This document shows, piece after piece, positions 1-64,000 of a stretch of DNA of 64,000 nucleotides; the first letter of the stretch is position 1, and each line of letters begins with the position of its first letter. The DNA lies in the NCBI GenBank assembly GCA_964603785.1, contig CAZRWD010000003.1:142716-206715 (forward strand), written 5' to 3'. The position numbers and the translations under genes are program-made. The stretch is from an uncultured bacterium. GTDB taxonomy: Bacteria > Fermentibacterota > Fermentibacteria > Fermentibacterales > Fermentibacteraceae. The notes beneath the pieces are model-generated. The model saw only the letters and a program-made list of their open reading frames with translations, made no database searches and was not told the DNA's origin.

Positions 1-10
1 GGCGACCAGG

Positions 11-1144
11 CTACCTCCTCTCATATGCCCTCCTTATGTCCATCCAGGGGGTCTCCAGGTAGTAGATGCCGCTGCCGTAGCGGTCGACGAAGAGCACCGT
101 GATGGCCGGGGAGAAGTAGGTCCAGACCTGATAGGGAAGGGTCTCCGTCTCGAAGGGCATGTCCGTGATGATGTCAGGCTCCCCGAGGAGCGCGTAGACC
201 TGACCCATGTCCGTGGTTATGCCGGGGCTTCCCAGCGCGGAGAAGCGGGTCACGTGGTCGAGCCTCTCGAGGTAGACTTCGAGGTACTCGTTCCGGCGCG
301 TCATGGGATTCGGGTCCCTCGACTGCCAGAACTCGGACATGACGGCCCTCCTCGCGGCTTCGGACCCTGCATCCTCGATCGCATCCAGCTCCTGCGACGT
401 TGCGATGGGACGGACGAGCCTCGCCGTCGTACCGGCGTCATGCCCCCACACGTCCCAGTCCTCGCGTATGTCCAGAGAGAGAGCGGATGCGGCGACGACG
501 CCGGTACCGAGGATCGCCGCGGTCAGGAGGTCGTACTCCCCGGAGGGGAGAGACGAGATGTCGGCCAGCACGTGGAAGCGGTTCTCCCCCTCGGGTTCCA
601 TCCAGCCCTCCGCTGCAGCGTTGCCGCGGCTGTCCCGCAGTATGTAGCCCGCGCGCAGCGAGTCGGGGAACTGCTCCCCCGACGGCTGGAAGACCTGCCA
701 GGAGAAGCCGACCTCGCCCGCGACCCGGCTCGAGCCGCCGGACAGCTGCAGAGCCGAGGAGGACCAGCTGCCGGACATCCGTACGGGCATGTCCAGCCTG
801 GCGCTCCGCGTCACCGCGGCGCCGGACTCGAGGTCGCGGAACACGAGTGTGAGGTCGTGGCTTCCCGGTTCGACACCCTCGATCACTATCGATCTGGACG
901 ATGGGAGGTCCGAAGGGACCACCGTCCCGCCATCCCGGGCGAAACCACCGCCGGACAGGCTTGCCACGATCTCGAAGGACGCGGCCTCCCGCCCGCTCTC
1001 GTGAACGAACACGAGATCGCCCTCCTCGAGCGTTGCCGTCACCGCCACGGAGCCTGGCTCCGCGTCGGTGGCGGGCACGACGGTCCAGCCGAGCTGGAGG
1101 CCCGTCACGCTCAGGAGGACGGCGGCTGCAATCGGCATCTTCAC
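11..1144 (-). CDS. Secreted GWxTD-domain protein
   Basis: N-terminal signal peptide (MPIAAAVLLSVTG). The C-terminal region has a GWxTD-like motif (GSPGITTDMGQVYALLGEPD) followed by conserved Y/W-rich segments. The track start is GTG; an in-frame ATG lies two codons downstream (about 1138). Confidence 0.55.
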   Translation of the reverse strand: MKMPIAAAVLLSVTGLQLGWTVVPATDAEPGSVAVTATLEEGDLVFVHESGREAASFEIVASLSGGGFARDGGTVVPSDLPSSRSIVIEGVEPGSHDLTLVFRDLESGAAVTRSARLDMPVRMSGSWSSSALQLSGGSSRVAGEVGFSWQVFQPSGEQFPDSLRAGYILRDSRGNAAAEGWMEPEGENRFHVLADISSLPSGEYDLLTAAILGTGVVAASALSLDIREDWDVWGHDAGTTARLVRPIATSQELDAIEDAGSEAARRAVMSEFWQSRDPNPMTRRNEYLEVYLERLDHVTRFSALGSPGITTDMGQVYALLGEPDIITDMPFETETLPYQVWTYFSPAITVLFVDRYGSGIYYLETPWMDIRRAYERR

Positions 1145-1193
1145 CTTCCGGACGGGGGGGAGGGACTGAAGGCCCCTCCCGCCCCCGTCTGCG

Positions 1194-2174
1194 CTAGAAC
1201 GCGAAGCCCAGGCTGGCCCTGTGCACCATGTCCAGCCTGTTGAAGTCGGCGTATGCGTAATCCAGCATTATGGTCTTGTCGCCTACGGGTATGCGGAAAC
1301 CGGCACCAGCCGTGAGGCCTTCCTCGTCGGTGTTGATCCGGTAGCCGCCCCTCACGGCGACTATCCCGTTGAACCAGTACTCGCCGCCGATGTTCACCTG
1401 CTCGACGTTGTCGTTGGGGTGGACACCGTCCACGGCGATCGTCAGGAAGTGCGGACCCTCGTCGATGACGTCCATGGCCATGCCCAGCTTGAAGGTCATG
1501 GGCAGGGAGTAGGGCAGGTACGCCTTGAGGGAGTCGGAGCCGCTGTAGTAGTTGTCGAAGTCGCCGCCCGGGGTGAGCTCGCCGCCGAAGTGCTGTATGG
1601 CCATGCCGATCCTCAGGGTCCTGAAGCCGGTGTTGTAGAGGGTCCCGAGATCGACCGCGAGGCCGGAGGCGGCAACGTCGTCCCACTCTTCGCGGACGTA
1701 CTTGAACGTCACGCCGGTGCTGAAGCGGTCGGTGAGCATCCGCGAGAACGTCAGCCCCACGACCATGTCGCTGCAGGTGAACGTCTCGCCGGTGCCTCCC
1801 GGCTGCTCTACCGTTGTGACATCCATGTCGCCGGAGTTGAGGAGCCCGAACTGCAGGGCGAAGGTGCCGACTCCGGGGAACTCCCTGGAGACTACACCCG
1901 CCTCGTAGCGGATCTCCTCGAACCACTCGGTGTGCGTGAGCTGCACCTGGGTGCCCGGCACCCTGATGAGGCATGCCGGATTCCACCAGGCGGCGCTCGC
2001 GTCGTCAGCGGTGGCGACGAAGGCCCCGCCCATGGCGGCGCCCCGGGTTCCCAGCCCTATCTTGAGGAACTGGGCGCCCGCCGTGCCCACCTTGGCGAAG
2101 CTGGCGTCGGCGACTGCCGGGAAGAGCAGGAGGACGGCAGCCGCTGCGGTCAGGAATCTTCCTGTCAGTCTCAT
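1194..2174 (-). CDS. porV: PorV/LptO-family outer-membrane beta-barrel (type IX secretion shuttle protein)
   Basis: Signal peptide, then the hallmark PorV motif GAQFLKIGLGTRGAAMGGAFVATADDASAAWWNPAGL. Alternating beta-strand pattern with an aromatic C-terminus (LGFAF). Confidence 0.65.
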   Translation of the reverse strand: MRLTGRFLTAAAAVLLLFPAVADASFAKVGTAGAQFLKIGLGTRGAAMGGAFVATADDASAAWWNPACLIRVPGTQVQLTHTEWFEEIRYEAGVVSREFPGVGTFALQFGLLNSGDMDVTTVEQPGGTGETFTCSDMVVGLTFSRMLTDRFSTGVTFKYVREEWDDVAASGLAVDLGTLYNTGFRTLRIGMAIQHFGGELTPGGDFDNYYSGSDSLKAYLPYSLPMTFKLGMAMDVIDEGPHFLTIAVDGVHPNDNVEQVNIGGEYWFNGIVAVRGGYRINTDEEGLTAGAGFRIPVGDKTIMLDYAYADFNRLDMVHRASLGFAF

Positions 2175-2188
2175 TGGCTTCCTCCTCC

Positions 2189-4417
2189 CTACTTGATGAT
2201 CGCGAACTTGCCGAGAACGGAGTCGTCGGAGGTCTCCACGCGGTAGATGTAGAGACCGGAGACGATCTCCTGATCGTTACGGCTTATGAGGTCCCAGTAC
2301 TCGGTTCCCTCGTCGCCGCCCCAGCCGCGGTGCTCGAGGGTGATCACATGGTCCCCGCCCAGGGTGTAGATGTAGATGTCGCACATGGCGGGGAGGTTGA
2401 TGAAGGCGATCTGGTCGAAGTAGGTCTGCTCCCAGGATGCGGAACCGCGGTAGGGGTTGGGGACGACCGAGATCTGGCTCAGATCGGACTGGGCGCTCCA
2501 GGAGGGGACCACCGAGAGCGGGGTGCCCTCGAGGGTCTGCTTGTAGTTGGAGCGGGTGCTCTCCACGCCGGTCTCGCCGTCGTAGGCGCAGACGACGTAG
2601 AAGTAGGGGAACCCGTTGACCACGGTGTTGTCGTCGTACGAGTAGGTTCCCGTGCCGGGGATCTCGGCGATGAGCTGCCAGCCCGACGGCTGGAAGGTGG
2701 TCCTGTAGACCCTGTATCCGCCGAATGGGTTGTAGGTCTCGGCGTTGGCGCCCCACTCGAGGTGCACGCACTGGTCCTGCGCCTCGTAGAAGAGGATGGG
2801 CGAGGGCGGGAGCTTCGGCACGCCCCAGCCGCCGTCGCGGTAGTAGGCGTCCAGCATGTTGTCGGCTGCGGCACGCAGGCCGTCGAGGCCCAGCGAGACG
2901 ATCCAGCCGCCTACGAAGAACAGGGAGTCGCCGTCGGCCAGCGTGCAGGGCCCCGCACTGATGAGGAACCTGTAGTCGAACACGGGGTAGCCCTGTCCCA
3001 TGGGGATCTCGTCGACGATCGGCCACGGGCCGGGGTTCTCGGGCTCGAAGGCCTCGGGGGTGCTCGGGTTCCCGACCCAGTCGACGAGATAGGACGGGCC
3101 GCTGCGGCGCCCGCTCAGGTCCGGGTTCACGCCCCACATCATGTTGTACTTCTCGATGTCGCTGCCCGGATCGCTCTCCCAGTTCCACCAGGAGTGCGAG
3201 ATCGGGATCGGGACGCCGTAGATGTCGATGGGTCTCTCGATGTCGCCGTTCGCCTTCTTGATCCAGAAGTCGAGCAGGCGCCAGCCGATGAAGCCGTTGC
3301 AGATGGGGATGTTGTCGGGCTCGCCCGAGTCGTCGAGGGACGAGGCCGGGCTGTCGCTGTCCCAGATGTAGCTCATGTTGCGGGGTACGACGAGGTAGGT
3401 CGTGTCGCCGACCGTGTGCTCCCAGTACTCGGGGGGCATGCCCTCCGAGAACAGCAGCAGGCCGGTGTTGGGCTCGGTCGCGAAGATCGTGTCTGCGCCC
3501 GCCACCTTCGCGATCACTGTGAAGTGATCGCTGACGCCGTTGCCGTCCACGTCGGCATCGACTATGCCGTCCGAGCCGATATAGTTGTAGTAGTACCAGA
3601 TGTTGTCCTCGGGCTCGGCGTACGAGGCGTCGGGGTTCTGCTGGTAGGTGAAGAAGTCGGCCTCGCTCGCCGGGGTGCCGTCGTCGAACTGGTAGTCGAA
3701 GGAGTTGTCGGGGTCGTTGCACCAGATGGCATGGCCGTCGTAGTAGACCATGTCGTCGAGGTGGCACTCGGTGACGTCGCCCGTGGCGATGTCGCAGTCA
3801 CCCCTCACGGCGGTCACGAAGCCGTCGAGAGGCACGCCGGGGTTGCCGTAGGCGCTCTGGTGGGTGACCACGTGACTGGTGACTATGAACTCGTTGTAGC
3901 CGGGCGTGCCCCAGGAGTAGTTCTCCTCGTAGACGAGAAGCCCGTAGGGGTCCACGTTCTTGGCCGGGTTCCAGTCGTCGTAGCCGTAGTGGCTCTCCTC
4001 GAGAGCGGTGGGGCCGGGAACCAGCTTCTCGAGGGGGAAGCCCTCGCTGGGCCAGAGTTCCCAGTTGCCGTAGTCGCTGCAGCTCGCCCACTTGGCGGCC
4101 GAGTCGCCCCACACCGTAACGGGGCCGTAGCAGCAGCTCCAGAAGTCGCCGCCGAAGAGGTAGCTGTTCGCCTCCCCTCCGGGCCATTCCATCGAAGGAT
4201 AGACGGCCCAGGGGTCGCCGTAGTCTCCGACGTTGAGGAACGCGCTCCAGAGGCTGCCCAGGTTGTGCAGGACCCAGGCGGCTGGCGGGCGCGCATCGGT
4301 GTGATCCACGGGCTCTGCCGTCTCGCGGATGTCCCTGGCTACGGACGTGCCGGCTCCGAGAGCCAGCATGAGGACCGCGAGGAGCAGAAGCCCGGGTCTG
4401 CGGCTGGAGTTCCTCAT
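2189..4417 (-). CDS. Large secreted protein with FN3-like domain and C-terminal T9SS/FlgD-Ig-like sorting domain (T9SS cargo)
   Basis: Likely true start at MRNSSRRPGLLLLAVLMLALGAG (signal peptide); the track ORF extends further upstream. Central FN3-like segment (VHLEWGANAETYNPFGGYRVYRTT). C-terminal about 80 aa (VVPNPYRGS...DIYIYTLGGDHV...SGLYIYRVETSDDSVLGKFAIIK) resembles T9SS C-terminal sorting domains. Lies immediately upstream of porV. Confidence 0.65.
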   Translation of the reverse strand: MRNSSRRPGLLLLAVLMLALGAGTSVARDIRETAEPVDHTDARPPAAWVLHNLGSLWSAFLNVGDYGDPWAVYPSMEWPGGEANSYLFGGDFWSCCYGPVTVWGDSAAKWASCSDYGNWELWPSEGFPLEKLVPGPTALEESHYGYDDWNPAKNVDPYGLLVYEENYSWGTPGYNEFIVTSHVVTHQSAYGNPGVPLDGFVTAVRGDCDIATGDVTECHLDDMVYYDGHAIWCNDPDNSFDYQFDDGTPASEADFFTYQQNPDASYAEPEDNIWYYYNYIGSDGIVDADVDGNGVSDHFTVIAKVAGADTIFATEPNTGLLLFSEGMPPEYWEHTVGDTTYLVVPRNMSYIWDSDSPASSLDDSGEPDNIPICNGFIGWRLLDFWIKKANGDIERPIDIYGVPIPISHSWWNWESDPGSDIEKYNMMWGVNPDLSGRRSGPSYLVDWVGNPSTPEAFEPENPGPWPIVDEIPMGQGYPVFDYRFLISAGPCTLADGDSLFFVGGWIVSLGLDGLRAAADNMLDAYYRDGGWGVPKLPPSPILFYEAQDQCVHLEWGANAETYNPFGGYRVYRTTFQPSGWQLIAEIPGTGTYSYDDNTVVNGFPYFYVVCAYDGETGVESTRSNYKQTLEGTPLSVVPSWSAQSDLSQISVVPNPYRGSASWEQTYFDQIAFINLPAMCDIYIYTLGGDHVITLEHRGWGGDEGTEYWDLISRNDQEIVSGLYIYRVETSDDSVLGKFAIIK

Positions 4418-4518
4418 ACCCTCATTCACCTCCAATTCATCCGACTGCATTTCCATCGGCCGCCCGGGGGAGCCGGCCGTCCGGTGGATTCGAGTAACAG
4501 ACATCGCACTCCTTGACA

Positions 4519-5190
4519 TCAGCTGGTCAGCGTGAAGCGGTAGGTGAGGGTGGTCCAGACCGCGACGGGTATGCCGTTGTTCTGGGCCGGGACCCACCTT
4601 GTGCGCCACGCGGACTCCTGGGCCGCGCTGTCCAGCGACTCGACGCCGCTGGAGTTGTAGAGCTGGACTCCGCCCACGGTGCCGTCGGTCTTCACGAACA
4701 CCCAGAGGGTGACGTTGCCTTCGACACCAGCCATCCTGGCCATCTCGGGATAGGCCGGCGCGGGCTGGAAGGTGCAGCTCGGAAAGACCTCCGCAGGCAT
4801 GAACCTGGGCGGGCCCATCTCGCCGTCTCCCGCTCCCACGTCCTCTACCGTCTGTGCGACGGTCGAGACGCTGGACAGGCCCACCGTATCGGCGCTCAGG
4901 GAGATGGTCACGTCGGTCTGCAGCTGCTCGATCATCTCCTCGGCCGCCTGCTGCATCTCCTCCTGCTGCTGCTCGACCTCCTCCTCCTGCTCCTCCATCT
5001 CGTCCTCGTACGCCAGGTCGGCCTCGACCGCCTCCATCTCGTTGTCGGAGGTGCGCGTCGAGATCCTGCCCAGCTCGCTGGGAGGAACAAGCTCCAGAAG
5101 CACGATCAGCGCGGCGAGAGCGCCGGCGGTGCCCCAGTCGTACCAGAGTGCGGAGCGTTCCTTGAAAGCACTGTTAGCATGCGTGCTCAC
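4519..5190 (-). CDS. tonB: Energy transducer TonB
   Basis: N-terminal TM (AGALAALIVLLEL), acidic/Glu-rich linker, and a C-terminal TonB domain (FQPAPAYPEMARMAGVEGNVTLWVFVKTDGTV...). Last gene of the exbB-exbD-exbD operon. Start is GTG in the track. Confidence 0.7.
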   Translation of the reverse strand: MSTHANSAFKERSALWYDWGTAGALAALIVLLELVPPSELGRISTRTSDNEMEAVEADLAYEDEMEEQEEEVEQQQEEMQQAAEEMIEQLQTDVTISLSADTVGLSSVSTVAQTVEDVGAGDGEMGPPRFMPAEVFPSCTFQPAPAYPEMARMAGVEGNVTLWVFVKTDGTVGGVQLYNSSGVESLDSAAQESAWRTRWVPAQNNGIPVAVWTTLTYRFTLTS

Positions 5191-5205
5191 AGTCCATCAC
5201 GCCCC

Positions 5206-5664
5206 TCAGTAGGAGTACTCGTCAGCGTTGAACATCACGCTGTAGAGCTCCTCGTAACGCATGGCGTTGAACAGCTCGACCATCGCCCCCATCGGGACCC
5301 TCTGGTCCACGTTGAAGATGATCACGTCGACGGCCTTGTTCTGCTCGCGCCAGAGCCTCTCGCTGAGTGTGCGCAGCTGGCCGGGGACGTCCCTCACGGG
5401 CATGTCGAAGTCCCCTATGCGCGCGACTATGTCGCTGCGGGGATCCCCGGGCTCGAGCTGCTTGATCCACACCCTCAGCGATAGCGACTGCCTCCCGACC
5501 TCGGTCATCACCTCGGGATGGGCCTGGGGGAAGCGGATGCTGAGCCCCCCCTCCTCCTTGAAGAGGGTCGTGCTCATGAAGAAGATGATCAGTATGAAGA
5601 CGAGGTCCGCCATCGTGGATGTGAAGATCTTGGCGCCGGCCCTGATCCTGCGTTTTACATGCAT
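5206..5664 (-). CDS. exbD: Biopolymer transport protein ExbD/TolR
   Basis: ExbD N-terminus (MADLVFILIIFFMSTTLF) and a size of about 150 aa. The start ATG overlaps the upstream exbD stop by 1 nt (TGATG). Confidence 0.75.
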   Translation of the reverse strand: MHVKRRIRAGAKIFTSTMADLVFILIIFFMSTTLFKEEGGLSIRFPQAHPEVMTEVGRQSLSLRVWIKQLEPGDPRSDIVARIGDFDMPVRDVPGQLRTLSERLWREQNKAVDVIIFNVDQRVPMGAMVELFNAMRYEELYSVMFNADEYSY

Positions 5665-6413
5665 CAGGCGCCACCCCCCGTCCGTTCCTGGATGGTTATG
5701 CCGGTACGGCTCACACCGTTACGGCGCAGCATGTCCAGCGCACGGACCATTCCGTTGTAGTCGCAGTCGGGGAAGAACTTGAGTATGACCACAAGCTCGC
5801 TCTCCCTGACCACGGTCGCTATCTCTCCCTGGACCGCGTCCGCGAGGACCAGCGTGTCGCCGAACGCGACCTGTCCGAAGAGGGGGTCGTTGTCCGACGA
5901 GATCCCGGAACCTATCAGGGACCTCATTATCCCCGGCCTCACCTGTGCGACGAGGTTCTCGCCCTCGACCGCCCTCTCGAGGCTGGCATAGGTCCCGGAT
6001 GGGAGGTCCATGGCGATCAGGAGGTTCTGGAGCAGCCGGCCCTTCGTCGCCGAGAGGGCTTCGACCCTGTCGGAGGCGAGGACCCTGATCCCGGAGACCA
6101 GGGAGTCGCTCTCGAGGCTGACGTCCTCACCTGCACGGGCCCTCTGGAGGGGACCTCCGGGGGGGGCCTGGTCGATGAGGGCGACGTACTCGTCGAGACC
6201 CCACTGCTTGACGGTCATCATGAGACGGTTGGTCTCGTCGATGACCACCTCCTCCGTCTGCTCGTCCGGCTTCTTCGGAAGCCTGTAGGAAATGCCCTTC
6301 TGGACCTCGAACGTCGTGGTCACGAGGAAGAAGATCAGCAGCAGGAATGCGATGTCCGACATCGACGCTTCCGGAATGTCCGCGCCCGTGGTCGGTTTCT
6401 TCAGAATCCGCAT
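5664..6413 (-). CDS. exbD: ExbD/TolR-family protein with extended C-terminal domain
   Basis: ExbD-like N-terminus (SMSDIAFLLLIFFLVTTTF) followed by a periplasmic domain of about 130 aa. Second exbD paralog in the operon. Confidence 0.65.
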   Translation of the reverse strand: MRILKKPTTGADIPEASMSDIAFLLLIFFLVTTTFEVQKGISYRLPKKPDEQTEEVVIDETNRLMMTVKQWGLDEYVALIDQAPPGGPLQRARAGEDVSLESDSLVSGIRVLASDRVEALSATKGRLLQNLLIAMDLPSGTYASLERAVEGENLVAQVRPGIMRSLIGSGISSDNDPLFGQVAFGDTLVLADAVQGEIATVVRESELVVILKFFPDCDYNGMVRALDMLRRNGVSRTGITIQERTGGGA

Positions 6414-6423
6414 GCGATCTCCC

Positions 6424-7245
6424 CTAGAGCTTCTTCAGAAGCTCCATGTCCGAGAGCGTATCGACGAGGAAGCCGCTCGCCTCCTCCATGTCGACCACGA
6501 ACTTGCCGATCAGGGCGATGAACCAGTTGTAGCAGAGCTGAATCGGGATAGCTATCGCCAGACCGGTGGCGGTCGTTATCAGGGCCTCCTGGATACCGCT
6601 GGCGACCAGGCTGGCCTCGACGTTCTTCGCCGCGGCGATGGCGCCGAAGGCGTTGATCATGCCCGAGACCGTCCCGAGGAAGCCCAGCATGGGGGCGACG
6701 CTGACGACGGAGGCCATGATGATGAGCCCCTTCTCGAGGAACGCCATCTCGACCTGTGCCGAGGTCTCTATGCCCTTCTCGACGGCCTCGAGGCCCTTGT
6801 CGCGCCTCAGCAGGCCCGCGCGCAGCACGGAGGAGACGGGGCCCCTCGTGCGGTCGCAGAGGTCCTCTGCCCCCTTGTGGTCGCCCTTGCGGAGATACCC
6901 CGCGAGCTGGTCGAGGAAGGTGGCCTGGCTGATCCTGCACTTGCCGAGGGTGATGAACCTCTCGACGGCCACGGCGACGCCGATGATGGCGCAGATGAGC
7001 AGCGGCCACATGAAGATGCCGCCGGCGATGAACAGGTCCTTGAGGTCCATCGAGGCGTTCTGGGGCCTCTCTATGTCCTCCCCTTCGGGAACGGTCGGGG
7101 TCTCCCCGGCCACCGGTGGAGTCTCCGGCTGTACGGGCTCTTCCACCTGCGCGGTCGTGTCGACCGGGGCGGCGGAGGCAGAATCCGGCGCCTGAGCCCA
7201 GGATACGGCAGCCAGCAAAAGGGCCGCCATGAGGATGTTACGCAT
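6424..7245 (-). CDS. exbB: MotA/TolQ/ExbB proton-channel protein
   Basis: Signal/TM segment and three TM helices with the characteristic ExbB core (MASVVSVAPMLGFLGTVSGMINAFGAIA). Position is immediately upstream of exbD. Confidence 0.75.
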   Translation of the reverse strand: MRNILMAALLLAAVSWAQAPDSASAAPVDTTAQVEEPVQPETPPVAGETPTVPEGEDIERPQNASMDLKDLFIAGGIFMWPLLICAIIGVAVAVERFITLGKCRISQATFLDQLAGYLRKGDHKGAEDLCDRTRGPVSSVLRAGLLRRDKGLEAVEKGIETSAQVEMAFLEKGLIIMASVVSVAPMLGFLGTVSGMINAFGAIAAAKNVEASLVASGIQEALITTATGLAIAIPIQLCYNWFIALIGKFVVDMEEASGFLVDTLSDMELLKKL

Positions 7246-7324
7246 GTAGGACTACTCCTTTGTCGGCTCTTCAGGGGCGGCCCCGCCGATCGCGGAGCCG
7301 CCCCCGGGATCTTTCAGCCTTCTC

Positions 7325-10081
7325 CTACCACTCCAGCCCGATGCCGAATCGGATCATCCTCGGGCGGCCGTAGACGTACGGGTTGCTCAGGGAACCGCCC
7401 GGATCGTGGTCGGGTCTGCCGTCGCCGTCCTGGTCGGCGTCGTACCAGGCGATCTCGGAGATGGTGTTGATGTTGCGACGGTCGAACACGTTCATGACCC
7501 AGCAGTAGACATCGAACGTGACAGGGCCCGCCCAGATCTGGCGGTTGACCTTGATGTCTGTGTCCATCGTCCAGGGGTAGCGCCTGCCGTTGATCTCGGG
7601 AGACGCCGTGCCCTGGCTGTCCTGCGTGTAGGGGAAGCCGGAGCCGTAGCTGAACTGCAGGTTGACGCCGAACCCCTCGAGGAACGGATAGGTGCCGATC
7701 CTGGGACCCTCGCCGCGCGGGATGCGGAAGTCGACGTTGGCGTTGATGGAGTGCCTCTGATCCCAGTCGAGGTAGGACTCGCGCTTCGGGATGATCCAGC
7801 CGGCCCAGAGGTAGCTGTAGTTCTGGGTGGCGCCCGAGGACTTGCCCTTGGCGACCTGGTAGGTGTAGTTCGCGCTGGCCGAGAGGAAGCCGCTAGGGCG
7901 GCGCATTATCGTGAGCTCGGCACCGCGGACGTTGCCGTAGTCGCCGTTGATGTAGCGGTCATAGGCGTCGACGGCGCTGTAGAAGTTCTTCTCGGTGTCG
8001 ATCAGGCCGGTGATGTCCTTGTAGAAGCCGGTGATGTCCATGAGCGTGAAGTCGTCGAACTGGTGCTTCACGCCCACCTCGTAGGAGATGGTCTCCTCGG
8101 GCTCGAGATCGACGTTGCCGATCAGGGGGAAGGAGCCCGACAGGTCGTAGGAGGAGCCGTAGTACATCCTGTCGAACATGGGCATCTGGAAGTAGTGCCC
8201 GTAGGTGAAGTGCAGCACGTCGCGCTCGGTGATCGGGTGCGAGAAGCCCACGCGCGGGCTCAGATGGTACTTCATGGGAACTTCGATGGGGTTCACGATG
8301 TGGTCGGGGTCGCCCGGAGAGGTTCCCGGCGTGACGGGGTTCGAGGGGTCGGCCGGGTACTCGTCGAAGTTCGGGTCGAAGTAGTCGAACCTGAGACCTG
8401 CGTTAACGATCATGCCCCGGTACTCCATCTTGTCCTGGATGTACACGGCGCCCGAGTTGGGGAACGCATGGTAGCGGTTCAGGTAGATGTTGCCACCCGA
8501 GGCCGTGTCGACGCTGTAGTCGAAGACGTCGTAGTAGCGGGCCTCGAGGCCGGCCTTGATCTGGTGCTGCGTGGTGACCTGGCTGGTGATGTCGAACCTG
8601 GCCGTGGAGGTGGTGCTCTTGGTGTCGTTCCAGGCGTAGCGGCTCGCGCCCTGACGGTAGTAGCCGTCGGTGTCGACTATCCTGGTGGGCGTGTAGAGGA
8701 GCCAGTCGGCTATCGAATAGCCGTCACCCACCCAGCCGCCCTCCGGGTCGCGGATCTTGTAGGTGAACCGGGTGAAGTACTGGTTGACCTTGAGCTCCAT
8801 GAAGGTGGCGTCGCTGAGGGTCTGGGTGAGGCCGACGCCGTAGCTGGTGTTGAGCCAGAACCTCGTGGGGAGGCCGTACCTGATGTCCTGCCCCCAGGCG
8901 AGGGTGTCGCCGGTGGTCTCGTCGATGTAGGGGGTCTCGAACCTGTTCCAGTCCCACAGCGAGAAGCCCGCGATGCGGTCGAGGATGTAGCCCGTGAAGT
9001 TGAGCTTGGTGCGGGGGTTGGGCTTGACCGTGAGCTTCACGTTGGCGCTCCACTGGGTGCGCCAGTTGTTGAACTGGTACTCGTAGCGGCCCTCCTCGCC
9101 GCCGCCCGACTCCAGGAACTCGCCGGAGACGAAGAGGCGGACCTCGCCGGGGACCCTTATGCCCATGGCGGGGAGGAGGTAGCTGGTGAGGGGCTCGGGG
9201 CCGCCGACCGAACCCTCGAGGTTGAAGCGGGACTCGGAGAACGGGCCCGCGTCGCCGCGGTTGAACACCCAGGTGCGCCCGTCCTCGAAGCCGAGGGCCT
9301 GCCAGTCGTTGCCGTTGAAGCTGACCTCGCCGGTGTAGTTCGTCCCGCCCTCGCGGGTGACGATGTTGATGACGCCCGACTGGGCGTTGCCATACTCGGC
9401 CCCGAAGCCGCCGCTCATTATCGAGGTCTCGGACACGGCCGACATCGGGATGTCCGAGTTGAAGACGTTGGACGTCGGGTCGACCTGCGCCACGCCGTCG
9501 ACGAGGTAGGCCACCTCGCCCGAGCGGCCGCCGCGCATGTGGAGGCCGCCGCGCTCGGTGGCGCCGGCCTGGCGGTTGATGACGTCCGTGATGCCGGCGA
9601 CGGGCATGGTCCGGATCTCGTCGCGGCCGACGACCGTCATGGAGGCGGTGACGTCGCGGAGGATCATGCCCCTCTGGTCGGTGACCGTGATGACCGTGCT
9701 GCCGACCGTCTGCACGGACAGCTGGAAGTCGTAGCGCGTCGTGAGGTCGGCGCTGACCTGGATGCCGTTGGCGGTCAGGTCGCCCATGCCGACCATCCGG
9801 GCCACGAGGTTGTACTCGCCCGGTTCCAGGTTGATGATGAAGTACTCGCCGTTGGCGTCGGTCATCGCACCGTAGGGGGTACCCACGATCATGACCGTCG
9901 CGCCGACCAGCGGACTGCCGGAGGTGTCGGTGACCCTCCCGGCAATCTTGCCGGTGGTACCCGCGCCAGCAGCTAGCGCAAGGCACAGGACCAGAGCGGC
10001 AGTTATCGCCGAAGCCCTTCCAAGCACTGTTGACGCTCCTTTCCTTGACTGTGGAGTTGTTACCCTTTCCACACTTCTCAT
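7325..10081 (-). CDS. TonB-dependent receptor with N-terminal carboxypeptidase-regulatory-like domain
   Basis: Signal peptide. CarbopepD_reg-like beta-sandwich (GRVTDTSGSPLVGATVMIVGT...DANGEYFI). Plug domain (DEIRTMPVAGITDVIN...GGLHMRGGRSGEVAYLVDGV). Long beta-barrel ending in an aromatic residue (GIGLEW). Immediately upstream of exbB-exbD-exbD-tonB. Confidence 0.8.
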   Translation of the reverse strand: MRSVERVTTPQSRKGASTVLGRASAITAALVLCLALAAGAGTTGKIAGRVTDTSGSPLVGATVMIVGTPYGAMTDANGEYFIINLEPGEYNLVARMVGMGDLTANGIQVSADLTTRYDFQLSVQTVGSTVITVTDQRGMILRDVTASMTVVGRDEIRTMPVAGITDVINRQAGATERGGLHMRGGRSGEVAYLVDGVAQVDPTSNVFNSDIPMSAVSETSIMSGGFGAEYGNAQSGVINIVTREGGTNYTGEVSFNGNDWQALGFEDGRTWVFNRGDAGPFSESRFNLEGSVGGPEPLTSYLLPAMGIRVPGEVRLFVSGEFLESGGGEEGRYEYQFNNWRTQWSANVKLTVKPNPRTKLNFTGYILDRIAGFSLWDWNRFETPYIDETTGDTLAWGQDIRYGLPTRFWLNTSYGVGLTQTLSDATFMELKVNQYFTRFTYKIRDPEGGWVGDGYSIADWLLYTPTRIVDTDGYYRQGASRYAWNDTKSTTSTARFDITSQVTTQHQIKAGLEARYYDVFDYSVDTASGGNIYLNRYHAFPNSGAVYIQDKMEYRGMIVNAGLRFDYFDPNFDEYPADPSNPVTPGTSPGDPDHIVNPIEVPMKYHLSPRVGFSHPITERDVLHFTYGHYFQMPMFDRMYYGSSYDLSGSFPLIGNVDLEPEETISYEVGVKHQFDDFTLMDITGFYKDITGLIDTEKNFYSAVDAYDRYINGDYGNVRGAELTIMRRPSGFLSASANYTYQVAKGKSSGATQNYSYLWAGWIIPKRESYLDWDQRHSINANVDFRIPRGEGPRIGTYPFLEGFGVNLQFSYGSGFPYTQDSQGTASPEINGRRYPWTMDTDIKVNRQIWAGPVTFDVYCWVMNVFDRRNINTISEIAWYDADQDGDGRPDHDPGGSLSNPYVYGRPRMIRFGIGLEW

Positions 10082-10247
10082 CCCGGCGGCCAGATCACCC
10101 CCTGTCGCCCCGGGAACTACGTTCTTCGCCTTTCCGGCGCTATTCCACGCCTGCCCCTCCGAAGGGCAGACTCAGCCTGTATTCCCTCTCCGAAATCGAG
10201 GATACCAGCACCTCCGACCGCTGTCAAGCATTCATCCGGAGGCCTTC

Positions 10248-10904
10248 TCAGCCCAGCAGGCCCCCCAGTCCGGGGATCGTGGGAAGCCATTCGAACAGTA
10301 GGAACTGCGCCTGCCCGATCAGCAGGCTGATCCTCGCCATGACGGTGTATCCGAAGCTCGCTCCGAACGCGACCATCAGTATCGTTATCCCGACCTTCGC
10401 GGCACCGCCCGTGAAGCCGGTGTGCGCCTTCGAGAAGAAGAAGTAGACGAGGCCGCACACGACTCCCGTCACCAGTATCAGGTTGTCGAGGAAGTTGGCG
10501 GCCCCCATGCCCGTGAGGGCGACGATGGTTCCCTCGACCTGTCCCAGGCAGTTCGTCTGCAGGGTGCTCACCAGGCTCAGGCCGGCCCCCGTGCCGACTA
10601 TCATCGCCAGCGCGAGCCTCGACATGCCCGCGATCCTGGGCACGAGCCGCATCAGCATGAAGAGCCCGAAGGCGCCGGGGACCAGCATCCAGTAGTCGGG
10701 AGTGCCGTCGGCGGCGCCCGTCAGCTCGTCCCAGAAGTTCGGTATGAGCACGTTCTCGATGTTGTATATGACCCAGTACCCTGCGCTCATCCCCACGAAG
10801 AGGTGCTCCGCGAACTTGTAGAAGGGGTTGTCCCTGTATAGGAAGCTGTAGAGCATCAGGGTGAGGATCGCTCCGAGCCAGATCCCCGTTATCTCCCAGT
10901 TCAT
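10248..10904 (-). CDS. Uncharacterised 6-TM integral membrane protein
   Basis: Six predicted hydrophobic helices with high GC3 coding. Four-nt overlap with the upstream gene. No family recognised. Confidence 0.5.
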   Translation of the reverse strand: MNWEITGIWLGAILTLMLYSFLYRDNPFYKFAEHLFVGMSAGYWVIYNIENVLIPNFWDELTGAADGTPDYWMLVPGAFGLFMLMRLVPRIAGMSRLALAMIVGTGAGLSLVSTLQTNCLGQVEGTIVALTGMGAANFLDNLILVTGVVCGLVYFFFSKAHTGFTGGAAKVGITILMVAFGASFGYTVMARISLLIGQAQFLLFEWLPTIPGLGGLLG

Positions 10905-11761
10905 CTCGAGACCCCCTTCCTGCGGTTCCTGACTGTCAGGAAGGTGATGTTCCCCAGGACTATGAACCCCATGATCACGAGGTGGGCCACGGACTGCGCG
11001 GCCATCCCCGGCGTGGCGGTCCCGGGAGGAGGGTCGTCGATGCCGGCCCTTATCATGGTCTCGTAGTCGGCGGCGCCCTTGAGCCCGCCGAGGAGACCTA
11101 TCATCTGGCCCGTGCCGAGATATGTGTAGAACTCGGGAGCGCTCACCGCGGTGCAGCCGCCACCGACCGGGAGGCCGAACCGGTCCCCGGCCATCATCAC
11201 CCAGGCATGGATGCCGGGGTCGCCCGCCGACAGCGAGATGACCAGATCGATGTCCTTCAGGCTCTGGACGCGGCCCAGCAGGGGGATGGAGTCATAGGGC
11301 ATGCCGTCCTTGTCCTGCGGATAGACGGCCCGTATGGAGCTTCCCATCCTCACGATGGAGACGCCCGCCCCGACGGTGTAGCCGAGGTTGACCCAGTCCA
11401 CGTACTGCACCGCCCCGAGACTGTCCCCCACGCTCGACAGGGCGTCCTGGGACAGGCTCGCCCCCTGCGGCCAGAGGGCCGTCGCTATGATCCTGTGGCC
11501 CCGGGTGAAGACGTGCTGGGCCAGGGCGACGGCCATGGGCTGGAGCTCGGGCATCGTCGAGGGGTCGTAGTCGTAGCTTATCAGTATCGTGGATCCCCCG
11601 GGCAGGGCGTCGATGTATCCGTAGAGGTCGCTGCTCGGACCCTCGCCGACCGGGATCGGGAAGTTCATCCGGAGAGCGAGCGGAACGAAGACGGAGAGGG
11701 CCATGAGGATGTAGATCACCCTCCGGTCGACCCTGTCCAGCTTTTCCAGGAGTCGTCTCAT
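10901..11761 (-). CDS. Uncharacterised bitopic membrane protein (N- and C-terminal TM helices flanking a soluble domain of about 200 aa)
   Basis: Start trimmed to MRRLLEKLDRV, where an ATG overlaps the stop of the upstream gene (ATGA at 11759-11763). TM at IYILMALSVFVPLAL and again near the C-terminus. Confidence 0.5.
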   Translation of the reverse strand: MRRLLEKLDRVDRRVIYILMALSVFVPLALRMNFPIPVGEGPSSDLYGYIDALPGGSTILISYDYDPSTMPELQPMAVALAQHVFTRGHRIIATALWPQGASLSQDALSSVGDSLGAVQYVDWVNLGYTVGAGVSIVRMGSSIRAVYPQDKDGMPYDSIPLLGRVQSLKDIDLVISLSAGDPGIHAWVMMAGDRFGLPVGGGCTAVSAPEFYTYLGTGQMIGLLGGLKGAADYETMIRAGIDDPPPGTATPGMAAQSVAHLVIMGFIVLGNITFLTVRNRRKGVSR

Positions 11762-12420
11762 CAGTCGGCACCTCCCAGATAGCTGCGCTCGATACCGAAG
11801 ATCATCCTTAGGGAGGTCGCCACCACGCCCAGCGCGGCGCCGATCATGACGGCCCTCTGGCCCGCCATGTTGGGCACCTGCATTATCCACTCGGCCACCT
11901 CGCTGACGAGGTTGGGGTGCGCCCCGGCGGCCGCTCCCGGGAAGAGCCTCCAGATGAGGTCGCCTATGGGCACCCGGCCGAGCATGACGACGAACGCGGA
12001 GAGCAGCAGCAGGGTGGCCCGCCAGTTGGAGGAGCGGAAGGCCCGGAAGGCGGCGGAGGCCACGAAGAATGCCAGCAGGCTGAACATGGTCGCGCCCATG
12101 GGCACGATCATGTTCTGGAACAGGTAGTCGAAAGGCCTGCCCTCGACAACCCCGTACCTCAGCCCGGTGACCATCATCAGGGCGAATCCGGCCAGGACCA
12201 CCGGGCTGTACTTCCAGTTCCTGACCCTGTGCCGTATCCTGGAGAAGTGCACCTGGACGAGATTGACGGCCCCGAGGAAGATCGCCGCCGAGGCCACGAT
12301 CATGTACCAGTCGGTGAGCCCCTCGCCCATGGTGGAGACGGGCCTGTGGGGGATGAAGAAGTGCAGGATCATCAGGATGCCGCAGAAGAACGTCACCAGG
12401 AGCGGAAGAAGCATTCTCAC
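11761..12420 (-). CDS. Uncharacterised 6-TM integral membrane protein
   Basis: Six hydrophobic segments with Arg/Lys-rich loops. Translationally coupled to the downstream gene. Confidence 0.5.
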   Translation of the reverse strand: MRMLLPLLVTFFCGILMILHFFIPHRPVSTMGEGLTDWYMIVASAAIFLGAVNLVQVHFSRIRHRVRNWKYSPVVLAGFALMMVTGLRYGVVEGRPFDYLFQNMIVPMGATMFSLLAFFVASAAFRAFRSSNWRATLLLLSAFVVMLGRVPIGDLIWRLFPGAAAGAHPNLVSEVAEWIMQVPNMAGQRAVMIGAALGVVATSLRMIFGIERSYLGGAD

Positions 12421-12430
12421 GGTCCGCCTC

Positions 12431-13624
12431 CTACTCGACGTGGAGCAGGAACCGCAGGAAGTCGGCCAGTCTCGAGGCCGGCTCCCATGCGGTGCCCACC
12501 GACGCGGCGGCTACGCCTACCACTATGAGGAACATTATCACGAGTTTCGCCGCGTCCTGCCCCTTCAGGCTGCCCAGGAGCTTCGGCTCGCGGGACAGGT
12601 ATGCGCTGGCCGCGAACAGCTCCTCGCCTATGAGCGTGTAGTCGCAGGCCGCGATGAAGAAGGGCAGCTGGCTGACCATCGCGGTGCCGGCTATCTGGAT
12701 CGCGCCCACGCTGCGGCCCGTCTCGGCCAGGATGAGGCTCTCGGCGTAGAAGGTGCCCAGGAGGAAGATCGCAGCGGGCCTCTGCCTCACCATCATCCCG
12801 TCGACTCCGGCGGCGTAGCCGAACTGGTCGTCGGTCAGGTAGTTGATGTTGTCGCGGCGGAAGGCGTCGGGCCGGCCGGCCTGCAGGTAGGCCTCCTTCA
12901 CGACCTCCTGGGCCACGCTCATCACGACGCTCCTGGTGTTGGGCACCAGGAGGCTGGCCCCGTACTCGGCGGTCTTCGAGGCGACCCTCCCCAGGATCAC
13001 CATGCTGGCGATGGTCTGTATGTCGTCCATGTCCATGATGCCGGGGATGTAGAGTACGGGGCGTCCCATCTCGGTGGCCCTGCCGACCGCCTCGTCGACC
13101 GCGGCCAGACCGCCGATCTCCCTGATGAAGAGGCTGCGGCCGCGCTTGCCCCTCTCGATGTACAGGATGATCACGCTGGACAGGAGGACGGTGATGACGA
13201 ACATCCCCACCCTCCTGCTGTGGAACCACTGGGCGCTCGGGACGGCGGACATCATGAGGCTGCGGCCGACGGGGACGCCTCCGCTCCATGCCTCGAGGAC
13301 GTATCCGTACTCGACGCCGTCCTCGAGCCCGTCGTCGCTCCACGACATCGATGCGCCGGAGACCCATCCGACCTCTTCGGCCACGCCTCCGCCGGACAAC
13401 CTGAGGATCCTCACGGAATCGGGCAGGGCACCATCGGTCGAATAGGTCCACGAGAGGTCCAGCATGCCTCCGACGTCGTCCGGGGCGTCTGAGGCCTCGA
13501 ACGAGTCTATCCTGGCCAGCGGCGCCGGCGGGGTGACCGCAGCCCCGGTCGAGTCGACCGGGGCGGCCGCCGCCGTGCCGGACAGGATGGCCAGGAGAGG
13601 CAACATCAGCTCGCATCTCTTCAT
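12431..13624 (-). CDS. Uncharacterised membrane protein with N-terminal FN3-like ectodomain
   Basis: Start trimmed to MKRCELMLPLLAILSGTAAAA (signal peptide). FN3-like segment (LDLSWTYSTDG...YGYVLEAWSG). TM helix (VGMFVITVLLSSVIILYI), a cytoplasmic domain of about 200 aa, and a C-terminal TM helix. Confidence 0.5.
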   Translation of the reverse strand: MKRCELMLPLLAILSGTAAAAPVDSTGAAVTPPAPLARIDSFEASDAPDDVGGMLDLSWTYSTDGALPDSVRILRLSGGGVAEEVGWVSGASMSWSDDGLEDGVEYGYVLEAWSGGVPVGRSLMMSAVPSAQWFHSRRVGMFVITVLLSSVIILYIERGKRGRSLFIREIGGLAAVDEAVGRATEMGRPVLYIPGIMDMDDIQTIASMVILGRVASKTAEYGASLLVPNTRSVVMSVAQEVVKEAYLQAGRPDAFRRDNINYLTDDQFGYAAGVDGMMVRQRPAAIFLLGTFYAESLILAETGRSVGAIQIAGTAMVSQLPFFIAACDYTLIGEELFAASAYLSREPKLLGSLKGQDAAKLVIMFLIVVGVAAASVGTAWEPASRLADFLRFLLHVE

Positions 13625-13716
13625 CCGCCGCCTCCAAGCCCGTGTGTCAGGGCGCGAATGCGAGGAGGGGGCCGCAGCCCCCTCCCATCCCGTGTACAGG
13701 AGCGGGAAGACCTTCG

Positions 13717-14838
13717 TCATTCCTCTATGAGCTCCACGTTGGCGCGGGGCACGACGGCCCGCGAGCCGTCAGCGAACTCGACCTCGAGCACCCTCACCCT
13801 GGCCTCGGTCTCGAGCAGCTGGAGCTCGGCCGGGAGGGCGGAGACCTTCCCGAGCATGCCGAAGTACGGCGCCCTGATGACCCTGACGGGAGACCCGACG
13901 TCGAGCGCTCCGTGCTCGCGGTCCGTCTCCCTGCCCTTCACCTCCGGGCCGACCGGGATCACGACCTCCGGCCGTATCACGCCGGCCCTGATCTGGGTCG
14001 CACCGTTGATGCTCGCGACCATGCCCGCACGGCTGCACAACAGGTCGAATGTGTTGCCGGCCATGTTCATCCTGCCGAAGCCCTCGGTCAGGATGAGGGT
14101 TATGCCCTTGTTCTCGTGCCCGGTGATCGCCACCCCGAGGTCGTAGCCCAGGAAGTCCTTCAGGTCCCTGTCGTCGAACCCTCCCGAGACCACCCCGCGC
14201 ACGCCCGTCGAGACCGCCTTCCTGAGGGTCTCGTGGCTCACGAAGGAGCCTCCCACGAGGACCTTGCCCGCGCAGGCCGGGGTGACGAGATCGGGGGTGA
14301 GCTCCTGCTCGGGGGACTTCACGACCGGCATGATCTCGCCCCGGGTCTCGCCTCCTATCCCGAAGATGCCCTGGACGAAGGTGGCCCGCGTCTCCACGAC
14401 GACGCCCTCCTCCGGGATGACCTCGACTATCCTGCCCTTCACATAGGCCTCGATGGTGACGGGTATCGGGGGCTCGCGGAGGACGGCCTGGCCCGTCACC
14501 TTGTTGAAGCTCTCGAAGGTGCCCACTATGGGCGACCTGACGGTGTTCCTGAAGAGACCGAACAGCCCCTTCGACTGGGCGAAGGGCTCGTTCTCGGCCA
14601 GCGGCTCGCCCTCGGCCTTCAGGAGGAGGGTCGGGATGTCCTCGGGCGGGACGCCCATGATGTTGGCGAGGTTGATCATCTTGACGTTGCCGGGGAGTTC
14701 GGTGCTCGCGACGACCGTTCCGGCGTCGACCTCGTCGCCCGTCCCGACCGTCACCCGGCCCTTGAGCGGCAGGCGCCTCTCCTTGCGGACTATCGTCACA
14801 TCTGCGACCCGGAGCCCCGGGGTGTATGCGAAAGCCAT
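13717..14838 (-). CDS. Uncharacterised 373-aa protein, partner of the ASKHA-fold protein
   Basis: Protein-like composition. N-terminal region resembles a lipoyl/hybrid-barrel motif (GRVTVGTGDEVDAGTVVAS). No TM. The start lies 4 nt after the stop of the upstream ASKHA gene. No family assignment. Confidence 0.5.
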   Translation of the reverse strand: MAFAYTPGLRVADVTIVRKERRLPLKGRVTVGTGDEVDAGTVVASTELPGNVKMINLANIMGVPPEDIPTLLLKAEGEPLAENEPFAQSKGLFGLFRNTVRSPIVGTFESFNKVTGQAVLREPPIPVTIEAYVKGRIVEVIPEEGVVVETRATFVQGIFGIGGETRGEIMPVVKSPEQELTPDLVTPACAGKVLVGGSFVSHETLRKAVSTGVRGVVSGGFDDRDLKDFLGYDLGVAITGHENKGITLILTEGFGRMNMAGNTFDLLCSRAGMVASINGATQIRAGVIRPEVVIPVGPEVKGRETDREHGALDVGSPVRVIRAPYFGMLGKVSALPAELQLLETEARVRVLEVEFADGSRAVVPRANVELIEE

Positions 14839-14841
14839 ATC

Positions 14842-16704
14842 CTACCTCCCCAGGGAGAGGAACTTGTCAGGGTAGGCCGAGAGGGACGACGCCCACTCCT
14901 GGAGCTTCCTGACCCTCTCGGGGTTGTTCTGCGGCAGCACGAAGGGCCTGCCCCTGCCGTCCAGCACGACGCCCACGACACCGCCCTCGAGCTCGCACTC
15001 GTGGATCCTGCCGGGGCCGGACCCGACATCGACGCCCTTGACCGGCCTGATGACCGCCCGGGCCTTCTCGCCGACCCCCAGCTGGAGGACCTGCATCTTC
15101 CCGAACTCGATCGCCGTCTCGCGAGTCTTCCCGTCGGGCATGGTGAGGGACACGGCGGCGGCCGGCTGCCCGTCCCTGCCCTGGCCGACCGGCGCCACGC
15201 AGGAGCCCAGCCTGATGAGGCAGTCCTTGTCGAACACCTCGGTGGCCGCTCTCGGGAGCACCTCCGAGAGCACTCCGAGCTGCGGCATCATGAATATCGA
15301 GTCGACGGCCAGCATGGTGACGCCCTCCGGCAGGAAGGAGTCGATCAGCAGCATGGCGGCCTGGCAGCGCCTGGGAGCGTGCGACAGGACGCCTCCCGAC
15401 CCTATGAGGAGGTCCAGCGCCATCATGTCCACGAGGGTCGCGCCCGTCTGGGTCTGGTCGAAGGCGTCGCCTATCGTCCTCTCCTGGGCGACACCCTTCA
15501 GTCCGACGGCGAGGTCCCTGTGCTGCACCAGCGCCAGCCTGAGGGCCTCCCTGGCGATGGCCTGCTCCACGATCAGCTCCTCGAGGGTCTGCGGGATCGT
15601 CGTCGGCCTGATCATCTTGTTGCGAATGCGGTTGCGGAGGTCCGCCTCCTCCATCCTGAACGGGACCCAGCGCATCACGTTGTCGAGCCCGGCACTCGCC
15701 AGGACGTTGGACACGCTGTAGCTCATGCCCAGGTTGGCAGAGACCGTGCGGTTGAACACCGGCTGCCCCTCGCTGTCGAAGACGCTGAACACGTCGGTGG
15801 TCGCACCTCCGATGTCGACTCCCATGACGTGTATGCCCTCGGCCCGGGCGACCATCTCGATGAGCTTCCCCACGGCTCCCGGGGTGGGCATTATCGGGAC
15901 GTTGACCCATTCGCTGTCGACGTAGCGTCCCGTCCACTGCATCAGCTTGCCGTATCCGGGGGCCTGGGCCATGACATGCTCCATGAACAGCTCATGGATG
16001 GTGTCCCTCGCCGGACCGAGGTTCTCCCTCTCCAGGACGGGCCTGATGTTGGGGACGGTCTTCAGGGCGGCCATCTCTCCGAGCTCGCTCTCGACCTCGG
16101 GCGCGGCATCCCTGTTCCCCGCATAGATGACCGGAAGCTTGTAGCCCACGCCGAACCTGGGCTTGGGGTCCGCGGCCCTTATGACCTCGGCGAGCTCTAC
16201 GACGTGGTCGACCGTGCCCCCGTCGATGCCTCCGGAGAGGAGGATCATGTCGGGACGGAGCCTGCGGATGTCCGCCACCTTCTCGTGGAAGAGCCTGCCG
16301 TCGTTGGAGGCGACGACGTCCATGACTATGGCGCCGGCCCCCAGGGCGGCCCTCTGGGCGCTCTCGCCGGTCATCGACTTCACCACGCCGGCCACCGTCA
16401 TCTGGAGGCCGCCGCCGGCCGAGGAGGTTGACATGTAGATGTCCGCGCCCCTGGTCGGGTCGTCACCGACGAAGATCCCGTCGCTCTTCTCGTTGAGGAA
16501 CTTCCTGCCGAGAAGGTCCTCTATCTCGCCCACGGCGTTCAGGACGCCCTTGGTGACGTCCTCCGCAGGCGCCTCCACGGTGGTGGGAGCCTCTCCCCTG
16601 GTGATGAGGCGGTATTCACCATCCCTCTTCTCGATGAGGATCGCCTTCGTGGTGGTGCTGCCGCAGTCGGTCGCGATGATCCTCGTTATCTCCTTGCCGG
16701 CCAA
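14842..16704 (-). CDS. ASKHA-superfamily (actin/Hsp70/sugar-kinase fold) protein, GlmL/MutL- or EutA-like
   Basis: N-terminal phosphate-1 motif IATDCGSTTTKAILIE, typical of GlmL/MutL (glutamate mutase L), EutA and BadF/BcrA-type ASKHA ATPases. A second Gly-rich motif (MGVDIGGATTDVF) suggests a duplicated ASKHA domain. Size is 620 aa. Confidence 0.6.
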   Translation of the reverse strand: MAGKEITRIIATDCGSTTTKAILIEKRDGEYRLITRGEAPTTVEAPAEDVTKGVLNAVGEIEDLLGRKFLNEKSDGIFVGDDPTRGADIYMSTSSAGGGLQMTVAGVVKSMTGESAQRAALGAGAIVMDVVASNDGRLFHEKVADIRRLRPDMILLSGGIDGGTVDHVVELAEVIRAADPKPRFGVGYKLPVIYAGNRDAAPEVESELGEMAALKTVPNIRPVLERENLGPARDTIHELFMEHVMAQAPGYGKLMQWTGRYVDSEWVNVPIMPTPGAVGKLIEMVARAEGIHVMGVDIGGATTDVFSVFDSEGQPVFNRTVSANLGMSYSVSNVLASAGLDNVMRWVPFRMEEADLRNRIRNKMIRPTTIPQTLEELIVEQAIAREALRLALVQHRDLAVGLKGVAQERTIGDAFDQTQTGATLVDMMALDLLIGSGGVLSHAPRRCQAAMLLIDSFLPEGVTMLAVDSIFMMPQLGVLSEVLPRAATEVFDKDCLIRLGSCVAPVGQGRDGQPAAAVSLTMPDGKTRETAIEFGKMQVLQLGVGEKARAVIRPVKGVDVGSGPGRIHECELEGGVVGVVLDGRGRPFVLPQNNPERVRKLQEWASSLSAYPDKFLSLGR

Positions 16705-16726
16705 CGCACTCTCCCTTCAGGACCCT

Positions 16727-17116
16727 TCAGCGGCTCCTGCCGCGGAAGATCCTCTTGAGGATGCCGACGCGCCGCGGGCGGGAGAGCCTCTCGAGGCTCC
16801 TGCGCTCCGACTCGCGCGCATTCTCGTCCTCTATCGCCTTCAGGAGCTTCTCGACATTCTCCCTGTCCTCGAGCATCCTGACGAACCTGTAGTACTCGCC
16901 GGACTCCACGACGAGCGAGACCATGGGGTTGAGGAAGACCAGGAACTGGTTGCCGAGGAAGGAGAGGGGCTTGACCGACTCGAGGAAGACGATGGCCGGC
17001 ACGGTCAGCTCGCGCGCCACGATCGCCCTCGCTATCCTCCCGATCAGATCGTCGAAGCACTCGGCCGGCTGGTCAGCCGCTTCGTCCGCCCACAGACCTG
17101 TCCCTGACGAACGCAA
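16727..17116 (-). CDS. Hypothetical small protein
   Basis: Protein-like composition (ELTVPAIVFLESVKPLSFLGNQFLVFLNPMV...), unlike the overlapping Arg-rich frame. The 5' end overlaps the preceding small gene by about 44 nt, so the true start is probably internal. Confidence 0.3.
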   Translation of the reverse strand: MRSSGTGLWADEAADQPAECFDDLIGRIARAIVARELTVPAIVFLESVKPLSFLGNQFLVFLNPMVSLVVESGEYYRFVRMLEDRENVEKLLKAIEDENARESERRSLERLSRPRRVGILKRIFRGRSR

Positions 17117-17513
17117 TTACTTCCTCCCTGTTCTCCGGTGAGAACTGCACGGAGAGCCCCCTGAACCTGGCCAGCCTGGTCGGCCCGGGGAAGGGGCTGA
17201 GGAGCATGCCGCGCGGGTCGGTGTAGAAGCTCCTCACCTCGCTCCACCTCCGCCGCTCGGTCCCGAACACGGACCTCTTGGCCACCCCCTCCTCGTCCAT
17301 GCGGTAGGAGGTGGGCAGGATGAAGCTCCACAGCGAGAGGCACAGGAGCGAGAAGCCCACCAGGCCCCACCATGCGCTCCCTCCGTAGACAGATGCGAGG
17401 ACGGAGGCAGCGAGCATTATAACCGCGAGGGCCAGCGCTGCCAGTGGACGCTCCCGGGCCGGGTGGGACCGCCACTCGAGGGTCCCGGGCACCTGTGTCA
17501 GATCCTCTCCCAT
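17073..17513 (-). CDS. Small membrane protein with two TM helices and a PH-like (bPH/DUF304-type) C-terminal domain
   Basis: Hidden in the 3' part of a long spurious ORF (17073..18734). The ATG at 17511-17513 (MGEDLTQ...) follows the gcvPB stop. Two TM helices (LAALALAVIMLAASVLASVY and WWGLVGFSLLCLSLWSFIL), then a soluble domain of about 75 aa. Confidence 0.4.
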   Translation of the reverse strand: MGEDLTQVPGTLEWRSHPARERPLAALALAVIMLAASVLASVYGGSAWWGLVGFSLLCLSLWSFILPTSYRMDEEGVAKRSVFGTERRRWSEVRSFYTDPRGMLLSPFPGPTRLARFRGLSVQFSPENREEVIAFVRDRSVGGRSG

Positions 17514-18958
17514 CCCTCGGCCAGGTCCAGATCCTTCACCGCCTTCACCTCGTCCAGCCTCAGCACCGGCGTGTTGACCGGGGCGTCGGTGACGAGGTGC
17601 GGCTTCTCGAGGACCTCGGCGGCTATCCCCGTCATGGCGGCGGCGAAGGAGTCGAGCGACTCCAGGCTCTCGGTCTCCGTCGGCTCGATCATCATCGCCT
17701 CGTGGACTATGAGGGGGAAGTAGATCGTCGGGGCATGGAAACCGTAGTCGAGCAGCCTCTTGGCCATGTCCAGCGTCTTCACGCCCCTTGCGAGCTGCCT
17801 GTCCCCCGACAGCACGAACTCGTGCATGCAGGGGCCGTGGTCGAAGGGAAGGTCGAAGTGCTCCCTGAGTATGACCTTCAGGTAGTTCGCGTTGAGGAGC
17901 GCCGTCTCGGAGACCTCCCGCAGCCCCCCGGCCCCGAGTGTCCGGATGTACGCCCAGGCGCGGACGAGCACGCCGAACTGGCCGTGGAAGGCGAGGAGCC
18001 TGCCCAGCGAGGCCGGATCGTGATCGCGGAAGGCAGCCCGCCCGTCCCCGCCCCTGACGACGACCGGGTCGGGCAGGTACCTGCCGAGGAAGTCCCTGCA
18101 GGCCACGGGGCCCGAACCGGGACCGCCCCCGCCGTGGGGGGTCGAGAAGGTCTTGTGGAGGTTCAGGTGGCAGACGTCGAACCCCATGTCCCCGGGGCGG
18201 GCTATGCCGAGGAGGGCGTTCATGTTGGCCCCGTCCATGTAGCAGAGGCCCCCGGCATCGTGCACGATCCTGGTTATCTCCCCGATCCTCGACTCGAATA
18301 TCCCTAGCGTGTTGGGATTGGTTAGCATGAGGGCCGCGGTGCGGGGGCCGGCCTTGGCGGCCAGGTCCTCTAGGTCGACCTCGCCCCTCGAATCCGATTT
18401 CACGCTCACGATCCCGAAGCCCGCGAGGGTGCAGCTGGCCGGATTGGTCCCGTGGGCCGAGTCGGGCATGAGCACCTCGGTCCTGCCCTCGTCGCCCCTC
18501 TCGAGATGCCACCGCCTTATCAGCAGGAGGCCGGTCAGCTCGCCCTGGGCGCCCGCGGCCGGCTGGAGCGTGACCTGGTCGAAGCCCGTGATCTCCGCGA
18601 GGAATCCGCTGAGCTGGAGCATCAGCTCGAGGGCGCCGCGGCAGTGCGCGGCGGGCGTCAGCGGGTGGAGGCCGGAGAAGCCCTCGAGCCTGGCCAGGTC
18701 CTCGTTCAGCTTGGGATTGTACTTCATCGTGCACGAGCCGAGCGGGTAGAGCCCCTTGTCGACATGGTAGTTGCGGGTGCTGAGGTTGACGAAGTGCCTC
18801 ACGGCCTGTGACTCGCTCACCTGCGGCAGCCCGACGGGCCCCTCCCTGAGGGCTCCGGTGCCGAACAGGGCGGCGGGATCGACGGACGGTACGTCCAGGG
18901 GTGGGAGGTCGATGCCCTTCCTGCCGCAGCAGCTCTTCGCGAATATCGTCTCGTGCAT
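17498..18958 (-). CDS. gcvPB: Glycine dehydrogenase (decarboxylating) subunit 2
   Basis: Conserved GcvPB sequence (CTMKYNPK...HLNLHKTFSTPHGGGGPG...). Start trimmed to MHETIFAK, adjacent to the gcvPA stop. Confidence 0.9.
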   Translation of the reverse strand: MHETIFAKSCCGRKGIDLPPLDVPSVDPAALFGTGALREGPVGLPQVSESQAVRHFVNLSTRNYHVDKGLYPLGSCTMKYNPKLNEDLARLEGFSGLHPLTPAAHCRGALELMLQLSGFLAEITGFDQVTLQPAAGAQGELTGLLLIRRWHLERGDEGRTEVLMPDSAHGTNPASCTLAGFGIVSVKSDSRGEVDLEDLAAKAGPRTAALMLTNPNTLGIFESRIGEITRIVHDAGGLCYMDGANMNALLGIARPGDMGFDVCHLNLHKTFSTPHGGGGPGSGPVACRDFLGRYLPDPVVVRGGDGRAAFRDHDPASLGRLLAFHGQFGVLVRAWAYIRTLGAGGLREVSETALLNANYLKVILREHFDLPFDHGPCMHEFVLSGDRQLARGVKTLDMAKRLLDYGFHAPTIYFPLIVHEAMMIEPTETESLESLDSFAAAMTGIAAEVLEKPHLVTDAPVNTPVLRLDEVKAVKDLDLAEGWERI

Positions 18959-18959
18959 C

Positions 18960-20300
18960 TCAGCCCCTCCCTGCCGCGGAGGCCGCCGCATCGACCAGCC
19001 CGTCCATCTCGGCTCGGGTGCGCTTCTCGGTCACGGCGGTGAGGAGGGCTCCGGGACCCAGCGAGGGCACCGGCACCCCGGCGAGATAGCCGGCGGAGGC
19101 GGCGGCATCGAGAACCCGGCCGGCGCCGCAGGAGTAGTCGAGCACGAACTCCCTGAAGAAGGGGGCCTCGAACACCTTCCTGACGCCCGGCAGGGCGGCG
19201 AGCCTGTCGTGCAGGTATCGCGCCTTCGAGAGGCACTGGTGGGCGATGGCGCTGAAGCCCGCCTCTCCGGCGAGCGAGAGGTGTACCGTGGTCGCGAGGG
19301 CCATCAGGGCCTCGTTTGTGCAGATGTTGCTGGTGGCCTTCTCCCTGCGGATGTGCTGCTCCCTGGTCTGGAGGGTGAGCACGTAGCCCGTCTGGCCCGC
19401 CCTGTCCTCGGTCCTCCCTATGATCCTGCCCGGCATGTTGCGCACGAGCTCCTTCCTCGCGGCCATGAAGCCGGCGTAGGGCCCGCCGAACGACATGGGG
19501 ATGCCGAGGCTCTGCCCCTCGCCCACCGCGATGTCGGCTCCCGCGGCTCCGGGGCTCCTGAGGACGGCTGCGGCGACGGGATCGATGCACGCGACGAGGA
19601 GGGCGCCGTGCCCGTGGCACAGAGCGGCTGCCGCGGAGACGTCCTCGACCAGCCCGAAGTAGTTCGGCTGCTGGACGAGGAGCGCGGCGGCCCCGTCGAT
19701 GGCCGGGGAGACCGAGTCGAGGTCTAGCAGGCCGTCAGGGCGGACGGGGACCGGGACCGTCTCGAAGCCGCCCTGGGAGAGGTAGCTCCCGATGACCTCG
19801 AGATACCTGGGATTGAGCGATGCGGGCAGCAGCACCCTGTTCCTGCGGGTCACCCTCATGGCCATGAGGGCGGCCTCTGCCGCTGCGCTCGCCCCGTCGT
19901 ACATGGAGGCGTTCGCGCAGTCCAGCCCGCAGATGCGGGCGATCATCGTCTGATACTCGTATATGCACTGCAGGGTGCCCTGGCTGACCTCCGCCTGGTA
20001 CGGAGTGTACGCGGTGTAGAACTCGCTCCGGAGGAGGATGTGGTCCACCGCGGCCGGCACGAAGTGGTCGTAGGCCCCGGACCCGGCGAAGCAGACGAGC
20101 CTCGCGCCGGTGTTGGCTTCGGCCAGTGCGCGGGCTTCGCGGCCCAGTTCCAGCTCGGAGGCCGCTGCGGGGAGCGAGAGCGGACGGTCCAGCCTGACTT
20201 CGGGCGGGACCGGTTCTGCGAGGTCTGCGACCGAGCGCACCCCGATCCTGTCGAGCATGCGCTCCCTGTCCGCCCCGAGGATGGAGATGAACCTGCTCAT
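18960..20300 (-). CDS. gcvPA: Glycine dehydrogenase (decarboxylating) subunit 1
   Basis: GcvPA hallmarks (FLGAGAYDHFVPAAV...SEFYTAYTPYQAEVSQGTLQ). Confidence 0.9.
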   Translation of the reverse strand: MSRFISILGADRERMLDRIGVRSVADLAEPVPPEVRLDRPLSLPAAASELELGREARALAEANTGARLVCFAGSGAYDHFVPAAVDHILLRSEFYTAYTPYQAEVSQGTLQCIYEYQTMIARICGLDCANASMYDGASAAAEAALMAMRVTRRNRVLLPASLNPRYLEVIGSYLSQGGFETVPVPVRPDGLLDLDSVSPAIDGAAALLVQQPNYFGLVEDVSAAAALCHGHGALLVACIDPVAAAVLRSPGAAGADIAVGEGQSLGIPMSFGGPYAGFMAARKELVRNMPGRIIGRTEDRAGQTGYVLTLQTREQHIRREKATSNICTNEALMALATTVHLSLAGEAGFSAIAHQCLSKARYLHDRLAALPGVRKVFEAPFFREFVLDYSCGAGRVLDAAASAGYLAGVPVPSLGPGALLTAVTEKRTRAEMDGLVDAAASAAGRG

Positions 20301-20307
20301 GCCGCGG

Positions 20308-20694
20308 CTACTCCCCTGCCAGCTCTCCGTAGCGGGCCGCGGTCAGCAGATCCTCGAACTGCCCCGCGTCCGAGGGCTGTATCCTGACGAGCCAGCCCTC
20401 CCCGTAGCAGTCGCGGTTCACGAGGCCCGGGTCGGACTCCAGGGCGGGGTTGACCTCGACGATCCTGCCGTCGACGGGCGCATAGAAGTCCTCCGCCGTC
20501 TTGACGGCCTCGAGGACCCCCAGGCTGTCCTTCCTGCGGACCTCCCTGCCCGCCGCGGGGAGCTCCACCATCACTATCTCGCCCATCTGCTCCTGCGCAT
20601 GATCGGTGACGCCCATGGCCAGGCGGCCGTCGGCCTCCCTCCTGATCCACTCGTGGCTCTCGGTGTACCTGAGGTCAGCGGGAATGGCGCTCAT
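20308..20694 (-). CDS. gcvH: Glycine cleavage system H protein
   Basis: Lipoyl-lysine motif LEAVKTAED and the typical 128-aa H-protein fold signature (YTESHEWI). Confidence 0.9.
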   Translation of the reverse strand: MSAIPADLRYTESHEWIRREADGRLAMGVTDHAQEQMGEIVMVELPAAGREVRRKDSLGVLEAVKTAEDFYAPVDGRIVEVNPALESDPGLVNRDCYGEGWLVRIQPSDAGQFEDLLTAARYGELAGE

Positions 20695-20727
20695 TCCTCG
20701 ACTCCTTCCGTGGGGACCGGTCCCCTG

Positions 20728-21828
20728 CTACTGCCTGCGGCTGCCGGTCGTGTAGAACGGCAGCTTGACTATCGTGACGGGCACCCTCCTGCCCCTGATG
20801 TCGGCCTCGAGGGTCGTGCCCGATCTGGAGAGCTCCTTCTCCACATATGCGAGACCCACCGACGAGTTGAGAGCCGGGGCCAGCGTTCCGCTGGTGACCG
20901 TCCCGACCATCTTCTCGCCCTGGAATATCTCGGTGCCGTGGCGGATGATGCCCCTCCCCCCCACGGACAGCCCGACGAGGGTCCGGGAGACGCCCTCCTC
21001 CTTCTGCCTCTGGAGGACCTCCCTGCCTATGAACTCCTTCCCGGAGGCGAGCTTGACCACCCATCCCAGCCTGGCTTCGATGGGTGACGTCGAATGATCT
21101 ATATCATTGCCGTACAATACATACCCAACCTCGAGCCTGAGGGTGTCCCGGGCTCCGAGGCCTATCGGCCGGATGCCCGAACCGGCACCGGCCTCCATGA
21201 CGGCGTCCCAGACCGCTGCGGCATCCCCGCCGGCCACGTAGAACTCGAATCCGTCCTCACCCGTGTACCCGGTGCGCGCGATGAGAGCCTCCCTGCCGGC
21301 AACCCTGCCGGTCTCGTGGGCGTAGTAGGGGATCTCCTCCAGGTCGGTCTTCGTGAGGAGCGAGGCGATCTTCTGGGCATCGGGCCCCTGCACGGCCACG
21401 AGTGCGGTGTCGTCGCTCTCGTTGGTTATCTCCACGCCGCAGGACCGAGAGTGGCTGGTGACCCAGGCCCAGTCCTTCTCGATGTTGGACGCGTTGACGA
21501 CCATCAGGTACTCGTCGTCGGCCAGCCTGTACACGATCAGATCGTCGACGATGCCGCCGTCGGGGTAGCACATGGCGCTGTAGAAGGCCTTGCCGGGGGC
21601 GACGTCGGCGTTGTTGGTCAGCAGGCTCTCCAGGAACTCGAGCGATCCGGGCCCCTTGACCCTGAACTCGCCCATGTGGGAGAGATCGAACACCCCCGAT
21701 CCCCGCCTGACCGCCAGGTGCTCCTCGATGACGCTGCCGTAGTGGATCGGCATCAGGTAGCCGGCGAACGGCTCGATGTGGGCTCCGAGAGACACGTGCC
21801 TGTCATGGAGAGGCGTTCTCTTGTCCAT
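20728..21828 (-). CDS. gcvT: Aminomethyltransferase (glycine cleavage T protein)
   Basis: GcvT motifs (TPLHDRHVSLGA...FAGYLMPIHYGS...FDLSHMGEF). First gene of the gcvT-H-PA-PB operon. Confidence 0.9.
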   Translation of the reverse strand: MDKRTPLHDRHVSLGAHIEPFAGYLMPIHYGSVIEEHLAVRRGSGVFDLSHMGEFRVKGPGSLEFLESLLTNNADVAPGKAFYSAMCYPDGGIVDDLIVYRLADDEYLMVVNASNIEKDWAWVTSHSRSCGVEITNESDDTALVAVQGPDAQKIASLLTKTDLEEIPYYAHETGRVAGREALIARTGYTGEDGFEFYVAGGDAAAVWDAVMEAGAGSGIRPIGLGARDTLRLEVGYVLYGNDIDHSTSPIEARLGWVVKLASGKEFIGREVLQRQKEEGVSRTLVGLSVGGRGIIRHGTEIFQGEKMVGTVTSGTLAPALNSSVGLAYVEKELSRSGTTLEADIRGRRVPVTIVKLPFYTTGSRRQ

Positions 21829-21895
21829 CGCTTATCTTCTCCCTGGAATCGGAGTAAAACCCTGTCGAATCTACTTCCGCCCGGAGGGGTGTGCA

Positions 21896-22492
21896 ATGCG
21901 GGCCAGGGGCGTCGATCGAAGGCGTCTTCGTGTTGCCCCGGAGGAGCATCCGTTTCCACCAGGGGATACGCGCAGCCTGGAGTCGGCGGCCAGGGCCTGG
22001 CTCCTGCGGCGGGGGGTGCCGTGCTGGACCTGCCCCGCCGGACCGGGCACCCGGGGGAGGTACGGACTCCTCCTGCACGGCGGCAGGAGGGTCCTCGTCG
22101 GACCCTGGCCCATCCCCGGATTCTCTCTCGAGGAGATGATCCAGGCCAGGTGCGACTTCCTCCTGGCGGTCTCCGGGGAGGGAGGGGATGCGCGTCCGGC
22201 GGGCTTCGTCACCCTCGCCGACATCGCGGGCACTTCACAGCCCTGGACGAGGCCGGACCTGTCGGCATCCGGCTCCAGGCCCCCCGAGGACCTCCCGGCG
22301 ATGGTCGGCAGACCCTCCAGGCCTGGACCTGCCTTCCTCGCGGGTTCGCTCCGGCTTCTGCTCCTCGGGGAGCCTCCGCCCCCGCCCCCCGGCGACTGGA
22401 GCGGCCTGGAGCCCCTCCAGCCGGTTCCCGCAGCCACTCAGAGCCCGGGGCAGGATGCGGCTATCTCTTCCGATATACCCTTGTCGCCGTAG
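21896..22492 (+). CDS. Hypothetical Pro/Arg-rich protein (doubtful)
   Basis: ATG preceded by a GGAGGGG ribosome-binding site. GC3-rich, but low-complexity and disordered-looking. It is the only candidate in a 600-bp gap and may be spurious. Confidence 0.2.
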   Translation: MRARGVDRRRLRVAPEEHPFPPGDTRSLESAARAWLLRRGVPCWTCPAGPGTRGRYGLLLHGGRRVLVGPWPIPGFSLEEMIQARCDFLLAVSGEGGDARPAGFVTLADIAGTSQPWTRPDLSASGSRPPEDLPAMVGRPSRPGPAFLAGSLRLLLLGEPPPPPPGDWSGLEPLQPVPAATQSPGQDAAISSDIPLSP

Positions 22493-24090
22493 GCCTTCTT
22501 GAAGTGCGCGGCGAATTCGGCCGCGAGCTTCCGAGCCCTCTCCTCGTATGCCCCCCTGTCGGCCCAGGTGTTGGCGGGTTTCAGAACCGTGCAGTCCTCG
22601 AGCCCCGGGCACGATGTCGGGACGAGGACCTTGAACCACGGGTCGACCTCGCACTCGATCCCTTCCAGAGCCCCTGACAGGGCTGCCGAGACCATCCTCC
22701 TGGTGAGCGTGATGTCCATCCGCCTGCCCGTTCCGAACGGGCCGCCGCTCCAGCCGGTGTTCACCAGGTAGACCGTGGTGCCGTGCGAATCGAGCTTCCT
22801 TCCCAGCATGGAGGCGTAGATGTCCGGGTTCAGCGGCATGAACGGCTCGCCGAAGAACCGGGAGAAGGTGCTCCTGGGCTCCACTATGCCCGTCTCGGTG
22901 CCTGCCAGCTTGCTCGTGTAGCCCATCAGGAACCAGAGCATCGCCTGCGACCTGGTGAGCTTCGCCAGCGGGGGCAGGACGCCGTTCGCGTCGGCCGTCA
23001 GGAACAGGATGGTGCGGGGGTGGCCCGAGACGGGGGGCTCCTTCACGTTGCTCAGGAAGCTCAGCGGGAAGGAGCCTCTCGAGTTGGGCGTGTAGCGCTC
23101 GTCATCGAGGTCGAAGCTCCCGTCCGGGTAGACCATGGCGTTCTCGATTATCGCTCCGTGCTCCGCGACGGGCGCATCGTGGAAGCAGGCCCTGTGGATC
23201 TCCGGCTCCTTGGCGGGGTTCAGGTTGACCAGCTTGGCGTAGCATCCGAACTCGTAGTTGCTTATCCCGTGGTCGTTCCAGCCGTGCTCGTCGTCGCCCA
23301 GCAGCGCCCTCTCCGGATCCGCCGAGAGGGTCGTCTTCCCCGTGCCCGAGAGGCCGAGGAGGAGCGCGCTGTCCCCTCCGGCGCCCTCGTTGGCGCTGCA
23401 GTGCAGGGAGAGAATCCCCTCGAGGGGCAGGAGATAGTTCATCACGGTGAAGATCAGCTTCTTCACGCTGCCGCAGTAGGCCGAGCCGTAGACGACCCCG
23501 ATCATCCTGTCGAAGTCCATCCCTATGAACATGTCGGTCGTGCGGCCGCGCGCCGGGTCGACCCTGAGGCGCCCCTCGTACCTGGCGGGGTCGAGCTTGG
23601 AGTACGGCAGCACCACCAGGGTGAAGGGTCGGGTCGCGAAGATGCTCCGCGAGAGGAGACCGGCTTCGAAGGGCCTGAACATGTTGTAGGTGAAGAGAGT
23701 GCTGAGGGCCTTGTCGGACACCGTCCTCACGTGGAGGGTGTAGGACGGGTCGGCCCCCACCAGGCGGTCGGAGACGTAGAGCGATGCGGACCTCCCCAGG
23801 GCCCCGAGCGCATCCTCCAGGACCATGTCGAAGGTCGACTCGTCGACCGGTATGCAGTTCGGGCTGGTCCAGTCGATGTTGCCCTCGCTCGAGGGCCTCC
23901 TGACCATGACGGTGTCCTTCGGGCTGCGGCCGGTCGACTCGGGAGGCGTCCAGATGGCGAGGGCACCGCAGGCCATGGGCATGGCCTCCCTGTTCCCGAC
24001 CGCTTCACCAATGAGCTCGGCGCGGGGGATGTCGACCCTCACGCCCGGTCTCTTCTCGAGTAGCCCGGCTAGCCTTTCCTGGAAGCTCAT
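22438..24090 (-). CDS. pckA: Phosphoenolpyruvate carboxykinase (ATP)
   Basis: Trimmed to a 550-aa ATP-PEPCK from ATG at 24090 (MSFQERL). Kinase-1a motif GLSGTGKTT and conserved regions (GDDEHGW, YTSKLAGTE). Confidence 0.9.
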   Translation of the reverse strand: MSFQERLAGLLEKRPGVRVDIPRAELIGEAVGNREAMPMACGALAIWTPPESTGRSPKDTVMVRRPSSEGNIDWTSPNCIPVDESTFDMVLEDALGALGRSASLYVSDRLVGADPSYTLHVRTVSDKALSTLFTYNMFRPFEAGLLSRSIFATRPFTLVVLPYSKLDPARYEGRLRVDPARGRTTDMFIGMDFDRMIGVVYGSAYCGSVKKLIFTVMNYLLPLEGILSLHCSANEGAGGDSALLLGLSGTGKTTLSADPERALLGDDEHGWNDHGISNYEFGCYAKLVNLNPAKEPEIHRACFHDAPVAEHGAIIENAMVYPDGSFDLDDERYTPNSRGSFPLSFLSNVKEPPVSGHPRTILFLTADANGVLPPLAKLTRSQAMLWFLMGYTSKLAGTETGIVEPRSTFSRFFGEPFMPLNPDIYASMLGRKLDSHGTTVYLVNTGWSGGPFGTGRRMDITLTRRMVSAALSGALEGIECEVDPWFKVLVPTSCPGLEDCTVLKPANTWADRGAYEERARKLAAEFAAHFKKAYGDKGISEEIAASCPGL

Positions 24091-24108
24091 CTCTCCTCCC
24101 GGTGGTCT

Positions 24109-24939
24109 TTGCATTGCGCAGTACAAGGCCTCTTTGCGGCGTCCGGGAAGAATAAGGCAAAGGATGGCCCCCTGCCAGTAGGGCGCCGCGTGGCGCGCCC
24201 CTGCGCCCGCGGCTATCTTCCCGCTCGGCGGGACCGGAGAGGAGGCCATCTGAAGCTCATCCTGCTCGACGTCGACATGACCCTCCTGTCCACCAGGGGG
24301 GCGGGGGTGGCCTCGCTGGAGGCCGCCATGCAGGACGTCTTCGGTAGGAGCGGGGCCTTCTCCGGCGTGGAGTTCGCGGGGAGGACCGACAGGCTCATCT
24401 GCGAGGACGGGCTCTCCCGGGCGGGCCTCGACGACGGGCCCGCCAACATGGCCCGGCTGCGCGGGGCCTACGTGAGGAGGCTCGCCATGGTGCTCTCGGG
24501 AGGGTGGCCGGCGATGCCCCTCCCCGGCGTGAGATCCCTGCTCGACGAACTCAGCGCGAGGAGCGACGCCCTTTTCGGCCTGCTGACCGGTAACTGGACG
24601 GAGGGGGCCTGGCTGAAGCTCGCAGCATGCGGGCTGGACGGCTACTTCACCTTCGGCGCCTTCGCGGAGTGCGGGAGGACCAGGACCGAGCTGGTGCCCG
24701 AAGCCCTGAGGAGGGCCGAGGCGCTGTCGGGGCGGCGTTTCCACCCGGGGGACACCTGGGTCGTCGGAGACACGCCCCATGACATCTCCTGCGCTCTCGA
24801 CTGGGGACTGAGGTCCATAGCCGTCGCGACCGGGCCGTACGACCAGCCCGCGCTGTCGAGGTCCGGAGCCGAGGCCGTCCTGCCGACCCTCGAGGAGACG
24901 TCCGCCATCATGGGCATGATCTTCGGGTGTCCGTCGTGA
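24109..24939 (+). CDS. HAD-superfamily hydrolase
   Basis: HAD motif I DxDxT (LILLDVDMTLL) and motif IV (VVGDTPHD). The track start is a TTG only 19 nt from the divergent pckA start. The true start is probably near 24250, just after a GGAGAGGAGG ribosome-binding site. Confidence 0.6.
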   Translation: MHCAVQGLFAASGKNKAKDGPLPVGRRVARPCARGYLPARRDRRGGHLKLILLDVDMTLLSTRGAGVASLEAAMQDVFGRSGAFSGVEFAGRTDRLICEDGLSRAGLDDGPANMARLRGAYVRRLAMVLSGGWPAMPLPGVRSLLDELSARSDALFGLLTGNWTEGAWLKLAACGLDGYFTFGAFAECGRTRTELVPEALRRAEALSGRRFHPGDTWVVGDTPHDISCALDWGLRSIAVATGPYDQPALSRSGAEAVLPTLEETSAIMGMIFGCPS

Positions 24940-26216
24940 GGAGGGGACTCTCCCCGGCGCTCGCATGGCAGCTCTACGACTGCGCGGACTCGGCTTTCGT
25001 CACGACCGTCGTGGCCGCCGTGCTCCCGGTGTACTTCGCCTCGGTCGTCTGCACGGCCGGGGAGGTCGCCTTCTCGATCGGCCCCCTTTCGGTGGGCGGA
25101 AGCCCGACCTCTCTCTGGGGCTATGCCGTCGCCCTGGCCGCAGCGGTCGTCGCGGCGGTCTCGCCCGCGGCGGGAGCCCTGGCGGACGCCACCGGGAGGA
25201 AGAAGCTGCTCCTCGCCTGCTTCGCGTCCCTGGGGGTCGCATCGGCGGCGATGCTCTCCTTCTCCGGACCGGGGATGGTGCTCTACACACTCGCCTTCCT
25301 CGTCCTGGGGGACATCGGCTTCGCGGGAGGACAGGTCTTCTACAACGCCCTTCTGATGTCAGTGGCCCCGCCCTCGAAGCGCGATTCGGTGTCGGCGGGC
25401 GGCTTCGCCGCCGGATATCTGGGCGGGGGCCTCCTGCTCCTGGTCAACGTGATGATGATCTCGAAGCCCGGCATGTTCGGCCTGGCGGACGCGGCGGCCG
25501 CCTCCAGGGCGTCCTTCGCCACGGTCGCGGCCTGGTGGGCGCTCCTCTCGGTCCCCCTGCTCGTCTTCGTCCGGGAGGATAGGACCTCCGCGAGCGGCTT
25601 CGCCGAGGGCATGCGCAGGGCCCGGGGGATGCTGAGGTCGACCATGCGCGACATCCTCCGCAGGAGGAACCTGCTCACCTTCCTCGTCGCCTTCCTCCTC
25701 TACAACGACGGCATCCAGACCGTCATCCTCATGGCCACCGTATACGGGAGGGCCGATCTCGGGCTCGAGACCGGCGACCTGATCCTGGCGCTCCTCGTCA
25801 CACAGGCGGTGGGAGTTCCCGGCAGCTGGCTGTACGGGAGGGCGGCGACGAGGATCGGGGCCAGGAGGGCTATACTGGTAGGGATCGGGGCATATATTCT
25901 GATAGTCCTGTGGGCATTCCGAATGAACTCCGCGGCGGAGTTCACCGCGCTGGCGGCGCTGGTCGGCCTGGTGCAGGGCGGTCTGCAGGCGGTCAGCCGC
26001 AGCTTCTTCTCGCGGCTGGTCCCCGCGGGCATGGGAGCCGAGTACTTCGGGTTCTTCTCGGTCTCGACGAGGTTCGCGAGCATCTTCGGGCCCCTCCTGT
26101 TCGCGCTGGTGAGGGACCTGACCGGAAGCGGCAGGTCCGCCATACTCGCCGTGATCGTCCTCTTCTTGCTGGGAGGGGGTCTGATGCTCAGGGTCAGGGA
26201 GCCGGAGGAGGCATGA
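24927..26216 (+). CDS. MFS transporter (UMF1-like)
   Basis: Twelve or more hydrophobic helices and an MFS loop motif (ADATGRKK). GTG start overlaps the HAD gene stop. Confidence 0.7.
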   Translation: MSVVRRGLSPALAWQLYDCADSAFVTTVVAAVLPVYFASVVCTAGEVAFSIGPLSVGGSPTSLWGYAVALAAAVVAAVSPAAGALADATGRKKLLLACFASLGVASAAMLSFSGPGMVLYTLAFLVLGDIGFAGGQVFYNALLMSVAPPSKRDSVSAGGFAAGYLGGGLLLLVNVMMISKPGMFGLADAAAASRASFATVAAWWALLSVPLLVFVREDRTSASGFAEGMRRARGMLRSTMRDILRRRNLLTFLVAFLLYNDGIQTVILMATVYGRADLGLETGDLILALLVTQAVGVPGSWLYGRAATRIGARRAILVGIGAYILIVLWAFRMNSAAEFTALAALVGLVQGGLQAVSRSFFSRLVPAGMGAEYFGFFSVSTRFASIFGPLLFALVRDLTGSGRSAILAVIVLFLLGGGLMLRVREPEEA

Positions 26217-27058
26217 ACCCGCTGACGGCCTCGGCCATCCTGTCCGTCGTCTCGGTGGCCGCCGAGGAGGTCTTCCTCCGCAGGAGCGGCTTCAGGCTGG
26301 CCGACCTCGAGATCTCGCCCGCGGGGCTGCCGCGGGGCGTGAGCGGCAGGCAGCGGGTCTTCCACCTCCGCTACCGGATCATCCGCATCGTCCAGTTCGC
26401 GGTCTTCGGCAGCATGTGGATACTCGCGGCCGCCAGGACCGACAGGGCCATGGTGGCATCCCCCCTCGGCCAGCTCACGACCGCCCTGCTGATGCTGCAG
26501 GTCGTCAGGGTGCTGGGGCGGAGGATACTCAGGAGCTGGGCCCTCCTGACCGTGACGGGGCTCCAGCAGGCCCTGCAGGCCGCACTCGTCCCCGTGCTCG
26601 CGGGGCTGCACCGCGGCCCGTTCCTCGTGGACCACATCCCGGGACAGGTCTACGGGATGTTCCTGACCACCGCGACCGCGGCGTCTGGCCTGGCCTTCTC
26701 GGCCTCCGTGACCTACCTCCTCAAGCTCCGGCCGGGCCGCACCCCGCGCATCCTCGGCGAGGAGCCGCCGCCCCTGGCGGCATCGGAGGGCATAGCGAGG
26801 AGGTCGGTGGCCACGGCCCTGCCCCTCCTCTCGGGCGCCCTCGCCTCGGGGGCCGTCATCGTACTCACGGGAGGCGGTGCGGGAGCCCTGAGGCTTCCCG
26901 CCGTCGCCCTCGCGGCGCTGGCTGCCGCCATCCTCTCGTTCCGCTCGTTCAGGAACAGGAATCTCCTTCACCATCCCGCCGGGATGACGGCGGCCCTCCT
27001 GCCGTACGTCCTGCTGCTCGCGGGGATCGTGTCCGGCCTTGCCTCCGTCCGTCCCTGA
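26213..27058 (+). CDS. Uncharacterised polytopic membrane protein
   Basis: ATG overlaps the MFS stop (ATGA at 26213-26216). About eight hydrophobic helices. No family recognised. Confidence 0.5.
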   Translation: MNPLTASAILSVVSVAAEEVFLRRSGFRLADLEISPAGLPRGVSGRQRVFHLRYRIIRIVQFAVFGSMWILAAARTDRAMVASPLGQLTTALLMLQVVRVLGRRILRSWALLTVTGLQQALQAALVPVLAGLHRGPFLVDHIPGQVYGMFLTTATAASGLAFSASVTYLLKLRPGRTPRILGEEPPPLAASEGIARRSVATALPLLSGALASGAVIVLTGGGAGALRLPAVALAALAAAILSFRSFRNRNLLHHPAGMTAALLPYVLLLAGIVSGLASVRP

Positions 27059-28838
27059 ACACCGGGGCGCACTGCTCGTCCAGCTTCCCCTGAACGGCAT
27101 CGCAGCGCTGGAGCCGACCGGCAACATCCCATATGCGGGAGGCCTCCTGGCCGCCGCGGCAGGGCTGGGTCCAGGGTCCGTCCTGGGCATGGAGGCCTGC
27201 GACACCCTGGGCGACCGGGCCCTCCTGTCCGAGATCGTCTCGAGGGGGCCCGGAACCGTCGGATTCACCCTCTACTGCTGGAATGTCGAGAGGAGCGTCC
27301 GCATGGCCCGGGCCCTGCGCGAAGCCCTTCCGGGCGTGAGGCTGGTCGCGGGGGGTCCGGAGGTCCAGCCGGACAACGGATGGCTGTCCGCGCAGGGCTG
27401 CTTCGACGTACTGGTCTCGGGCGAGGGCGAGCCCGTCTCGGGGATACTCACGGGCGGGCTTCCCGCAGCAGGCATGGTGATCTCCGGCAGCCACTCCTTC
27501 CCTCCCGGGGAGTACCCGGATCCCTGGCTGTCGGGCATCCTCGACCCGGCCGCGATGCCTTCCGTGATGGCTGAGACTGTCAGGGGGTGTGCCTCCGGCT
27601 GCATCTACTGCAGCTACAGGAGGAGCCACCCCGCGCAGCGGATCATGCCCGCCGCCCGTGCCGCCGCCCTGGCGCGCTCCCTCGCGGCGGCCGGGGCTTC
27701 GGAGATAGTCTTCATAGACCCCACGTTCAACGCGAGGGGCGACTTCGTGGAGCTCCTCCGCGGGCTCGACGGGATCGGGATCGAGTGCTTCGGCGAGATG
27801 CGCGGCGAGGGCGTCGGGCGGGATACGGCCCGGATGCTTGCTGCCGCGGGCTTCCGGTCGGTCGAGATCGGGCTCCAGACCTGGAACGGAGGAGCCCTGG
27901 AGTCCTGCGGGAGGCCATCGGACCCGGCCGCCGCGGCCATGGCGGCAGCCGTGCTGCGGGATGCCGGGATCGAGCCCGTCGTGGACATCATCATCGGCCT
28001 GCCGGGGGACACTCCCGAGGGGCCTCTGCGGGCCGCCCGGGAGCTCGTCCGGATGGGAGCGGGCGACCGCGTGCAGGTCTTCCATCTCGCGGCCCTGCCC
28101 GGAACGTCCCTGAGGGAGAGGACTGGCGAGTTCGGCCTGGAGTTCATGGACCGCCCGCCGTACTACGTCACGAGGACCCCGTGGGGGGGACCGGGCGAGA
28201 TAGCCGCCCTGCGGGAGGAGATAGCGGACATCCTGGGCTACGACCTGGACCTGGGGCACAGGCCCCTCCTCTTCGAGGGATGGGGGGGCACCGAGTCCTT
28301 CGATCTCGACCGTGGCGCCCCGCCGGGGGACGCACCGCCCTCGTACAGGCACGGGGCCCTGAGGCTTGCCTGCATGGAGCCCTGGGCGGCCAGGGAGGAG
28401 ATCCGCAGGCATGTCACGAGGCGGCTGCAGGCCGACCCCTTCTGCGTTCTCGATGTGATACTCGAGCCATCCCGTCCCTTTCCGCTCGACCTGCTGGACA
28501 TGATCCAGGCGATTCCGTCGGAGGAGGACTACTCGACCCGCACCGCCGGGGTGCACGGCCGTGCCGGGCGGACCAGACCCGCCATACATCTCGGGGATGT
28601 GCGGGAGTTCGATCCACGGTGGCTCACGGCCGCATCCGCCTGCTGTCCGGTGGTGGTGGACGCGGCCGACCCCTCGGAGCTGCCGGCGGAGCTCCTTGCC
28701 GCCGGAGTCGGCGTGAGGCTCCCGGGGACCGCCTGGGATCTCCCCTCACTCGAGTCCCGCGTGGCGGACCCCTCCCTCGTGCACTTCGAGTCGATGCTCA
28801 TGGAGAAGCTCTGGTGTCACGCCGTCCTCGACCTCTGA
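27039..28838 (+). CDS. B12-binding-domain radical SAM protein
   Basis: N-terminal Rossmann-like B12-binding region (ALLVQLPLN...PYAGGLLAAAAG). Radical SAM cysteine motif CASGCIYC. TTG start overlaps the upstream gene by 20 nt. Confidence 0.75.
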   Translation: MPPSVPEHRGALLVQLPLNGIAALEPTGNIPYAGGLLAAAAGLGPGSVLGMEACDTLGDRALLSEIVSRGPGTVGFTLYCWNVERSVRMARALREALPGVRLVAGGPEVQPDNGWLSAQGCFDVLVSGEGEPVSGILTGGLPAAGMVISGSHSFPPGEYPDPWLSGILDPAAMPSVMAETVRGCASGCIYCSYRRSHPAQRIMPAARAAALARSLAAAGASEIVFIDPTFNARGDFVELLRGLDGIGIECFGEMRGEGVGRDTARMLAAAGFRSVEIGLQTWNGGALESCGRPSDPAAAAMAAAVLRDAGIEPVVDIIIGLPGDTPEGPLRAARELVRMGAGDRVQVFHLAALPGTSLRERTGEFGLEFMDRPPYYVTRTPWGGPGEIAALREEIADILGYDLDLGHRPLLFEGWGGTESFDLDRGAPPGDAPPSYRHGALRLACMEPWAAREEIRRHVTRRLQADPFCVLDVILEPSRPFPLDLLDMIQAIPSEEDYSTRTAGVHGRAGRTRPAIHLGDVREFDPRWLTAASACCPVVVDAADPSELPAELLAAGVGVRLPGTAWDLPSLESRVADPSLVHFESMLMEKLWCHAVLDL

Positions 28839-28840
28839 AC

Positions 28841-29025
28841 GGGGTCAGGCTACTCAAGCCGTAAATACTCTGCAGACAACATGTTGAGAAAAGCAGGGTC
28901 AGGCTACTCAAGCCGTTGGCAGCGATACCAGTTTCGATCAAGAGTCACCTGCGCTTGAGTAGCCTGACCCTGCTTTTTCAACTGAAAAGTCTGACAATAG
29001 TTTACGGCTTGAGTAGCCTGACCCC
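28841..29025. repeat. MITE-like composite inverted repeat of about 185 bp (perfect 22-bp terminal inverted repeats, two internal copies of the same 20-mer)
   Basis: GGGGTCAGGCTACTCAAGCCGT at 28841 and its exact reverse complement ACGGCTTGAGTAGCCTGACCCC ending at 29025. Additional copies at 28896 (direct) and 28952 (inverted). The left and right arms are imperfect mirror images. Locally about 50% GC in a genome of about 68% GC. Intergenic. Confidence 0.6.
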
Positions 29026-29053
29026 GATTGCCCCCGATTGCATTGACCGATCG

Positions 29054-29067
29054 TTAGGCTTACCTAA
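29054..29067. promoter_or_regulatory. Putative DtxR/IdeR-type operator (palindrome TTAGGCTTACCTAA)
   Basis: Palindromic TTAGG-N4-CCTAA resembling the DtxR/IdeR iron box (TTAGGTTAGCCTAACCTAA consensus). Centred about 17 nt upstream of the dtxR-family gene start at 29078. Confidence 0.45.
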
Positions 29068-29077
29068 TGATACCGGC

Positions 29078-29794
29078 ATGGCAATCTCCAAGAGCCAGGA
29101 GGACTACCTGCGCACCATACACGACCTCGCCAGGGGCGAGGGGAGGGCCCGGGTGGCCGACATAGCCAGGGTCCGCGGCGTCAGCATGGCAAGTGTATGC
29201 GAGGCACTGCACAAGCTGGACAGGGAGGGCCTCGTGAGCTACTCCGCGGGAGAGTCCATCTCCCTCACGGAGGAGGGCGTCAGACAGGCCGTCAGGCTCT
29301 CCTCCGTCCACGACTTCCTGCTCCGCTTCCTCCGGGAGGTGCTGGGCGTGAACAGGGAGGACGCGGAGAAGGACGCCTGCTCGATGGAGCACTCCCTGAG
29401 CGCCGACACCATCTCCCACCTGGTCGCGCTGTCCCAGTTCGCCGACTCCAGGCTCCACGGAGGCGAGAGCCTCCTCGAGGCCTTCCGCAGGAGCGAGGCG
29501 GACGGAAGCGCCGCCGCTCCCCTCCACAGGGGCAGACACGGCGGATGGAGGAGGGACGTCCAGGGTCCGACCATAGCCGACATCCCCGAAGGCGGAAGTG
29601 CGAGGGTCGTGCATCTCCACGCCTCCTGCCCGATAAGGCGGAGGCTCGCCGACATGGGCATCCTGCCGGGCGTGGAGATCGAGCTCGTCCGCAGGGCGCC
29701 CCTCGGTGGCCCCATCGAGATCGCCCTCGACGGATTCTCCCTGACCCTCAGGAGAGGCGAGGCCTCGAGGGTGGAGGTCGAGCCCCTCCCGTGA
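29078..29794 (+). CDS. DtxR/IdeR/MntR-family metal-dependent transcriptional regulator with C-terminal SH3-like (FeoA) domain
   Basis: N-terminal wHTH (SQEDYLRTIHDL...RVADIARVRGVSMASVCEALHKLDREGLV). Metal-binding/dimerisation region. C-terminal FeoA/SH3-like domain (VHLHASCPIRRRLADMGILPGVEIELVRRAPLGGPIEIALDGFSLTLRRGEA). Confidence 0.8.
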   Translation: MAISKSQEDYLRTIHDLARGEGRARVADIARVRGVSMASVCEALHKLDREGLVSYSAGESISLTEEGVRQAVRLSSVHDFLLRFLREVLGVNREDAEKDACSMEHSLSADTISHLVALSQFADSRLHGGESLLEAFRRSEADGSAAAPLHRGRHGGWRRDVQGPTIADIPEGGSARVVHLHASCPIRRRLADMGILPGVEIELVRRAPLGGPIEIALDGFSLTLRRGEASRVEVEPLP

Positions 29795-29799
29795 AGAGG

Positions 29800-31812
29800 A
29801 TGAGCATCGCACTCGTTGGAAACCCGAACACGGGCAAGTCGACGATCTTCAACAGGCTGACCGGATCGTCCGCATGCGAGGGCAACTACCCCGGGGTGAC
29901 CGTCGAACTGGCCTGCGGGCACAGGATGCAGGGGGACTCCAGGCTCGAGTTCATGGACCTCCCGGGGCAGTACAGCCTGTTCCCCGCCTCCCGCGACGAG
30001 TCGGTCGCCGTCAGGTACCTCCTCTCCACCCCGCCGGACGTGATCCTCAACGTGGTCGACGCCGGCAATCTCGAGAGGAACCTTCAACTGACGGTGCAGC
30101 TCGCAAGCCTGGGCATCCCGATGGTCCTGGCGCTGAACATGTACGACGAGGCGGCGGCTTCGGGGAGGGTTCCCGATCCCTCCATCCTCTCGGCCAGGCT
30201 CGGCATGCCGGTCATCAGGACCGTCGGACGCACCGGGACCGGGATCGAGGAGCTGGCGGCGGCCATCGTCTCCGCCGCGGCCTCATCCCCGCCCAGGTAC
30301 CAGGGGCTCGGGCAGGACGTCGACAGGGAGGTCGACACCCTGAGCGGCATGCTTCCCGCAACCGCCGTCAGGAGTGTCGGGCTGGCCACTCTTCTGCTTG
30401 AGGGCAGCGAGGAGGCGGGTGCGGTCCTCTCGGAGACGAGCCCGGATCGATCCGATGCAGCGATGACTGCCGCGGCCTCCGCGATCCGCCGCCTCGAGAG
30501 GCTCTACGGCGACCCGGTCCAGATCGTCACGACCGGCCTCAGGCGGGGGGTCGCGGCAGGCCTCGTGATGGAGGCGGCCGGCCCGCCCCGCAGGAGGTCG
30601 ACGGGTCCCAGCCTCACCAGGAGGATAGACTCCCTCCTCCTGAACCGCTTCCTGGGCGTGCCAATCTTCGCGGCCCTCATGTACGGGGCCTTCTGGATGA
30701 CCTTCCGGGCCTCGGCTCCGTTCGAGGGTCTCCTGGAGGGCCTCTTCGGTGCGCTTTCGGGCCTGGCCGCCTCGGTCGTCCCCGGGGGGGCGTTCCGGTC
30801 GCTCCTCGCGGACGGCATCGTGGGCGGCGTGGGCGGGGTCCTCATGTTCGTACCTGCCATAACCATCCTCTTCCTGCTCATCTCGGTCATGGAGGACACC
30901 GGCTACATGGCCAGGGCGGCCTTCCTCACCGACGGGCTCATGCACAGGGTGGGCCTCCACGGCCGCAGCTTCATCCCCATGCTCCTGGGCTTCGGCTGCA
31001 CGGTGCCCGCGGTGCTGGCCACGAGGACCCTCGACGACCGCCGTGACAGGCTTGCCACCATCTTCGTCCTGCCCCTGCTTTCCTGCGGCGCGAAGCTGCC
31101 GATATACCTGCTGGTCATCGGGGCCTTCTTCCCCGAGAACAGGGCGGCCATGCTGGTGACGGTGTATTCGGTGGGAATCCTCCTCGCACTGCTGGGCGCG
31201 AGGGTGCTCAGGAGAACCGTCCTGCGCGGCGAGGACTCCCCGTTCGTCATGGAGCTCCCGCCCTACCGCCTCCCGACCCTCACGGCTCTCGCAGGACATG
31301 TCTGGAGGCGTCTCAGGCACTACATAGCCAAGGCGGGCACCGTCATACTCGCCTTCTCGATAATCCTGTGGTTCCTCGGCTACTACCCGCGCCCCGCAGA
31401 GGGTGCCGACCCGGCGGAGGCCCTAGAGGCCTCCTTCGCCGGGAGGCTAGGCCAGTTCCTCGAGCCCGTGTTCTCGCCCCTGGGCTTCGACTGGAGGATC
31501 AGCACGGCCATGGTGGGCGCCGCCGGGGCCAAGGAGCTCTTCGTTTCGCAGATGGGAATACTCACCGCCCTCGAGGGCGGAGGCGAGGTCGACCTCCCGG
31601 AGCGGATGAGGAGCCTCTACGACCCCCGGACCGGGCTGGCGATGATGCTCTTCGCCCTCATCTCGACGCCCTGTCTGGCGACGGTCGCCATGGTCAGGCG
31701 CGAGACCGGCGGATGGAGGTGGGTGATCGCCCAGTACGCGGCGCTGACGGCTCTGGCCTGGGTGGTCGCCTTCGCGGGTCGATGGATCTCTGGGATATTC
31801 CGCCTGTTCTGA
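29800..31812 (+). CDS. feoB: Ferrous iron transport protein B
   Basis: N-terminal G-domain (IALVGNPNTGKSTIFNRLTG, DLPG) followed by the polytopic FeoB membrane domain. A GTG three codons upstream overlaps the dtxR stop and is an alternative start. Confidence 0.9.
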   Translation: MSIALVGNPNTGKSTIFNRLTGSSACEGNYPGVTVELACGHRMQGDSRLEFMDLPGQYSLFPASRDESVAVRYLLSTPPDVILNVVDAGNLERNLQLTVQLASLGIPMVLALNMYDEAAASGRVPDPSILSARLGMPVIRTVGRTGTGIEELAAAIVSAAASSPPRYQGLGQDVDREVDTLSGMLPATAVRSVGLATLLLEGSEEAGAVLSETSPDRSDAAMTAAASAIRRLERLYGDPVQIVTTGLRRGVAAGLVMEAAGPPRRRSTGPSLTRRIDSLLLNRFLGVPIFAALMYGAFWMTFRASAPFEGLLEGLFGALSGLAASVVPGGAFRSLLADGIVGGVGGVLMFVPAITILFLLISVMEDTGYMARAAFLTDGLMHRVGLHGRSFIPMLLGFGCTVPAVLATRTLDDRRDRLATIFVLPLLSCGAKLPIYLLVIGAFFPENRAAMLVTVYSVGILLALLGARVLRRTVLRGEDSPFVMELPPYRLPTLTALAGHVWRRLRHYIAKAGTVILAFSIILWFLGYYPRPAEGADPAEALEASFAGRLGQFLEPVFSPLGFDWRISTAMVGAAGAKELFVSQMGILTALEGGGEVDLPERMRSLYDPRTGLAMMLFALISTPCLATVAMVRRETGGWRWVIAQYAALTALAWVVAFAGRWISGIFRLF

Positions 31813-31952
31813 TGCTCCTCGCGGCGCTGGCCTTCCTCGCGGTGAGGACGGCCAGGCGCTCGAAGAGGCGCAGGGGCGGCTGCGAGGGCTGCCCCTGGTC
31901 CGACGGATGCGGCGGCGGATCCTGCCCTACTTCTGGCGCATCCTCTTCCTGA
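31812..31952 (+). CDS. FeoB-associated Cys-rich small membrane protein
   Basis: About 46-56 aa: one TM helix (LLAALAFLAV), a basic stretch (RRSKRRRGG), then a Cys-rich tail (CEGCPWSDGCGGGSCP). The ATG overlaps the feoB stop (TGATG). An alternative upstream ATG is at 31782. Confidence 0.45.
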   Translation: MLLAALAFLAVRTARRSKRRRGGCEGCPWSDGCGGGSCPTSGASSS

Positions 31953-32544
31953 TGCTCTCGGGGACCGGCTGCTTGCGGTCGAAGGCCACGGGCCTCCTCA
32001 CCGCCTGATCGCGCGAGAGCTCGAGCCCGGCGGTGCGGCCGAAGTCGAACGCCTTCAGGTTCGTCTCGCGGAACCTGCCGGGAGAGAGGGTCTCGACGGC
32101 CCTCCTCCATGTCTCGACCTTGAAGAGGCCGACCACGGCGGACATCACGCCGAGCGCGAGCATGTTGGCCACCAGCGCGCTGTCGAAGCTCCTTACCGCC
32201 TCCGACGTGAACGGGTACCTGTAGACCGTTCCGGCGGGCACCTGGTTGACGAAGGTGGAGTCGACTATCGAGACGCCGGTCTCCTTCACGCAGGGGCTGT
32301 AGAGGTAGCAGCTCTCCTGGTTCATCGCGAGCAGCACATCCAGCTCGCGGCAGTTCGGGAAGAGGATCTCGTCACGGGAGATGATCACGTCGGTCTTGCT
32401 GGATCCGCCCCTGGCCTCCGGCCCGTAGCTCTGCGTCTGGCATACGTTGAAGTCCTCGGCCATGGCCGCCTCGGCCAGGATCCTCCCCGCGAGGCCCAGC
32501 CCCTGGCCGCCGGACCCGCTCAGGCGTATCTCGGCGTATCTCAT
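31927..32544 (-). CDS. korC: 2-oxoacid:ferredoxin oxidoreductase gamma subunit
   Basis: POR/KOR gamma signature (IRLSGSGGQGLGLAGRILAEAA...SYGPEARGG). ATGA overlap with the korB stop. Confidence 0.8.
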   Translation of the reverse strand: MRYAEIRLSGSGGQGLGLAGRILAEAAMAEDFNVCQTQSYGPEARGGSSKTDVIISRDEILFPNCRELDVLLAMNQESCYLYSPCVKETGVSIVDSTFVNQVPAGTVYRYPFTSEAVRSFDSALVANMLALGVMSAVVGLFKVETWRRAVETLSPGRFRETNLKAFDFGRTAGLELSRDQAVRRPVAFDRKQPVPESIRKRMRQK

Positions 32545-33386
32545 CTCTGAACCTCCGGGGCCTTCTGCCGGACCCTCCCGCAGAGGGCGGCGTAGAGCTC
32601 GGTGTACTCCGGCGCCTCGCGGTCCGAGAGAACGCCCCTCACGATCTTCCCCGCGAGGTCCTCGGGGCTCATCTTGGAGGCCTTCATCACGTTGACGGAG
32701 TTGTCCCTGAGGTCCTCCATCATCCTGACCGCATCACCCAGCCTGTTGGCCCTGCCGTAGTTGGTCGGGCAGGGCGAGAGGGCCTCGACCACGCTGAAGC
32801 CCTTCTTCTCGAGGGCCTGGCGTATGAGGCTGTCCATCTCTATCACATGGTACACGGTTGCTCGGGCCACGAAGGCGGCGCCGGCGGCCGACAGGAGCGC
32901 GCAGGTGTCGAAGCCGGGCTCTATCATGCCGTGGGGGGAGGTGGCGGTGATGGCGTTCATCGGGGTGGTCGGCGAGTGCTGCCCGCCAGTCATACCGTAG
33001 TTGAAGTTGTTCACGATTATCGATGTGATGTCGATGTTCCTGCGTGCCGCGTGGATCGCGTGGTTCCCCCCGATCGCCAGCGCGTCGCCGTCGCCCATCA
33101 CCGCGATGATCCTGAGGTCAGGGTTGGCCAGCTTCACGCCCGTGGCGAACGCCAGCGCCCTCCCGTGCATCGTGTGCAGCGTGTTGAAGTCGACGTAGAC
33201 GGGCATCCTCGAGGTGCAGCCGATCCCGGAGACCAGGACGATGTCGTTCTTGTTCCAGCCCAGGCTGTCCACGGCCCGGATGATCGAGCCCATCACGATG
33301 CCTATCCCGCAGCCCGGGCACCAGACGTGTGGAAACTTCTTCTTGGCGCGCAGATACTTGTACTCGTACGGCAGGATGGCGGGCAT
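32541..33386 (-). CDS. korB: 2-oxoacid:ferredoxin oxidoreductase beta subunit (TPP-binding)
   Basis: Cys motif WCPGCG, TPP-binding GDGD motif (IAVMGDGDALAIGGNH). ATGA overlap with the korA stop. Confidence 0.85.
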   Translation of the reverse strand: MPAILPYEYKYLRAKKKFPHVWCPGCGIGIVMGSIIRAVDSLGWNKNDIVLVSGIGCTSRMPVYVDFNTLHTMHGRALAFATGVKLANPDLRIIAVMGDGDALAIGGNHAIHAARRNIDITSIIVNNFNYGMTGGQHSPTTPMNAITATSPHGMIEPGFDTCALLSAAGAAFVARATVYHVIEMDSLIRQALEKKGFSVVEALSPCPTNYGRANRLGDAVRMMEDLRDNSVNVMKASKMSPEDLAGKIVRGVLSDREAPEYTELYAALCGRVRQKAPEVQR

Positions 33387-34525
33387 CACATCACCTCCAG
33401 TACCGCATCGACGATCTCCTCGGGGGTGATCTCGTGGCCGTCGACCCTCTGCACCGGGACCACCCTCACGCAGTCGGAGGTCAGCCTCTCGACCTCGTGT
33501 ATCAGCTGCCCCTGGTTGAGCTCGGGGACGATCACGACGTCCTTGTCGTCCAGCAGCTCCTTGGCTTCGCGGTCGGGGAACGGCCAGAGGGTGACGGGAC
33601 GGAACACGCCGACGTGCTTGTGCCTCTTCTCGAGCATCACCTGGGCGGCGAGGGCCGAGCGGTACACGGAGCCGTAGGCGAAGACCACCACCCTGGACCT
33701 CTCGACTTCGTGGAGCCTCACGTCCTTCAGCTCGTCCAGCCTGCGGACTATCTTGTTCTTCAGCCTCGACATCTTCTCGTTGACCTCGTCGACACGGCGG
33801 GTCGGGAAGCCCTGCCTGTCATGGGTCAGGCCGGTCACATGGAAGCGGTAGCCCGAGCCGTAGCTGGCCATGGGGGAGACGTTGGAGGCGGTCGGGTGGT
33901 AGTGCTCGTACCACTCCTTCGGCACCTCGGGGACGGGTCTCTCGGCTATCCGGACGTCCTCCTCCCTCGGGAAGGTCATCCTCTCCCTCATGTGGCCTAT
34001 GACCTCGTCCGACAGGATGATCACCGGTGTCCTGAAGGACTCCGAGAGGTTGAAGGCCCGGATGGTCAGGTCGAAGCACTCGCGGACGCTAGCGGGGGCG
34101 AGCACTATCGCGGGATGGTCGCCGTGCGTGCCCCACCTGGCCTGCATGACGTCGCCCTGCGCCACCTGCGTTGGAAGCCCGGTGGATGGTCCGGCCCTCA
34201 TGACGTTCACCAGCACGAAGGGTATCTCGGCCATGCATCCGAAGCCGAGGCCCTCCTGCATCAGGCTGAAGCCCGGGCCGCTCGTGGCGGTCATGGCCCT
34301 GGCCCCGGCCAGGCTGGCGCCCATGACGGAGCTGATGCTGGCGATCTCGTCCTCCATCTGGATGAACACGCCGTCCCGGAGCGGCAGGTTCCTGGCAAGT
34401 ATCTCCGCAACCTCGGTGGAGGGGGTTATCGGGTATCCTCCGAAGAACCTCACACCCGACGCGAGGGCTCCGAGGGCCATGGCCTCGTTGCCCTGCACGA
34501 GCCTGGTCTCACCCCAGGGGATCAT
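33386..34525 (-). CDS. korA: 2-oxoacid:ferredoxin oxidoreductase alpha subunit
   Basis: Trimmed to MIPWGETRLVQGNEAMALGA. Conserved alpha-subunit regions (GYPITPSTEV, MTATSGPGFSLMQEGLG). The start overlaps the korD stop. Confidence 0.85.
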   Translation of the reverse strand: MIPWGETRLVQGNEAMALGALASGVRFFGGYPITPSTEVAEILARNLPLRDGVFIQMEDEIASISSVMGASLAGARAMTATSGPGFSLMQEGLGFGCMAEIPFVLVNVMRAGPSTGLPTQVAQGDVMQARWGTHGDHPAIVLAPASVRECFDLTIRAFNLSESFRTPVIILSDEVIGHMRERMTFPREEDVRIAERPVPEVPKEWYEHYHPTASNVSPMASYGSGYRFHVTGLTHDRQGFPTRRVDEVNEKMSRLKNKIVRRLDELKDVRLHEVERSRVVVFAYGSVYRSALAAQVMLEKRHKHVGVFRPVTLWPFPDREAKELLDDKDVVIVPELNQGQLIHEVERLTSDCVRVVPVQRVDGHEITPEEIVDAVLEVM

Positions 34526-34845
34526 GCCTCGTCCCCCTCCTGCCGGATCTTCTCCAGCTCTTCGGTGACCGTGACTGCGAAGTCGGGGCAGCGCCTGGCG
34601 CAGAGGTAGCATCTGATGCACTGCTCGGGCCGGGCCACGAAGGCCTTGCCGTCCGGGCCCATCTCGAGCACCTGCCTGGGGCAGAAGGCGACGCAGATGC
34701 CGCACCCCTTGCACCATTCGTGGAAGATGTGGACGTACGAGCGAACCTCCTCCGGCTCGACGGCCGGGGCGGCTGCGGCGGGAGCGTCGGCCGGAGCCTG
34801 CTCCGCGGGCTCCCCGGCGTCCCCGGGACGGGGCTTTCCTTTCAT
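34522..34845 (-). CDS. korD: 4Fe-4S ferredoxin (delta subunit of 2-oxoacid:ferredoxin oxidoreductase)
   Basis: Two CxxCxxCxxxCP motifs (CKGCGICVAFCP and CIRCYLCARRCP). The delta-alpha-beta-gamma gene order is typical of Kor/OorDABC-type enzymes. Confidence 0.8.
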   Translation of the reverse strand: MKGKPRPGDAGEPAEQAPADAPAAAAPAVEPEEVRSYVHIFHEWCKGCGICVAFCPRQVLEMGPDGKAFVARPEQCIRCYLCARRCPDFAVTVTEELEKIRQEGDEA

Positions 34846-34849
34846 GGGT

Positions 34850-36182
34850 TCACATCACTCCCGTGAACGGCGCGAGGACATCCTCGATGTCCGGCTTGCC
34901 TATCTCCTGCAGGTCGTAGGTCACCCTGACGGAGGGCTTGTCGATGGATATGACGCGGGCCAGGTCGATGGGCGTGGCTATCACGACCGTGTCGCAGTCC
35001 GACCTGCGTATCGTCTCCTCCAGGTCCCTCATCTGGTCGGCCCCGTAGCCCATGGCCGGGAGGACCTTCGCCTCCTCGCGGCCGGCGTAGTACTTCGCGT
35101 AGGTGTCGGCGATGGTCCCGACGGCGAAGGGCCTGGGGTCGACGAAGGACGCCGCCCCGAACCTCTCGGCGGCAACGAAGCCCGCGCCGTACTCCATGTC
35201 GCCGTGTGTGAGGGTGGGGCCGTCCTCCACCACCAGCACGCGCTGCCCCGTGATGAGGCAGGGATCGGGCACGGAGACGGGGCTGGCGGCCTCGATGATC
35301 ACCGCGAGGGGGTTGGTTGCGCGCACGTTGCCGCGCACCTCGTTGACGTCCTCGGGGTAGGCGGAGTCTATCTTGTTGATGACTATGACGTCGGCAAGCC
35401 TGAGGTTGGTCTGGCCGGGGTAGTAGCTGATCTCGTCGCCGGGCCTGTGCGGGTCGACCACGGTGATGGTGAGGTCCGGGCGGAAGAAGGCGGTGTCGTT
35501 GTTGCCGCCGTCCCAGAGGATGATGTCGGCCTCCTTCTCGGCCTCGCGCAGGATGGCCTCGTAGTCGACGCCGGCGTACACTACGACGCCCCTGGCGATG
35601 TGGGGCTCGTACTCCTCCATCTCCTCGATGGTGCACCTGTGCCTCTGTAGGTCCTCTATCTCGGCGAAGCGCTGGACGCGCTGGGCCACCAGGTCACCGT
35701 AGGGCATCGGGTGGCGGACGGCCACGACCTTCCTGCCCGCGGCCCTGAGCACCTCGGCCACGCGGCGGGTTGTCTGGCTCTTCCCGCAGCCCGTGCGGAC
35801 GGCGGTCACGGCTATCACCGGCTTCGAGCTCGCCAGCATCGTGCGCCCGACTCCGAGCATCGCGAAGTCGGCGCCGGCCGCGTTCACCCTGCTGGCGAGC
35901 GCCATGACCTGGTTGTCGGACACGTCGCTGTAGGCCATGACGCAGAGCTCGACGCCCCTGGAGGCTATGACGTCCTCGAGCCCGTCCTCGGCGACGATGG
36001 ATATGCCGTCGGGATAGCCCGCGCCCGCGAGGGCGGCCGGGTACTTCCTGTCGTCGATGTCGGGGATCTGCGTGGCGGTGAAGGCCACGACCTCGTGCGA
36101 GGGGTCGTTCCGGAACACGGTGTTGAAGTTGTGGAAGTCACGCCCGGCGGCTCCGAGTATCACAGTTCTCTTGCCTGGCATG
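34850..36182 (-). CDS. Cyclic 2,3-diphosphoglycerate synthetase-like P-loop protein
   Basis: Trimmed to MPGKRTVILGAAGRDFHNFN. Walker-A-like motif GCGKSQTT preceded by an N-terminal Rossmann-like segment. Overall resemblance to archaeal cDPG synthetase (e.g. ILGTGKRIGKT...VVAMGRGGPEEPE). Five-nt gap to korD suggests co-transcription. Confidence 0.45.
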
Positions 36183-36437
36183 GCGATGGTCCTTTCCGCA
36201 AGTGAGACCGCATCTTGCAGGAAAGCAACAGCGGGCCGAAGGAGACAGGCCCGGCCTCTCCCGACGTTGCCGGCCGGCCCCGGGGCCGGCCCTTCCGAGT
36301 AAAGCGAATCATGCAACATAGGATACGGGCGTCAACACACGGACCCCGCCCGGGCCTTGACAATCGCAGCCCTGAAGGAATACTTGTGTGTTGTGCCCTG
36401 TCCCGAGTAGTGGTCCTATCACCCGAAGGGAGATGGA

Positions 36438-37160
36438 ATGAAATCCATCCTTGTTCTCCTGGCTCTCGCGATGGGCGTCTCCTTCGCCCAGCCGCCCGAC
36501 GTCATCACCATCGAGTACGATGAGTACGGCGGCTTCGGCACAGGTCCCCTGACCGCCATCGCCAACCTCTGGCCGGCGTGCACCGTCGAGGCCTTCAACG
36601 GCAACCCCGCCGGCTGGGCCGACGCGGTCGACTCCAACACCGACATCGCCATCGGCGACATGCACAACTACGCCCTGCAGGACGCAGCCGCCTACTTCTA
36701 CCTCAAGGACTGGTACGAGGATCCCGCCCTCGGCCCCATGTGGTACGCGAGCTGGCAGATGTCCCAGGCCTATGACGACGCCCTGACCGCCGCGATGGGC
36801 ATCACCGCGGCCAGCGCCGTCGGAATGCCCCCGATCACCCACTACGTCTGGGAGGCCGCGCACCCCGTGTTCGACGGCATCACCGACCCCTCCTACGGCG
36901 ACCCCGGCTACGGCACGGGTGCCAACAGGATAACCGTCGGCGCCGCCACCCCGATCTCCGGGTGGACCAGCTCGCCCACGGCAGGCCAGGCCGCCATGTG
37001 CGTCGCCACTGACGGCGAGAGCATAATCAGCGGCTACTTCGCCTCCCTCAACCCCACCCAGGCCGTTCCCCTCTGGGAGAACATCCTCGAGTTCATGTGG
37101 GGCGACGTCGGTCTCACGCCGGCATCCTGGGGCTTCATCAAGGCCGAGTTCGGGCGCTAG
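36438..37160 (+). CDS. Hypothetical secreted protein
   Basis: Clear signal peptide (MKSILVLLALAMGVSFAQP) and protein-like composition. No family recognised. Confidence 0.5.
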   Translation: MKSILVLLALAMGVSFAQPPDVITIEYDEYGGFGTGPLTAIANLWPACTVEAFNGNPAGWADAVDSNTDIAIGDMHNYALQDAAAYFYLKDWYEDPALGPMWYASWQMSQAYDDALTAAMGITAASAVGMPPITHYVWEAAHPVFDGITDPSYGDPGYGTGANRITVGAATPISGWTSSPTAGQAAMCVATDGESIISGYFASLNPTQAVPLWENILEFMWGDVGLTPASWGFIKAEFGR

Positions 37161-37247
37161 TCCGACCCGACAGGATCTCATCGGGGGGAGGCTCCGGCCT
37201 CCCCCCTCTCCATCCCGGGAGGTCCGGGCACTCCGGGATCAACAAGC

Positions 37248-38027
37248 ATGGAGGGAGTCTTCGCCATGACAGCCGTCGCCCTGGTGCTTGCAGCCCTCTC
37301 CGCCGCCGAGCCCCCGCTGTACGACCCGGGGCTCAGGGCGGCCGGACGGACTGCCGACTCGGTAGTCGCGGAAGTTCCGGGCCGGTTCGGCTTCATGGGC
37401 CTCGACCTGGAGCACAGGCGCAACTTCGTGCTCAGCGAGGGCGGCTTCTTCGACTGCGGATCCATGCCCCTGCTCCCTGTCGCCTGCGCCGTCTGCCTCA
37501 GGGCGCTGCCGACGGGGGCGGCGTTCCCGGTGGCTCCCGACGAACTGATCCTGGACGCATGGAGAGGTGATCCGGCGGCGATCGAGGCCCTTGCCTCCCG
37601 GCTCGGCAGGGCGAACACGGAGAGGTGGCTGGACGCATGCCTCCTGCAGGCGACACACCTCCCGGAGGACGGCGTGGGAATCCTGCCCTGGACATCCACG
37701 GCCTGGGACTGCGCGGTCATGCTCGCCTGGATGGACAGGTTCCTCCCGGCCAGCGGCATCCCCCACCCGGGGGCGCCCACGGTGTCGCGGCAGATCCTGG
37801 AGGCGTTTCCCGCTGACCTGGAGCCGCTGGGCTGCGAGGTCAGATCGGATGACGGCTACCGCGGGGTGTTCGCGGTCCATCTGCCGTGGGACAGGGTGCT
37901 GGGGCTCTCAATGCTGGCCGACTCCCTGACCGGAGGCCCGGAGGCCGACCAGGCCCTGGCTCTGATGATCAGGAGGCTCTGTGCGGGGAACATGGATTAC
38001 ACGGAGGCGTACATCCCCGGGCAGTGA
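37248..38027 (+). CDS. Hypothetical secreted or exported protein
   Basis: Possible signal peptide (MTAVALVLAALSAA). Cys pairs. No family recognised. Confidence 0.35.
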   Translation: MEGVFAMTAVALVLAALSAAEPPLYDPGLRAAGRTADSVVAEVPGRFGFMGLDLEHRRNFVLSEGGFFDCGSMPLLPVACAVCLRALPTGAAFPVAPDELILDAWRGDPAAIEALASRLGRANTERWLDACLLQATHLPEDGVGILPWTSTAWDCAVMLAWMDRFLPASGIPHPGAPTVSRQILEAFPADLEPLGCEVRSDDGYRGVFAVHLPWDRVLGLSMLADSLTGGPEADQALALMIRRLCAGNMDYTEAYIPGQ

Positions 38028-38040
38028 TCCCCTGCGGAGC

Positions 38041-38502
38041 CTATCCACCGCGCCGACTGCAGCCCGCCGTCCCCTCCCCGGGACGGAGGATGGCGATCAT
38101 CGCCAGAGAGACCCCCGCCCCGGCCAGGAGGCCGGTTGCGGTCCTCATGAGGAAGCTGCTCTCGTAAAGGCCCAGATGCTGCATCAGCCCGTCCGCCGCC
38201 AGGGGCAGTATCAGGAGGGCCGCTGCCGGGGGACCGATCCTGCCCGACAGGCGGTCCGGGATCAGCGCCCCCAGGGCCATGCCGCTCCAGAATGCCGTGC
38301 ACCTTGCGCACAGACCCGACATGCCCCACGGGAGATCGATGCACCTCGCGGGAAACCTGTGGCAGGTCGCCGACAGGAAGCGGTCCAGCAACGCGGCGGA
38401 CCGTTCCGGCACCAGGCCGTGCAGCCAGGAGGCTAGCGCCATGACCAGGGCCGGACCGGCGACGAGGATGCGGACCGGGCGGTTCCTCAGCCGTCCGCCC
38501 AC
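38041..38502 (-). CDS. DUF2085-family membrane protein
   Basis: Matches the DUF2085 signature CHRFPARC...LPWGMSGLCARCTAFWSG (CHQxPxRSF...CARCTG), with four TM helices. Confidence 0.5.
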   Translation of the reverse strand: MGGRLRNRPVRILVAGPALVMALASWLHGLVPERSAALLDRFLSATCHRFPARCIDLPWGMSGLCARCTAFWSGMALGALIPDRLSGRIGPPAAALLILPLAADGLMQHLGLYESSFLMRTATGLLAGAGVSLAMIAILRPGEGTAGCSRRGG

Positions 38503-39896
38503 GTCGATCTGGTCCAGTTGAAGCGCTCGCGCACCGAACCCTCCCCCAGGAGCTCGCGGGCGGCGTAGTCCCCCATCTCGAGAGAATGATCCATGTTGTT
38601 GTAGCGGAAGAGGCCCTGGCGACCGCAGGTGACGATCCCGGGGATCCTCTCGACGGCGTCGAGGACGGCGGCGGACCGCCTGTCGTAGCCGAGGGCGTAG
38701 ACGGGATAGGCGTGGGCCTGCCTCGCGACCGTGGACCCCATCACCTCGTCCCTCTCGAAGAGGCCGAGCCTCGCGCCCCCCTCGACGCAGGCGGCCTCGA
38801 GCCCGGTGCCTCCGTGCCAGAGAGCGTCGTTCTCGTCGCAGGTGAATTCGAACACGACCTGGCCGCCCTCGTCGGAGGCCGTCGGATCGAAGTTCTCGGG
38901 GATGGAGAGCCTGTTGAACCCGTAGCGGGGCTCGGGGGTGTAGATCCAGTGGTCCCGGGCCGCCGGCCTCCCGACGAGCTTCAGGGTCACGAACACGACG
39001 GCCCTGAATCGCAGTCCCGCGGCGGCCTCGCGTATCCCGTCCGGCAGGGCCGGGCCGAGGAGCCCGGCGAACTCCGGGAGGGGGATCGTGTTGATCACGC
39101 CGGCGGCCTCGAGGGTGCCGGAGGAGGTCCGCACCGTGAAGCCCCCCCGGGGGGAGGCCTCGACGGATTCAGGCGGACTGTCGGTGATGACGGTCCCCCC
39201 GCCGCCCGTGATCCTCCCGGCGAGGGCATCTGCTATCCTGCCGATCCCGCCCCTGGGATAGTGGAAGAGGCTGACGAGGCTCCGTATCTCCCTCCCGCCA
39301 GGCGCGAGCGTCGCCCTGACCAGGCCGGCGAGGCTGGGGACGGAGATCCTCTGGCTCGCCCAGTCGGAGGACATCGAGGAGGGCGGCATGCCCCAGAGCT
39401 TCTCCGTGTACGGTCCGAAGTAGATGTCGTAGAGCCTGCGCCCGAACCTGTCTACCACCCAGGTCTCGAAGCTGGCGTCGTCGGGTCCCCGCAGCGCGGA
39501 GCGGATCCTCGCCAGCGCGTAGCTGCCCAGCATGGCCGCGCCGCTCGCCGGGGGCATGCGCCTCAGCACGTCGGGAAGGCTGAGGGGATAGACGAAGTAG
39601 CGGTCCAGGAGCCTGATCCTGCTCATCCTCTCGAGCCTCAGGAGGTCGCCTCCCAGCAGCCCGGTCACCCTCTGCAGGATCCCGTCGTTCGAGGTGTGGA
39701 ACCTGTGCGGCCCGTAGTCGAACCTGAACCCCCCGCAGCGGCGTGTGGCGGCCAGGCCGCCTATCTGCCCCTGCTTCTCCAGGACGACGCACCTGACACC
39801 CCTCCGGCAGAGCACGTCCGCCGCCGACAGGCCGGCGAGGCCCGCCCCGAGGACCACGACGGTGTCGCCGGCCTTCAGCGGGGCTCGTCTATCCAT
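38487..39896 (-). CDS. FAD-dependent oxidoreductase (amine-oxidase/protoporphyrinogen-oxidase-like)
   Basis: Trimmed to MDRRAPLKAG. Dinucleotide-binding motif VVVLGAGLAGLSAADVLCRRGVRCVVLEKQGQIGG. About 469 aa. The N-terminal 390 aa of the track ORF are Arg-rich and spurious. Confidence 0.7.
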   Translation of the reverse strand: MDRRAPLKAGDTVVVLGAGLAGLSAADVLCRRGVRCVVLEKQGQIGGLAATRRCGGFRFDYGPHRFHTSNDGILQRVTGLLGGDLLRLERMSRIRLLDRYFVYPLSLPDVLRRMPPASGAAMLGSYALARIRSALRGPDDASFETWVVDRFGRRLYDIYFGPYTEKLWGMPPSSMSSDWASQRISVPSLAGLVRATLAPGGREIRSLVSLFHYPRGGIGRIADALAGRITGGGGTVITDSPPESVEASPRGGFTVRTSSGTLEAAGVINTIPLPEFAGLLGPALPDGIREAAAGLRFRAVVFVTLKLVGRPAARDHWIYTPEPRYGFNRLSIPENFDPTASDEGGQVVFEFTCDENDALWHGGTGLEAACVEGGARLGLFERDEVMGSTVARQAHAYPVYALGYDRRSAAVLDAVERIPGIVTCGRQGLFRYNNMDHSLEMGDYAARELLGEGSVRERFNWTRSTWADG

Positions 39897-41473
39897 CGCA
39901 CCCTCTGCCTCTCGTCCGGCTCGACGAGAGGCCTGGCACGCACGTATCCGACCACGGCATCGTACAGGGTTATCCCCGCAGGGACCGCCTCGAACTCCGA
40001 GAGGATCCCGTAGCCGACGTTGCCCTGCGCGAGGTAGCCGGTCGTGACGAGGACGTATCCGGCCCCCGGGTCGACCGGGAAGCCTCCTATGAGCAGCTGC
40101 TCGATCTTGGCCATGTCCGGCAGCGCCTGGTTCCTCACGGCGGTGAACCCGGCGGGCTCCATGTCCCGCCGACGCCCCTGCATCCCCGTCTCCAGGACCC
40201 GCAGGAGCTGCTCGCCGGTCAGTGTCACGAGGTAGAGGTCCTCCTCGAAGGGGATGGCCTCGTATATGATGCGCGGGGTGATCGGGCCCCTGGGAACTGC
40301 GGCCCGGATCCCGCCCCTGTTCATCAGCGCGACGTCGGCCCCCGAGGCCTCGAGCATGGCGTCCGCGACGAGCCTGCCAAGCGGGTGCTCGGCCGTCCCG
40401 CGGGGGATCTCCCGGGCAGCCTCGCCGATGACGTCGTCCATCCCGGCTTCGGCGACCGCGCGGAAACCCTCGATGAGGGCCCATGCGGCCGGGTCGGGGA
40501 GGAACTCGTCGTGCAGGAGGTTCACCAGGAGCTCGCCCCCGGGACACTCCCAGCCCACGAGGGATCGGGTCTCCGTGTCGATCCAGAGCCTCAGGTGGCA
40601 GAGTCCCGTGCCGTTGGCGTACCCCTGGACGACTATCGTGTGGGTGTAGGGGTTCACCCACGGCATGCGGAGCCCGAAGTGGGTATGCCCGGAGATGATG
40701 AGGTCGATCCCCGGCACCAGCGTGGAGAGCTCGGCGTTGTTGAGCGCGAAGTCCTTCTCGAACCCGGTGCCGGCCTGCGCCGCCGCGACGACTCTGGAGA
40801 CGTATCCGTCGGGATCGGAGGGCTGCCCCAGGTGCGAGAGGATGAAGACCAGGTCGGCGCCCTCGTTGCGCACCCTCTCGATCTCGGCGCGCACCGCCTC
40901 CTCCTCCGGGAGGAAGATGTAGCCCTCGAGAAGCCCGGGATCCACCAGCCCCCAGGTATCGGTCGTGCAGAGCCCGATGAGCGCTATCCTCACGCCTTCG
41001 TACTCGAGCATCACGTGCGGGAGGACCGGCTCGGGAACGAGGCCGGTCTCCACCGAGACCAGGTTGCACCCCAGGACCGGGAAGCGCGCCTCGCGGGCGA
41101 GGGCGAGCGCGTTAGCGACCCCGTCGTCGAAGTCGTGGTTGCCCAGCGTCCAGGCCTCGTAGCCCGCGAAGTTCATCCACTCGACGACGGACATGCCCGT
41201 GTCGGAGTTGCCCACGGGCGTTCCCTGGTAGATGTCGCCCGCGTCCACGAAGAGGCAGTACATGCCTTCCGCCGCCCGTTCCCTGCGCACGGCGTCCACG
41301 TAGCCCAGGAGCCACGCGCCGCCGCCGATCCCGGGCGGGAAGTCGGGGTTGAGGAATGTCGCATTCCTGGGGGTTATCCCCCCGTGCACGTCGTTGGTGT
41401 GGATGACGTCGAGGCTGAACACCCCCCCCGAGACGGGGACGGCGGCCGCCAGGGCGAGGAGGAGCAGCCTCAT
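39875..41473 (-). CDS. Secreted bifunctional metallophosphatase/5'-nucleotidase
   Basis: Signal peptide. Calcineurin-like phosphoesterase motifs (IHTNDVHG, GDIYQGT, GNHDFD, GHTH). 5'-nucleotidase C-terminal domain. Confidence 0.75.
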   Translation of the reverse strand: MRLLLLALAAAVPVSGGVFSLDVIHTNDVHGGITPRNATFLNPDFPPGIGGGAWLLGYVDAVRRERAAEGMYCLFVDAGDIYQGTPVGNSDTGMSVVEWMNFAGYEAWTLGNHDFDDGVANALALAREARFPVLGCNLVSVETGLVPEPVLPHVMLEYEGVRIALIGLCTTDTWGLVDPGLLEGYIFLPEEEAVRAEIERVRNEGADLVFILSHLGQPSDPDGYVSRVVAAAQAGTGFEKDFALNNAELSTLVPGIDLIISGHTHFGLRMPWVNPYTHTIVVQGYANGTGLCHLRLWIDTETRSLVGWECPGGELLVNLLHDEFLPDPAAWALIEGFRAVAEAGMDDVIGEAAREIPRGTAEHPLGRLVADAMLEASGADVALMNRGGIRAAVPRGPITPRIIYEAIPFEEDLYLVTLTGEQLLRVLETGMQGRRRDMEPAGFTAVRNQALPDMAKIEQLLIGGFPVDPGAGYVLVTTGYLAQGNVGYGILSEFEAVPAGITLYDAVVGYVRARPLVEPDERQRVRWIDEPR

Positions 41474-41483
41474 CCCGCCCACC

Positions 41484-42680
41484 TCACAGCGAGAAGGCCC
41501 GCGAGGCCGAGATGACGATCGTCGTGCGGGTCTCCTCGATCATCAGGCTGTCGCCCGCATCGAGCGAGAGCATCGCCGGGAGGTCCTGCTGGTCCCACGA
41601 GCGCGGGGTGAACGAGCCGCCTGCATCCAGGGTCCATCCGTCCGGGAGGGTGAAGCCCATGCCCGCCGTGAAGGATGCCGCGTTCAGCGCACGGTCGACC
41701 GGCGAGCGGTCGTACCTGAAGCCGAACCTGCAGACCGGGCCGCCGGGGATGTGGTTCTCGATGCCGGCCGAGGCGTGCCATGCGTCGTCCATGCCCATGT
41801 CCACGCCGTCGAGCTCCGCCCCCGACATGGCGCGGTAGGCGACCTCGGCGGTGAACCTGCTGCGCAGGGCGTTGCCCGGAAGCCAGGATGCGCCCAGGCT
41901 CACCTCGGGCGGGAGATCGTAGTCGCCCTCGAAGCCGCCCGACCAGCCCAGGGAGAGGATCTGCTCCGCCCCGGCGCACACCGTGAGCCTGGGGGACGGC
42001 TCGAGGAGGATGGAGAGCCTGCCGGCGAACCCCGACAGTTCCGCGGACTCCGAGACCTCCTCGTCGGTGATCCCGGGATCGATCCAGTCCCTCGACCAGG
42101 TGAAGTCCCTGGAACCCGAGAGCAGGCCTCCGCCCACGCCGACCCCCAGGAGGCCGGACACCCTGAACGCCGCCGCGAGTCCGATCTCCCCGAGCATGCC
42201 GCTGGAGGTCAGCTCCTCGAACCCGACCGGCACGTAGTAGTCGTTGTTGATGGTCCTGTCGTAGTCGTAGTCGAAGGAGCCCCTCGCCCGGAAGCCCAGC
42301 CCCAGGGCCAGGCCGGGCGGCAGCCAGGACACCTCCGAGAGCGAGGCGGCGATGCCCGCCGGCAGGAGCCGGACCGTCCTGTTGAACGCGTGCTCGGCCT
42401 CTCCGATGGAGCTGCCGAACTCGTCGTACACGGTCCTGGTCCTCTTCTCAGTCTCCAGCTCGAGCGCTCCCGACAGCCCGGTCGAGAGGCCCGGACCGAC
42501 CAGGAGCAGCGCGGCGGGGTTGGACAGGGCGCCCAGGGCGGTCGGGTCCATGAACCCGGCACGGCCCGTCGAGAGCGCGGCTCCCCCCCCCGAGGGGGCC
42601 CAGCCGCCGGTCGAGAGAAAGGTCTCCGGAAGGCCGGCGGCCATGACCGCCGATGTCGCAAGCACGCATAGAAGAGTCAT
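41484..42680 (-). CDS. Outer-membrane beta-barrel protein (PorV/PorP-like)
   Basis: Signal peptide. Weak PorV-like N-terminal motif (GRAGFMDPTALGALSNPAAL). Amphipathic beta-strand periodicity. C-terminal FSL. Confidence 0.5.
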   Translation of the reverse strand: MTLLCVLATSAVMAAGLPETFLSTGGWAPSGGGAALSTGRAGFMDPTALGALSNPAALLLVGPGLSTGLSGALELETEKRTRTVYDEFGSSIGEAEHAFNRTVRLLPAGIAASLSEVSWLPPGLALGLGFRARGSFDYDYDRTINNDYYVPVGFEELTSSGMLGEIGLAAAFRVSGLLGVGVGGGLLSGSRDFTWSRDWIDPGITDEEVSESAELSGFAGRLSILLEPSPRLTVCAGAEQILSLGWSGGFEGDYDLPPEVSLGASWLPGNALRSRFTAEVAYRAMSGAELDGVDMGMDDAWHASAGIENHIPGGPVCRFGFRYDRSPVDRALNAASFTAGMGFTLPDGWTLDAGGSFTPRSWDQQDLPAMLSLDAGDSLMIEETRTTIVISASRAFSL

Positions 42681-42693
42681 CGAAACCCCCGGC

Positions 42694-45132
42694 CTACCAG
42701 CGGAAGTCCAGCTGGCAGCTGAAACCGTAACCGGTCGATCTGTCGCCGAAGTCGGTGACAGTCCCCGCGGGATCGCCCTCGTAGTGGTACTGGTCCTCGG
42801 GGTCGGGCCTGTAGAGCCCGTTCCTCGGGAAGACCGTGTCCTTCCTGAGCACCCTCAGGCGGAGCTGGAGCATGTCCGACACGGTCTGCTTGAGGGTTAT
42901 GTAGAACTTGGTGCCGCGTCCGTCGAGGAAGTCTATCCCGGTGTCCTCGAACTCCCACTGGCTCATCCCGTCCGTCGTCCAGAGCGTTGTCCCGCCAAGG
43001 ACCGAGAAGTCGTCGGTGAAGCGGTGCTCCCACCTCGCGCTTATGTAGCCGCCGGTCATCAGGCGGTCGTCGTCGTACCGAGGGTTGGGCGTGAGCTCGA
43101 CGGCGCCGGCGCGCAGCGAGATCTCGAAGAAGTCGTCGCCCGGAGGCAGGATGAAGGTGCGGAGGGTGACCTCGTGGGTGACGGAGCTCGTCGGGACGAC
43201 ATCCTGCATCTTGGTCTTGTCCTGCAGCTTGTACTTGAGGCGGAACCTCACCGGGAAGACCGGCCTGTACTCGACCTCCCCCTGGAACCGGTAGTTCTCG
43301 AACCCCCATGGCACGGACCGCCAGAGGTCGAGGTACACCCTGGGGAACACGACCTGCCGGCTGACCTGGAAGCGTGACTCGAGGTACAGCCCCTCCTCGG
43401 GCTTGGGCACCGGCCAGCCGGCCAGCTCGCCCATGAGCGGGTCGTTCAGGTAGTAGGGCTTCTCGAAGATGGTGTCGTCGAAGCGCGCCTGCTCGGCGAA
43501 GCCCCTGTTGTAGGGGTTCGTGTAGCCCAGCCCGTACCGGCGCCATGCGCCCAGGATGTAGAACCAGTCGTTCTGCCAGCGGACGCTGGAGATCATCGCC
43601 GTGGCGTCGTTGTCCTGGACTGCGGCCTCGGCCTCGAACGAGAGCGGGCCCAGCACGGTCTGCCCGCTCACCGACCAGACCCCGAGACCGTCTCCGTCGG
43701 GCATGCCCTCGTACTCCGGGCAGATCCAGTTCTCGGCGTCGCCGGGTATGTCGATCTCCTGGGGATCGGGGTCGAGGGAGTCGCTCCACGAGACGGCCAT
43801 GACCCCGGCCCCGAGGGCCGTGCCGTACGGCAGCAGGCCTCCCAGGTCCACGATCCCGTAGCCGCCGGCGGTGGTCTCCCTGACGGCCCCGGCCTGCCAG
43901 GTGGTCCTGAACGGGGTCAGGACGAGGGCGTTCGGGGTGCCGTCCGAGTTGACGATCGCATCCCTGGGGGCGCTCGAGAAGAACCCGAACCCGACGAGCC
44001 TGCCCGCCCTGGCCTCCATCGCCGCCCCGGTGAAGGCGAACTGCCTGGTGGAAGTCAGGTCCGGATGCAGGCCCCACGGCCTGTAGAGGGTGCGGCTCAT
44101 GAACTCGTCGGTGTTGTCCAGCATGAGGCCCTGGCCCAGGGAGAGCCTGTAGTTGCCGAGTATGACCTGTCTGACAGGGCCGAGATGGGACAGCGAAGCG
44201 AAGGCCTTGGCCACGTCATAGGTGTCTCCCAGACCGCCCAGGTCGAAGTCCGACACCAGGCCGTACCCGGAGGTGGAGGAGGCCCCCCGCGACACCCTGA
44301 GACCGGCGCGGAAGCGGTCGCCCACACCGAGGCGCAGGTTCTGCTCGGTGCCGGTCACCCCCCTTGCCTCGAGGAGCTGCCCGTACTCGTCGGATATCCT
44401 GTCGTGGAGGGCGGCGCTGTCGACCGGGGAGCCGGCGTAGCTCCTGCCCCCGCTGCCGAAGTCGGACAGGGCGCTGGCGAGGCCGTCGAGCCTGGAGTCC
44501 AGCCCCTCCTCGCCCGCCCACCTGCCGGAGGCCGCATCCACCGAGACGCGGAGGGAGCCGAAGACCTCCATGCTGCTCAGGTCGAGCTCCCTGACGGCGA
44601 TGAAGTCCCTCATGTTCCGGTAGCCGTAGTAGGAGAGGTTCTCCGTGCCCCTGAAGGAGGTCACCCCCGAGACGGGACCCATCTCGGCGAGCCTCCTCTC
44701 CACCGCCGCGGCGTCCACAAGGCTGACCCTGTCGAGCATCCTGAGATCCCAGTGGGTCAGGTCGTTGGCCGGGAGCGGCCTCACCAGGAGGTCCTCCCAC
44801 AGGTCGACGGCCGCGTCGCCGGGGCCGTCCTCGGTGGCCAGCCTCTCCATGACGTCCAGCACCGCCGGGCTTATCCGGCCGGGCGGCGGCGGCAGGACCG
44901 AGCAGTTGCTCCTCAGCCACCCGAGCTCGACCGCCGTGAAGCCCGGTATCTCCATCACCTCGTAGATGTCGCCGATGCCGCCGGTTTCCAGGATGTAGGC
45001 ATGCAGGGCCGACGCCTGGGCGTCCGTCAGGCCCTCGAGGGCCTCGAGCTCCTCCAGCCCGGCCGAGTTGAGGTCGATGCCGGGGATCGAGGGCTGCAGC
45101 AGGAGCGCGGCCGCGAGGAGGCTAGAAAGCAT
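42694..45132 (-). CDS. Large outer-membrane beta-barrel protein with N-terminal tandem ComEA-like helix-hairpin-helix (HhH) domains
   Basis: Signal peptide. ComEA-type HhH motifs (IDLNSAGLEELEALEGLTDAQASALHAYILETGGIGDIYEVMEIPGFTAVEL). A second HhH-like stretch near residue 130. An extended strand-rich domain of about 650 aa ending in an aromatic residue (LDFRW). Confidence 0.6.
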   Translation of the reverse strand: MLSSLLAAALLLQPSIPGIDLNSAGLEELEALEGLTDAQASALHAYILETGGIGDIYEVMEIPGFTAVELGWLRSNCSVLPPPPGRISPAVLDVMERLATEDGPGDAAVDLWEDLLVRPLPANDLTHWDLRMLDRVSLVDAAAVERRLAEMGPVSGVTSFRGTENLSYYGYRNMRDFIAVRELDLSSMEVFGSLRVSVDAASGRWAGEEGLDSRLDGLASALSDFGSGGRSYAGSPVDSAALHDRISDEYGQLLEARGVTGTEQNLRLGVGDRFRAGLRVSRGASSTSGYGLVSDFDLGGLGDTYDVAKAFASLSHLGPVRQVILGNYRLSLGQGLMLDNTDEFMSRTLYRPWGLHPDLTSTRQFAFTGAAMEARAGRLVGFGFFSSAPRDAIVNSDGTPNALVLTPFRTTWQAGAVRETTAGGYGIVDLGGLLPYGTALGAGVMAVSWSDSLDPDPQEIDIPGDAENWICPEYEGMPDGDGLGVWSVSGQTVLGPLSFEAEAAVQDNDATAMISSVRWQNDWFYILGAWRRYGLGYTNPYNRGFAEQARFDDTIFEKPYYLNDPLMGELAGWPVPKPEEGLYLESRFQVSRQVVFPRVYLDLWRSVPWGFENYRFQGEVEYRPVFPVRFRLKYKLQDKTKMQDVVPTSSVTHEVTLRTFILPPGDDFFEISLRAGAVELTPNPRYDDDRLMTGGYISARWEHRFTDDFSVLGGTTLWTTDGMSQWEFEDTGIDFLDGRGTKFYITLKQTVSDMLQLRLRVLRKDTVFPRNGLYRPDPEDQYHYEGDPAGTVTDFGDRSTGYGFSCQLDFRW

Positions 45133-45949
45133 ATCCCACCCCGGCCTGGTGCGTGAGTTCGAGGTCGGGATGCGTCTCTACCGCGTAGCTGAGCCGGATC
45201 CCCTCGACCTCGACCGCGATGCCGCCGGTGAACGAGGCCGGGGAGGACTTCACCCCCGCCATGAGGGAGACCGGGCCGACGGGGACGGACTGCCCGAACC
45301 TGATCCTGGTGCCCCTGTAGTCCCTGCTCAGCGCCACCCTCGACTCGAGACCCGCGGAAGGCCGGTAGGCCAGGCCGATGTCCAGCCGGGACTCGAATCT
45401 CTCGCCGCTCTCGCCGATGCGCGCATCGAAGACGTTCCTGGCCGAGGCGGAGAGCATCCAGCGCGAGTAGACCTCGGCCTGCAGACCGGCGTTGACGGCC
45501 CATGCCGCGGCGCTGCCGTAGCTGCTCTGCCCGTCGGCTATGTCCACGACCGCCACCACCGGCTGGATGCCGAAGGACATCCCCCGCCCGAGCCTCCCGG
45601 CCACGGTTACGGCCGCGAGCTTCTCCGAATAGTCCTCGAACCCGAACATCCTCAGGCTGAGGGAGCCCGTCAGGCCGCTCGCGAGGGCCAGCGAGCCGTC
45701 CAGCCCGTGCGTCGCGAAGTCGAACAGCGAGAAGGGGAGCCTGCTCGCGGCGCAGACCGCGGGCCCCTCCTCCCGTGCGAGGGCGGCAGGGTTCGACATC
45801 ACCGAGGAGAGCCCGGTCCCGCAGACGCCCGTGCCTCCCATGGCCTGGTCCGCCACGCCCAGCTCGAGGTCCTCGAAGGCCGCGTGGCCGTGCGCGGCCA
45901 GGACCAGGAGCAGGCAGAAGGGCAGCAGTCTTCCGAAGCGTCCTTTCAT
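45122..45949 (-). CDS. Small outer-membrane beta-barrel protein (PorP/SprF- or PorQ-like)
   Basis: Signal peptide. Glycine/aromatic beta-strand pattern and a C-terminal aromatic residue (GVGYAF). Lies directly downstream of a T9SS-CTD cargo gene, as is common for porP/sprF. Confidence 0.5.
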   Translation of the reverse strand: MKGRFGRLLPFCLLLVLAAHGHAAFEDLELGVADQAMGGTGVCGTGLSSVMSNPAALAREEGPAVCAASRLPFSLFDFATHGLDGSLALASGLTGSLSLRMFGFEDYSEKLAAVTVAGRLGRGMSFGIQPVVAVVDIADGQSSYGSAAAWAVNAGLQAEVYSRWMLSASARNVFDARIGESGERFESRLDIGLAYRPSAGLESRVALSRDYRGTRIRFGQSVPVGPVSLMAGVKSSPASFTGGIAVEVEGIRLSYAVETHPDLELTHQAGVGYAF

Positions 45950-45953
45950 CTCG

Positions 45954-46958
45954 CTACTCCAGACCGGCCGCGACCGTGACCGTCTCGGTGGTCACGTAGC
46001 GCCCTCCGTCGGGGGCGATGCCCTCGAGATGGATGATGTAGGGACCCATGGGGAGGTCCTCCCCCCTGTCGTCGTCCCCGTCCCACATCAGGGCGTCGCC
46101 GGCGGGACGGGAGTCGGCCAGCCGGGCGACCTCCCTGCCCGAACGGTCGAACACCTTCACCGTGAACCTCCAGCCGGACGGGCCGCCGTACTCGAGGGCG
46201 AGCACCTCCCCCCGCGACGGGGCGAACGGGGTGCCCGAGACGTCGAGGTGAAAGACGGAGGGTATCGACGGCGTGTAGACCGCCAGGTCCGACTGGTATC
46301 TGGGCAGGATCTGGTATCCCGAGTCGTAGGGCGGCTCCGAGTCGTACTGCCCGCCGATCCCGGTCAGGAAGAGCCTGACTCCGGCGGATATCCCCGAGAG
46401 GCTGATGCCGGTCGACTCGTTCACCCTCACCTGGAGAGAGGTCTGCCCGTTCCACACGCTGAAGTTCCACCCGCCGCCCGACTGGGCGGGGTCGTTGGCG
46501 ACCGTCACCCATCTCTCCTCGGAGGGGTTCCCCGCACGCAGCAGCAGGCCTTCGAGCGGTTCCGCCACCCCCTGGTGCATCGCGAGGGGGAGCGGCTCGG
46601 GGGAGGGGCCCGATCCCACCAGCACGTAGTCCGAGACGGCTCCCGGGGAGATCTCGGTCAGGCCGTTGTAGAACTCGATCTCGCCCGTGATCTGCAGCGT
46701 GTCCCCGGGGCCGGCCGGGAATGCGGGCAGCTCCCAGGAGAAGACGTTGATTCCCGCGGTGGAGTCCTGGACGTAGAAGCCGGCCCCCGAGCCGGCGGAG
46801 AAGAGTGCGGGCTCGCAGGTGGCCACCGCAACGACCGTGACGACCTGGCCCAGCAGGTCGGGGATGCCGTCGGCGTCGAGGTCCGCCCTCGCCTCCTCCA
46901 CGGTGATGGAGGCCGCGGGAAGGGCGGCGAGCGTCATCAGGAGAAGCGTTCTGTGCAT
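45954..46958 (-). CDS. Secreted protein with YhcR-type OB-fold nucleic-acid-binding domain and C-terminal FlgD-Ig/T9SS-like sorting domain
   Basis: Trimmed to MHRTLLLMTLAALPAASI (signal peptide). OB-fold signature (VVTVVAVATCEP...GFYVQDSTAGINVF...GDTLQITGEIEFYNGLTEI), as seen in YhcR/ExeM-type extracellular nucleases. C-terminal 90 aa resemble a FlgD-Ig/T9SS CTD (GEVLALEYGGPSGWRFTVKVFDRSGREVARL...). Confidence 0.55.
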   Translation of the reverse strand: MHRTLLLMTLAALPAASITVEEARADLDADGIPDLLGQVVTVVAVATCEPALFSAGSGAGFYVQDSTAGINVFSWELPAFPAGPGDTLQITGEIEFYNGLTEISPGAVSDYVLVGSGPSPEPLPLAMHQGVAEPLEGLLLRAGNPSEERWVTVANDPAQSGGGWNFSVWNGQTSLQVRVNESTGISLSGISAGVRLFLTGIGGQYDSEPPYDSGYQILPRYQSDLAVYTPSIPSVFHLDVSGTPFAPSRGEVLALEYGGPSGWRFTVKVFDRSGREVARLADSRPAGDALMWDGDDDRGEDLPMGPYIIHLEGIAPDGGRYVTTETVTVAAGLE

Positions 46959-46983
46959 CTGTCGTCCCCCCGCAGCGGCCGGC

Positions 46984-48270
46984 TCAGCGTCCGGCCGAGA
47001 TCTCGGCATCGGTCAGCTCCGCGGCCCTCGAGAGGGCCTCGGAGGCGGTCATCCTTCCGTAGAGGGCTATCTCGATAGCCTCGGACAGGAACTCCCTGCC
47101 CTCGTACCATGCTGAAGTCTGTGGCTCGAACGAGGCGTAGTCCAGTTGGGCGATGACCCCGTCCAGCCCGGGATTGCTCCCGATCCTGCCGAGGGCCTCG
47201 GGCTCGAGGAGCGCGCTGCGCACCGCCGGCAGGTATCCGCTGCCCTCGAACCACCTCGCCTGCTGGCGGGGCTCGAGGAACCACTTGGCGAACTCCCAGG
47301 AGGCGGCGACCTCGCGGGGGTCCTCCGAGCGGAAGATCACGACGTTCGTCCCGGCGATGAACACCGCCCTCCTGACGTTCCCGGGAAGGGGGGCGACACC
47401 CACCGTGAAGGTGGGCAGCCCGCTCTCGGCCTTCCTCCTCATGTCGGCCTCCAGGAAGGCCAGCGAGGTGACCGAGGCCTCTATCAGCCCGACCCTCCCG
47501 GCAGAGAACTGCCGCTGGTGGTCGAACCCGGTGGCGACGTAGGCGGTCCGGTCCTCGAACACGAGGGTCTGGAGGTACTCCAGCGCACCCACGCCCTCGG
47601 GGGAGTCGAAGGCCACGGAGCCGCCGCCCGGAGCGAGAAGGGAGCCCCCGTTCTGGGCGAGCAGGCACTCGAAGGTCCATACGCTGCTGGTGAAGGCGGT
47701 GCCCCACCTGTCGCCCTCGTCCTGCAGGTCTCCGTCAGCGTTGGAGTCGAAGGCCAGGTCGCGGAGGAGCTGCCGGTGCCCGTCCCAGGTGGTGGCGGGT
47801 TCGAGGCCCAGGCTGTCGAAGAGCTCGGTGTTGTAGTAGATGAGCGGGACGCTCTTGTTGAAGGGCAGGCTGTATATGCGGTCTCCGAAGGTGTTGTCCT
47901 CCCTGAAGACCTCGTAGACGTCCGGCCACAGCCTTTCGGTGAAGTCGGGGTCGAGCGCCATCAGGGAGTCCATCGGCACTATGGCTCCGCCCCGGACGAG
48001 CTGCGCGGTCCAGGTCTCGTAGGCCTGGGCCATCGACGGCGGCTCGCCGGCCATGACGCTCGCCATGATCTTCTGGCTGAGGGCCCTGTAGTTGCCCATG
48101 GTCACGGGGACGACCTCGATGCCTGGGTGGGTCTCGTTGAACTCCGCGATCAGCGTGTCCTCGAGGACGTCGCCCAGGGGGCCGCCCATGGCGTGCCAGA
48201 ACACCACCCGGACATCGCCGGGGGCCGATCCCGGCGCGCCGCAGGATGATGTGCAGGCTGCGACGGCCAT
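46984..48270 (-). CDS. ABC transporter substrate-binding protein (family 1, sugar-type)
   Basis: Lipoprotein-like N-terminus (AVAAC) and extracellular solute-binding family-1 features (RVVFWHAMGGP, LPFNKSVPLIYYN). No cognate permease or ATPase genes adjacent. Confidence 0.7.
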   Translation of the reverse strand: MAVAACTSSCGAPGSAPGDVRVVFWHAMGGPLGDVLEDTLIAEFNETHPGIEVVPVTMGNYRALSQKIMASVMAGEPPSMAQAYETWTAQLVRGGAIVPMDSLMALDPDFTERLWPDVYEVFREDNTFGDRIYSLPFNKSVPLIYYNTELFDSLGLEPATTWDGHRQLLRDLAFDSNADGDLQDEGDRWGTAFTSSVWTFECLLAQNGGSLLAPGGGSVAFDSPEGVGALEYLQTLVFEDRTAYVATGFDHQRQFSAGRVGLIEASVTSLAFLEADMRRKAESGLPTFTVGVAPLPGNVRRAVFIAGTNVVIFRSEDPREVAASWEFAKWFLEPRQQARWFEGSGYLPAVRSALLEPEALGRIGSNPGLDGVIAQLDYASFEPQTSAWYEGREFLSEAIEIALYGRMTASEALSRAAELTDAEISAGR

Positions 48271-48397
48271 GGCTGTCAGGACGGCGGGAAGGTTCCTCAG
48301 CTGTCATCCCCCCTGCGAGTGTCGAACGGGGAATATAGACGAGGGGAGGGGCGGCGGGCAGCGCCCGTAGCCGGGTCCGGGAAGGCCCGGCCGGGGA

Positions 48398-48676
48398 TTA
48401 CCTGCAGCAGCAGCCGCCCGGGCAGGAACCGGCGCCCGGTTCGTCGGAGGACGGCTTGGAGGCCTCGCAGGAGCCACCCTCCGCCGGGCAGGAGCCCTTG
48501 CGGTAGTCGGTCGAATAGAAGCCCGCGCCCTTGAAGATGAAGCCGGCGCCGACCCCTATGAGCCTGCGAACCCCTCCCCCGCACTTCGGGCAGGTCCTGG
48601 CGGGCTCGTCCGTCATGCTCTGGAAGAGCTCGAATCTATGGCCGCAGCTGTCGCACTCGTAATCGTAGGTGGGCAT
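48398..48676 (-). CDS. FmdB-family zinc-ribbon protein with Cys-rich C-terminal tail
   Basis: Trimmed to the canonical MPTYDYECDSCGHRFE...CPKCGG zinc ribbon. Unusual Cys-rich extension (GSCPAEGGSCEAS...GSCPGGCCCR). Confidence 0.6.
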   Translation of the reverse strand: MPTYDYECDSCGHRFELFQSMTDEPARTCPKCGGGVRRLIGVGAGFIFKGAGFYSTDYRKGSCPAEGGSCEASKPSSDEPGAGSCPGGCCCR

Positions 48677-48864
48677 CTCAGCCTCCGTCATGCCGGGGGT
48701 GCGCTCACCCTCCGGTCGTTTGCCGAACTGAGTCTCCGCAGGTTACAAGTGCATATTTCTTGCCACTTTGCGCCCGTCCGTCAAGCCTTGTGCGGCAACG
48801 GGCTGTACCGTCGGGCACTCCGGCGGGGGGCCGCAGGGTGCCCCGGTGGCGCGTTCCGCCGCCT

Positions 48865-49851
48865 CTACCCGACCACGTCCCTCGGCCGCAGCCCCTCGTG
48901 GATGGCCGCGGCCAGCCCGGCCAGGATGATCGGCAGGAACTGCGACGCGTGGAACACCAGGGCGAGGGCTCCGGCCTCGGCCGGCGACAGGGAGGAGACC
49001 GCCGGAAGGACCACCGCCAGGGCGGCATGCACCGTGCCGGTTCCCGCCGGGGTGGGGATAAGCATCCCGAAGGCCGCCAGGATCAGGACGAGAGCCGGGT
49101 AGAACCACTCGAAGCCCAGGGACAGGGCCATGAAGGCCGGGGCCACGGAAAGCGCCAGGCAGAACCAGACGAGCAGCGACATGAGGGCCACCGAGAGGAG
49201 CTCGCGGACGCTCCTGAGGATCTCCAGCCCGTCGGCGAAAGAGAGCAGGGCCCTCTCCAGGAGGGCTGCAGGTCTCGCCAGGCCCGCGAGCCTGAACGGC
49301 ATCGAGGCGAGCGCGCATGCCCGGGCGCGCCATATGCGCAGGGCGACGAGGAAAAGGAGGACCAGGACATAGCCTGCGCCTGCCAGGATCAGACCGGTTC
49401 TGACCGGGACCGCCAGCCTGTCCCACAGGCCGAACACGGCCACGAGGCTCATCGCCGTGAGCGTGAGTCCGTCGAACAGGCGGGCGAGGACGACCGTGGC
49501 GAGCGAGGAGGCCCTCGGGACGCCCGTGCGCCTCGACAGGAGCAGTGCCCTCACGAACTCCCCCACCCTGGCCGGGAGTATCGAGTTCACCATGAAGCCC
49601 GCCAGCAGGGGCGGTGCGGCGGCCGCGAAGGGTACTGGCCGGAGCGGTGCGAGCAGGAGCCTCCACCTGACTATCCTGAAGACGTAGCTCAGCGCGAGCG
49701 GGGGCAGCACCAGGAGGAGCAGGGCCCAGCGGGCGCCCGAGAGAGTGCTGCGGAGTCCGTCCAGATCGAGGCTCCTGTAGGTGAGCCACATGGCCGCGAC
49801 CGCGATGGCCACGCCGAGGGCCAGCTGGAGCACGAGCCGGGATCTGCTCAC
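48865..49851 (-). CDS. Flippase-like membrane protein (lysylphosphatidylglycerol-synthase TM-region/UPF0104 family)
   Basis: GTG start overlaps the gmhA stop (GTGA). Eight hydrophobic helices with the family-typical PARVGEFVRALLLSRR motif. The upstream about 180 aa of the track ORF are Arg-rich and spurious. Confidence 0.6.
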   Translation of the reverse strand: MSRSRLVLQLALGVAIAVAAMWLTYRSLDLDGLRSTLSGARWALLLLVLPPLALSYVFRIVRWRLLLAPLRPVPFAAAAPPLLAGFMVNSILPARVGEFVRALLLSRRTGVPRASSLATVVLARLFDGLTLTAMSLVAVFGLWDRLAVPVRTGLILAGAGYVLVLLFLVALRIWRARACALASMPFRLAGLARPAALLERALLSFADGLEILRSVRELLSVALMSLLVWFCLALSVAPAFMALSLGFEWFYPALVLILAAFGMLIPTPAGTGTVHAALAVVLPAVSSLSPAEAGALALVFHASQFLPIILAGLAAAIHEGLRPRDVVG

Positions 49852-50420
49852 CGGGCCTCCGCCCCCGCCATGGCGGCTTCCACGGCCGCACAGACCGCAT
49901 GACCCGCGGACATCAGCACCTCCTGCACATGACCGGAAACGCCGGACGGCGCCACGACGGCTGCATCGGCCGCCGACGCCAGACCTGCGCCGCCCGCGCC
50001 GGTCATGGCGACGACCCTCATCCCCAGCCCACGGGCGGCCCTGACCGCCTCGAGGACGTTGGGCGAGGCCCCGCTCGTGCTGATGGCGAAGAGGACGTCT
50101 CCCGGCCTGCCCAGGGCGCGGAGCTGTCGCGAGAAGACCTGGTCGAAGGACCAGTCGTTCGAGATGGCGGTCAGGGCGGCGGGGTTGTCCGACAGGGAGA
50201 CAGCCCGGAGGGGTTCCCTGTCGCGGAGGAACCTGCCGGTGAACTCGGCGGCGAAGTGCTGGGAGTCGGCGGCGCTGCCCCCGTTTCCGCAGAAGAACAG
50301 GGTCCCGCCCGACCTGAGGCTGGAGACGCAGATATCCGTCACGGGGTCGAGGCAGGCGGGGTCGAACGCCCGCAGGGCCTCGAGGGTCGATCGAACCCAC
50401 CTCTCCGCGGCATCACTCAT
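49848..50420 (-). CDS. gmhA: D-sedoheptulose-7-phosphate isomerase (SIS domain)
   Basis: Trimmed to MSDAAERW. SIS motifs (LFFCGNGGSAADSQHFAAEF, VLFAISTSGASPNVLEA). Confidence 0.8.
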   Translation of the reverse strand: MSDAAERWVRSTLEALRAFDPACLDPVTDICVSSLRSGGTLFFCGNGGSAADSQHFAAEFTGRFLRDREPLRAVSLSDNPAALTAISNDWSFDQVFSRQLRALGRPGDVLFAISTSGASPNVLEAVRAARGLGMRVVAMTGAGGAGLASAADAAVVAPSGVSGHVQEVLMSAGHAVCAAVEAAMAGAEAR

Positions 50421-51213
50421 TGGAAGCCCTCCAGCGGCCCAGCGCATCGCAGAGCGCGGGCGGAACGTAGCCACCGACGGTGGACAGGGCGGAGTAGACC
50501 GGTCTCGGGGCGGGCAGCCCGAGCCCGGCCCAGGTCACCGGCTCCGCCTCGCCCCCGAGGTCGCCCGCCATTTCGACGGCCAGCGAATATGGCGTCACGA
50601 CCCCCGGATTGACGACATGGAACAGCCCGGACGCCCCGTCGTCCAGCATCCTGAGCACCATCCCGACGAGGTCGGGAGCGTAGGTGGCGCAGGCCTCCTG
50701 GTCGGTGACCGCCCTGACGGAGCCCTTGCGGAGGCTCCTCGCGATCCAGGGCACGATGCCCCTTTCCCCGTGGAAGAGCCAGGATGTCCTGACGACCAGT
50801 GACGAGGGTCTTGCCAGGACGGCCTCCTCCCCGGCGAGCTTGCTCCGTGCATAGGCGTTCGCAGGCGAGACGGGGTCGGTCTCGACCCAGGGGCGGGAGG
50901 ACGGACCGGTGAATACATGGTCGGTGCTGAAGGTGACCAGGACCCGGGCGGCGTCGGCCAGCTCGGCGGGGACCTCGGCATGAAGCCTGCGGGCCCGGCC
51001 GGGGTGGGTCTCGCAGAAGTCCACGTCGGTCAGGGCCGCGCAGTTCAGGACGATCTCCGCCCCGCTCGAGGCCACCAGGCGTGCAGCCGTTCCGGGCACC
51101 GCGAGATCGACCTCGGGCAGGTCGGCTCCCACGGCGCGGTCGCCCAGCCTGTTCATGAAGAGCCCGCCAAGGAGCCCCCTGCATCCGGTCACCAGGATCC
51201 CGGGGAGCTTCAT
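50413..51213 (-). CDS. rfbD: dTDP-4-dehydrorhamnose reductase-like NAD(P)-dependent sugar reductase
   Basis: Trimmed to MKLPGILVTGCRGLLGG (Rossmann). RmlD-like motifs (FSTDHVF, ETDPVSPANAYARSKLAGE, RTSW). Start overlaps gmhA by 8 nt. Confidence 0.7.
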   Translation of the reverse strand: MKLPGILVTGCRGLLGGLFMNRLGDRAVGADLPEVDLAVPGTAARLVASSGAEIVLNCAALTDVDFCETHPGRARRLHAEVPAELADAARVLVTFSTDHVFTGPSSRPWVETDPVSPANAYARSKLAGEEAVLARPSSLVVRTSWLFHGERGIVPWIARSLRKGSVRAVTDQEACATYAPDLVGMVLRMLDDGASGLFHVVNPGVVTPYSLAVEMAGDLGGEAEPVTWAGLGLPAPRPVYSALSTVGGYVPPALCDALGRWRASNE

Positions 51214-51956
51214 CCCCGCCCCTCCGCCGTCTTCGGGTCGGCGTTCCCGAGGACCAGCGCGGGGTTGATCGAGACCATCCTCGCCCAGCTCTCGTCTCCG
51301 CACGCCCCGGCGACCTCGTCGCGCAGGGAGGAGAGGGAGGGATCTCCCCTGTGATGGCAGTCGCTCGCGAGGATCCTGCACAGACCTCTCCGGATGATCT
51401 CGATGGCGGCGTCGCGGGTGTCGCGCGACCCACGCACGAGGCTGCGCCCGCTCACCTGTCCCCACACGCCGAGTCCGGCCAGCGCCTCCAGCCTTCCCGG
51501 CTTCTCCCGGCACCATCCGTACCTCTCCGGGTGCGCCAGGACTACGCCCCTCACCCTGCCGGCGAGGGATGCGAGCCGCATCCGCGCGAGCAGCCAGGGC
51601 GTGGTCGGGGGGAGTTCGGCAAGCACCCAGTCGGTTCCCGGATAACGCTGTATCCCGGCCGCCGCCGAGGCCGACGGCATCCTGTCCAGCATCACCTCCG
51701 CCCCGCAGAGCAGCCTGAAGCCGTCGGGGAGGATCCTGCCGGCGAGGCTCACGAACTCCGCGATGCGCCTCTCCCGCCCGACCGGTGCGCGCCCGTGCCC
51801 CGTGAGCGATGCGTGGGGCGTGGCGGCGACCACGGCAGGGGGTTCGGTGGTGCGCACGAAGTCGGCCAGCAGGTCGGAGGTCTCCTCCCAGCCCGAAGGC
51901 CCGTCGTCCACCCCGGGCACAAGGTGGGCATGCAGATCCGTCAGCCGCATCGTCAT
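51210..51956 (-). CDS. CpsB/CapC-family (PHP-domain) tyrosine-protein phosphatase
   Basis: Trimmed to MTMRLTDLHAHLVPGVDDGP (PHP motif I) and downstream His motifs (VLAHPERY, ASDCHH). Confidence 0.7.
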   Translation of the reverse strand: MTMRLTDLHAHLVPGVDDGPSGWEETSDLLADFVRTTEPPAVVAATPHASLTGHGRAPVGRERRIAEFVSLAGRILPDGFRLLCGAEVMLDRMPSASAAAGIQRYPGTDWVLAELPPTTPWLLARMRLASLAGRVRGVVLAHPERYGWCREKPGRLEALAGLGVWGQVSGRSLVRGSRDTRDAAIEIIRRGLCRILASDCHHRGDPSLSSLRDEVAGACGDESWARMVSINPALVLGNADPKTAEGRG

Positions 51957-52014
51957 CAGGTCCTCCGGAGGATGATGCGTGCCGATGATAACCCTCCCGG
52001 GGCCGGGGGGGCCA

Positions 52015-52632
52015 TCAGTCGTCTCCGTCACGGGGCGGACACCCGGGAAAGGGCTTCTGGGGCAGGAGGACGAGGTCGGCGGCGGATCCGGGGCGGGCCC
52101 GCACCCTGACGGTGACCGATGGAGCCCCGGGGCTCCCGAACGGCTGTATCTCGAACGGAGACAGGCCGTATGCAGCGCATCCGGCCAGGAGGGCTCCGAG
52201 CGCCGCAGGCCTCTGCACGATCCGGAGCTCGCCCCGCTCCGAGAGGAGATGCGCTGCGGCCCTCAGGAAGAAGGCGGAGGTGAATCCGGCGGAGGCCCTT
52301 GCACGGTCCCGTCCCGGATCCGGCGACCTCCGGCATGAGCTGCCGCACATGAACGGAGGATTAGCCAGGACGATGTCCGCCACGCCGCGCGCCAGCGCGA
52401 ATGGGACCCTCGCCACGTCGCACGCCACCGGGATAGCGTTCCCGGGGCGCGGGCGGACGGACAGCGCCTCGCAGTCCAGGTCCAGGCAGATCCAGGAGCA
52501 GTCCGGGGCGCAGCCGGGCGCCATCCTCATCGCCGAGTAGGGTCCGGACCCCAGATCGGCTATCATGCCGCCGGGGCGGCACTGCATACCCTCGACCAGG
52601 GCGGCTGTGTCCGATGTGGGGGGTTGGACCAT
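52015..52632 (-). CDS. Class I SAM-dependent methyltransferase (NPPF motif, N6-adenine/MTS-type)
   Basis: Motif I (ADLGSGPYS) and the catalytic DIVLANPPF motif. Confidence 0.55.
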   Translation of the reverse strand: MVQPPTSDTAALVEGMQCRPGGMIADLGSGPYSAMRMAPGCAPDCSWICLDLDCEALSVRPRPGNAIPVACDVARVPFALARGVADIVLANPPFMCGSSCRRSPDPGRDRARASAGFTSAFFLRAAAHLLSERGELRIVQRPAALGALLAGCAAYGLSPFEIQPFGSPGAPSVTVRVRARPGSAADLVLLPQKPFPGCPPRDGDD

Positions 52633-52633
52633 C

Positions 52634-53254
52634 TCAGCGGTAGGAGGCCTTGACCACTCCCCAGGTGTACATGCCCTCGGTGTAGTCGTCGGGCCGGAAA
52701 TCCTCCCAGAGGCTTATCTTCCAGTAGTTGAAGTCGTCCTCCACCAGTGTGATCTTCGCCTGCCCCAGCGCGGGGTCGCCCCACTCGGCATAGCCGCTTC
52801 CGGCCACGACCATGCTGTAGTTCCGCCAGATCACCGCGCTGTCGGTGGGGGCCGGAGGATCGGGATGCTCGGGATCCAGGGAGAAGGCGACCGAGAGGAG
52901 GCTCTCCGCGGGCAGCCCGGAGCCCTGGACCGAGGCGAAGATGTTGCCGACAGTGTTCTGCTCGGAGGTCCAGTCCCAGTCGTCGAAGGAGAAGGTTCCG
53001 CCGTACTCCGCGGTGTCCGCCGGATCCGCCAGGAAGACGAACGAGGTGTCCATGCACTCCATGTAGAGGCCTATGCTGCGGGCCTCGAGCGCGCCGTCCA
53101 TGTTCAGCATGACCCTGGAGGGTGTCGTGGGGGGCTGCCAGTAGGTCTGGCCCCCACCAGGCTGCTCCGGCTCCCTGGGCTCGAAGAGCGAGCACCCCGT
53201 GGCCAGGATCCCCAGGAAGGCGGCGGTCGCGAGGCTCCTGATCTCAGAACACAT
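52634..53254 (-). CDS. Hypothetical lipoprotein
   Basis: Lipobox (AAFLGILATGC) and protein-like composition. No family recognised. Confidence 0.5.
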   Translation of the reverse strand: MCSEIRSLATAAFLGILATGCSLFEPREPEQPGGGQTYWQPPTTPSRVMLNMDGALEARSIGLYMECMDTSFVFLADPADTAEYGGTFSFDDWDWTSEQNTVGNIFASVQGSGLPAESLLSVAFSLDPEHPDPPAPTDSAVIWRNYSMVVAGSGYAEWGDPALGQAKITLVEDDFNYWKISLWEDFRPDDYTEGMYTWGVVKASYR

Positions 53255-55064
53255 AGTTGAACCCCACCGAGGCGTTCCAGTATCCGGGACGGTCGTTCGA
53301 GAACATTGTCCTGGTGATGTTCACCGTGAGGGTGCCCTCCCCGATGCCCATCCTGCTCCGAAGACCCAGGTGGTGGAGGTGCTCCTCGAGCGGGGGGGCC
53401 GAGGAGGCGAGGAAGCTGCGCTTCGAATACTCGTAGGAGTAGCTGGGGGTGACCCCCACGCTCCTGCCGATGTGGAATCCGGTGTTGAGCGTGACCGTGT
53501 TGTTGATGCTCTCCTCGGAGCGGCTGAAGAGGCCTCCGTCGAAGCTGCCCTGGTCCTGCACCCGCAGCCTGTGGCCGATGCCCAGCGTGGTGGAGTCCGG
53601 GGACATCCGCTGGAGGCTGATGCTGGAGTCCACCCTCCGGAACAGGAGGTCGCTGCCCGTCCCGGTCGATGCGGGGAACCTGAAGGTCGTGTAGTCGGCG
53701 CTCAGCTTCACCGAATGCTCGATGTCCCAGCCTCCGCCGAGGTCGTACTCGTACCCCGGGGTGAAGCTGTAGGTCGACGAGCTCTTGCTGTTCCCCGAGA
53801 GCTCGGACTTGAGGTAGACCGTCTCGAGGTTCTGTCCCTGGATGCTGGAGAGGAGCGTGAGCCGCGGTCCCACCGGGACCTCGACGTCGAGGGAGAGGAC
53901 CTCCCTCAGCTCGTCCCTGTCGCTGTTGTCCTCGTAGAGGCTGTCGCCGGGGCCGGGCCAGGAGCCCATCGTGTCGTATGTGTAGAGCTCGATGCTCCTC
54001 TGGAACACGAGCCGGGAGGCTCCCGGCATGTATGTGACGGTCGAGCTGAAGTACCGGTCGTCGGTGAGGTCGTACACGTCGAAGAGGTCCGAAGTGCCGT
54101 AGGCCGTCCTCTTCCTGTCGTTCCTGTCGATGCTCCTCGACAGCTGGAACTCGGACACGAGATTCCCGGTCATCTGCCACCGCAGGTGCCCGCCCATGGT
54201 CCTCATCCTGCCCAGCCTGTCCCTCGGGTCTCCCTGGCCGAGCGTGTCGGCCTCGTTCTCCCAGTACCTCTTGTCCCAGTTCCAGCCGGTGGAGAGCTGC
54301 ATGGACACGTCATCGAACAGGGGAGGGAGGGTCAGGACGACGTTGTGGCTCCAGTTCTGTTCGCGGTGGCTGTAGTTCGAGTCGCTGAAGGTCGTGAACA
54401 TCCTCGCGGCCGAGGCCTGGACGCCCAGCGAACCGCCCTCGAAGAGCCCGGGGAAGGAATAGTTGACCCTGGCCGTCAGGTTGTCCCTGCCGTTGTCCGT
54501 CTGCCTGCCGAGGGTCCTGTCCTCGCCGAAGGTCAGGCTGGTGCTCAGGCGCTGGAACAGGGGCTTCTGGAAGGTCACTCCCACGGTGCGGACACCCCCC
54601 TCGTCGTGGCCCCTGATGGTGGAGTCGCCCGACACGTTCTCGTAGTCGAGGTAGTGCGAGCCCAGGCTCATGGAGACCGATGCCCAGTCGAGGGGGGTGT
54701 AGCGTATCTCCCCGGCCGTGGTGTTGTTGAGCTGGTCCTGGATCAGCTCCCCGAACCTGTCCTCCCTCATGATGCTGCGCGAGATGCTCGTCGCCAGCTC
54801 GATCCTCCCGGTCGGGCGCCAGCTCACCCATGCCCGGCCCGTCCTGTTCTCCAGGAACCTGTCGAGGTCGATGCTGCGGTCGGCCCTGAACGAGGCGTCG
54901 AGGTTGATGCTCACGGTCCGGGACAGGTTCTCGACGAAGGAGAAGGTGTTGGTGAGAGCGCTCGTCTCCTTGTACTGGTCCAGCGACATGCCGTAGCCCA
55001 GGTCGTACGCCGAGGCGGGCAGGACCATCGCCAGCAGGGGGAGGGCGAGCCGCAGGTGTCTCAT
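53244..55064 (-). CDS. Outer-membrane beta-barrel protein (uncharacterised)
   Basis: Signal peptide (MRHLRLALPLLAMVLPASA). Long alternating-strand region. C-terminal aromatic residues (GFNYVF). ATGA overlap with the rsmA stop. Confidence 0.55.
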   Translation of the reverse strand: MRHLRLALPLLAMVLPASAYDLGYGMSLDQYKETSALTNTFSFVENLSRTVSINLDASFRADRSIDLDRFLENRTGRAWVSWRPTGRIELATSISRSIMREDRFGELIQDQLNNTTAGEIRYTPLDWASVSMSLGSHYLDYENVSGDSTIRGHDEGGVRTVGVTFQKPLFQRLSTSLTFGEDRTLGRQTDNGRDNLTARVNYSFPGLFEGGSLGVQASAARMFTTFSDSNYSHREQNWSHNVVLTLPPLFDDVSMQLSTGWNWDKRYWENEADTLGQGDPRDRLGRMRTMGGHLRWQMTGNLVSEFQLSRSIDRNDRKRTAYGTSDLFDVYDLTDDRYFSSTVTYMPGASRLVFQRSIELYTYDTMGSWPGPGDSLYEDNSDRDELREVLSLDVEVPVGPRLTLLSSIQGQNLETVYLKSELSGNSKSSSTYSFTPGYEYDLGGGWDIEHSVKLSADYTTFRFPASTGTGSDLLFRRVDSSISLQRMSPDSTTLGIGHRLRVQDQGSFDGGLFSRSEESINNTVTLNTGFHIGRSVGVTPSYSYEYSKRSFLASSAPPLEEHLHHLGLRSRMGIGEGTLTVNITRTMFSNDRPGYWNASVGFNYVF

Positions 55065-55873
55065 CGCACGGTCAACTCCGCAATCCGGACGAAGCCCTCG
55101 GGGGGGATCCTCTCCGCCCTCTCGGTGCTATCTATACCCGCGTCCCGCAGCACGGCGCCAGCCCCCGGACGCCCGACCAGGTCGGAGAGGTTGTTCAGTA
55201 TCGTCTTCCTCCTCTTCGAGAAGCCGGCGGCGACAACCCTCCTGAACTGGGGCAGCAGCTCCGCGGGGACGAGCGGGGCATCCCTCCTGTCGAGAACGAG
55301 TACCCTCGAGCGGACGGCCGGTTCCGGATGGAAGTCCCCGGGCTCCGCTTCCAGGAGGGGTCTGGGCGTGAAGTGGGGCCAGAGCCCCAGGGTGAGGCGC
55401 CCGTATGCCTTCCCGCCGGGGGAGGCCGCTATCCGTTCCGCGACCTCGGCCTGGAGCATGACGACGGCCCTGCGCACCTGGGAGAATGCCGGCTCGACCA
55501 GCCGCATGACCGATGGTGAGGAGATGCTGTAGGGAAGGTTCGAGGCCACGCAGGTGAACGGGCTTCCGGGCAGCAGCCGGGGATCGGTCCTCAGGAAGTC
55601 TCCCCTCACCACGACCAGCCCCCTCGCGGAGAGCGTCCTCCCCAGATGCCCGGCGAGCCGCTCGGAGATCTCCACGGCGGTCACCGACTCGCAGGTCTCG
55701 AGCAGGCGGACCGTCAGCGCGCCCAGCCCGGGCCCGATCTCGAGGGTCGGGCCGCTGCATTCGCCCGCCATCCTAGCGGCGAGCCGGTCGTTGACGAGGA
55801 AGCTCTGCCCCAGCCTCCTGTCGGGAGTTACTCCCAGCTCCGAGAGAAGCCTGGAGACCTCGGACGCCCTCAC
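55061..55873 (-). CDS. rsmA: 16S rRNA (adenine1518/1519-N6)-dimethyltransferase
   Basis: GTG start overlapping the upstream stop (GTGA at 55870-55873). KsgA motifs (LGQSFLVN, LEIGPGLGALT, ASNLPYSISSP). Confidence 0.85.
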   Translation of the reverse strand: MRASEVSRLLSELGVTPDRRLGQSFLVNDRLAARMAGECSGPTLEIGPGLGALTVRLLETCESVTAVEISERLAGHLGRTLSARGLVVVRGDFLRTDPRLLPGSPFTCVASNLPYSISSPSVMRLVEPAFSQVRRAVVMLQAEVAERIAASPGGKAYGRLTLGLWPHFTPRPLLEAEPGDFHPEPAVRSRVLVLDRRDAPLVPAELLPQFRRVVAAGFSKRRKTILNNLSDLVGRPGAGAVLRDAGIDSTERAERIPPEGFVRIAELTVR

Positions 55874-57231
55874 CCGGAACCCCTCACGGACAGCGGGAGG
55901 CCCAGACCCGCGGCAAGCGAGGCAACCGCGGGGATGTCCACGCCCTCCCAGCGCACGGCCGTCAGGCGCACCTCCCTGTCCGAAGCCTTCGCGAGCGCGA
56001 CGAACGACAGCAGGTGACCCCACGCCCCGGGGCGGGAGGGTCTGCAGGTGTTCCCGTAGGAGACCTCGTCGTGCGCATTCAGGCTGATGCTGACGGAGTC
56101 GAAGAGGGAGAGGAGCCTCGAGGCCTCCCCGGTCGACATGATGCCGGTCGCGAGCCCGTTGGTGTTGAGCCGGAGCCTCCTCCAGCCCGCCTTCCTCGCG
56201 GCCCTCGCGGCGTCCTCGAGGAGGTCCGCCCTGTCGGTGGGCTCGCCGTAGCCGCAGAAGACCAGTTCCTCGAACCCGGACGGATCGAGTCGCGAGACCG
56301 AGCCCAGGACCCTCCGGGGGGAGGGGTCTCCCGACGCGTGCCTCAGGATGTACCCTCCGAGGCCCGGTGTGCGCTCGCGGATGCAGAACTCGCAGGAGTT
56401 CGAGCATCTGCCGGTCAGGTTCACGTATGCCCGTCGGCCCAGGACGTACACGACGGCCGGCCTGAGGCCCTCCTCGAGCATGAAGGCCCTGCGGGCGTTG
56501 CTCGACAGCCGCCGCGCGGCGGAGGAGGCGTCCTCCCCGGCGATCCGGGCGGCGCATCCGATCGTGTGCACGATGAGGGCCGGCTCGCAGGTGCGCCCCC
56601 TGACGGGCTCCGGGGCCATGTAGGGGCTGTCCGTCTCCGTCAGGACGCTTCCGCGGGGCAGGCCTGCCAGGATGTCCCGCAGGTCCCGCCTCCCGGCGAA
56701 GGTGAGCGCACCGGAGAAGCTCACGAACCACCCCCTGCGGACGGCCTCCCCGGCGGGTCCGGCGGGCCCCGTGTAGCAGTGCATTATCACGGGCGAGGGG
56801 TGGTCTTCGGGCAGGACCTCCATGATCCGCCGCTCCGCGCTCCTGCTGTGCAGGACCAGGGGAAGATCGAGGTCGCGCGCCAGGCCGGCGTGCATGAGGA
56901 GCAGATCGATCTGGGCGCCTTCGGGGGGGTGCGGCTCCTTCAGGTCGAGCCCGGACTCCCCGACCGCGCAGATCCCCGGCTCGAAGCAGAGCCTCTGGAT
57001 GTCCGCGAACCGCTCCGCACCCGTGCCGGCCTCGGACGGGTGGAGACCGGCGCAGGCCAGGACGGACTCCGAGGAGCGCGCGATCCGCAGCGCCTCCCGG
57101 GAGGTCGCCTCGTCGACTCCGGGGCAGATCATCAGGGTCACGCCCGCATTCCGGGCGTTCTCCAGGACTTCTCGAAGCCTTCCGGCCAGGCCCGGCATGT
57201 AGAGGTGGCAGTGGGTGTCCACGGCTTCCAT
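55870..57231 (-). CDS. Fusion protein: TatD-family metal-dependent hydrolase plus TatD-associated radical SAM domain
   Basis: Trimmed to MEAVDTHCHL (TatD motif). TatD region of about 250 aa (VGESGLD, VLHSRSA, TDSPYMAP). C-terminal region of about 200 aa with a radical-SAM cysteine cluster (CSNSCEFC) and a glycine-rich SAM motif (FCGYGEP). Confidence 0.75.
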   Translation of the reverse strand: MEAVDTHCHLYMPGLAGRLREVLENARNAGVTLMICPGVDEATSREALRIARSSESVLACAGLHPSEAGTGAERFADIQRLCFEPGICAVGESGLDLKEPHPPEGAQIDLLLMHAGLARDLDLPLVLHSRSAERRIMEVLPEDHPSPVIMHCYTGPAGPAGEAVRRGWFVSFSGALTFAGRRDLRDILAGLPRGSVLTETDSPYMAPEPVRGRTCEPALIVHTIGCAARIAGEDASSAARRLSSNARRAFMLEEGLRPAVVYVLGRRAYVNLTGRCSNSCEFCIRERTPGLGGYILRHASGDPSPRRVLGSVSRLDPSGFEELVFCGYGEPTDRADLLEDAARAARKAGWRRLRLNTNGLATGIMSTGEASRLLSLFDSVSISLNAHDEVSYGNTCRPSRPGAWGHLLSFVALAKASDREVRLTAVRWEGVDIPAVASLAAGLGLPLSVRGSG

Positions 57232-57251
57232 GCCAGGGGGGGGCGTCGCTG

Positions 57252-58511
57252 TCAGGCGGTCCGCCAGATCACGTCCTCCCTGGAGGGTCCGGTCGAGATC
57301 AGGCGCACGGGCGCCCCGCAGGCCGTCTCGACGAACTCGACGAACCTGCGGGCCTCTGCGGGGAGGGACTCCCAGGCCCTCTCCCCCCTGATGTCGCCGC
57401 TCCATCCGGGAAGGGTCTCGTAGACCGGCCTGACCCTGTCGAGGCCGATGACGCATGAGAGGGGGTCCGTACCCCCTGCGCCCTCCCAGGAGGTCGCGAC
57501 CCTGATCACCGGCAGCCCTCCGAGCACGTCGAGCAGGGTCAGGGCGATCCAGCTCACGCCGTTGAGGAGGACGGAGTACCTCATGAGGACGAGGTCCAGC
57601 CAGCCGCAGCGCCTGGGTCTGCCGGTCGTCGCCCCGTACTCGTTGCCCCTCGTCCTGAGGTGCTCCCCCGTGGCGTCGGCGAGCTCCGAGGGGAACGGGC
57701 CGGACCCCACCCTGGTGGAGTAGGCCTTCATTATCCCGACGACCTCGGTTGCGCGCGGAGCTATCCCGAGGCCCGTGAAGGCGGCGGAGGCCGTGCAGGA
57801 GCCGGAGGTGACGAAGGGATAGGTTCCGTGGTCGGGGTCCAGGAGCGTGCCCTGGGCGCCCTCGGCGATGACCGTTCCGTCGCGGCCCAGGACGTCGCGG
57901 ATGATCCCGGGGACGTCGCCGCAGAGACCGGACAGCCTCATGGACGCCTCGAGGAACCGCCCGGACTGCGACTCGAGGTCGGCGGCGGCATCTCCGTCGA
58001 GGCCCGGGACCTCGCGGATCACCGCTTCCGACAGCGCCTCGAGCCTCCCCGGGTCGAAGGTGTCCGCGAGCCTCATGCCGGTCCTGGCGAACTTCCGGGT
58101 GTAGGCGGGGCCTATGCCGCGGCCGGTCGTGCCGATCGCCGCAGCACCCCTTGCTCGCTCCTCGGCGGCCTCCAGCAGGCGGTAGGCCGGATGGACCAGA
58201 TGCACCCCGGGGGAGACGGAGAGCCTTCCCTCGAGGGGCACGCCCATACGCGAGAGCGCATCGATCTCATCCAGCATGGCTGCGGGGTCCGCGACGCACC
58301 CCGGACCCACGAGACCCTTCACGCCGTCGTGGAGGAGGCCTGTCGGCACCTGGTGGAGGACCACTGGGCGGCCCTGGAACCTGACCGTGTGTCCGGCGTT
58401 CGCGCCGCCGGAGAACCTGGCGACCGCGGAAGCCCCTCCGGCGAGGAGGTCCACGACCTTGCCCTTGCCTTCGTCGCCCCAGCCGAGCCCGACAACCGTC
58501 ACGAGGGGCAT
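57252..58511 (-). CDS. purA: Adenylosuccinate synthetase
   Basis: P-loop GWGDEGKGK and conserved PurA regions (GPAY, TTGRPRRCGW). Confidence 0.9.
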   Translation of the reverse strand: MPLVTVVGLGWGDEGKGKVVDLLAGGASAVARFSGGANAGHTVRFQGRPVVLHQVPTGLLHDGVKGLVGPGCVADPAAMLDEIDALSRMGVPLEGRLSVSPGVHLVHPAYRLLEAAEERARGAAAIGTTGRGIGPAYTRKFARTGMRLADTFDPGRLEALSEAVIREVPGLDGDAAADLESQSGRFLEASMRLSGLCGDVPGIIRDVLGRDGTVIAEGAQGTLLDPDHGTYPFVTSGSCTASAAFTGLGIAPRATEVVGIMKAYSTRVGSGPFPSELADATGEHLRTRGNEYGATTGRPRRCGWLDLVLMRYSVLLNGVSWIALTLLDVLGGLPVIRVATSWEGAGGTDPLSCVIGLDRVRPVYETLPGWSGDIRGERAWESLPAEARRFVEFVETACGAPVRLISTGPSREDVIWRTA

Positions 58512-58539
58512 GCGAACCTCCGGGAGGCGGACTGCGGCC

Positions 58540-59796
58540 TCAGCCGGCCCGCCTTGTGCGCCTGCGCCTCCTCACCCTCTCGGGCTCGGATCCGTCACGC
58601 ACGCACTCCTCCGTCACCACGAGCCTCTTCACGGACTCCCTCTCGGAGGGGAGCATGAACATGGGCTCGAGGAGGATCCTCTCCATGATGGCCCTCAGCC
58701 CGCGGGCGCCGCTCTCCGTCTTCCTGGCCTGCCTGGCGATCTCGAGCAGGGCTCCGCGCTGGAACTCGAGCTCCACGTCCTCGAGACCGAAGAAGTACTC
58801 GTACTGACGCACGAGGGCGTTCCTCGGCTCGGTCAGCACCCTCACCAGAGCCTCCTCGTCCAGGTCGTCCAGGGCGACGAGCACGGGGAGCCGCCCGACG
58901 AGCTCCGGGATGAGACCGTAGCGCACGAGATCGTGCGACTCGGCCTGCTCCAGGATGTTCGCGGCGCCGGACGCCCGTTCCCTCCCCCGGGCTTCGGGGG
59001 CGAACCCGATGCTCGAGCGGGAGAGCCTGCGCCTGAGTATCTCCTCGAGGCCGTGGAAGGACCCGCCGCAGATGAAGAGGATGTTGGAGGTGTCGATCGG
59101 GATGTTCTCCTGGTAGGGGTGCTTCCGGCCGCCCTGGGGAGGCACGTTGGCGACCGTGCCCTCCAGTATCTTCAGGAGGGCCTGCTGCACCCCCTCGCCG
59201 GAGACGTCGCGCGTGATCGACGGGTTCTCGGACTTCCGCGAGATCTTGTCGATCTCGTCGATGTAGATGATCCCCTGCTGGGCCCTCTGGACGTCCATTC
59301 CGGTCACGTGGAGCAGGCGGAGCAGGATGTTCTCGACGTCCTCCCCGACGTAGCCGGCCTCGGTGAGCGTTGTCGCGTCGGCTATCGCGAACGGCACGTC
59401 GAGTATCCTGGCCAGGGTCCGGGCCAGGAGGGTCTTGCCCACGCCCGTGGGGCCGAGCAGGAGGACGTTGCTCTTCTCTATCTCCACGCCGACCTCGGGG
59501 TCCTCGGCCGCCCTGAGCCTCTTGTAGTGGTTGTAGACGGCAACGGAGAGCACCCGCTTAGCCCTCTCCTGGCCTATGACGTACTCGTCCAGACGCTTCT
59601 TGATCTCCTCGGGGAGGGGGAGGGGTGTGTCGGGCCGGACATCCCTGGCCGCCCCGCCCTCCGATGGCTTCTCCTCGAGCAGGTCGAAGCAGTAGCGGAC
59701 ACACTCGTCGCAGATGCTGACCCCGGGGCCCTGGATGATCCTCGCGACCTCGCCGGCGGCCCTGTTGCAGAACGAGCACTTCCCCGTGCGTGCCAC
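58540..59796 (-). CDS. clpX: ATP-dependent Clp protease ATP-binding subunit ClpX
   Basis: Zinc-finger ([11 protein letters not shown]...CDEC), Walker A GPTGVGKT, and the ClpX IGF-loop region. Confidence 0.9.
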
Positions 59797-59802
59797 GGCC
59801 CG

Positions 59803-60424
59803 CTACTTCCCGGCCTTGAGGACGTTGTCCACCAGACCGTAGGCGATCGCCTCGGGGGCGTCCATCCAGAAGTTGCGGTCGGTGTCCTCCTCGATCTTCC
59901 CGATGGGCTGGCCCGTGTGATGGGAGAGGAGCTCGTTGAGCTCCCTGCGGAGCTTGATGATCTCCCTGGCCTCGATCTCGATGTCGCTGGCCTGGCCCTG
60001 CACGCCCCCCATGGGCTGGTGGAGCATCACCCGGGCGTGGGGCAGGATGTTCCTCTTGCCCTTCGTCCCGGCGGAGAGCAGCAGCGCGGCCATGCTCGCG
60101 GCGGAGCCGAGGCAGAAGGTGGCGACGTCGGGCCTTATGAACCTCATGGTGTCGTAGATGGCGAGACCGGCGGAGACTATGCCGCCCGGGCTGTTGATGT
60201 ACATGCTGATGTCCCTCTCGGGGTCCTCGCCCGCCAGGAACAGGAGCTGTGCGACCACGACGCTCGCGCTCGTGTTCGTTATCGCGTCGCCGAGGAAGAC
60301 TATCCTCTCCTTGAGGAGCCGGGAGTAGATGTCGTAGGACCTCTCGGTGTTGCCGACCCTCTCAACCACGAACGGAATTATCGACAAGGGGGCTCTCCCT
60401 TCGGTCGGACCCTCATGCACCATC
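59803..60424 (-). CDS. clpP: ATP-dependent Clp protease proteolytic subunit
   Basis: ClpP signature ([18 protein letters not shown]...YINSPGG...[11 protein letters not shown]...MLHQP). Confidence 0.9.
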
Positions 60425-61647
60425 GGCCGCGGCCCACTTCCAGTTCGCGTCCGAGTCCTCATGGACGGAAACCGGCCCGGCGGGGGCCGACTCCACAACC
60501 TTCGCCTTCGAGAGGACGTATTCCAGCGCCCTCCGGTTCCTGACCCTGTCCAGGGCCGACGAGGAGGAGGCGCCGGACGACTTCTCGGCCTCCAGCTCCC
60601 CGGGGGTCGGCACGATGCCCTCCCTGATCCCGACGGCGCGGAGCGCTATGAACTCGCGGACCTTCCGGAGGGCTATCTCGCTGATGGCCCTGTCGGTTCC
60701 CTCGTCCCGCCCGCCCTCCAGATTCCTCGCGAAGTCGCCGGCCAGGTTCTCTACCATGTAGCCGGGTGGATCGAAGGGGTTCCTCTCGAGGATGGCGTCG
60801 AGGGCCTGGCGTTCGAGCTCGTCCGCCCTGTCGCGCTCCCACCTGGCCTCCAGCCGCTTGCGCAGCAGGGCCTTGAATTCCCCGAGATCCGGGCAGTCGC
60901 CCGCCTTCCTGGCGAACTCGTCGTCGACCTCGGGCAGCAGGGGCTCTCGCACCTCCATGAGCCTGAAGGTTGTGGGCCTGCCCTTCTCCTCGGTCTCGCC
61001 GGAGCGGAACTCTATCCTGGCCGTGACGGATGCCCCTGCGGAGAGACCGGTGAGCAGGTCGTCCAGCCCGGGGCCGAGATCGGACCCGCCCAGCCTCAGG
61101 GCCATGCGCTCGGGCTCGGAGCCGGGATCGGCGTCGGGGCGCACGACCTCGAGGAGCACGAGATCGCGGTCCGCGGAGGGCCTGTCGGTCCTCCTGTAGT
61201 CGACCATCTTCCAGCGGATGCTCTCGATCATCCTTTCGACGGCCTCGTCGGGATCGAAGCGGGGGATCGACAGCTCGAGGCCCTCGTACCCCTCGGGGTT
61301 CGGGATCTCGAAGAGGTCGAAGGTGATCTCGAAGACGTAGTCCTCCCCCTCGACGGGAAGCTCGTCGCCCGGGGCGGGCCTGCTGCCGGACAGGACCCAG
61401 TCCTGCTCGTCGAGCATCCTCACGGTAAGCTGCTCGCGGATGTCCTCCGCGACCTCGGAGCGTATCAGGTTCCCGTAGCGCTGGTCGAGCACCGAGCGGG
61501 GGACCCGCCCGGGCCTGAATCCGGGCAGCCTGAGGTCCCTGTTTATCCTGCTCCTCACCCTGTCGTAGATGCCGCGCACCTCGGCGGCTCCCGCGTGGAA
61601 GCGCACCGTCCTGCTGGTTCCGGATCCGTCGAGTATCTCGTATTCCA
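60413..61647 (-). CDS. tig: Trigger factor
   Basis: Trimmed to [17 protein letters not shown]. The upstream part of the track ORF reads through the tRNA gene. The tig-clpP-clpX synteny supports the call. Confidence 0.8.
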
Positions 61648-61666
61648 TCTGCGTCCGTTTCGTGAG

Positions 61667-61751
<85 letters not shown>

Positions 61752-61813
61752 CAGGCCTGCCCGAGGGTGGACAAGGCCTGATTATCGGTGACCGGGGGGC
61801 CCCGGTCAAAGAG

Positions 61814-62497
61814 TCACTCCCCGAGTGCCGTCCGGGCCAGCCTCGCCTCCTCGGTGCCGGGATACCGCTCGACTATCAGTGCGAGGAGCCTCGCCCTGTC
61901 GGAGGCGGCCCCGTGGGCCCCGTATATGGCCGCGGCACGGGAGAGGGCGGACGGCGCCCTCTCGGAGTCGGGGAACATCATGGCCAGGGTGGCCAGCTCC
62001 TCGATGGCCAGGTGGGGCTGGGACAGGCCCTCGTGGCAGAGGGCGGCGTAGTAGAGGGCGTCGTCCGCCAGAGGTCCCGTGGGATTGCCCTGCAGCACCG
62101 CCAGGAAGCCGGCCGAGGCGGTGGAGTAGTTGCGCTGCTGGAACTGGAGGTAGGCCTCGTCGTAGGCCGTCTGCTCCTCCACCCCCGATGTGCCCGCGGA
62201 CACGGTCGACGAGTACTGCGAGCCCGGCCCCATCCTCCTGATGATGGTCTCCATCTCCTCGGTCAGAGCCGTGAGCTGGCTGACCAGCTCTCCCACCCTG
62301 GAGCCGGACTGGGCCTGGATTCCCCGGAGAAGGATCTCGTTGGCGGCCGCGGAGGCCCTCAGGGAGTCGAGGTCGGCCTCCACCCTCGCCTGACCCGCCT
62401 CCAGATCCTCCACCCTGCCCGGCATGTCTATGAACTTGCCGCCCCAGCACCCGCACAGGAGGACGAGGACGGCGGATACGGCGATTCTCCCTTTCAT
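61814..62497 (-). CDS. ybgF: Tol-Pal system protein YbgF/CpoB-like (TPR lipoprotein)
   Basis: Lipobox (VLVLLCGC), coiled-coil, and C-terminal TPR repeats (AYLQFQQRNYSTASAGF...ALYYAALCH). Directly downstream of pal. Confidence 0.6.
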   Translation of the reverse strand: MKGRIAVSAVLVLLCGCWGGKFIDMPGRVEDLEAGQARVEADLDSLRASAAANEILLRGIQAQSGSRVGELVSQLTALTEEMETIIRRMGPGSQYSSTVSAGTSGVEEQTAYDEAYLQFQQRNYSTASAGFLAVLQGNPTGPLADDALYYAALCHEGLSQPHLAIEELATLAMMFPDSERAPSALSRAAAIYGAHGAASDRARLLALIVERYPGTEEARLARTALGE

Positions 62498-62498
62498 G

Positions 62499-63026
62499 CT
62501 ACTCGGGTATCACTCTCATGTGGGCGCGTCTGTTCTGGGCGTAGGAGGCTTCGTCGACGCCCGTCACGAACGGCCTCTCCTTCCCGTAGCTGACATACTG
62601 GAGGCGGGATGCGGACACGCCGTAGTTGAGCAGGAAATCCCTGGCGGCCAGCGCTCTGCGCTCACCGAGGGCCAGGTTGTAGTCTATGGTGCCGCGTTCG
62701 TCGCAGTGCCCTTCGATGAGCAGCTTGAAGCCCGTGTTGGCCATCAGATAGGCGGCATTCTGCATCAGGGCCTCGGTGGCCGCCGGGGAGAGGTCGCTCG
62801 AGTCGTAGTCGAAGAAGATGTCGCGCATGCTTGCCTGGTGGGTGTCGAGCCAGTCCAGTCCCGTGCGGAGGGTATCGGTGTCCCAGATGCCGTACTCGAG
62901 GGTGTCGGGCGTGAAGACGATCGTGGTGTCGCCGTTGTCGGTGTCTCTGCGGCACCCTGCGGTGCCCGGCACGAGCGTGGCCGCCATGATCACCATGGTG
63001 GCGAGGACCGTGAGCCTGCTTCTCAT
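62499..63026 (-). CDS. pal: Peptidoglycan-associated lipoprotein (OmpA family)
   Basis: Lipobox (LVPGTAGC) and OmpA-like domain (IFFDYDSSDL...LIEGHCDERGT.DYNLALGERRA). Confidence 0.8.
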   Translation of the reverse strand: MRSRLTVLATMVIMAATLVPGTAGCRRDTDNGDTTIVFTPDTLEYGIWDTDTLRTGLDWLDTHQASMRDIFFDYDSSDLSPAATEALMQNAAYLMANTGFKLLIEGHCDERGTIDYNLALGERRALAARDFLLNYGVSASRLQYVSYGKERPFVTGVDEASYAQNRRAHMRVIPE

Positions 63027-63039
63027 CTCAGCTCCCCTT

Positions 63040-64000
63040 TCAGCGAGCGCCCGAGTCGCCGGGCAGGGGCGACCACGTAGGGCAGTAGCTCTCTCCGGAA
63101 TCGGAGATCTTCCTGACGGCGAGGCTGTTGAGCTCCACGACGTAGATGGCCCTCGACCCGCCCCTGTTGCTGGAGAAGGCGATGTGCCTCCCGGTGGGCC
63201 CCCAGGAGGGGTCCTCGTTCAGGCTGCCGTCGAAGGTCAGCTGGCGCACGTCGCTCCCGTCGACGTTCGAGACGAAGATGTGTATCCCCCCGCCCGCCCT
63301 CGCCGCATAGGCGACCTGGTCGCCCCTGGGGGACCAGGCGGGGCTGTCGCAGTAGCCGTGGGAGTAGTTGAACCTCTGGACCCCGGCTCCGGTGATGTCC
63401 ATCACGTAGAGCTGGGGAGCGCCCGACCGGTCGCTCGTGAACACGATCTGCAGACCCGTGGGGGAGACGGATGGCGAAGTCTCGATCGAGCTCCGGGAGG
63501 TGAGCCGGGTGAGCGTTCCGGAGGAGATGTCCATGTGGAAGATCTCGGCGTTCCCTTCCGCGCTGGCGGACAGGACCAGCGACGCGCCGTCGGGCGTCCA
63601 GCAGGGGGTCGTGTTGAGACCCTGCCTGGAGAGCATCCTGCGGGCCCTGGCCTCGGTCGTGCTGTAGAAGAAGAGGTCGCCGTTGTCCGACCGGAAGGAG
63701 GTGAATGCTATGGTCCCGCCGTCGGGGCTCCAGGCGGGGGTGGTGATGACGGAGGTGTCCCTGAGGAGGACGGCCGCCCCGCGGGGGTCGAATCCCTTCG
63801 CGACCAGCGAGTAGGTGTCGCTCGCACGGGTGACGAAGGCTATCCGGGTGGAGGCGATCCCGTGCTCCCCCGTGAGGGAGAACACCGCGTCGTCGGCCAG
63901 CGCGTGCACCATCGTGTACAGGTCGGTTGCCTGCGCGATGTACTCCCTCGCCAGCACGATCTCGCCCCCGGCGGTGATCTCCGCCTCCAGCCGGATCCTG
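63040..64000 (-). CDS. tolB: Tol-Pal system beta-propeller protein TolB (5'-partial; continues beyond window edge)
   Basis: Repeated TolB beta-propeller blades (PAWSPDG..IAF, SPSVSPTG..IVF, SPAWSPRGD..AY). The reading frame has no stop before coordinate 64000, so the N-terminus lies outside the window. Confidence 0.85.
   Translation of the reverse strand, partial: RIRLEAEITAGGEIVLAREYIAQATDLYTMVHALADDAVFSLTGEHGIASTRIAFVTRASDTYSLVAKGFDPRGAAVLLRDTSVITTPAWSPDGGTIAFTSFRSDNGDLFFYSTTEARARRMLSRQGLNTTPCWTPDGASLVLSASAEGNAEIFHMDISSGTLTRLTSRSSIETSPSVSPTGLQIVFTSDRSGAPQLYVMDITGAGVQRFNYSHGYCDSPAWSPRGDQVAYAARAGGGIHIFVSNVDGSDVRQLTFDGSLNEDPSWGPTGRHIAFSSNRGGSRAIYVVELNSLAVRKISDSGESYCPTWSPLPGDSGAR

Follow-up and report, generated by a model that had tools for sequence, protein, structure and literature searches.

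A TatD hydrolase joined in frame to a TIGR04038 radical SAM domain in a Fermentibacteria-like anaerobe: a common bacterial fusion that may act on nucleic-acid 3′ ends

Group II TatD enzymes are defined by an HxH motif (PMC10085689), and those of the YcfH/YabD/DTD3 type fold as a TIM barrel (PDB codes 1yix, 2gzx and 6l25). E. coli YcfH has both 3′-exonuclease and AP-endonuclease activity (PMC10085689), and YcfH/DTD3 proteins hydrolyse D-aminoacyl-tRNA according to PMC10711561, which cites Wydau 2009. In this literature, the Mg2+-dependent nuclease and D-aminoacyl-tRNA deacylase activities are established for E. coli YcfH only. The characterised YcfH-type enzymes of E. coli, S. aureus and Synechocystis do not carry a C-terminal radical SAM domain, unlike the protein described here, in which a TatD hydrolase is followed by a radical SAM domain of the ‘TatD-associated’ family TIGR04038 (IPR023821, ‘TatD family nuclease-associated radical SAM protein’). 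A literature search for TIGR04038/IPR023821 returned a single passing mention, in a preprint about clustering methods, and no experimental or functional study. To our knowledge, spore photoproduct lyase is the sole established radical SAM enzyme of DNA repair. We use it as a mechanistic analogy only and claim no membership for the TatD-radical SAM protein; the lyase differs in size and motifs, and its structure (PDB code 4fhc) is a far weaker match than generic radical SAM cores.

The gene lies on the minus strand of a 64,000-nt stretch of contig CAZRWD010000003.1 (the window, to which all coordinates refer), in the operon order purA, TatD-radical SAM gene, rsmA and a gene for a 606-aa secreted protein. 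The features are as follows.

55061..55873, minus strand: rsmA, 16S rRNA dimethyltransferase (TIGR00755, 184.5 bits, cutoff 171)
55870..57231, minus strand: TatD-radical SAM gene, 453 codons plus TGA, with the ATG at 57231 (product begins MEAVDTHCH)
55882..56454, minus strand: TIGR04038 ‘TatD-associated’ radical SAM domain, aa 260–450
56239..56262, minus strand: VFCGYGEP in the sequence, a GGE-type SAM-binding motif with an extra cysteine, Cys326
56383..56406, minus strand: CX3CX2C motif for the [4Fe-4S]/SAM cluster in the sequence, C276-S-N-S-C280-E-F-C283
56455..56481, minus strand: interdomain linker, aa 251–259 (about 9 residues), the gap between the Pfam and NCBIfam envelopes
56482..57222, minus strand: TatD hydrolase domain, YcfH/YabD-type, Group II HxH, aa 4–250 (PF01026)
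57205..57213, minus strand: HxH metal-binding motif H7-C8-H9 in the translation, nearly invariant in 73 fused homologues
57252..58511, minus strand: purA, adenylosuccinate synthase (NF002223, 461 bits, cutoff 402)

The end of purA lies 20 nt upstream of the start of the fusion gene, whose TGA overlaps the GTG start of rsmA by 4 nt (GTGA), an arrangement also present in independent gene calls, which suggests translational coupling of the two. A longer, 528-aa open reading frame from 57456 was rejected: it overlaps purA by about 200 nt, the homologues start at xxxDTHCH, and independent calls give 453 aa. The sequence-only reading had described a single 453-aa polypeptide between rsmA and purA, with a complete TatD hydrolase followed in frame by a radical SAM module. 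The profiles agree on each point, as PF01026 and TIGR04038 identify the two halves, TIGR00755 and NF002223 the two neighbours, and the motifs that it had quoted are all found in the translation (in DTHCH, AVGESGLD, ETDSPY, RCSNSCEFC and VFCGYGEP).

The TatD half scores 205.8 bits against PF01026 (TatD_DNase; cutoff 27) and covers profile positions 1–252 of 253 with aa 4–250. The NCBIfam model TIGR00010 (YchF/TatD family DNA exonuclease) is covered in full at 197.5 bits, just under its cutoff of 206. In an alignment of the 73 fused homologues, Glu92, His128, His151 and Asp201 are invariant, while Asp5, His7 and His9 are nearly so. The ligands (HxH, Glu, His, His, Asp) and a PxPxRGxxxEP motif are in register with YcfH; S. 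aureus YcfH aligns with this half from end to end, and E. coli YcfH is a full-length match. A Foldseek comparison of the modelled TatD half with 6l25, 1yix, 2gzx and 1j6o yielded TMt values of 0.88–0.94 and r.m.s.d. values of 1.5–2.0 Å, which places it, at a TM of about 0.9, with the Group II barrels named above. The metG/holB/rsmA synteny typical of yabD and ycfH is likewise common to TatD-radical SAM loci. Judged from its sequence, the domain is complete, with the catalytic residues all kept, and we assign it to the housekeeping YcfH/YabD type.

The C-terminal half scores 154.3 bits against TIGR04038 (cutoff 129.7), with aa 260–450 covering profile positions 2–189 of 192, and aa 270–419 match PF04055 (Radical_SAM) at 50.5 bits, over the gathering score. 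It has the partial TIM-barrel fold of radical SAM enzymes and corresponds to a minimal core that lacks any auxiliary-cluster or substrate-binding extension. The three cluster cysteines are invariant in the 73 fused and 66 mostly standalone sequences. The VFCGYGEP motif, including Cys326, is invariant in all three alignments (A1, A2 and A3), and so are the RxNTNG and SLN motifs, which are also present here. The set that is invariant in over 130 diverse sequences comprises the cluster cysteines, the GGE-type motif, NTNG, SLN, the extra cysteine and tyrosine residues. Every invariant motif is common to this protein and to the standalone and fused members of TIGR04038/IPR023821, which includes the sub-clade TIGR04100 (‘rSAM_pair_X’). 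By profile and motifs, and by its link to a TatD hydrolase, the protein is a member of the family as a whole, and at 130.9 bits it misses the TIGR04100 cutoff of 262. Most of the TIGR04038 members tested score between 199 and 291 bits, and the lower score of this fused member is due to divergence in Fermentibacteria.

Similarity to radical SAM proteins of known structure is remote. A sequence search of the PDB with the domain returned nothing significant (best E-value 0.05), and identity to the minimal cores of pyruvate formate-lyase activating enzyme (3c8f), viperin (5vsl) and QueE (5tgs) is only 16–18%. The domain differs from these cores by the extra invariant cysteine within its GGE motif; in addition, no glycyl-radical partner is present here, and the protein stays below the family cutoffs for viperin and QueE. 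The best Foldseek matches of the radical SAM half were viperin in complex with CTP, TYW1, BlsE and RlmN, which act on nucleotides or RNA. The isoelectric point of the domain is 8.98 in this protein, with a median of 7.8 in fused forms compared to 5.4 in standalone ones.

Split tatD-radical SAM pairs with gaps of 8–33 nt exist in some Firmicutes, so that a one-base error could in principle fuse two adjacent genes. We found no support for a sequencing or assembly error of this kind, and its probability here is negligible. At least four runs (ERR4539292, ERR4534290, ERR4519286 and SRR30104882), assembled independently of one another, gave contigs with the identical 453-aa protein, and the ERR4519286 contig was seen in 10 samples. 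The reading frame continues unbroken across the junction, and the two halves share the same codon bias, with GC3 values of 0.92 (TatD) and 0.91 (radical SAM). Measured between HMM ends, the linker is 3–7 residues long in all 42 fused loci, a length kept across species representatives from more than eight phyla. An AF2 model of the whole protein, with a pLDDT of 96.6 and a pTM of 0.93, also predicts the junction with confidence, the linker block dipping to 89 at the lowest point. The independent contigs, the conserved linker and the codon bias together rule out a frameshift or an assembly artefact.

The sequence-only reading had further taken the radical SAM protein to be normally a separate gene next to tatD. 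A survey of fused and split forms does not bear out this premise. In 80 species-representative loci, the two domains are fused in 42, whereas a separate tatD is adjacent in seven and lies 3.7 kb away in one more. In the seven split loci, tatD is immediately upstream on the same strand, always in the order tatD then radical SAM, with gaps of 8–279 nt. The radical SAM gene is unlinked to any tatD in about 26–30 of the 80 loci, and proximity to tatD is therefore not general. An exhaustive domain-only profile search gave a similar picture for representatives of 50%-identity clusters: 75 of the 146 newly returned among the top 150 carry TatD and radical SAM domains together, and 65 are standalone. 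The ratio of fused to split forms is drawn from these two samples, and not from a domain-only word-index search, which listed only proteins of 179–336 aa, with the full-length fused ones absent. The best 120 matches to the full-length protein were all fused. Fused loci span Fermentibacteria, Nitrospirota, Aquificota, Omnitrophota, Brocadiales and others; the radical SAM family as a whole comprises 576 clusters at E ≤ 1e-30 from many phyla, and a scan with the VFCGYGEP pattern found at least 598 loci, mostly in anaerobes and microaerophiles. The fusion is thus common in anaerobic bacteria, and its architecture is already known and catalogued: fused proteins are deposited in public databases under names such as ‘Putative TatD-related deoxyribonuclease with Radical SAM domain’, and in NCBIfam the type of TIGR04038 is ‘subfamily_domain’, which makes it a domain model. 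The names given to fused members in databases often cover the TatD half only (‘YchF/TatD family DNA exonuclease’), a minor weakness of annotation.

For the genomic context we used recurrent and profile-confirmed neighbours only, as ORF-based calling in high-GC loci gave spurious antisense ORFs (cluster c1). The recurrent order is HolB-PSP1-MetG-[TatD-rSAM]-RsmA, and in Firmicutes MetG-TatD-rSAM-YabE(G5/3D)-...-RsmA. A tree of the radical SAM domain follows taxonomy. In seven loci from Lachnospiraceae, Acutalibacteraceae, other Clostridia and Acidaminococcus, a standalone copy lies downstream of a pyridoxamine kinase (NF005491, 278 bits) and a TIGR04002/PF07155 protein. These kinase-adjacent copies intermingle in the tree with TatD-adjacent ones, one of which passes the TIGR04100 cutoff. 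The domain is also found fused to an ECF-transporter S component (P0343), a GGACT domain (P0334) and an exporter-like ArAE/FUSC membrane domain (P0383), each of these being a single cluster representative with gene calls as given. Considering all of the above, we are almost certain that this is a true housekeeping gene on the chromosome of a Fermentibacteria-like anaerobe, that it encodes a rigid two-domain enzyme, TatD plus a minimal radical SAM core, and that the fused form is of ancient origin, passed on vertically and about equal in frequency to the split one.

The physical and functional coupling of the two activities that the sequence-only reading had proposed is well supported by the fusion itself, the same gene order in the seven split loci, the short and constant linker, and the pTM of 0.93. 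As to what is coupled, our best guess, which falls somewhat short of probable, is that radical chemistry and hydrolysis are directed at a nucleic acid, with both active sites acting on the same 3′ end. Candidate targets would be a tRNA or RNA 3′ terminus, a damaged DNA 3′ end or an abasic site. Reductive cleavage of SAM by the radical SAM domain would give a 5′-deoxyadenosyl radical, which would take a hydrogen atom from a terminal nucleotide or adduct beyond the reach of hydrolysis alone; the two-metal site of TatD would next break the ester or phosphodiester bond. The protein may thus serve as an oxygen-sensitive accessory to YcfH/YabD-type 3′-end processing or proofreading that is kept in anaerobes and microaerophiles. 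The YcfH activities, the neighbours from translation, rRNA modification and replication, the Foldseek matches and the charge of the radical SAM domain all point to a nucleic-acid substrate, the difference in charge between fused and standalone forms being a weak pointer; the ECF-S, GGACT and exporter-like fusions of the same domain count against it.

These same fusions favour a serious rival, although on balance a rather unlikely one, in which successive reactions of the TatD-fold amidohydrolase and the radical SAM domain would convert a small metabolite that is salvaged or detoxified, for example a nucleoside, a nucleotide or a compound of vitamin type, and not a nucleic acid. The unlinked standalone copies beside pyridoxamine kinase and TIGR04002 suggest that some members of the family, at least, act on a small molecule; the mixing of such copies in the tree with TatD-adjacent ones, including the one above the TIGR04100 cutoff, favours the same reading, and the radical SAM half also weakly matches the profiles of MoaA and viperin, enzymes whose substrates are free NTPs. 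In addition, normal growth has been reported for E. coli that lacks every one of its three TatD paralogues (PMC10085689), which leaves YcfH without a settled substrate in the cell. This has to be set against the nuclease and aminoacyl-tRNA deacylase activities demonstrated for YcfH-type enzymes, against the location of TatD-linked forms among metG, rsmA, holB and PSP1 and not among metabolic genes, and against the fact that each non-TatD fusion is a lone cluster representative.

Two further explanations give the radical SAM half a different part. Through its [4Fe-4S] cluster and SAM binding, it might be a sensor of redox state, oxygen or SAM that switches the TatD nuclease on or off and leaves the substrate unmodified, as would suit a minimal domain without extensions, its distribution in mostly anaerobes and microaerophiles, and the argument in PMC10085689 that TatD exonuclease activity in cells probably needs regulation. 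However, the full catalytic motif set is invariant across the diverse sequences aligned, which is typical of an active radical SAM enzyme, and the domain also occurs alone and with unrelated partners, so that we consider a sensor improbable. An anti-phage module, with a viperin-like radical SAM enzyme as the source of a chain-terminating nucleotide and a QatD-like TatD nuclease coupled to it, is very improbable. Structurally, viperins rank among the closest matches, and weak similarity is detected both to QatD (51 bits in PADLOC, 64.8 bits in NCBIfam) and to prokaryotic viperin (18 bits in PADLOC, about 13 bits in NCBIfam), but the NCBIfam scores are far below the respective cutoffs (64.8 against 230 and 13.4 against 180). 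Moreover, the gene belongs to a conserved, vertically inherited housekeeping operon (purA, rsmA, metG, holB) and not to a defence island, and none of the phage records searched has the TatD-radical SAM architecture. Together, the scores, context and phage records effectively refute membership in the Qat or prokaryotic viperin families.

Taken as a sequence observation, the fusion changes little, since the architecture is widespread, deposited and covered by a domain model. What it still has to offer is a hint at a gap in enzymology, with about half of a conserved radical SAM family welded to a little-understood housekeeping hydrolase of the YcfH/YabD type. A bolder reading of the nucleic-acid mechanism, which we put forward as doubtful, is that this hydrolase became part of a so far undescribed radical-based repair or proofreading enzyme with a core function in anaerobic bacteria, whose radical would unblock or reverse a terminal tRNA or DNA lesion or adduct for YcfH-type hydrolysis at the 3′ end. 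If true, radical SAM enzymes would count a second nucleic-acid repair activity besides that of spore photoproduct lyase, and the reading would hold for TIGR04038 as a whole and not for this window specifically. With a linker that is short and constant and a packing that the model predicts to be rigid, the fused proteins should lend themselves well to structural and biochemical studies, which could also clarify whether the physiological substrate of YcfH-type enzymes is DNA ends and AP sites or D-aminoacyl-tRNA.

A single 453-codon ORF encodes a TatD hydrolase followed by a radical SAM (rSAM) domain, as the sequence-only reading had described, and every motif quoted in that reading is found in the translated ORF:

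55870..57231, reverse strand: TatD-rSAM fusion gene, 453-codon ORF, MEAVDTHCH...SVRGSG*
Residues 4-250: TatD_DNase (PF01026), full-length Pfam match, 205.8 bits
Residues 270-419: Radical_SAM (PF04055), Pfam match, 50.5 bits
Residues 260-450: TIGR04038, 'TatD family nuclease-associated radical SAM protein' (NCBIfam), 154.3 bits, above the cutoff of 129.7

The NCBIfam model TIGR00010 (YchF/TatD) scores 197.5 bits on the protein, slightly below its cutoff of 206. The described position between rsmA (TIGR00755, 184.5 bits) and purA (NF002223, 461 bits) was confirmed, with clpX and clpP located past purA. Because a gap of 20 nt separates the end of purA from the ATG of the fusion gene, the TGA of the latter shares bases with the GTG of rsmA (GTGA), and rsmA overlaps the gene after it by 4 nt, the fusion gene belongs to a tightly packed operon. 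The gene starting within the end of rsmA (53244..55064, reverse strand) encodes a 606-aa protein whose N-terminus resembles a signal peptide and whose C-terminus (...GFNYVF) resembles that of an outer-membrane β-barrel; it returned no match in Pfam or NCBIfam, and is kept directly downstream in seven Fermentibacteria-type loci (cluster 4). In the Fermentibacteria relatives L003-L006, a gene for the ribosome-biogenesis GTPase YsxC/EngB lies between clpX and purA (cluster 18; TIGR03598, 190 bits); it is absent from this position in the window, where the spacing is only ~28 nt (58511..58540). Three long forward-strand ORFs opposite real genes (53199..55532, 56014..57423 and 58276..60543; 777, 469 and 755 aa) were attributed to the high G+C content (67.7% overall; GC3 ~0.92) and rejected as genes.

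The reading frame is unbroken across the domain junction, and GC3 is 0.92 in the TatD half and 0.91 in the rSAM half. The identical 453-aa protein, intact and flanked by matching gene calls, was found on independently assembled contigs from four runs (ERR4539292, ERR4534290, ERR4519286 and SRR30104882), the ERR4519286 contig being present in 10 samples. In dozens of unrelated genomes with the TatD-rSAM architecture, moreover, the ends of the domain models lie 3-7 residues apart. Together these observations rule out a sequencing or assembly error, the chance of an artefactual fusion being negligible, and for the frameshift question recurrence across assemblies is stronger evidence than reads mapped to a single assembly could be.

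The fusion had been presented as an exception to a normally separate gene, which the census refutes. All of the best 120 database matches to the full protein are ~450 aa long and carry both Pfam domains; they derive from Fermentibacteria, Thermodesulfovibrionales/Nitrospirae, magnetotactic Nitrospirota, Omnitrophica, Zixibacteria and Magnetococcus. Many of these homologues are named just 'YchF/TatD family DNA exonuclease' or 'TatD family hydrolase', and a few just 'TatD family nuclease-associated radical SAM protein', names that cover one of the two domains only. A scan for the VFCGYGEP pattern, using one genome per GTDB species, gave at least 598 confirmed loci, the best 80 of which were sorted with HMMs built for this analysis: 42 are fused; in seven, tatD directly precedes the rSAM gene in the same orientation (gaps of 8-279 nt); one has tatD 3.7 kb away; and 30 lack tatD at the locus, four of these ending close to the rSAM gene. 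Fused forms also occur in Aquificota (including an Aquifex aeolicus MAG), Brocadiales, Geobacteraceae, Terriglobia, Nitrospinota and Verrucomicrobiota. As the 80 loci are those most similar to a fused query, they lean towards fused forms. A less biased estimate comes from an exhaustive HMMER run whose profile was balanced and covered the rSAM domain only. Clustered at 50% identity, its matches form 576 clusters with E ≤ 1e-30 and 1712 with E ≤ 1e-10. Of the top 150 representatives, 146 were newly returned: 59 of these carry full TatD and rSAM domains, 16 are N-truncated fragments of this architecture, and 65 are standalone. The fused form thus makes up about half of the family's diversity. A neighbour-joining tree of the rSAM domains tracks organism taxonomy, with fused clades (Fermentibacteria; Aquificota; a large Nitrospirota/Omnitrophota/Planctomycetota group) around mostly Firmicutes split forms, which fits an ancient fusion or fission and vertical descent.

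The TatD half aligns end to end with Staphylococcus aureus YcfH (2gzx, 6l25) and matches Escherichia coli YcfH (1yix) along its whole length, with the DTHxH, GExGLD, HxR, MHx and ETDxPY motifs in register; its model superposes on these structures with a TM-score of ~0.9. Genes that recur beside the fused and adjacent forms encode MetG, HolB (DNA polymerase III δ'), a PSP1-domain protein and RsmA, and in Firmicutes also a G5/3D YabE-like protein, in agreement with the Bacillus subtilis holB-ricT...metS-yabD-yabE-rnmV-ksgA arrangement. This identifies the TatD domain as the housekeeping YcfH/YabD orthologue, as opposed to a defence or secreted nuclease. It falls in the HxH 'Group II' clade of PMC10085689. 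E. coli YcfH is a 3'-exonuclease on ssDNA and an AP-endonuclease on dsDNA, and a triple tatD/yjjV/ycfH knockout is H2O2-sensitive with otherwise normal growth (PMC10085689). According to PMC10711561, citing Wydau et al. 2009, the TatD-family protein DTD3 of Synechocystis deacylates D-aminoacyl-tRNA and is nearest to YcfH, which has this activity too.

In the rSAM half, Y-x-N-x-T-x-x-C-x3-C-x-F-C, R-x-N-T-N-G, S-L-N, a C-terminal Arg and VFCGYGEP with its extra Cys are invariant across fused and standalone members. No solved structure is related to the domain by sequence (best E 0.05). AlphaFold gave a pLDDT of 96.6 and a pTM of 0.93 for the full protein and a pLDDT of 95.5 for the rSAM domain alone; the high two-domain pTM implies a fixed interdomain packing in the predicted structure. 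The best radical SAM matches in Foldseek were viperin-like enzymes with CTP, followed by TYW1, BlsE and RlmN. The domain lacks auxiliary-cluster and substrate-binding extensions, which makes it a minimal radical SAM core, and fold comparison revealed no substrate. TIGR04038 and TIGR04100 describe a single, continuous family: each of ten members tested exceeds the TIGR04038 cutoff, and a TatD-adjacent copy (MetG-TatD-rSAM; L034, 3645-4241) reaches 270, above the 262 required by the TIGR04100 'hypothetical equivalog' model. The two NCBIfam models do not separate cleanly.

A two-metal hydrolase site and a SAM/[4Fe-4S] site, both intact, share one rigid polypeptide and are kept under selection in a housekeeping context. 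Quite possibly both act on one nucleic-acid 3' end, in tRNA/RNA or damaged DNA: 5'-deoxyadenosyl-radical chemistry would prepare or reverse a terminal lesion or adduct, and the TatD site would then hydrolyse it. In fused proteins the rSAM domain has a neutral to basic median pI of 7.8 (8.98 in this protein), against an acidic 5.4 for standalone copies; the TatD domain, family-wide, is acidic (median 5.85). The charge difference of the rSAM domain faintly favours a nucleic-acid substrate.

A two-step small-molecule pathway, a less probable but serious rival, draws on other partners of the domain. As called in the database, it is joined to an ECF-transporter S component (PF07155; protein P0343), a GGACT (γ-glutamyl-cyclotransferase-like) domain (P0334) and an ArAE/FUSC exporter-like membrane domain (P0383), fusions that may be 'Rosetta stone' pointers towards a small molecule as substrate. 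Standalone rSAM genes adjoin a pyridoxamine kinase gene (NF005491, 278 bits) in seven loci (L040 4348-5582, L049 2077-4120, L062, L072, L074, L058 and L076) of Lachnospiraceae, Acutalibacteraceae, other Clostridia and Acidaminococcus, in five of them directly downstream of a TIGR04002/PF07155 S-component-like membrane protein on one strand throughout. A second conserved context, in Acetobacterium and a Lachnospiraceae MAG (L027, L032, L037, L045), has the order arylsulfotransferase (ASST)-like, ArsC/glutaredoxin-like, rSAM, UPF0489-domain and a 278-aa protein without a family match. Such fusions and gene neighbourhoods suggest that at least some of the rSAM family acts on a small molecule. That the domain serves as a redox/SAM-sensing regulator seems improbable, and an anti-phage module is very improbable, given scores far under the QatD and pVip cutoffs and the housekeeping context; no phage record showed the TatD-rSAM architecture.

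Inferring functional coupling from the fusion is justified, though not novel. NCBI-derived collections already include this very protein, fused members are numerous, some explicitly named as such, and one UniRef/NCBI entry is titled 'Putative TatD-related deoxyribonuclease with Radical SAM domain'. The TIGRFAMs/InterPro family description itself presumably mentions adjacency or fusion to TatD. Family entries exist as NCBIfam TIGR04038 (typed 'subfamily_domain') and InterPro IPR023821, the latter mentioned in bioRxiv 10.1101/2024.11.19.624229. The architecture was therefore read correctly and is ordinary and already catalogued; what remains of interest is solely the reaction of the rSAM family.
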